IMG/VR virus record: IMGVR_UViG_3300012952_000091
Coordinates: 1 to 28,465 of that record
Strand: one strand, 5' to 3'
Origin: a virus
Lineage: Duplodnaviria > Caudoviricetes
Length of the DNA stretch: 28,465 nt
Shown: one piece after another, positions 1-28,465 of the stretch
How positions within the stretch are numbered: the stretch's first letter is position 1
Layout of the letters: every line of letters begins with the position of its first letter
Translations under genes and position numbers: made by a program
Notes under the pieces: model-generated
Told to the model about the DNA's origin: nothing
Database searches by the model: none
Seen by the model: the letters and a program-made list of their open reading frames with translations, nothing else

Positions 1-709
1 ATTCAGAAAATCTTAATGGGTGGGTTGCATTACTACCAGCTGATTGGTCAAATCTATAAACGATACTAGGCATTAATCTCAAAGATTGAGAAGAAGTCTG
101 TCCGTCAAATAAGAATTTACCACCACTAACTGTCACTACTACATTATGGTAGTATGGTGCAGTTGTGTTATTTAATTTTTGTTCTGCATTAAGTGTGACA
201 TCTCCTGATGTTCCACCACCACTTAAGTTTGTTCCAGCAACAACTGATGTGATATCACCTACTGTTGCAGAAAGAACACCGTTAGTTGCAGTAATACCTG
301 TTCCAGCCATTGCAGATACTAAGTCTGCAATACTTTCTTTTCTTGTTGCAGTACCATCTATGAAAGGTAAACTGTCGTTTGCAACATCTACTGTTGCAGC
401 TGTTAATTCGTTTAGATCAAGTGCAAGTGATACTGTTCCACTTGTTCCACCACCTGAAAGTCCGTCACCAGCTGTGACTCCTTCAATATCTCCTACCTCT
501 GCATCTCTGTCTACTGTTAAAGTTCCAGCTGAATCATCATAAGTTAATGTTATTCCTGTGCCTGCTGTTAAAAGTGAATTTACTTGGTCATCGATTGCTT
601 CTAGAGCTGCAGTACCAAAGGCTGCATTTGTTAAATCACCTGAACTATCAATGACTTCGGTACTACCAATCGTCAATCCGTTTTTTATTTTAAAGTTTTG
701 GGCTGCCAT
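1..709 (-). CDS. Tail fibre / virion structural protein, partial (runs off the window start; not in the ORF track)
   Basis: ATG at 709 overlaps the upstream stop (TAATG). Hand translation begins MAAQNFKIKNGLTIGST and stays open to the window edge (...VYRFDQSAGSNATHPLRFSE). It has two G/T-rich repeats (VGDIEGVTAGDGLSGGGTSG; VGDITSVVAGTNLSGGGTSG) typical of phage fibres. Confidence 0.85.
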   Translation of the reverse strand, partial: MAAQNFKIKNGLTIGSTEVIDSSGDLTNAAFGTAALEAIDDQVNSLLTAGTGITLTYDDSAGTLTVDRDAEVGDIEGVTAGDGLSGGGTSGTVSLALDLNELTAATVDVANDSLPFIDGTATRKESIADLVSAMAGTGITATNGVLSATVGDITSVVAGTNLSGGGTSGDVTLNAEQKLNNTTAPYYHNVVVTVSGGKFLFDGQTSSQSLRLMPSIVYRFDQSAGSNATHPLRFSE

Positions 710-942
710 TAGAATGTGCCTCCATCTATTGTAGCATTATTAATCGTCTTTGCCGAACCTGAATCTGCTAGATGGTTGTTTACCCTTGTTGTTGTAAAGT
801 AGGTGTTAGATGAACCTTCGGAAATATTATCAGTATCTAATGTTGAAACAGCAGTTGCCTGTATCTTCCCACTTGAATTTACAACTTCGGTAGTTCCAAT
901 GTCAATTCCTTGTTCGATTCTGAAATTTTTGGTATCTGCCAT
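709..942 (-). CDS. Small virion/fibre-associated protein (77 aa) ending in IDGGTF
   Basis: ORF with a GGAG RBS and an upstream late promoter. N-terminus is paralogous to the next gene; contains TDNISEGSSNTYFT, a fibre-type motif. Confidence 0.8.
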   Translation of the reverse strand: MADTKNFRIEQGIDIGTTEVVNSSGKIQATAVSTLDTDNISEGSSNTYFTTTRVNNHLADSGSAKTINNATIDGGTF

Positions 943-986
943 GTTTCTCCGTGTCCTAAATTGTGTAGTTTAAGAATGTATACGAT

Positions 987-994
987 TATTTATA
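987..994 (-). promoter_or_regulatory. T4-type late promoter TATAAATA
   Basis: Exact consensus on the minus strand, 45 nt upstream of the ATG at 942 and just downstream of a terminator. Confidence 0.85.
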
Positions 995-1010
995 AGATGT
1001 GTACCCCTAG

Positions 1011-1047
1011 AAGAAAAAAGAAAGGGGGCATACACCCCCTTTTTTTT
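1011..1047 (-). terminator. Rho-independent terminator (possibly bidirectional)
   Basis: Minus strand reads GGGGG-TGTATG-CCCCC followed by TTTCTTTTTTC; the plus strand also has a T-run after the stem. Lies just after the stop at 1062. Confidence 0.85.
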
Positions 1048-1061
1048 AGAGTTGTTTTCTC

Positions 1062-1472
1062 TTATGCATCTACAACTGTTCGGTCAAACTTTATTACTGT
1101 CGAGTCTGCCGAAGCTGGAGTGCATCTAAGTCTAACATTTGCACCACTGATGTCTGCATCAAATGTGGCAAGTGTTGCATCTTGCAAAACACCATATTGA
1201 GTTAATGAAACCGTAGTTCCATCATGAATCAACATGATTTCCGTTGAATGGAAATCTGTTCCTTTAGACATTGCAACGATATATCTTGCAGCCCTGTAGG
1301 TTGCATGAGCAAAAGTATCAAGATTAAATACATCGGTTGCAGTTTTAGTTGCTGAACCTCTCTTTGTATTTGCATCTTGAGTTGCTTTACTTGTTTTGAT
1401 TACATCGTCACTCGAATCATATTCGATATGTCGGATAAGTTCTGCAAGTTTAAATCCTTTACTTATAGCCAT
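1062..1472 (-). CDS. Virion/fibre-associated protein (136 aa), beta-rich domain seen in marine T4-like phage fibres
   Basis: AGGAGG RBS. Motif DTFAHATYRAARYIV...STEIMLIHDGT...TQYG...ADISGANVRLRCTP is paralogous to the C-terminus of 1484-2308. Confidence 0.8.
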   Translation of the reverse strand: MAISKGFKLAELIRHIEYDSSDDVIKTSKATQDANTKRGSATKTATDVFNLDTFAHATYRAARYIVAMSKGTDFHSTEIMLIHDGTTVSLTQYGVLQDATLATFDADISGANVRLRCTPASADSTVIKFDRTVVDA

Positions 1473-1483
1473 CTCTCATCCTC

Positions 1484-2308
1484 CTATGAATGTCTTATTT
1501 GGAATGTATCAATCGTTGTATTCGTATTAACTGGTGTTACGAGTAATCTCATATTACCTGAGTTAATATCTGAATTCAACGAGAACAAAGAACTGGCACT
1601 AAACACATCACCGTACTGGACGAAGTATGAGTTAGAACCATTGTTGATTAATAAAACCTCTGCAGCGTGTGTACCCGCAGAAGCGTGAGTTGCACAAATG
1701 ACATATTTGATTGCTTTATTTGCAATGCCATTTGACGATAACACTTGGTCAGCCGTTGTCGCAGAAAATGATGTTGCCGTGTAGTATCCTTGTACCAAGT
1801 CTGCACTTGTATAAGCAACTACCTGTACGACATCACCACTTATCGCATTCGCAGCGAGAGTGATGGTTGTGGAGTTAGTAGTAGTATAATCTGCACCACC
1901 ACTAATTAATTTTACACCGTTTAGATAAACTTGTTCTGTCCCTGCTGTGTAGGTTAAAGAATTTGAGTTATCATCATTACCAGTTATACTTGTAGTATTA
2001 CCTGTAATAGAGTAAGTGTATATGGTCAAACCTGTTCCACCAACGGTTGAGAACGATAAAGTCCCCGAACCATTTGTGACTAGGGCTTGTCCATTTGAAC
2101 CATCACTTGTCGGAAATGTGATTGCATCATTGATTGTTAGAGAAGCTGGGACTGATCCGACTTCCACAATTGCAGCCGACCCATCATTTTTTTCCGTGTA
2201 AACACGACCATGATAGGTATTAATAGCAATCTCACCTAGGGCAAGATCACTGACTACGGGAAGATCGTTCTGAGTCGAACTTCGTTTGAATTTAATCTCT
2301 GTTGCCAT
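1484..2308 (-). CDS. Modular tail fibre-like protein (274 aa): Mtd_N/hyaluronidase-N-like head, Ig-like domain, C-terminal beta domain
   Basis: AGGAGGAG RBS. N-terminal IKFKRS...LALGEIAINTYHGRVY, linker PTSDGSNGQALVTNGSGTLSF, and a VYLNGVKL...DYT...ITL module. Confidence 0.8.
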   Translation of the reverse strand: MATEIKFKRSSTQNDLPVVSDLALGEIAINTYHGRVYTEKNDGSAAIVEVGSVPASLTINDAITFPTSDGSNGQALVTNGSGTLSFSTVGGTGLTIYTYSITGNTTSITGNDDNSNSLTYTAGTEQVYLNGVKLISGGADYTTTNSTTITLAANAISGDVVQVVAYTSADLVQGYYTATSFSATTADQVLSSNGIANKAIKYVICATHASAGTHAAEVLLINNGSNSYFVQYGDVFSASSLFSLNSDINSGNMRLLVTPVNTNTTIDTFQIRHS

Positions 2309-2335
2309 CGGTATCTCCTCCTAAAGATGATTTAA

Positions 2336-3772
2336 TTAAAATGTTCCACCATCTATAGCTGTGATTGAAACGGCACCACTTGATACTGTGAAGTTTGCAC
2401 TTGCAAATGAGGCTATACCTTTATTTGAAGTTGATGCATCTTCACCAGCTATTGTGATACTTCCGTCTGCATTAGTCACATCGATACCTTCACCAGCAGT
2501 TAGAGTTCCTTTTGCAAAGTCACCGTTTGAACCGTGACCAATTAGGATTTGACCTGCTGTTGGAGCAGAACCATCTACTGATGTGATTGACCCTGAGAGT
2601 GCAAGACCTGTTGCTTCTATACCACCAAATACTGCATCAAGTGCTGTACCTGAGAATGTTGAAGATGAGTCTGTTGCAGCTCCTAGTGCTACGAACTTTC
2701 CTGTTGAATCATCGAAACCGAAGAAACCAACTTTTGCACCTGATGAGTTGTACTTAAATTTAATACCTCTATCTAGGTTGTCATCTGAACTATCGTCACC
2801 AATTTCGAAAACTGGGTCTGCAATAGAAACAGTAGTTGAGTTAACAGTTGTAGTTGTACCACTAACTGTCAAGTTTCCTGCGATTGTAACATTATCAGGA
2901 AGTCCAATTGTGATTTGATTTCCTGAACCTGCTGTTTCGATTTCGTTGGCTGTACCAACGATTGAAAGTGTTTCACTATCTAGATCGATTGACAATGCAC
3001 CACCTGAGTCACCTTGGAAATCCAAGTCTTGAGCAGTGATTTGTGTATCTACATAATCTTTAATTGCAGCCGAAGTTGCAATTGTTGTATCGTTATCGTT
3101 TGATCCAATCCCCTCGGATTCTGTTACCAACATTGCAGCTGCTAAAGAACCGATTACGACTGAACTTGCAGCCAACTTGTCTGCATCCACCGCGTCATTT
3201 GCGATAGTTAATGCACCGTTTGCTGCTAGGGTTGCGTCTCCTGATACTGGTTTGTTATCAAATGAATCAGACCCGTCATGAATCAGAATATGTCCTGACC
3301 CCGCACCTGAAATATTTGTATCTGAAGCACCAGCAACCGTTGAAGTTGAAGTTGCGAAGGATAGGTTTCCTGAACCGTCTGTTTGGATAACTTGGTTTGC
3401 AGAACCATCTGAGCCTGGCAATGTGAATACCACATCTCCACCTAATGTATTAGGTGATTTCAATCCAACTGAGTGAGAACCGTTGTCGGTATCTTCCATC
3501 AGTTTTAATGTACCACCTGTAGAGGCACCATTACCAACTTTAAAGTCGGCAGGTGTAGCCGTAGAACCAGCAAGTATATCAGTATAATACTTACCACCGA
3601 TTGCGTGAATCAGGGCAGTAGAGTTATCTGAATCTACTGATTCAATGTATAGTTTTGCACCAGCACCCGAATTAGACCTGTCCTGTACATATGCCAATTC
3701 CCCTTCTGCTAGATTACTAACAGAGGGTGCTGACACACCTGTACTTCGTTTAATCTGAATTACTGTTGACAT
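2336..3772 (-). CDS. Tail fibre protein (478 aa) ending in IDGGTF
   Basis: N-terminal IQIKRS...LAEGELAYV (Mtd_N-like), [23 protein letters not shown] linker, [22 protein letters not shown]...DRGIKF fibre motif; G/S/T/D-rich. Confidence 0.85.
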
Positions 3773-3818
3773 TTTTATTCCCCCTAGGAATATAATATTA
3801 GTTAATTAAAAGCTTTTA

Positions 3819-3905
3819 TTTCTCTTCACTATCCGAGAAAGAACATAATACAAACAGTCCTCTCACTATGAGGGTCGTGTCTCACTGAATGACACCTTGA
3901 TTTGT
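3819..3905 (-). promoter_or_regulatory. Putative structured 5' leader RNA with three hairpins bearing AGUGA loops
   Basis: Minus-strand stems GTGTC/GACAC (loop ATTCAGTGA), CCTC/GAGG (loop ATAGTGA) and TTTCTC/GAGAAA (loop GGATAGTGAA), between a late promoter and the ATG at 3772. Confidence 0.6.
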
Positions 3906-3910
3906 TTAAG

Positions 3911-3918
3911 TATTTATA
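3911..3918 (-). promoter_or_regulatory. T4-type late promoter TATAAATA
   Basis: Exact consensus, intergenic, upstream of the 478-aa fibre gene. Confidence 0.85.
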
Positions 3919-3921
3919 AGA

Positions 3922-4140
3922 CTAGAATGTTCCACCGTCAATAGTGGTCTTAGTGACCCACTTATCGGTGGCTTGGTCGTATGAGAGTAGACCGTTGTCT
4001 GTTTCTGTTGCGTTGACATCAAGAAGTTCGTTGATAGACTTCTGTGTTAAGTCTGCTTGAACTGTAGTTGAGTTTCCAATTGCAACCTGTTTTGCTCTGA
4101 TTTGATTACCTTGTAGAACTCTTGCTTTAATATTTGACAT
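3922..4140 (-). CDS. Small virion-associated protein (72 aa) ending in IDGGTF
   Basis: Tightly packed ORF. SINELLDVNATETDNGLLSYDQATDKWV resembles the L-x-D-V...G-x-x-L-x-Y...W fibre repeat. Confidence 0.8.
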   Translation of the reverse strand: MSNIKARVLQGNQIRAKQVAIGNSTTVQADLTQKSINELLDVNATETDNGLLSYDQATDKWVTKTTIDGGTF

Positions 4141-4142
4141 AA

Positions 4143-4478
4143 TTACCTCGTCACGCCTGGTGTAAGAATTGCTTGACCTTCAACAACACGGGTTGTTTCT
4201 GAGGTCGAAGTCTTAGTTATATTTAGGTCATAAACATATCTACCAGCTTCCATTGCATTTGTTTGAGTATCAGTTAATGTTAAGGTAACTTGTCCAGCAG
4301 ATGCATTGATAGATGTTGCAAAGGTTTGAGTTGCATTAGTTGAACTATATGTCTTTCTAATTTGTGAAGCTGCAGTGTAACCAGTTAAGTCTAGTATCTC
4401 TCCAGCACTATCCGTACAATCTACAGTGATTGCATAGTCTGTTCCTTGGTCGATGAATAAATTTGCTATAATGGCCAT
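4143..4478 (-). CDS. Conserved virion protein (111 aa), BppU-N-like Ig fold
   Basis: IDQGTDY...DLTGYTAASQIRK...LTLTDTQT...GRYVYDL...RVVEG...PGVT pattern, recognised from marine T4-like phage tail regions. Confidence 0.8.
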   Translation of the reverse strand: MAIIANLFIDQGTDYAITVDCTDSAGEILDLTGYTAASQIRKTYSSTNATQTFATSINASAGQVTLTLTDTQTNAMEAGRYVYDLNITKTSTSETTRVVEGQAILTPGVTR

Positions 4479-4483
4479 AATAC

Positions 4484-4491
4484 TATTTATC
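4484..4491 (-). promoter_or_regulatory. Variant late promoter (GATAAATA) 5 nt before ATG
   Basis: ATAAATAGTATTATG, identical to the gp25 promoter/start context. Confidence 0.6.
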
Positions 4492-6019
4492 CTTTTAAGA
4501 ACTGTGCATTAGGCACTGATTGGTGAATTTTTTCAACATTAGTTGGTTGTGGCCCTTGAGGTGCATTTACATATACCTCTTGTGCTTTTCTTAGAGTTCC
4601 ACCTTCGTTTACGAATACACCTTTCACTTTTGCAAGTGGCCCTATCTCTCTTGTCAATGAATAAGGTTGTTGATACAAGAATGGTGACCTGTAATCATAT
4701 GTGTAAGGATAAGGATTCTGATATGTACTAGGTTGTCTTGCATTTGCAATATAAGGTTGCTGTGCATTTACTGGATTTGCATATGTAAATGGTGACCTAT
4801 AGTCATAGTTATGTGGTTCTCTCGCATTTGCAATATACGGATACGGTTGTTGTGCATTACTTGGTTGTCTTGCATTTGCAATATACGGATATGTTGCTTG
4901 TGCTGACAACGGGTTAGATTCCTGTGCTGACACTGGGTTTGCATGGTTTATAACCGTCTGTGTACTACGGCCTGGATTAGGTTGTTGTATATTTGCAATA
5001 TACGGATACGGTGTTTGTCCTTGTCTTTCATAGGTAAATGGTGATCTATGATGATAAGTGTATGGGTATGGATTTTGTACATTAACATCGTAAGGACTTC
5101 TACCCTGTCTTGCATATGTGAATGGGTGTTGATAAGTTGTAGGCCCTCTCACATTTCCAATATTTGAGAGAACAGGAGTTCTTCCTATTAAAGGTGCAGT
5201 CGCAGGTTGTTGGAAAGCATATGGCCCAACATAAGGCCCACCTTGTCCAGTTACAGGTGTTCTGTTTTGTGCAAGATACGGATAAGGTTGTTGAGATGCA
5301 ATTGCTTGTACACCGCCTGGCACTTGCCCAGGCTGTTGGAACGGATACGGAGATGGTTGTCTATATGTAAACGGCCCACCATCAGGTGAATAAAATGGAA
5401 TCTGTATTTGTACTAGGGTCTGAGCTTGTCCAATAACAGGAACCGTGCCTGACACTTGCCCAATCACTGGACTCTGTACAATTGCCTGAGTATTAGATGG
5501 TTGTCTTGCTTGTGCAATATAAGGATACGGTTGCTGAGCACTTCCGATAGTAGGTGTTCTACCAGTTGCATTTCTAATATTCGGTTGTTGAATATTCGCC
5601 TGATATGGATAGGGTGTTTGTCCCTGTCTTGTATAAGTAAACGGTGATGCATATTCGTATATACTAGGTTGTCTAGTAGTATACGGATTCTGATAGGTGA
5701 ACGGACTTTGTTGTTGATAAGTATATGAAGTCTGTCCCTGTCTAGCGTATGTAAAAGGATGTTGATAAGTAAAAGGGGTTCGTCCAGTTCTCTGATAAGT
5801 GAACGGAGACTGTCTCTGTCTTATGTTAGGTTCCTGTGCGCTTACCTGATTTTGGTATGTAAATGGACTTCTATTCTGATAGGTAAACGGTGCCTGAGCG
5901 TTAGCAGGATAAGTACCGACTATATTTCTTATATTCGGTTGTTGGGCATTCTTTATTATTTGACCTTGATAAGGTTGTTGAAATGTTGTCCCTATGTTTA
6001 AATAAATTTCATCAGACAT
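4487..6019 (-). CDS. Q/P/Y/T-rich repeat protein (510 aa), putative fibre-tip adhesin forming a long beta-hairpin
   Basis: Long ORF with SPFTY, QQPYPYIANA, RQGQTP and ARQPSN repeats. C-terminal KVKGVFVNEGGTLRKAQEVYVN. Starts immediately after the fibre gene stop. Confidence 0.8.
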   Translation of the reverse strand: MSDEIYLNIGTTFQQPYQGQIIKNAQQPNIRNIVGTYPANAQAPFTYQNRSPFTYQNQVSAQEPNIRQRQSPFTYQRTGRTPFTYQHPFTYARQGQTSYTYQQQSPFTYQNPYTTRQPSIYEYASPFTYTRQGQTPYPYQANIQQPNIRNATGRTPTIGSAQQPYPYIAQARQPSNTQAIVQSPVIGQVSGTVPVIGQAQTLVQIQIPFYSPDGGPFTYRQPSPYPFQQPGQVPGGVQAIASQQPYPYLAQNRTPVTGQGGPYVGPYAFQQPATAPLIGRTPVLSNIGNVRGPTTYQHPFTYARQGRSPYDVNVQNPYPYTYHHRSPFTYERQGQTPYPYIANIQQPNPGRSTQTVINHANPVSAQESNPLSAQATYPYIANARQPSNAQQPYPYIANAREPHNYDYRSPFTYANPVNAQQPYIANARQPSTYQNPYPYTYDYRSPFLYQQPYSLTREIGPLAKVKGVFVNEGGTLRKAQEVYVNAPQGPQPTNVEKIHQSVPNAQFLKG

Positions 6020-6020
6020 A

Positions 6021-7298
6021 TCATACTACAAACCAAAGGTGACCAGTCGCAGAACTGCCGACACCTGTTGGTGCAGAAGAGACTATTTCATAATCCAGTT
6101 CAATGTTGTCACTATTGATTTCTATCCCGTTTGAAGTGTTTGCACTTATAACACCTGAACTACTAAAATCGATACCAGCTCCACCTGTCAAATATGACTG
6201 TACATTTGAATTATCATATTGAGATGCAGCCGAGAATGCAAGTGTATCTGTTGCATCATCGTAGGTAACTGTTATATTACTATGAGTTGCAGAAGTTATC
6301 ATGGTTGCTGCAGCGTCCATTGCTCTCTCATCAGTAAAGTATAGGTTCGTTCCTTCTGTTACTGTAGTAGTTGTTTGTTTATCTACTGGTTCATAATCAC
6401 CACTGGTTGAATTATATGCTAATATCTGTCCGTTAGTTGGGTTAGTGCCACTAACATCACTCAAAGATTTGATAGAATGATTTGTGATACTAGACACGGT
6501 TCCTGTTAATGCACCTGTTGATGCATCTAATACAACTGAACCACTATGTTTGACATCACCTGTGACATCTCCAGTTACATTTCCTGTTAAATTTCCAACC
6601 AATGCAGTTGAAGTTATGGAACTAAATCCTGTTCCAACACCACCTGTAATTGTTGCAGTGCCATCTGTATATGTTGGTGCAGTTAAAGTTTTACCACTTG
6701 CAAGTGTTAAGTTTTCTTCACCGTAAGTTGCACCAGCTAATTGAACTGTAAATCCTGATTGTAATTCGGTAGTTCTTGAAGAACTGTCTCCATTTAATAT
6801 AACTCCATTTGAGTTAATATTGTAAATTGTATTTGCAGCTGTTTCTGTAAACTGACCAGTTGCGCCACCAGCACCACCACCATCACCTACTGCAGAACCA
6901 GTAAATGTGTAGATGTTTATAATGTCACCTACTGTTGCACCTGAGTTAAGTGTTATTGAATTTGATATACCAGCACTTGGTGCAGATACAGTAAAATCGT
7001 TACCTTCATTTAAGTGGTTACCATTTTTGAATACTTGGAATCTACCAGCTCTAATCTTTACTGTTTTACTATCAGTTTCATGAGAAGAGTTAAATGTTGT
7101 TTGAGATGCAGTTGCGGTAAATGTAAAGTTATCAAAGTAGAAAGTCTTATTTTCTAATTCATTAATTGCATCTACTAAGTTGTTACCATTATTGATATTA
7201 CCACTGAGGCCAGAAATAGTCCCGACATCATTTGCCAACTTATTGTAATTACCTCTAAACTCTTCTAAAGTTTGATTTCTGTTTACTGTTCTAGCCAT
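6021..7298 (-). CDS. Tail fibre protein (425 aa)
   Basis: N-terminal TLEEFR...NLVDAINEL helical segment, Ig-like FTATASQTTF...VFKNG module, GNLTGNVTGDVTGDV beta repeats, TEGTNLYFTDERA repeat, C-terminal SSAPTG...GHLWFVV. Confidence 0.85.
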   Translation of the reverse strand: MARTVNRNQTLEEFRGNYNKLANDVGTISGLSGNINNGNNLVDAINELENKTFYFDNFTFTATASQTTFNSSHETDSKTVKIRAGRFQVFKNGNHLNEGNDFTVSAPSAGISNSITLNSGATVGDIINIYTFTGSAVGDGGGAGGATGQFTETAANTIYNINSNGVILNGDSSSRTTELQSGFTVQLAGATYGEENLTLASGKTLTAPTYTDGTATITGGVGTGFSSITSTALVGNLTGNVTGDVTGDVKHSGSVVLDASTGALTGTVSSITNHSIKSLSDVSGTNPTNGQILAYNSTSGDYEPVDKQTTTTVTEGTNLYFTDERAMDAAATMITSATHSNITVTYDDATDTLAFSAASQYDNSNVQSYLTGGAGIDFSSSGVISANTSNGIEINSDNIELDYEIVSSAPTGVGSSATGHLWFVV

Positions 7299-7497
7299 CT
7301 TTGTTTATTAGTTCCTTTAATAATGATTTAATTTCACTCATATCATTCTTTAAACTATTTATCTCATCTCGCTGTGTTCGAAGAATTTGTCTTCTTTTCA
7401 TAGTAAGACGATAATTCTCAACATCCGTATTGATAATTGCATGAGACTCTTCGTCTCTTATCAAATGTGTATGTCCTTCTACCTTTATATCAGCCAT
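7291..7497 (-). CDS. Conserved small coiled-coil protein (68 aa) downstream of the VrlC-like gene
   Basis: Start re-assigned to ATG at 7497 (TAATG overlap with the upstream stop): MADIKVEGHTHLIRDEESHAIINTD...EINSLKNDMSEIKSLLKELI. Confidence 0.8.
   Translation of the reverse strand: MADIKVEGHTHLIRDEESHAIINTDVENYRLTMKRRQILRTQRDEINSLKNDMSEIKSLLKELINKDG
7356..7363 (-). promoter_or_regulatory. Possible internal variant late promoter (GATAAATA) for the 425-aa fibre gene
   Basis: Same GATAAATAG variant as at 4483-4491, about 57 nt upstream of ATG 7298. It lies inside a CDS and could be chance. Confidence 0.3.
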
Positions 7498-10400
7498 TAT
7501 GCAAGTGCCATACATCTAAGTGCAGAGACCGCTGGAGGTGTACATGTGTTACTACCTTGTCCTACAATCTTAATTGCAAATGCAGTGAATTCAGGTAAGT
7601 CTTCTGCTGTATATTCGTATTCCTTAAAGTTTCTTTGGTCAACCTCGATACCTTTATCGGGTGAACCGTCTGTATTAAAGAACTCAAATCCTATGTCATC
7701 AAGAGGTGTATTTTCATCACTCTTAATAATCTTGAACATATACTTAAGTTCTGTGTTTGGTGGTCTAAAGTTATCTGCAATAACTTTCAAAGTCGTAGCA
7801 GGAGTTTTTAAGTTAACTTTCCTTGTAACATAGACCATTGCATTGTTATCCCCTTCGGGTTCCGTAGAGGCCGAATATGCAACTCCTGTAGGCACATCTG
7901 ATGCACTATCTATGTTATTCAGTCTGTTTGCAATTGCAATTGCACCCACTGTTCCTACATCTAACACTGGTGAAACAGTATTACTTGAGGTAAACATTTG
8001 TAGTAACAATCTAAATGATCTTACACTTGACATTTTGTTTGTTTCGTTTATAGGTGATGCAACTACGGCTGGGTTATCCAAATATGAATTATCATTTAGT
8101 GTGATAAAGTTATTTTGTGACCTTCTTGTATATGCAGTATCACCTGTTGCAATATGTCCTTCGGGTGATTTCATTGCAGTTGATTCTGTACTTGCAATAA
8201 TTTTTGAACCACCTTGACTTATTGAAGGTATCATAGTGTGTAGAGTATCGTAATAGAAGTTTCTTGATTCCATTACATTCTCTCCACCACCGATAGTAGA
8301 CTCTAATGCAGTGTATCCTGATTTGAATTTATTGTTTGCAATATATGTGGACATATCTACTGCAACATTATATGAGTCGATACCTATATCTGATATACCA
8401 GCTGTGTTTGTGTCACCATATGTGATTGTACTTGAACCACCGATTGCATCCACTGGGATACCACCTAGTGTTTGTCCGACTGATCCGACAGTAACTAAGA
8501 AGTCTGCACCACCATTAAAGGTGTCGACTCGTACACTATCAGCAGCTGTATATCCTTGGCCTGGGTTTACAATTCTTGTATCAGTGATACTACCACTTGC
8601 AATTGTAAAGTCTAAAATTAATCCTGAACCTGTTCCACCTGTTGCAGATTGAGTTGTATATGTACCATCTGCTGGTGAACCACCACTCGTATCAAGTGAC
8701 GGACTACTTAAGGTTATAACTGAACCTACTCTATCTCCAGTTATACCTGATATTTGAACATTTGAACTTGTATCATATTGTCCATGCATGTAACTTGAAA
8801 TTTTAACAGTATTAGAACTTACAGTTGTTTGAATTGGATTCTTTGCAAGTTTTTGTGAAGGTACATCTACATTCTCGAAATATACAGATGCAACTTTAGT
8901 ATTATCAAAGTTACAAATCTTCATGTTAAATTTCAAGTCATCTGTTTGTTCTGCAGTCCATGTTGAAGCATTCTGTGATAAGAATAATGAACCTGCGTAT
9001 GGTTGTCCTGAAATTGTTTCTCCAGTGAGTATGTCAGGCTCTCCCATTCTTGAAATGAAACATTCGTAATCATTTGAGTTTGAGTAAACTACAAAACAGT
9101 ATTCTACTTTTTCATTTACAAATACTGGAGAGTCAAATGTAAATGTTGTTTTTGCTGAACCATCTTCTGATATATTAATATCTGCTGGGTTCAATGTCTT
9201 AGTTGAGAATGGTAATACAGTTTGGCCTGGATATCCATTCACCATGTTTCTAATCTCTACTGATACTGGCATGTGAGTTGATTTTGCTTGGAAGAACAAG
9301 TCTATCGAAGTCAACATCATTCCACCTGTTGCCTCACAAATAAATGATTGTGCTAATGGGTCACCCCAACCTCTTTCTAACCTAGACATTGCTCCCCAAT
9401 TTCTTACTAAGTCCATTTGGTCTCCGATTATCGGATCAGGGAAGACTATTGGGTCAGGCGGAATCGGTATAGCAGGTGGCTCAGGTGGAGGCACTGGTAA
9501 AGGCACTGGAGGTGCAGGCGGTATAAAAATTACTGGTGGTACTGTTGGTTGCACTGGTGCTGGGTCGGGTTCAGCAGGAGTAATTTCAACTACAGGTGGT
9601 GTGGTATCTCTTGGGATATCGGGTGCCTGTGTATCTACTCTACTTACATTTAACCTTTCACCTCTTCTTTGTGATTGTCTTGTACCTGATACTGATTGTG
9701 TTATCACTCTACCATTTCTTGTAGAAGTAATTTCTGTTTGTGAACTTGCCAACAATCCTTGAGCTTGGTATGTTGCAGAACCAGTTGAAGGTGGATTCGA
9801 TAAGTTATAGAATGAAGAAGTAATTCTTAATTCTCTCATACCTGTTGGGAATCTCTGAACACTATTGTTAGGAAGTTCAAAGAATCCTCTCAATCTACCA
9901 TTACCATCTGATTTTAAATTTGAAGTTACAGTTGTTCCACCATCTACAGAATAACTTGAATTAAATGGTCTTACAAATTTATCCACTCTAATTCCATCAA
10001 AGAAGAAGAAGTGGTTTGTGCCTGGCTTCAAGTTAGTTGCATCAATCTCAATTGTTCTTGCTCTCATGAACGGTATGATTGATACTGATACTATTCTATC
10101 GTTTCTTGTTTCTACAAAGTCTTCAACTACAGAAGTTGTAACACCAGTTCTAGTTTGTATTTCAGGTGTTTCTGTAATCTCTCTTGTTATTTCTGTTCCA
10201 GCTTGCCATGTTCCACCCTGTAGTGGGTCTCCACTCCATGAACCTGATGAAGTTGATTGTACTTCTGTTGATACACTTGAAGGTTCTCCTGACCATGTTG
10301 TTTGCCATGAGTTCCAAACAGTTCCTAATGAGTTTCCTACTCCAGCTAGAACTGCATCGAAGTTTCCTTCTCTGTTAATTCTGACATCAGGTAATCTCTC

Positions 10401-13400
10401 TGAGTCATTCCATATATCTGTTTCAGGTGTTAGTTTAACATTACCGATAAATGCAAAGACATGATATGGGTTAACATTTATATGTCTTGAAGCTTTGTTC
10501 TGATTCACATATGATGATTGAGTATAAGGTAATGTAATCAAATCACCAGTCTTTTGATAACTAGAAGAAGAACTTGTATTCAGTGCAATATCAAAGAACT
10601 GAGTAAAGGTTTGTGGTCGTAACATACCCATCTTAGTATCGATAGCACACTTATAGTCGGGATGGTTTACATCACCAATCTTATGTCCTCTAAAGTTATC
10701 TACGAGGAATCCTGATTTGAATCTATCGAATCCATCTGCATCTAATACTTGAGCAGACTGGGTATCTTTTTCTAGTAATGATAGAGATGTGACTCTTTCT
10801 AGGTTAGTGACCCTGTTGTTAATCCTACCTATGTCTTTCATCGTAAATCTACGATGGTCAAAAGTTCTTACTCTAATCTTCTTTAAATTTTTTGTATAAG
10901 CTGGAATGAACAACTCAAACATTTCGATTGAGTCATCAATTGCTTTTGGTTTAGTTGGTGACAACGCAGGTGTTCCTGTTGAGATATCAAATCTACCATC
11001 ACTTAATAAGAATACTTTATCTATTCTAGAAGTATAGAATGATATATCACCTGTTGTTGACAATGTTGGAACTGGTGTATCAAATACATTGACACCTGTT
11101 CCTGTAAAACTTCTACTGTAGTAATCGAATGGGTCACCACTTAATCCTGTTGATATGTTCAACGGAGAAGCTGGGTTTGCACCAGCACTTGCATCAGATA
11201 TGTTACTACTTGTATATAATTGTGCAACACTTGGTCTAAAGTCTAATGCATCTGATAATTCGAATTGACCATCGGGTTCTAATCCACCTAGGTCTACTTT
11301 GTTTGGTGAATACACTGGTATATCACCATAATCAATACCGTTATATGAATCTACATCATAGAATTGACCTGTTCCACCTGTGAAGTAATCAAAGACTACG
11401 AGTATTGAATTGTTTGGTGAAGGTGCGCCTGGTTTTAATGTGATCTTACCATGGTCATAGAAACCATCTCTTTGACCATTATCAAAGAAATATCTATCTG
11501 TAATGTTATCACCACCAGCTGTTACTGTTCCAATTGTTCCAGTAAAGTTTGATGTTTGACCTACTACTGCTTCACCTTCGGTGAATGTAAAATTGTTCAT
11601 GTAATAAACAAACGATGCAGAACCAGCGTTGAATTTTATGATTCTTGCTTTTGCACCTGATGTTTGTCCTATGACTTCTTCTTCATTTACTGGTGTTCCT
11701 GATGCAACTGCAAATATACCACTTGGAGGTAATGGTGTAGTACCACCGATACCTTCATAGATACCTCTGATTGCAAAACAGTCTGCAACACCTAATGTGA
11801 TTTCTTTATTGTCGTAACATGTTCCATAGTCATATGCACCTGCGTTACCAGCATATTTTTGACTTACTATTGCACATCTTGACCTCTTAAGTGATTTGTC
11901 ACTATTGACTGGTACACTTAATGTTACTGCATATGATACGATGTAATCAACACCATCATCTGCACCTGTTGTAAATTCATATCTCTCAGTTGTGGCTGTT
12001 GGGTTTGTTTTACTTCCAGCAGTTGTTACTGGGTCTAACTCGACACCCAAAGTATTTGCACCACCACCTGATGCACCATTCAAATCATATACAGATAACT
12101 GGAAGTTATCTCTAGATAATTGTAAGAATGCTTCGTTTGAATCTGTTGTGACTGTAACTTTACCACCTGAAGCAGGAATAATCTTTTGTTTTTTAACTGT
12201 TACATCATCAGGAGTATGTGTCTTGACATAATCTCTTGGCCATGCAAATATAGCTGCAGTTTGGTCTTGGTCATAAATCTTAGTTCTTCTTCTTGCAACA
12301 TTACCTGAGAATGCATCACTTCCACCAGTTGCTGATGACAATGTAAGTGCAATATTACTTGTAATACTTGCAACTACATGTTCAGTTGTACCATTTACAG
12401 TGATTATATCACCTTCTTTTAATTCAGATGTAAATCTAGTTCCGAAACCTGTTACTGCTGTTGATGAGTTTGAAAGTGTAACTGAACCTGTTAGTGTGTT
12501 ATCTTCATCTTGAATTATATCTGCAGTAAAATCTGCAACTGCAGCGTCTGTTCTTTCTTGTCCTATCCCCCTCGCTCTGTCTATGTTATAAGACCTAACT
12601 TCGTTTGCAACACCTCTGTAGTTTTCACCTACGATTGTACATGAGAATGTACCATCACCTGTTGATGATACTGTTTCTCCGTGTTGGAATATACCATTTA
12701 CATCATGGATATAAACTGCATTCGAGTTATTATCGTATGCAATGATACCTGTTGCACCACTTGTTCCACCTACGAGTTTGTCTCCAGCATTTGCAGTTCC
12801 AGTATGAGAACTATAACCAATCTTTGTAAACATTCTTACATCGAAGAGATATAGATTTACTCCGTCTTCTGCAGCTCCTGTATCGTCATGAGAGTCAATG
12901 TATCTGACTCTTCCAAATCCAATATGATCTCCTGAACCTAAACTGCCTGGCGTTAATTCTGCTGGGAATAACTGACATACTCCATGAGGGTCTAGTGCTT
13001 GAGCTCCTGACTCATTTCCAAAATCAGGGAAACCAAAACAGTTTTCTACTTTAATATAGTTTCCTAATCTAGTTGGAGTTTTTGCACCAGCTATTGTTTG
13101 TGTTGTTCTTGCTTTGTTTATCGATAGATTTGATGTTCCAATCTTATCAATCTCATATCCTTTAACATATGCCTTTCCTGGCGATATCTGAAATAGGAAT
13201 TTACTTTCATCACCACCTTGACTCTTGAGATAGAAACCTGCGTTTGTTGTATCGTCTAGGTGTTCTCTCATACTATGAGTAAATTGTTGTGTAATAAAGT
13301 CACCGTTTGCATCGAATGTTCTTCGTGCAAGAGTATTCTCAATTTCAGAATACATCGGTCTTGATTTTTGTAATTGTATTAAACCATTGTTAACTCTAAC

Positions 13401-14240
13401 CAATTCAATAAAGTTTGCATCATCTGTAGAAGTCAATGCAAGTTTTGCTAGTGTTAATGTGAATTGGAATCTGTCAGCACCAGCTGCATTTTCGTTTGAA
13501 GTTCCCTGTGCATTATCATACAACGAAGAATCTTCTGCAGTCGATATCATTGATTCAGTAATAGTTAAACCCACTCTAAATGAAGGTTTTGCATTATACT
13601 TCTCAAGTATTAGTTCTTGTTTTGCTACCTTTACAAAGAATCCTCTGATGAATACAACACCTTCTGAGATATTTGCAATTGAACATCTTCCTATTGGTGT
13701 TTCGGATTCTGCTTCGACTGTAAAGTCATTGTTACTTGCTGTATCTTCTGTTACGACACCAGCATCACTAAATCCACACTTAACAAGTGTTTCTCCAGCT
13801 GTAAATACTGATGAATGGTTTGCGTCTGTTCCTTGTCTTTCGAATCTGACAAAGAGTGTAAGTTTGTCTGTAGTTGTTTCTGCAGTTGAAGTTATAACCT
13901 TTGCAACAACACCTGATGTCTGACCAACTAAATGTTGACCATGGTATAGTTGTCTATATGATTCTGCAGATGCATCACCACTTGAATTAGGGTTATCTGT
14001 TTTAACTTTGACATAGTATAAATCAAAGTCGACATCAGACTGAGCTCCTGTTACAATAGAACCTTCTTGAAAGAAATGGTCACCTAATCTCTCTATCTGA
14101 TTTTGTAAGATAGATTGTGTTTGGGTTAACTCTCTTGCTTGGAGTGGTCTTCCAGCTCGGTATAATACCTTATGAAAGTTTTTAGACTCCGAATAGTCAT
14201 CGTAATAGGGTGTAATGTTTAAATCAGTCTTCTCTGCCAT
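7497..14240 (-). CDS. Large virion structural protein, VrlC-like / DUF4815 family (2247 aa)
   Basis: N-terminal PYYDDY...VLYRAGRPLQARELTQTQSILQNQIE, plus RRFTMKDIGRI...LERVTSLSLLE, DRFKSGFLVDNF, DPLAQSF and FAIKIV...LRCMALA. Follows gp8 as in marine T4-like phages. Confidence 0.9.
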   Translation of the reverse strand: MAEKTDLNITPYYDDYSESKNFHKVLYRAGRPLQARELTQTQSILQNQIERLGDHFFQEGSIVTGAQSDVDFDLYYVKVKTDNPNSSGDASAESYRQLYHGQHLVGQTSGVVAKVITSTAETTTDKLTLFVRFERQGTDANHSSVFTAGETLVKCGFSDAGVVTEDTASNNDFTVEAESETPIGRCSIANISEGVVFIRGFFVKVAKQELILEKYNAKPSFRVGLTITESMISTAEDSSLYDNAQGTSNENAAGADRFQFTLTLAKLALTSTDDANFIELVRVNNGLIQLQKSRPMYSEIENTLARRTFDANGDFITQQFTHSMREHLDDTTNAGFYLKSQGGDESKFLFQISPGKAYVKGYEIDKIGTSNLSINKARTTQTIAGAKTPTRLGNYIKVENCFGFPDFGNESGAQALDPHGVCQLFPAELTPGSLGSGDHIGFGRVRYIDSHDDTGAAEDGVNLYLFDVRMFTKIGYSSHTGTANAGDKLVGGTSGATGIIAYDNNSNAVYIHDVNGIFQHGETVSSTGDGTFSCTIVGENYRGVANEVRSYNIDRARGIGQERTDAAVADFTADIIQDEDNTLTGSVTLSNSSTAVTGFGTRFTSELKEGDIITVNGTTEHVVASITSNIALTLSSATGGSDAFSGNVARRRTKIYDQDQTAAIFAWPRDYVKTHTPDDVTVKKQKIIPASGGKVTVTTDSNEAFLQLSRDNFQLSVYDLNGASGGGANTLGVELDPVTTAGSKTNPTATTERYEFTTGADDGVDYIVSYAVTLSVPVNSDKSLKRSRCAIVSQKYAGNAGAYDYGTCYDNKEITLGVADCFAIRGIYEGIGGTTPLPPSGIFAVASGTPVNEEEVIGQTSGAKARIIKFNAGSASFVYYMNNFTFTEGEAVVGQTSNFTGTIGTVTAGGDNITDRYFFDNGQRDGFYDHGKITLKPGAPSPNNSILVVFDYFTGGTGQFYDVDSYNGIDYGDIPVYSPNKVDLGGLEPDGQFELSDALDFRPSVAQLYTSSNISDASAGANPASPLNISTGLSGDPFDYYSRSFTGTGVNVFDTPVPTLSTTGDISFYTSRIDKVFLLSDGRFDISTGTPALSPTKPKAIDDSIEMFELFIPAYTKNLKKIRVRTFDHRRFTMKDIGRINNRVTNLERVTSLSLLEKDTQSAQVLDADGFDRFKSGFLVDNFRGHKIGDVNHPDYKCAIDTKMGMLRPQTFTQFFDIALNTSSSSSYQKTGDLITLPYTQSSYVNQNKASRHINVNPYHVFAFIGNVKLTPETDIWNDSERLPDVRINREGNFDAVLAGVGNSLGTVWNSWQTTWSGEPSSVSTEVQSTSSGSWSGDPLQGGTWQAGTEITREITETPEIQTRTGVTTSVVEDFVETRNDRIVSVSIIPFMRARTIEIDATNLKPGTNHFFFFDGIRVDKFVRPFNSSYSVDGGTTVTSNLKSDGNGRLRGFFELPNNSVQRFPTGMRELRITSSFYNLSNPPSTGSATYQAQGLLASSQTEITSTRNGRVITQSVSGTRQSQRRGERLNVSRVDTQAPDIPRDTTPPVVEITPAEPDPAPVQPTVPPVIFIPPAPPVPLPVPPPEPPAIPIPPDPIVFPDPIIGDQMDLVRNWGAMSRLERGWGDPLAQSFICEATGGMMLTSIDLFFQAKSTHMPVSVEIRNMVNGYPGQTVLPFSTKTLNPADINISEDGSAKTTFTFDSPVFVNEKVEYCFVVYSNSNDYECFISRMGEPDILTGETISGQPYAGSLFLSQNASTWTAEQTDDLKFNMKICNFDNTKVASVYFENVDVPSQKLAKNPIQTTVSSNTVKISSYMHGQYDTSSNVQISGITGDRVGSVITLSSPSLDTSGGSPADGTYTTQSATGGTGSGLILDFTIASGSITDTRIVNPGQGYTAADSVRVDTFNGGADFLVTVGSVGQTLGGIPVDAIGGSSTITYGDTNTAGISDIGIDSYNVAVDMSTYIANNKFKSGYTALESTIGGGENVMESRNFYYDTLHTMIPSISQGGSKIIASTESTAMKSPEGHIATGDTAYTRRSQNNFITLNDNSYLDNPAVVASPINETNKMSSVRSFRLLLQMFTSSNTVSPVLDVGTVGAIAIANRLNNIDSASDVPTGVAYSASTEPEGDNNAMVYVTRKVNLKTPATTLKVIADNFRPPNTELKYMFKIIKSDENTPLDDIGFEFFNTDGSPDKGIEVDQRNFKEYEYTAEDLPEFTAFAIKIVGQGSNTCTPPAVSALRCMALA

Positions 14241-14277
14241 AGTTTACTCTTATTGTCTGTTAAAGATGTAAAATCAA

Positions 14278-15711
14278 TTACATCTGTATAATCAGCTTGA
14301 TATCTTCAATCTGATCTGCAGCCCTTGTGACTGCTCCCCTGTTCTCGACATACATGATGTTACCTGAGTATTTAACGATTTCGGGGAATGTGCTATCAAC
14401 ACTGGATACTGTTCCAATAGAACTCGCACCCTTATATACTGTATCGGAACTTGAGAAGTTTACATATCCACCAGCACTATTTGCTTGAGGGATATGAGAT
14501 ACAACATTTCCAGTAATAGAAACGATTCTAGACACTGCAACACCTGTACCATCTGAACTTGCATCTCTGATTGTGTCATCTACTGCAAGACCTGTTACTG
14601 ATGAAAGTGTCATTTTATGGTAAGCTGAATAGTTAGTACCTGTTGCAACTGTAGTACCTGCTGAGAATGGGTCTTGTATTAATCCAATTCTTCTAAAGTC
14701 ATTATCTGTTGGGAAGTCACCTGAACCTTCTGCAAACTCTAATCTTGAGTTTACCATGACGAAGTTTCCACCTAGTTCTTCCACTGGGTTTGCACCGTGT
14801 CCATATTGAGGTGCAATCAAAGGTGTTACTACTGCACTTGTAGAAGGAGTTCCAATACCTGAGACACCATCTACATTGATAGTTGCTCTTTTATATCCTG
14901 TACCGTTAGCAGTAACGGTTACATGTGAAACATTTCCTGATGCATTAACATGAACTGTACATACACCACTTGAACCATCTCCATTAATTGCAACACTCGT
15001 ATAATTTCCTTGAGTGTAACCAGCTCCACCGCTGTTTACTTTAACATGAAGTATTCCACCATCTATAGCATTGTTTTCAACATCCCATTGTGCAGAACCA
15101 TCATCAGGAGTATCACCAAGTTCTGTTTGAGCTCCAATAGTTTTAACGGGCATAAAGTCGGTAGTAACAAATTTAATTGTATCGGCAGCTGATACAGTAT
15201 ACATGTACTTCCAAAGATATCCTCGTCCACTTCCAGCACCAGTATCATTAGTTTCTACTAATGCAGTTGCAGAAGTTCCAACTGGTTTAACGGTTGATGC
15301 TACGGTTGAACCATTATCGGCTCTCCCTGTTCTAATGCATTTATAAACATGGAATTCATCAGTGATGACATAATACTTTGAGTCGTATAAGTTTGTTGCA
15401 CTTGTACCTGATGAAGTATTAGTTGCACTGATAGTGTGGTCATACTCATCGTAAGTGGTTCCTGATGTCCAGTTTTCTCTTGTTATTGCATGAGTAACAT
15501 CTGCAGAAGAAACTTTCTTCAATGCTACCATGTCTGAGAATGCATCGTATTCTTCACCAGTTGAATTTGCTGGTGATGGGGGTGATGTGTCATCCGTCCA
15601 TGGGAACGATCTTCCTATGAACATGTATGTTGAAGAAGCTGTTTCTCCAAAATCTTCAATGAATTGTTTAGCACTATGTGTTCTAAACTTTTCGGTTATA
15701 ATTGCTGCCAT
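14278..15711 (-). CDS. gp8: Baseplate wedge subunit gp8
   Basis: MAAIITEKFR, RENWTSGTTYDEY, VYKCI, GYLWKYMYT, GHGANPVEELG, ENRGAVTRAADQIEDIKLII; synteny gp6-gp7-gp8. Confidence 0.9.
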   Translation of the reverse strand: MAAIITEKFRTHSAKQFIEDFGETASSTYMFIGRSFPWTDDTSPPSPANSTGEEYDAFSDMVALKKVSSADVTHAITRENWTSGTTYDEYDHTISATNTSSGTSATNLYDSKYYVITDEFHVYKCIRTGRADNGSTVASTVKPVGTSATALVETNDTGAGSGRGYLWKYMYTVSAADTIKFVTTDFMPVKTIGAQTELGDTPDDGSAQWDVENNAIDGGILHVKVNSGGAGYTQGNYTSVAINGDGSSGVCTVHVNASGNVSHVTVTANGTGYKRATINVDGVSGIGTPSTSAVVTPLIAPQYGHGANPVEELGGNFVMVNSRLEFAEGSGDFPTDNDFRRIGLIQDPFSAGTTVATGTNYSAYHKMTLSSVTGLAVDDTIRDASSDGTGVAVSRIVSITGNVVSHIPQANSAGGYVNFSSSDTVYKGASSIGTVSSVDSTFPEIVKYSGNIMYVENRGAVTRAADQIEDIKLIIQM

Positions 15712-15737
15712 TTTTCTAACTCCGTTAATCTATAGAT

Positions 15738-15756
15738 TATTTATATACTATTTATA
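15738..15756 (-). promoter_or_regulatory. Two tandem T4 late promoters (TATAAATA at 15749-15756 and 15738-15745)
   Basis: Two exact consensus copies 11 bp apart, upstream of gp8. Confidence 0.85.
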
Positions 15757-18700
15757 AAGAACTCAACTGTGAATTCGTAATATTAGATGAAATAACATAA
15801 GAGTTCCATGTCATGTTGGTTCTCTTATACTGTAATTCATCAAAACTTTTTAGTCTATGGTTAGGAACGAATGCATCAAAGTCTTCAAAAGTGAATCCAC
15901 TTTCCTTTGATTCTTCTAAAAGTACCGAACCATGACCATCTTCAAAGACAATTCTGTCTTGGTCATTGTTGTCCAAGCTTTCGTCAAGCAAATAATATGC
16001 AATGTCGTAAACATTTTGGTCAACTATTTTATTTAGGTCACCAATTGTAGTTCCCATAGGAACAAACGAGGTTAATGACCCGCCCTCTGTTCTTTCGTCT
16101 AGGACAACACCACCATCCTCTAGGATAATTGTGTCTCCATCTTCTGTTGTATGATAGAAGTTTGCAAGAGTCTGTACTCTTTCTGTTGCCATATACCTTG
16201 TATTCTCTTTTGTATATGAACCGTCTTCTAATTCCATACCGAAACCATCTTCCGTTATGAATCTTGCACCGAAGCCATCACCCTCATCTTCTTCCATTCT
16301 TAAATTATGTGTTTCTTCTTCTACGATAATCTTACTATGACCATCTTCTAAAACTATTGCCTCTGATGAGAAAGGATGATACGATGGTATTACTATTCCC
16401 TGATCTGCACTTCTTGGATATGGGCCGTCTGATAACCTCTCATATGGACTATGAGATGGATTATTAACATTATCTATATTGAGAACAGTATCAGTATTAC
16501 CTTCGATTACTACAATCTGTCCACCCATACCTGAATGATTGTTACAATAGTAATAATAAGTACCAGCTGTTGTTGGTAAGAATGAAGTAAAGTTAAATCC
16601 TTCATTTACACCACCACTTGAACCTATCTCAGTACCACTATTATGTGAACCATCTGATGTTGCTGATATTTTGAATGGGTGTGCATTACTTGGATAGTTG
16701 AAGTAATATGTAACTCCAGTTTCTAATTCAAGTCGTTTGTTGTTTAGGTTGTTTATCTTGTAAACATTTTGTGATCCATTGTTGACCACGGATACATCAA
16801 TACTCTGAGCTCTTGCAGCTGTATCTCTTCTTGTTCTTTGTCTGACTATTGCACTGGATACAAGTTCTTTTATAATTAAGTTGATACGACCTCTTTGTGA
16901 TGGAAGAGCTGTATCGAATCCTGACAAGTCTATAGGTTTAACTAGAATCATTGGGTCTAGTAAATCTGCTTGGTCTTTATGTGGATGTATCATCACCTCT
17001 GTCAAATGCTCTGTAATTGCATTCTTATCAGGAGCTGATTCTAATATCATATGATATCCATTCTCTAGAATGATGTTTGATTCATCATCTCTTAGAATAG
17101 AATCTGCAGTTTCCAAATCAACATGATATGTTGGGAAAGCTTGCATAATAATTGTTGGTAAAAAGTTAAATCTATTCTCGGATTCTAATCCAGCTACATT
17201 ATTAGTCTCATCGAATGGGTTAACAAAGTTTTTAACTGCAACCTCACCAAAGAATATGTGACCTGATGGATGAACTAAATCCTTGACAATTGCTCTATAT
17301 TTGTTTATACTCTCACCGACTTTGATTATATAAGAGTGTGTCTGATAGAATAGACCATCATGCAAGTTAGCTGTATCTTCATCAAGTGTTCCTTTGTTAT
17401 CAATTAACTGTCTTTGAATGATACCTTCTGCACCTAGTTTACCTCTTGCTTGGAAAGGATTAAATTTCAAACATGTAAATGTATCAACACTATTAAATAA
17501 TACTTGTTCGTTATCTAAGAAGTGTCCGTCTAATTCTGTAAAGGTTAAAACACTTTGGTTTGCATTATAGTTTATAACCTTACCTGTAGACCCTGTAATC
17601 CTTCCTGTAAAAGTTAAGTTTGCTGTTAGTGTTGCAGATGGTGTGGTAATTAACATTTTGGAATGAGATGTTGAATCCATCACCATATCTTCTTTAAAGT
17701 TATATCCTTGGTCTTGGATATTAATTGAACCTACTCCACCAATCTCATCTGAATATGCAAGAAGTTTTGCACCTGTTCCACTTGATACTTTAATTTGTTT
17801 TGCAGTCTTGGCTGTTCCTGATGTACCACCTGTTACTACCTCACCAGCTGATACGAATTGATTCACATCGGTGTGAGTTCTTTTGACTACTAATCGGTTG
17901 TCTTCTTCTTCTATTCGGATAATAGATGCAGTTGCACTTGATGTACCACCTGTAATTGTTTCACCAACTTGGTAACCCGATATGTCTGCTGGGTCTAGAT
18001 AAATGTATCCGCCAGGGAAACACTGAGGTAATGTTGTATAACCTGAGCCTGGTGATCTAACAACTACACTTCTGATAAATGATTCAGTTGTACTAAGTTG
18101 TATTTTATCACCATCTTCCAATATTAGATTATTGAAATCTGTAAAAATTTCTATTAATGCACCAGCACTCTGACCACTGGTGAATGTAACTCTGTCGTTC
18201 TTAAATGTATAATCAGTGTAAGGTGTTTTTTCTATCCCGTCAACAAAAACTTTTACTGAGTTATCGTTGAATAGTATGAGTTGTCCGTTATCATCTGTAT
18301 TACCAACTCCACCAAAAACAGTTTGTCCTGCTGTTGCTGTGATTTCAAATTGACCCCACTCTGTTCTGTTTTCTAAAATTACAACATCTTCTACTGCACC
18401 AATTACAGCTTCTGCAGCGTTACCATCTGCATTAGAATTATCGAAGACAACTATATCTCCTCCGTTGTATCCTGTACCACCATCGACTATGAATACTTTT
18501 TCTACTCCACCTCTTCTTAGTCCATCAATAACACCTTTTGCTTTTACTACATCTCTTCCTGCTTTACCGTCTGTAAAAAGAATCGGGTCATTCAGCGAGT
18601 ACATGGAACCAAAACTTTGGAACTCGTTTAATACTCCTCCTGAATATGACTCGTTATAGTAATCAACATTTGCAGCTGATACCGTTGCATTTGCAACTAG

Positions 18701-19933
18701 AGTTGCAGTTACATCATCAGTAATCGTTGCAATCTCAGAAGTGTATTGTGTAGATGATACTGTATACTTAATAGTGTCACCCACTTTTAGTTCTCTCAAG
18801 AACTTAGAAGATGCACCTGTTAAAGTTTTAGTATCAACTGTTGTTGTGATATTACCTGATAGTTGAGGACTCTCTAAGAGAACTGTATCACCGTCCTCCT
18901 GTGCAAGATATACGGATGATTTTGTTGTATCCAATCCTGAGAGTATACCTTTAACCCTTGCAGTAACTTTAGTTACTCCGTCTCTATCTACAAATGTACA
19001 AGGGTGTTCTTCTAAGAATGTACCATAGTGATTATCTGAAACCTCTAATGAATATTCTGCACGACTTGAATTGATAATGTAAACATTTTCTACAATCGAT
19101 TCAGCTTTTATTTGAACACCATCTTCCTCGTATTGAACAACTTTATCTGTTGCACTTGGAAGTGTATTAACATCATCCATGACAACTGCAATTCTTCTTT
19201 GGTGATTGTGTCCTGATTCTGAAATTTGAATTGTTTCATCGATGAGATATCTAATATCTGCATCTTGTCCATATAATAATCTAAGTAAGAACTGGACTGA
19301 TTCTTTCGTACCTTTCTTTTGATAAAGGTCATGTATGTTCTTTATTGTTAATCTTGCATCTTTAGTTTCATCTATATCTAAAGATGGAATAAAATCTCTT
19401 TGGAAATAATCTAAGAATTCTTCTGTGGTATGGTCTACATCAGAATAATTTAAAAGATTATTATTTGCAAGAACGGAATTGTGTTTAAATGATTTGACTA
19501 CACCTGTCTGTCCGCCTTGTCTGCTTGTTACGGTCTCACCTTTATCGAAACCTTTTCCGTGTATTGTGTCGGTATAAAATGTGTTACCATTGATAACATT
19601 AATTTTTGCAACTGTTCCAGTTTTAGAACCAACAATATACTCTCCTTTTTTGAAAGGACTTTTTGTTTGTTCTGCTATCAGTCTTGAGTTTTCTGCATCA
19701 GGAGCTGCTGGATTAGTTCTAGTTTCTAATAGAACATGACCGACTGAATCACCTTCTAATAGAATATCATCTATGTCTCCTTGAGACTCAAGCACTAAGA
19801 CTTCAGCCTCAAGGAATTCATAGTACGCCTTTAGGAATTGTTCAAATACTGGTGCCTCTTCCTGAACAAAATCAGGAACAAGTGAAGTTATCCTATCTGA
19901 TAACTTATCAACATTTGAAACATCACTAGACAT
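15752..19933 (-). CDS. gp7: Baseplate wedge initiator gp7-like protein (1393 aa) with inserted Ig-like, cupredoxin-like and acidic LEDG-repeat regions
   Basis: FLKAYYEFLE, LYQKKGTKESVQFLLRLLYG and YQTHSYIIK...VKDLVHPSGHIFFGEV motifs; lies between gp6 and gp8. Confidence 0.8.
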   Translation of the reverse strand: MSSDVSNVDKLSDRITSLVPDFVQEEAPVFEQFLKAYYEFLEAEVLVLESQGDIDDILLEGDSVGHVLLETRTNPAAPDAENSRLIAEQTKSPFKKGEYIVGSKTGTVAKINVINGNTFYTDTIHGKGFDKGETVTSRQGGQTGVVKSFKHNSVLANNNLLNYSDVDHTTEEFLDYFQRDFIPSLDIDETKDARLTIKNIHDLYQKKGTKESVQFLLRLLYGQDADIRYLIDETIQISESGHNHQRRIAVVMDDVNTLPSATDKVVQYEEDGVQIKAESIVENVYIINSSRAEYSLEVSDNHYGTFLEEHPCTFVDRDGVTKVTARVKGILSGLDTTKSSVYLAQEDGDTVLLESPQLSGNITTTVDTKTLTGASSKFLRELKVGDTIKYTVSSTQYTSEIATITDDVTATLVANATVSAANVDYYNESYSGGVLNEFQSFGSMYSLNDPILFTDGKAGRDVVKAKGVIDGLRRGGVEKVFIVDGGTGYNGGDIVVFDNSNADGNAAEAVIGAVEDVVILENRTEWGQFEITATAGQTVFGGVGNTDDNGQLILFNDNSVKVFVDGIEKTPYTDYTFKNDRVTFTSGQSAGALIEIFTDFNNLILEDGDKIQLSTTESFIRSVVVRSPGSGYTTLPQCFPGGYIYLDPADISGYQVGETITGGTSSATASIIRIEEEDNRLVVKRTHTDVNQFVSAGEVVTGGTSGTAKTAKQIKVSSGTGAKLLAYSDEIGGVGSINIQDQGYNFKEDMVMDSTSHSKMLITTPSATLTANLTFTGRITGSTGKVINYNANQSVLTFTELDGHFLDNEQVLFNSVDTFTCLKFNPFQARGKLGAEGIIQRQLIDNKGTLDEDTANLHDGLFYQTHSYIIKVGESINKYRAIVKDLVHPSGHIFFGEVAVKNFVNPFDETNNVAGLESENRFNFLPTIIMQAFPTYHVDLETADSILRDDESNIILENGYHMILESAPDKNAITEHLTEVMIHPHKDQADLLDPMILVKPIDLSGFDTALPSQRGRINLIIKELVSSAIVRQRTRRDTAARAQSIDVSVVNNGSQNVYKINNLNNKRLELETGVTYYFNYPSNAHPFKISATSDGSHNSGTEIGSSGGVNEGFNFTSFLPTTAGTYYYYCNNHSGMGGQIVVIEGNTDTVLNIDNVNNPSHSPYERLSDGPYPRSADQGIVIPSYHPFSSEAIVLEDGHSKIIVEEETHNLRMEEDEGDGFGARFITEDGFGMELEDGSYTKENTRYMATERVQTLANFYHTTEDGDTIILEDGGVVLDERTEGGSLTSFVPMGTTIGDLNKIVDQNVYDIAYYLLDESLDNNDQDRIVFEDGHGSVLLEESKESGFTFEDFDAFVPNHRLKSFDELQYKRTNMTWNSYVISSNITNSQLSSL

Positions 19934-19935
19934 AA

Positions 19936-20403
19936 TTAAGCGATTGTACCACCAATGTTAGATAATACATTCCATCCACCCAACGCAGAACCTAACCACA
20001 CGCAAATCATTGCGTCACCTTTATCGGTGAATGTGATAGTTGTTCCGTTGTTGAAAGTTGATGGAGTTACTACTACATCATAAGAACCAGCTGGTTCTGT
20101 TGCGATTACAACAATTTTGATTTCACCAATATCACTAGAATCAGGTAATGATAATGCAAGGTTAGCACTGATTGAATCAGCGTCTACTGCAATTATACCA
20201 CCATTTGCAATTGATCCGTTTGCACTTACAGTGACAACATCATTGATTGCCAAGTGAGTTGGTATGTTTTCAAAAAGACTTGCTATTGCTAGTCTTTTGT
20301 TTACGGGAGTTCCACTAGGGTCGTCAACAACATGTAATATGTCTGTTCCCGACACTTCGGAACCGTTCATTACGGTCAAAGCCGTTATCTTCTTATCTGC
20401 CAT
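19936..20403 (-). CDS. Small virion structural protein (155 aa)
   Basis: AGGAGG RBS. The MADKKITAL...DILHVVDD...[11 protein letters not shown]-terminus resembles phage fibre/decoration attachment segments. Confidence 0.75.
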
Positions 20404-20475
20404 TCTCTTTTCCTCCTATAATCCAATTGAATGGGAAACTACTCAGGGGATTCCTGACCACTTTTTTCATTTATT

Positions 20476-22350
20476 TTAATAACTACTGGTTGAGGTAGAA
20501 GTATACCCGACCCCAGCACTCGATTCACCACTTGCGATGGTGTCTACTTCACCCGACACTTTGATGTCGTCTTGAGAGATATCAATTAAGTTACCTCTTT
20601 CTGCAACTACATCATTACCCGAAGGTATGAGGGTGAAGTCTATCGATGAGTCAGCATTAACCGTAGAGGTTAAGATGAATGCATTGATAGATAACAAACC
20701 AGTGGAATAATCAATTGTTCCAGCTGCATTGTCCTTGTAGATTCGTGTTGACCCTGATAGATAATACCTTCTTAAATTACCTTTTCCGTCATCGTCAAAG
20801 TAATGAGTATTAACTGAGTCACCACCAATCTTAAAGCCTGTTGTTGTAGTAATACCACCCGCCATTGCATTGTGACCTGAATGGGGATTGAATAGGGCAT
20901 TACCCATGGAAAGTTTATATCCTACTGGATTTGGTGAAACTGTTCCATTTAATTTTTTCTTTAATCTGATATTTGTTGTGTTAGACAAAATTGCACCATC
21001 AGCTGCATCGATTGTCTTTAATAGATTCGAGTGTCTAAAGATTGCATCGAACCCGTTTAGATTGTCTGTATCAAATTGATTGATTGTATTTTTTACCAAT
21101 GTTGATAACTCTCCAGCAGTTAATGTTGTTAAACTTGGATTGTACTTGAATGTTGTTGTGATGAGAATCTTGATAATATCTGCATCCACAATCTCAGGTC
21201 TAACCGTCAACATGTTTAGTTTATTTAGATTGCTTTTTACTAATGCTTTTTCTGTCTCTGAGAGGTAGTCTGCATTGTTTGGTTTCAATGCAACAAATAC
21301 TTTACCATATGCAGGCGGAACATTATCCTCACCTCCCCATACTGCAACTGCATCTGCATTCGGATAGTATTCTTGAACTTTTGCTTTGTAGTCGTTCAAT
21401 GTAACAAGTCTGTTTTGTGATGTATAGAACTTAGTTGCTTTGAACTTGATTGATTCGATAGATTCTTTCTCTGCACCACCAGCTGCTTTTTCTACAACCG
21501 ATATTGTCGAGTCTGTGAATCCGTTGATTGCACCTACTTGAGAAAATCTATTAGCTCCATCTGCATGTATTTCGTTAACAATTATGTAATCAACTGTTAT
21601 GATATCACCATCTAGTAATGATACACCTAGTGTACCATCACCAAAATAAATCTCAATGAATCCTTCTTCGTTTTCTTGAGTGTAATATACTTTTGATGTT
21701 GTGTCAATATTAGATACATCAGTTGACAATGCATAAGTAGATATAGTTCCACCTGAGTTTACAGTAACAGCCATTCTGAGTTTGTCTACTCTTTTATTTG
21801 AAACTACAAATTTAGAATTCTTAATCTGACTATCAAATATAAACTGATCTTGGGCAAATTGACCCTGAACTAATTCTACATTACTATATGTAAATATAGT
21901 TCCATCAACTGTTGGTGTATATGTTGAAGCTGCAACGAATTCGTATTTAACTCCTTCGTATGTTGTTCTGAATTGTGTTCCTCTTGACATAATCATAGCA
22001 GATGTAGTTGGAACTGTACCGTCTGCACTTCTTACATTTCTGAGAACTATGTTTGCTTTGGCAGTTGAAGCTTTCTCAGAAGATGGAGTGAATCCTAAAT
22101 CTTTTGCTCTTGATACAACATTCTTTCTTATCTGTGCTGAATCTAAAAACAACTCAGAGGCTGCAATGTTTGTATTGACTGCACCAATATGAGATGCATA
22201 TGCAAGAAGGTCTATCAAGATTGATAGGGTTGCACCTTCAAAGTTATAATCTTTAAATGTGTCTTGTCCTTTAAGATAATTCTTAAGGTTGTCTGCAATG
22301 TTATCAAAATCTAAATCGGTAACATTTATTTGTGAACTGTTTACTGCCAT
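20476..22350 (-). CDS. gp6: Baseplate wedge subunit gp6
   Basis: LDFDNIADNLKNYLK...FKDYNFEG, FLDSAQIRKNVVSRAKDLGF, IYFGDG, QNRLVTLNDY, WGGEDNVPPAYGKVFVALKP. Confidence 0.95.
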   Translation of the reverse strand: MAVNSSQINVTDLDFDNIADNLKNYLKGQDTFKDYNFEGATLSILIDLLAYASHIGAVNTNIAASELFLDSAQIRKNVVSRAKDLGFTPSSEKASTAKANIVLRNVRSADGTVPTTSAMIMSRGTQFRTTYEGVKYEFVAASTYTPTVDGTIFTYSNVELVQGQFAQDQFIFDSQIKNSKFVVSNKRVDKLRMAVTVNSGGTISTYALSTDVSNIDTTSKVYYTQENEEGFIEIYFGDGTLGVSLLDGDIITVDYIIVNEIHADGANRFSQVGAINGFTDSTISVVEKAAGGAEKESIESIKFKATKFYTSQNRLVTLNDYKAKVQEYYPNADAVAVWGGEDNVPPAYGKVFVALKPNNADYLSETEKALVKSNLNKLNMLTVRPEIVDADIIKILITTTFKYNPSLTTLTAGELSTLVKNTINQFDTDNLNGFDAIFRHSNLLKTIDAADGAILSNTTNIRLKKKLNGTVSPNPVGYKLSMGNALFNPHSGHNAMAGGITTTTGFKIGGDSVNTHYFDDDGKGNLRRYYLSGSTRIYKDNAAGTIDYSTGLLSINAFILTSTVNADSSIDFTLIPSGNDVVAERGNLIDISQDDIKVSGEVDTIASGESSAGVGYTSTSTSSY

Positions 22351-22766
22351 TATCGTGTCCTATTTACTGTAAATTGAAGCTCTTGATTAGATAAACCATT
22401 CTTTATATTATAAAATACAGTGACATCTAAACTGTTGCCTTCTGTTTGAAAAACACATCTCACATTTGAAACCCTTGGTTCAAAATCTTCTATTGCTTCT
22501 TTTAATCTTCTCTTTGCTCTGTTTAATTTTCTATCGGTATCCAATTCGAATAATAGTCCACGAATGTTTCCACCTAAACTTGGTTTAAAAGGTCTCTCAT
22601 AATAGTTAGTCATGACTATATTTCTAACTGCCCTACGGACTGCATCTGAGTCTGACTTAGTTGCAACATCACCTGTTATGGGGTGAGCAGTGAATGCTAA
22701 ATCAAGGTCTTTATATGTAGACTTGACTGCAACATTCTTACTATTTGTTTTTACATAATCGACCAT
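22350..22766 (-). CDS. gp25: Baseplate wedge subunit gp25 (138 aa)
   Basis: YKDLDLAF...HPITGDV...AVRRAVRNIVMTNYYERPF...LFE...FEPRV. Start re-assigned to ATG 22766, directly behind a late promoter. Confidence 0.9.
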   Translation of the reverse strand: MVDYVKTNSKNVAVKSTYKDLDLAFTAHPITGDVATKSDSDAVRRAVRNIVMTNYYERPFKPSLGGNIRGLLFELDTDRKLNRAKRRLKEAIEDFEPRVSNVRCVFQTEGNSLDVTVFYNIKNGLSNQELQFTVNRTR

Positions 22767-22771
22767 AATAC

Positions 22772-22779
22772 TATTTATA
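22772..22779 (-). promoter_or_regulatory. T4-type late promoter TATAAATA
   Basis: Exact consensus 5 nt before the gp25 ATG. Confidence 0.85.
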
Positions 22780-22782
22780 CAA

Positions 22783-24099
22783 TTAGTTCGGGCTTCCTGT
22801 CTTCGGAGCTGCACTTCCGCCTACACTATGTGTATGTGTTGAAAGTTTAACACCTTTACCTGTAACTTCACCACTTGCAGTGATAGAAGAAGCATTCTTC
22901 TGACTACCTGTAACATTCAATGTACTATGCAACTTAGTTGCTTTAGAAACATCAAGTGTACCCGTTATCGTTGTATCTGATATAATCTCCGTTTTGTTAT
23001 TACCTGTTATTGTTATCTTACCTTCTGATGTCACATCAGTTGTTCCACCAATCTGTCCAGTAAAATTACCCTTAGTTATTTCAGATGTTACATTACCCTC
23101 TGAAACTAACTCAGTTACATTTCCTTTTAAAACTTTTAGGTCAACATTTCCTGTATCGATTGTTATGTTTACATTACCATAACCTACTTGTAAATCTGTA
23201 TTACCAGCTATGAATACTTTATCATCTTTTAGAATTGCAGTGTAGTTGTTGTTTACAATTCTAGTAACCTCAGAACCATCTGCATGTATCTCATGGAATG
23301 TACCTGACCTATGATGTAAGTTGATTCTTTCTTTACCAAGTGTATCGTCTACTTCAAATACATGACCTGATTCGGATTGTGTAACTTTATTATATGGATA
23401 TACTGGTGCAGAATCTACATCAACAAAATCTTTAAGTATCTTTTGTTCATCGGGTATCTCTACTTCATTACCTTCTGCATCTGTTTGTTTTGCAATCTTA
23501 TGATCTAATACTGAACCCCTTGCAAGCGTAGAGTAATCTGACTCATCAACATATAAAGGATAGTATGGTAACATCTCCTTTGTAAGTTCCAACTCTTTGA
23601 TAGTAGAACCTGTATTATCATATTTAACATCGATAGTTTCAGGTGACTTAGGTGCAGTGTCCATTGCAGTAGTAAGACCCCAACCTCTTCTTGAATCTTG
23701 AACTGGGTTTGGTGCTTCAGACCCTTCATTGTAATCTGCAACCGTTAATGCTCTAGGGTCATTGAAACCTTTCTCAATACTTCTAGTTATCAATGCATCA
23801 GTTGTATCTTCTTTGTATCCAGCTTGTGGGATACCAGCTGCAACACCAAGAACTATTGGGTCTTGTTTTGCTTGGTCTCTAAAATATCCAAATACCGTAG
23901 ACCCCTCTACAAGTCCGTGACCTGTTCCTAACCCCGATAGTCCAGCAGATGTTGTTGGAAGTATAACCTGACACCATGGTAAATCTGCAGAGGCGATAAG
24001 AAGTTTATCATCCGTATGGATTCCATGTATACGAACACGGACACGACCAACCTTTAAGGGGTCTTGTCTGTCTTCAACTATTCCGTAAAAATATTCCAT
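22783..24099 (-). CDS. gp5: Baseplate central spike gp5 (OB fold + beta-helix, no lysozyme domain, HxH apex)
   Basis: FYGIVEDRQDPLKVGRVRVRIHGIH...LPW (gp5 OB fold), YPYNKVTQSESGHVFEVDDT...ERINLHHRSGTF, beta-helix repeats, ends LSTHTHSV...TGSPN. Start placed at MEYFYG (24099); an upstream ATG is possible. Confidence 0.9.
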   Translation of the reverse strand: MEYFYGIVEDRQDPLKVGRVRVRIHGIHTDDKLLIASADLPWCQVILPTTSAGLSGLGTGHGLVEGSTVFGYFRDQAKQDPIVLGVAAGIPQAGYKEDTTDALITRSIEKGFNDPRALTVADYNEGSEAPNPVQDSRRGWGLTTAMDTAPKSPETIDVKYDNTGSTIKELELTKEMLPYYPLYVDESDYSTLARGSVLDHKIAKQTDAEGNEVEIPDEQKILKDFVDVDSAPVYPYNKVTQSESGHVFEVDDTLGKERINLHHRSGTFHEIHADGSEVTRIVNNNYTAILKDDKVFIAGNTDLQVGYGNVNITIDTGNVDLKVLKGNVTELVSEGNVTSEITKGNFTGQIGGTTDVTSEGKITITGNNKTEIISDTTITGTLDVSKATKLHSTLNVTGSQKNASSITASGEVTGKGVKLSTHTHSVGGSAAPKTGSPN

Positions 24100-24179
24100 G
24101 TATTCTGCATCCATATAAACAACATAGGTAATCCTACCCATGCTAATAATGTTAAACTAAAATATGTTATCACTTCCAT
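24078..24179 (-). CDS. Putative 33-aa single-pass membrane peptide (not in ORF track)
   Basis: MEVITYFSLTLLAWVGLPMLFIWMQNTWNIFTE*. ATG overlaps the upstream stop (TGATG) and the ORF fills the gap before gp5. Confidence 0.55.
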   Translation of the reverse strand: MEVITYFSLTLLAWVGLPMLFIWMQNTWNIFTE

Positions 24180-25624
24180 CATGCTGATTCCTCTGGCCCA
24201 GGCACATCATCTAACGGTCTTGCATCTTCTATCTTCTTAGCATAACTTTCTTTTACACATTCTAATTGTAATAGACCAGTTTTTGCTTGGGTGTCTCCAT
24301 TGACTGCAAGATCGGTAATCAAATACCTGTCATCATTTACTTTATCTGACTTGTCTCCCTCGCCAGGTACTTCGGGTGTTGGTATCTTTAATTTGATAAT
24401 CATACCAACGGTTAAATCTGTTCTGAGTGGAATTGTTAATTGTATTCTATGTTGTTGTAATATCTCTAAGAGAGCTCTTCTTTCTAATGTTCCACTATCA
24501 TTTAGTTTTCTTGGTTCAAATACTTCGGGGTCTGATAGATTCTCTGCATTATCAAATGAGTGTTGATTGTGATAATCTCTAATGATTAAGGAATCAAATT
24601 CTTCTGTAGGTTTTATGTCTATATCAATCTCGTCAATAGTCGGTGATACAGCTGGGTCAACAATCTCATTTGGTCTGAGAACTCTTTCATCATCATCAAG
24701 AAATAACATAGGGAATCCTGATACATGGTCTCCCTTATCCATTGATGTTTTTAAATCATAAACATTTTCTTCTTCTAGTTTTCTTATTGGGTCATATACT
24801 TTTAATGTAGATGCGTATGCACCACCGACAGTTGCTTGTAATGTGTCGAACATCTGAGGTTTTTTGTACATTTGTATTGCAGTGTTCAAACCTGACGGTG
24901 CATTAAGATTTTCGTCTGATGTTTCTACTGTATTTGTAGGACTTAATGAGAATGGAATCGGAAACTCCATAGTACACATTGTATCAAAACTTAGGAATCT
25001 AAATCCACCATTTAGAGTTTGATAAAAGAACAAGCCATTTCTAAATCCATATGTTTCTCCTACTTGAGAATTATTTGTAATGTAATCTATGAGTTCTGCA
25101 ACTGTCCAATTAGGACATATGAATTGTTTATTTTCGGGAACTGTTTTTTCCCATGCATCAAACTCATCAGTTTTAAACTTACCCACATCAACTAATGCAT
25201 TCTGTAGTATTTGGTCGTATCGACCACGAAGTGTTTGACTGATTCTCTTCCTTCTTGCAAAGAACATTCGAGGGTCACATATTCTAAGAACATATGTCTG
25301 TGTTAACTCATCGATTCTGTTTATGTTATCTAGTTTATATACTCTGAATGTTTTATCAATTGAAAATTCTTTCTCTGCTTCCTCTCCGACACCTTCCTTT
25401 TGGCTGAATGCAATACGAATGTATTCTTGACCAGTCATTCTAAAATTCTTTGGAAGGTTTAGACCATCATATACTGAAACCTCTCCCGTTACAAACTTAT
25501 TGAATATAGATTCAAATAGTTTAAATCCCATGACCATATTTGTAAGGTCTAAAGATTCGTTGTATTGGTTTACTAAGGTGAATGCTTCTATGTTGAATTC
25601 ACCCGCTGCATAGTTAGCACTCAT
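24179..25624 (-). CDS. Baseplate hub protein, probably gp27-like (481 aa)
   Basis: LFESIFNKFVTGEVSVYD...TGQEYIRIAF, FFYQTLNGGFRFLSFD, LTVGMIIKL...RYLITDL; located between gp53 and gp5. Confidence 0.7.
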   Translation of the reverse strand: MSANYAAGEFNIEAFTLVNQYNESLDLTNMVMGFKLFESIFNKFVTGEVSVYDGLNLPKNFRMTGQEYIRIAFSQKEGVGEEAEKEFSIDKTFRVYKLDNINRIDELTQTYVLRICDPRMFFARRKRISQTLRGRYDQILQNALVDVGKFKTDEFDAWEKTVPENKQFICPNWTVAELIDYITNNSQVGETYGFRNGLFFYQTLNGGFRFLSFDTMCTMEFPIPFSLSPTNTVETSDENLNAPSGLNTAIQMYKKPQMFDTLQATVGGAYASTLKVYDPIRKLEEENVYDLKTSMDKGDHVSGFPMLFLDDDERVLRPNEIVDPAVSPTIDEIDIDIKPTEEFDSLIIRDYHNQHSFDNAENLSDPEVFEPRKLNDSGTLERRALLEILQQHRIQLTIPLRTDLTVGMIIKLKIPTPEVPGEGDKSDKVNDDRYLITDLAVNGDTQAKTGLLQLECVKESYAKKIEDARPLDDVPGPEESA

Positions 25625-26331
25625 GATTTCATTACTTTCTCAAACTGATTTACAACTGCTCCAATCATACTCGGTTTGATAATTTTTATTTTTCTTTTCT
25701 CTTCGTTAATTTCATATTCGTCTTCGAATATAGATTTTGCAGTGGAACCACTTACAAAGTGTGTACTCTTTACTCCATCCTTTTCATAATATGCAACACC
25801 ATCTTGTTTATCAATGATTGAAACTGGTGTTACAGCTTTACTGGAAGATGAACCTGTGGATACAATTGGACTTACAAATCCTACTTCTACATCGACTCCT
25901 AACCTACAAAAAGTTGGGTCAACTTCTGTTATGATTCCTCTTGAATTTGTTCCTGTTATTGATTCTCCTAAAAGAAACTTACTTGTTGATGATACTATAT
26001 CTGTTGATTGATTACATACAAAATACTTTCCCTTATATCTCTTTTCCATATATGATTGAAATGATGCTTGGTCTTTCCACCAATCATAATAGTTATTAAG
26101 GTCATTTACTAAAAAGAAAGTCCAATGAAGGTCACCGTTACCGTACAACTTTGTTGCAAGTACATCGGGTCTATCACCTTCTTCTAGTTCATGATAAGTA
26201 TAATTTACAACTGCTTCTCTTGCAGCTCCTTCAATATTTGACTTACGGAAAAAGTCTTTGATTGTAATTAACTTACCATCGGAAAGCTTGTACTGCATTT
26301 CAGGAAAGTTCTTAAAAAATTGTGTTGCCAT
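25621..26331 (-). CDS. gp53: Baseplate wedge subunit gp53
   Basis: FFKNFPEMQY, EEGDRPDVLATKLYGNGDLHWTFFLVN (LysM-like), EYEINEEKRKIKIIKP. Confidence 0.9.
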   Translation of the reverse strand: MATQFFKNFPEMQYKLSDGKLITIKDFFRKSNIEGAAREAVVNYTYHELEEGDRPDVLATKLYGNGDLHWTFFLVNDLNNYYDWWKDQASFQSYMEKRYKGKYFVCNQSTDIVSSTSKFLLGESITGTNSRGIITEVDPTFCRLGVDVEVGFVSPIVSTGSSSSKAVTPVSIIDKQDGVAYYEKDGVKSTHFVSGSTAKSIFEDEYEINEEKRKIKIIKPSMIGAVVNQFEKVMKS

Positions 26332-26333
26332 TA

Positions 26334-27434
26334 TTATCCTCCAGTGGATGAGTCAAGAATACTAGGTGAACCACTCTCATCACTTATACTACCTAATCTG
26401 CCTTGAACTTTTTCAGGAGCAACTCTAGATTCATAAACTTCTTGAGACATAACTTTAATCTCTGTAAATTCACATGAAATTTTTGTAAAACCTGAATAGA
26501 ACTCATCATCGTTTTCACTTGCTAACATAAAGTCGGGATTCTCAAGTGGTGTTACTGTGACACCTGTACAAACCATGGGTAAGAATCTTTCTATTTGTTT
26601 TGAAACTGGGCCTTCTATCTCTACCTCAAATACATTCGGATAGTTAAAGAAGTTTTCAGTAGTGTTTTCTGAATCCTCTCCATCACCAGCTGCAAATGTG
26701 TCGGGTAACATTGCAACTCTGAATGCATGAATGATTTGTTGAACCATGATTGCTTCTTTTTCTGATCTTGGATACATATCCCATGCAAATGAATGTGTTC
26801 TAAAGTCTATACCTTCTAATAGTTGTTCTTCCATAGGGTTGACTGCTCGTCCAGCACGAAGGTTACCTACACCTGACCCCATCGAACCAATTGCATTTTG
26901 AATAAATCCTTTTCCAGCGTTTACTGCTTCTTCAAATACCCCACCTGCGTCTTCACCACCTTGAATTGCACCTGATACCCCTCTTGCAAATGCACCTATA
27001 CTTTCAGTCTTGTATGTTACTTTAGATTCTTGATTCCATCCACCCTCAGGCAATGGTAATGCAATCGTAACTGGTGTATCTGAAATTAAGTTTCCACCAC
27101 TTGTTCTTTTCTTTCTCAAACGAGTAGTAAATAACATGAAGTTATCGATATCACCATCTAAAGGATATTGTAAATCTCTGTGTCCTCCTGATGGAGCTCT
27201 TTTTGCTTTTCCTTTTGACTTGGTTGCACTGTCTAAACTTTTCTGTAAGGTTGCTCTTCTTTGTTCTAGTTTCCTTCTTCCTTCTTCTGCTTGTGCTTGG
27301 AGTTTGTCGACCTCTTCTGTATTGACACCTCCTTTGTAACCTATACTTTCAAGTTTGGATTTAATCCCTTTAACTGATTTTACGGCTTGAGATGCTTGGT
27401 TGATTTTGTCTAATAATTTGTTGATACTTGGCAT
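26334..27434 (-). CDS. gp48: Baseplate tail tube cap gp48
   Basis: NPMEEQLLEGIDFRTHSFAWDMYPRSEKEA...IIHAFR...FFNYPNVFEV...EFTEI; adjacent to gp53 and divergent from gp4. Confidence 0.85.
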   Translation of the reverse strand: MPSINKLLDKINQASQAVKSVKGIKSKLESIGYKGGVNTEEVDKLQAQAEEGRRKLEQRRATLQKSLDSATKSKGKAKRAPSGGHRDLQYPLDGDIDNFMLFTTRLRKKRTSGGNLISDTPVTIALPLPEGGWNQESKVTYKTESIGAFARGVSGAIQGGEDAGGVFEEAVNAGKGFIQNAIGSMGSGVGNLRAGRAVNPMEEQLLEGIDFRTHSFAWDMYPRSEKEAIMVQQIIHAFRVAMLPDTFAAGDGEDSENTTENFFNYPNVFEVEIEGPVSKQIERFLPMVCTGVTVTPLENPDFMLASENDDEFYSGFTKISCEFTEIKVMSQEVYESRVAPEKVQGRLGSISDESGSPSILDSSTGG

Positions 27435-27441
27435 ATAAATA
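27434..27441 (+). promoter_or_regulatory. T4 late promoter TATAAATA for gp4
   Basis: Exact consensus about 30 nt upstream of the gp4 ATG, overlapping the gp48 start codon. Confidence 0.8.
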
Positions 27442-27465
27442 TTCCTAACTAAAGGTCTTTTATTC

Positions 27466-27473
27466 TATTTATG
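27466..27473 (-). promoter_or_regulatory. Variant late promoter CATAAATA for gp48
   Basis: 7/8 match, about 31 nt upstream of the gp48 ATG, overlapping the gp4 start codon. Confidence 0.65.
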
Positions 27474-27920
27474 TCATACAGTGGTAAGTTTAAACCGAAG
27501 AATTACAAAAAATATAAGGGTGACCCTACAAAGATATATTACAGGTCTCTTTGGGAACGAAGATTCATGGTATACTGCGACAACAACCCGAATATTATTG
27601 AATGGGGAAGTGAAGAAATCATCATTCCTTACCGTTCGCCTGTAGATAGAAAAGTTCATCGTTACTTTCCTGACTTCTACATCAAATATCGTAATTCAAG
27701 GGGTGAAGTCTTAAGAGAAATCATTGAAGTTAAACCAAAGGCCCAATGTTTCCCTCCGAAAGAACCCAAACGAGTCACAAAGAAGTACAAAGCAAAAGTT
27801 CTGACATATATAGTAAACCAAGCAAAGTTCAAAGCTGCTGGTGAATACTGTGAAGATAGAAAAATGGGCTTTAGGATACTAACCGAAGACCACTTAGTCC
27901 CAAAAAAAGGTAAAAAATGA
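27471..27920 (+). CDS. gp4: Head completion nuclease gp4 (TnsA-like endonuclease fold)
   Basis: YSGKFKPKNYKKYKGDPTKIYYRSLWERRFMVYCD, WGSEEIIIPYRSP, HRYFPDF, IEVKP, NQAKFKAA, FRILTE. Confidence 0.95.
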   Translation: MSYSGKFKPKNYKKYKGDPTKIYYRSLWERRFMVYCDNNPNIIEWGSEEIIIPYRSPVDRKVHRYFPDFYIKYRNSRGEVLREIIEVKPKAQCFPPKEPKRVTKKYKAKVLTYIVNQAKFKAAGEYCEDRKMGFRILTEDHLVPKKGKK

Positions 27921-28465
27921 CAAAATTATTTGTATTTGACTTGGATGGAGTCTTGATCGACTCTTTACCCAACATGGAGGCTGCATGGACAGCCGTAAAA
28001 GTAAAACACGAAGTAAAAAATCCGTTTTCAGACTATAAAGAACAAATAGGGAAACCATTTGTTGAGATAATGAGGTGTCTTGGTCTCGAAAAACAACATT
28101 TAGAGATATATGACACCTACAGAACATACTCAAGGATGAGTTTAGACGCAATTCCATTGTATGATGGGGTACTAGACACCCTCAATACCCTAAAAGATAA
28201 CGGCAATAAGATAGCATTATGCACATCTAAAGCAAGAGATACCGTTTCACTACTAGAATATAAGTTACCTAAGTTCGATTACATCTCATGTCCCTGTGCT
28301 GGAATGAGAGGTAAACCAGCTCCTGACCAATTACTTTATACCATGGCAACCCTGAACACTGACCCATCAGATACAGTCTATATTGGTGATATGATATACG
28401 ACCAACAGGCTGCAGAGAGAGCAGGGGTAAGATTTGAATATGCATCATGGGGATTTGGAGATTTG
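27917..28465 (+). CDS. HAD-superfamily hydrolase (phosphoglycolate phosphatase Gph-like), partial; not in ORF track
   Basis: ATGA overlap with the gp4 stop. Hand translation gives MTKLFVFDLDGVLIDS (motif I), ALCTSK (II), GKPAPD (III), YIGDMIYD (IV), ...YASWGFGDL, open to the window end. Confidence 0.9.
   Translation, partial: MTKLFVFDLDGVLIDSLPNMEAAWTAVKVKHEVKNPFSDYKEQIGKPFVEIMRCLGLEKQHLEIYDTYRTYSRMSLDAIPLYDGVLDTLNTLKDNGNKIALCTSKARDTVSLLEYKLPKFDYISCPCAGMRGKPAPDQLLYTMATLNTDPSDTVYIGDMIYDQQAAERAGVRFEYASWGFGDL

Follow-up and report, generated by a model that had tools for sequence, protein, structure and literature searches.

How might a phage fibre protein be folded when its prolines and short motifs run in one order along the first half of the chain and in the reverse order along the second, and what might such a protein do on the virion? 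This question is raised by a Q/P/Y-rich gene in the 28,465-nucleotide stretch of viral DNA analyzed here (the window). An earlier reading of the letters alone (the sequence-only reading) had proposed that the encoded chain folds back on itself as a giant beta-hairpin with a pairing code between its arms. We compared the protein with its relatives, scored the match between its arms and used structure prediction to assess this proposal.

Genomic setting of the proposed hairpin gene

The 28-kb window holds a T4-like tail and baseplate cluster whose products match PHROG families for baseplate wedge, hub, tail-tube cap, head closure and fibres. Its wedge protein has a best identity of 42% to Methylophilales phage Melnitz and is 39-41% identical to those of Pelagibacter myophages. 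The gene of interest and its immediate neighbors are as follows.

4487..6019, minus strand: hairpin fibre gene, Q/P/Y-rich (510 aa ORF)
6021..7298, minus strand: upstream fibre-like gene, 425 aa, predicted docking partner and likely trimeric (from adjacency and weak shaft likeness)
6024..6086, minus strand: conserved C-terminal AP...GHLW motif of the upstream fibre, aa 405-425 (from the alignment, the loci and the interface model)
4143..4478, minus strand: downstream gene, 111 aa (PHROG 3304 'L-shaped tail fiber protein assembly', E 1e-21)

The hairpin ORF has no Pfam, PHROG or PDB match by sequence, and no cultured phage with a match to the gene was found with the low-complexity filter on. 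Near-identical DNA is present in marine and aquatic metagenomes, where 14 runs hold at least half of the words of the ORF, 6 of the 14 being possible sources. In run X7, which lies outside these possible sources, two overlapping contigs span the ORF gaplessly, differing from it in 0 and 1 letters, which rules out an assembly artefact as its origin. RNA library X15 holds two near-identical pieces of the gene, which are insufficient to show transcription. One MAG contig is probably binned phage, and we therefore claim no host.

Perfect T4-type late promoter motifs (TATAAATA) occur in the window at 22779, 15756, 15745, 3918 and 994 on the minus strand and at 27434 on the plus strand, none of them directly upstream of the hairpin gene. 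Among the relatives described below, none of 48 fused and none of 37 split loci has the TATAAATA motif in the 120 nt upstream. Elsewhere in the window, the gp5-like hub (22783-24141) is only 452 residues long and matches the N-terminal and spike parts, a lysozyme domain not being evident within the PHROG ranges.

Parts of the protein and its internal mirror

The 510-residue protein is 14.3% Gln, 13.3% Pro and 10.0% Tyr. It contains 6.3% Gly with no run longer than two, no Trp, seven scattered His residues, no HxH and no LPXTG. On the evidence given in the following sections it can be divided into these parts.

5975..6019, minus strand: N-terminal base strand (aa 1-15), first of three xI(Y/F)(V/I/L)N pseudo-repeats, with conserved I5, Y6 and N8
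5486..5983, minus strand: N-arm (aa 13-178), outgoing strand of the predicted ribbon (mirror, covariation, AF2 strands 13-36 and 44-77)
5138..5485, minus strand: tip (aa 179-294), 116 residues, variable among relatives (comparison of relatives)
5345..5431, minus strand: predicted side finger, a hairpin of aa 197-225 inside the tip (both AF2 models)
4643..5137, minus strand: C-arm (aa 295-459), returning strand of the predicted ribbon (mirror, AF2 strands 395-428 and 436-459)
4490..4642, minus strand: C-terminal cap (aa 460-510), base pseudo-repeats two and three (conserved; F469 and Y483 contacts in the model)

All 30 of the positions that the sequence-only reading listed as prolines are prolines. 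The anti-diagonal i+j=474 is the strongest in the protein and holds 11 proline-proline pairs, the nine originally claimed together with 208/266 and 212/262, and i+j=473 holds seven, the six claimed together with 226/247. The named motif pairings can be seen to stand opposite each other in a mirrored print-out of the sequence. The standing of this pattern against chance depends on how much of it is counted. The nine pairs of a single diagonal are matched by 330 and 353 of 1000 module shuffles and by 12 of 1000 residue shuffles, so that one diagonal alone lies within module-shuffle chance, whereas the two-diagonal count of 15 is reached by none of 1000 shuffles in each of three nulls and a gapped proline-pattern score by 0, 0 and 1 of 150 shuffles, these statistics having been picked after the data were seen.

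Inversion of DNA was considered as the source of the mirror and rejected, as neither the hairpin gene nor the related locus L157 contains an inverted repeat that would account for the match; merely two short inverted repeats are present.

Relatives with fused and split arms

A search returned 438 proteins, 120 of the 438 being among the matches listed, with 140 representatives at 50% identity; further loci were taken from viral and metagenome collections. Sorting of these relatives yields 85 distinct fused proteins along with 38 split pairs. In a split pair, the first gene encodes the N-arm with, instead of the tip, a globular head at its distal end, and the next gene encodes the C-arm and the cap. 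Three fused proteins (L103, L108 and L109) were missed by the pattern and lie outside these counts, and L194, L240 and X-containing rows were dropped, giving 82 fused and 37 split units. The gene order is strictly kept. All loci with at least 1.5 kb of upstream DNA (43 of 43 fused, 32 of 32 split) have the fibre-like gene next to the hairpin gene on that side, and the 111-aa gene is its downstream neighbor in every locus counted (45 of 45 fused, 38 of 38 split). A tree built from this downstream gene (68 rows, 111 columns), a short marker in which recombination is possible, shows seven changes of the fused or split state, and at least four of these changes are forced by well-supported branches.

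The relatives also include a paralogous two-gene system, K and W, with 23 pairs (L135-L191, for example L157:2854-7025), which in several of the same contigs lies some kilobases from the hairpin locus. The K/W arms carry the same code and reach ~540 residues. Their base is permuted: where the hairpin protein has one N-terminal and two C-terminal base repeats, K has three like repeats at its N-terminus and W has an RWD...WP strand at its C-terminus. Between K and W, 15 of the 23 pairs have one or two small acidic genes of 85-100 aa (L137:4340-4627, L148:5025-5285, L178:4671-5194). The one that was scanned has no family match, and the product is possibly a head-binding or chaperone protein.

The mirror is kept up across relatives

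In a fixed register anchored at the base, offset 0 gives 4.95 proline-proline pairs for the 82 fused and 6.57 for the 37 split units, and offsets 1-5 give at most 1.46. A cross-validated residue-pair matrix was used to rank 22-23 candidate C-arms for each cluster. The cognate arm comes out on top in 23 of 30 fused and 13 of 15 split clusters, together 36 of 45, and falls behind another in the remaining nine. The same procedure with 16 candidates, applied to 32 of the 45 clusters, puts the cognate arm first in 22 of 32 in antiparallel orientation versus 3 of 32 in parallel. Six of the 30 fused clusters mirror weakly, with scores of 20-46 (L032, L034, L036, L039, P0094 and P0109).

The match carries over from one system to the other. 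Under the matrix from the other system, all 23 K/W pairs score 201-510 antiparallel and 14-30 parallel over ~205-540 residues, and the six K/W alignments printed are gapless, or almost so, over up to 540 residues. The arms of the window protein, scored with a matrix learnt solely on the paralogous gene pairs, give 80.5 antiparallel and 16.1 parallel, a value reached by none of 200 module shuffles (30.2 +/- 5.0). This alignment sets residues 24-178 opposite 450-295 with a single one-residue slip. A stretch of the stalk at window 5645-5722 and 4904-4978, near aa 348-372 in the C-arm, combines a poor match with a one-residue register slip and could be a hinge; the close relatives L001, L202 and L205 are gapless and lack it.

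The lengths of the two arms are closely matched. Split-pair arm lengths correlate with r=0.988 (31 distinct pairs), 36 of 37 pairs differ by no more than 20 aa, and K/W arm lengths correlate with r=0.98 (16 distinct pairs); head length in the split pairs gives r=-0.13. The ends of the split arms were set by a composition rule blind to the partner, an initial rule that stopped early having given r=-0.29. Within the fused clade, rows with both anchor motifs have an arm-length difference of 4 in 15 of 18 cases and of 3 in two of 18, across six arm lengths from 130 to 188.

The sequence-only reading held that a change in length would require paired indels in both arms. Of five K/W comparisons, four have each arm indel matched by one of the same size in the other arm, the paired sizes being, by comparison, 16/16; 2/2; 12/12 and two of 2/2; and 18/18, 8/8 and 12/12, all at mirrored places except for one loosely placed 18/18. 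Kin among the relatives are not independent, and these mirror and indel counts overstate the number of events. Changes are thus mostly paired and arm lengths matched, but the rule is not absolute: P0012, known from one contig, has lost 36 aa from its C-arm only, possibly by repeat collapse, and L152 has a 20-aa insertion in one arm, at the distal end. The K arm of L177 is 80 aa longer by a heuristic measure. The mirror feature is real and selected.

Register and predicted structure of the stalk

Covariation between the arms bears out an inter-arm signal near i+j~470. With the arms aligned separately, 24 of the top 60 inter-arm pairs fall at i+j 470-478, against a background of 5.7% and 1-7 pairs when partners are permuted; they lie mainly at 472, 470 and 474, with a peak at 472. 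This analysis covers the proximal ~110 residues with ~37 effective sequences, data that it shares with the AF2 prediction. The cognate-specific antiparallel match, the covariation and the matched arms together uphold the proposed fold-back, and we consider it very probable that the arms pair in antiparallel fashion.

The AF2 model (83 rows) forms strands 13-36/436-459 and 44-77/395-428, the ends of both of which sum to 472, a register read from the strand ends and not from a contact map. The full model contains no helix; its mean pLDDT is 45.7 and its pTM 0.22, with residues 85-206 and 220-388 mostly below 50. A separate model of residues 120-352 (20 rows, pLDDT 42.6) has one finger and no distal stem. 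Prediction therefore forms the proximal antiparallel strands that the sequence-only reading called for but leaves the distal stem unformed, at low confidence. The detailed register also needs amending: the pairing is antiparallel, but rather than lying face to face at 474 the prolines are, from covariation and AF2, likely staggered by two at i+j=472. For the proximal ~65 residues beta-strands are predicted at this register. The 116-residue tip, with at least one predicted side finger, would close the hairpin. The finger strands are 200-205/217-222 in the full model and 197-205/217-225 in the 120-352 model, where the 10-residue blocks have pLDDT 59 and 62. Stem scores hint at a second tip finger, and so a forked tip, in L202, L205, L013, L210 and L019, with no clear sign of one in the window protein.

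Foldseek searches of the low-confidence model against PDB and BFVD gave no match at E 0.001, and some ~40-column matches to uncharacterised phage proteins may represent the base module. VIA-align returned four chains at Z 2.1-2.8 (long hairpins of pore barrels and the phi29 collar; best Z 2.8, rmsd 11.7 over 114 residues), which show hairpin shape only, and ESM Atlas matches are all below 0.9 and serve as leads only. Blank structure searches with a low-confidence model do not show that the fold is new.

A pairing code between the arms

At register 472 the residue pairs follow simple rules, counted over 55 pairs after six weak clusters were dropped, with alignments that used a matrix fitted to these data and kin that are not independent. 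Aromatic-aromatic pairs are almost absent (7 observed versus 504 expected), and 1159 of the 1168 intervals separating paired prolines are even in length. On one face, made up of Pro, Gln, Thr, Arg, Asn and Ile, Pro is paired with Gln or Arg, and Thr with Asn. Aromatics occupy the other face (31% Tyr+Phe), where they nearly always stand opposite Ala, Gly, Val or Arg. A code at the level of modules, as originally proposed, is also seen: units of type A (aromatic, 'PFTY') lie opposite type B or C ('PYI/PNI' or 'PVN/PAN') in 854 of 895 typed unit pairs, whichever arm each occupies. The typing is crude, and of the 12 segments in the window protein seven pair A with B or C, two are B-B, one is A-A and two are untyped on a side. 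With ~155-165 residues per arm and an assumed 0.30-0.33 nm per residue, the stalk would be 46-55 nm long.

Predicted docking on the upstream fibre

The C-terminus of the upstream fibre is strongly conserved, with D-Y-E, A-P and G-H-L-W invariant in 54 rows and the motif present in 84 of 87 loci, and the repeat that precedes the tip has a weak likeness to adenovirus-type fibre shafts (E 0.015-0.058). Under a strict pattern, 13 of the 23 K/W pairs follow a fibre that ends in a like GDLW motif. We folded residues 1-80 and 392-510 of the hairpin protein together with the C-terminal 50 residues of the fibre in three copies. The docking score was 0.65, as against 0.02 for the best of three controls, with at least 93% of contacts agreeing between runs and a partner pLDDT of at least 61. 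Among solved complexes 116 of 157 attain the mark applied, as do 2 of 215 mismatched pairs; these counts carry over only approximately to the present job, which used our own alignments and was unlike the calibration.

In the model, Y6, F469 and Y483 each contact the L-W of a different fibre copy. The base strand (aa 1-15) is predicted to dock one copy, Y6 touching copy 2, and F469 and Y483 of the cap are predicted to touch copies 1 and 3. The model supports, but does not show, binding of the base to a fibre-tip trimer. Prediction may be drawing on memory of a like fold; no solved match by sequence was found for the GHLW motif or the base. A 1:3 arrangement, if right, would mean one hairpin for each trimeric fibre.

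Elsewhere in the fibre cluster, window ORFs 709-942, 2336-3772 and 3922-4140 share a terminal IDGGTF motif, and ORFs 2336-3772 and 1484-2308 have like N-terminal IQIKRS/IKFKRS...GE(L/I)A domains. From their sequences, these ends and domains could possibly form another peptide-plug docking code.

Proposed structure, role and alternatives

We propose, with a probability of roughly 0.7, that the protein is a single two-stranded antiparallel beta-ribbon clamped as one copy on each trimeric fibre tip. The chain would fold back into a long twisted ribbon of ~155-165 residues per arm (46-55 nm), and its pseudo-threefold base, built from one N-terminal and two C-terminal repeats, would bind the three GHLW strands of the fibre trimer. 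The prolines would all lie on one face, at non-hydrogen-bonded sites with the missing NH pointing outward, where they would block edge growth and keep the ribbon two-stranded; such a placement follows from general beta-hairpin geometry. On the other face, Tyr or Phe would pack on a small residue (Ala, Gly or Val) or on an Arg chain across the strand, and this packing would constitute the pairing code. Such a code would fix the register of a repetitive chain, and we infer that one-sided indels are therefore selected against. The distal stem would continue the proximal fold, and the variable tip, held out by the stalk, would bind the host surface.

Given this structure, a role as an adhesin stalk is likely from where the gene lies, from the predicted docking at 3:1, and from a base that is conserved while the tip or head varies. 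The structure might be right and the role another, such as a spacer, drag element, environmental sensor or tether between virion parts. This option, decidedly the less likely of the two, would suit the tip of the window protein, which has no recognisable binding domain, but fits less well with the tip and heads being the variable parts, with globular distal heads in split relatives that are exchangeable and near-identical at two paralogous loci of one genome, and with gp38 adhesins docking in a like manner in the part of the source that describes them (PMC6851490).

Two observations on the heads may be recorded here. Some end in Hint/intein-like domains (L017:4157-5977, L140:2505-3911, L185:2848-4113; P0040, P0068 and P0073; Pfam, below curated cut-offs), which suggests self-cleavage at the distal end. 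The heads at the N/C pair and the K/W pair of one genome have near-identical C-termini (L023:6001-7242 and L136/L137:2854-4326), a similarity that suggests exchange or conversion of heads between loci.

Among other structures for the stalk, one would keep the antiparallel arms but bundle two or three hairpins on each fibre and so bury the aromatic face, in the manner of the six-stranded gp37 needle but with no iron. A face that is 31% Tyr+Phe would indeed be partly exposed in a lone ribbon, and the needle is itself a trimer of fold-back chains in the account consulted (PMC12609058). Bundling is nevertheless unlikely: the base of one chain is predicted to fill all three sites at the fibre tip, so that the 1:3 docking model points to a monomeric hairpin, there is no HxH motif, and the regular edge prolines would be expected to hinder lateral growth of a sheet.

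Less likely still is pairing of the N-arm of one molecule with the C-arm of another, giving swapped dimers or longer chains. Split relatives do pair arms from separate chains, and covariation is blind to whether a contact is within or between chains, but the turn can be closed by the 116-residue tip, the proximal stem forms inside a single chain in the AF2 model and the gene is fused in several lineages. We regard as equally improbable an antiparallel duplex that is not a beta-ribbon, for example of polyproline-II or mixed strands zipped by Tyr-Pro stacking. The 13% Pro and 10% Tyr, the low AF2 confidence and the antigen I/II precedent, in which the portion of the source describing the stalk has tyrosines locked into PxxP pockets (PMC7732690), favor it; the period-2 alternation and even proline spacing (1159 of 1168) fit beta-strands and not the three-residue period of polyproline-II, the predicted AF2 strands are 24 and 34 residues long, and there is no PxxP run. 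That the mirror arose incidentally, through DNA inversion or because the protein is repetitive, disordered or a solenoid, is already largely refuted, for although one diagonal alone is within module-shuffle chance and the distal half is unformed in AF2 models, there is no DNA inverted repeat in the gene or L157 and the cognate-specific antiparallel match, paired indels, arm-length correlation and covariation all stand against it.

Implications

Long beta structures usually need a core, a barrel or a trimer. If our proposal is true, a lone two-stranded ribbon whose strands are kept in register by a code between them would represent a novel route to long, thin proteins, and among proteins it would be the nearest counterpart of a nucleic-acid duplex. 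We lean, with more reserve than for the ribbon itself, towards a joint claim: that these proteins form a natural protein duplex, either inside one chain or from the products of two genes, whose strands zip together in antiparallel fashion along 150-540 residues following a readable unit code, with length set by staggered prolines and type by aromatic versus small residues, and that the duplex is a coreless 50-170 nm rod plugged as a monomer on a trimeric fibre.

The code can be read from sequence and is testable on short fragments. Its rules look simple enough for new complementary pairs to be written at will and, if true, would give protein design programmable, orthogonal heterodimer rods. 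Under the proposal, the tail fibres of marine T4-like viruses should bear a filament not seen so far and a modular 3:1 plug, formed by a GHLW/GDLW strand trimer and a three-repeat base, for swapping adhesins. It also offers a natural case for how paired insertions arise in two separate genes.

Comparison with known systems

Several known proteins share one or another element of the proposed design. PAAR/gp5.4 caps are small zinc-bound cones in which three pseudo-repeats of a monomer match the end of a trimeric spike, and SMC/Rad50 proteins have long antiparallel coiled-coil arms that fold back and need matched lengths, though these are helical with a heptad pattern. No sequence likeness of the hairpin protein to either group was found.

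The closest parallel for the base is the gp38 adhesin of phage S16 (PDB 6F45), a monomer that caps trimeric gp37 via three contacts 120 degrees apart (PMC6851490). The hairpin protein likewise is predicted to sit as a monomer on a trimeric fibre via three pseudo-equivalent contacts, its gene comes right after the fibre gene and its distal part is variable. However, gp38 as described in the relevant sections of that source has three Trp residues on a three-helix bundle, a beta-helix and a polyglycine sandwich (PMC6851490), whereas the hairpin protein has no Trp, no predicted helix and, at 6.3% Gly with no run above two, no polyglycine. Its base is made of three beta-strand repeats drawn from both chain ends, and its body is a long fold-back stalk.

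For the stalk, the nearest phage structure is the gp37 needle of T4 and Bas63 fibres, a trimer of fold-back chains with six strands and HxH-bound iron, ~150 A long (PMC12609058, PMC3004832). In both cases the distal end of a fibre carries a chain that goes out and returns, forming antiparallel beta-strands, as predicted here for the hairpin protein. Set against the needle as those passages present it, the hairpin protein is a predicted single two-stranded ribbon about three times longer, with no HxH, a unit pairing code and a natural two-gene split. PHROG, Pfam and PDB searches by sequence found no homology to gp37 tip profiles or solved chains.

In the stalk of antigen I/II (SpaP), an alpha-helix and a polyproline-II helix intertwine, with tyrosines locked into PxxP pockets, in the part of the source that treats the stalk (PMC7732690). 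There too one chain uses two distant repeat regions to lift a variable tip over 50 nm, its termini lock at the base, and Tyr and Pro are central. The arms of antigen I/II are unlike each other and it has a sortase anchor, whereas the hairpin protein draws both arms from one pool of units and is predicted to be beta; it has no predicted heptad helix, no PxxP run, evenly spaced prolines and no LPXTG. The G5-E rods of SasG/Aap consist of tandem domains with local triple-stranded sheets along a chain that runs one way (PMC4458895). Like the predicted hairpin they are thin monomeric rods of single-layer beta-sheet that project an adhesin; unlike it, they have in that account neither an end-to-end fold-back nor a two-arm code, and no Pfam family, G5 included, matches the hairpin protein at E 0.01. 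Two further reports on long hairpins describe different things in the portions that bear on this comparison (PMC13055192, PMC13252515).

The hairpin protein does not belong to the gp37-needle, gp38 or antigen I/II families. The sequence-only reading knew of no described phage adhesin built in this way. Fold-back stalks as such are known, in the gp37 needle and antigen I/II, but no description of the two-stranded, code-bearing form was found in open-access PMC and bioRxiv.
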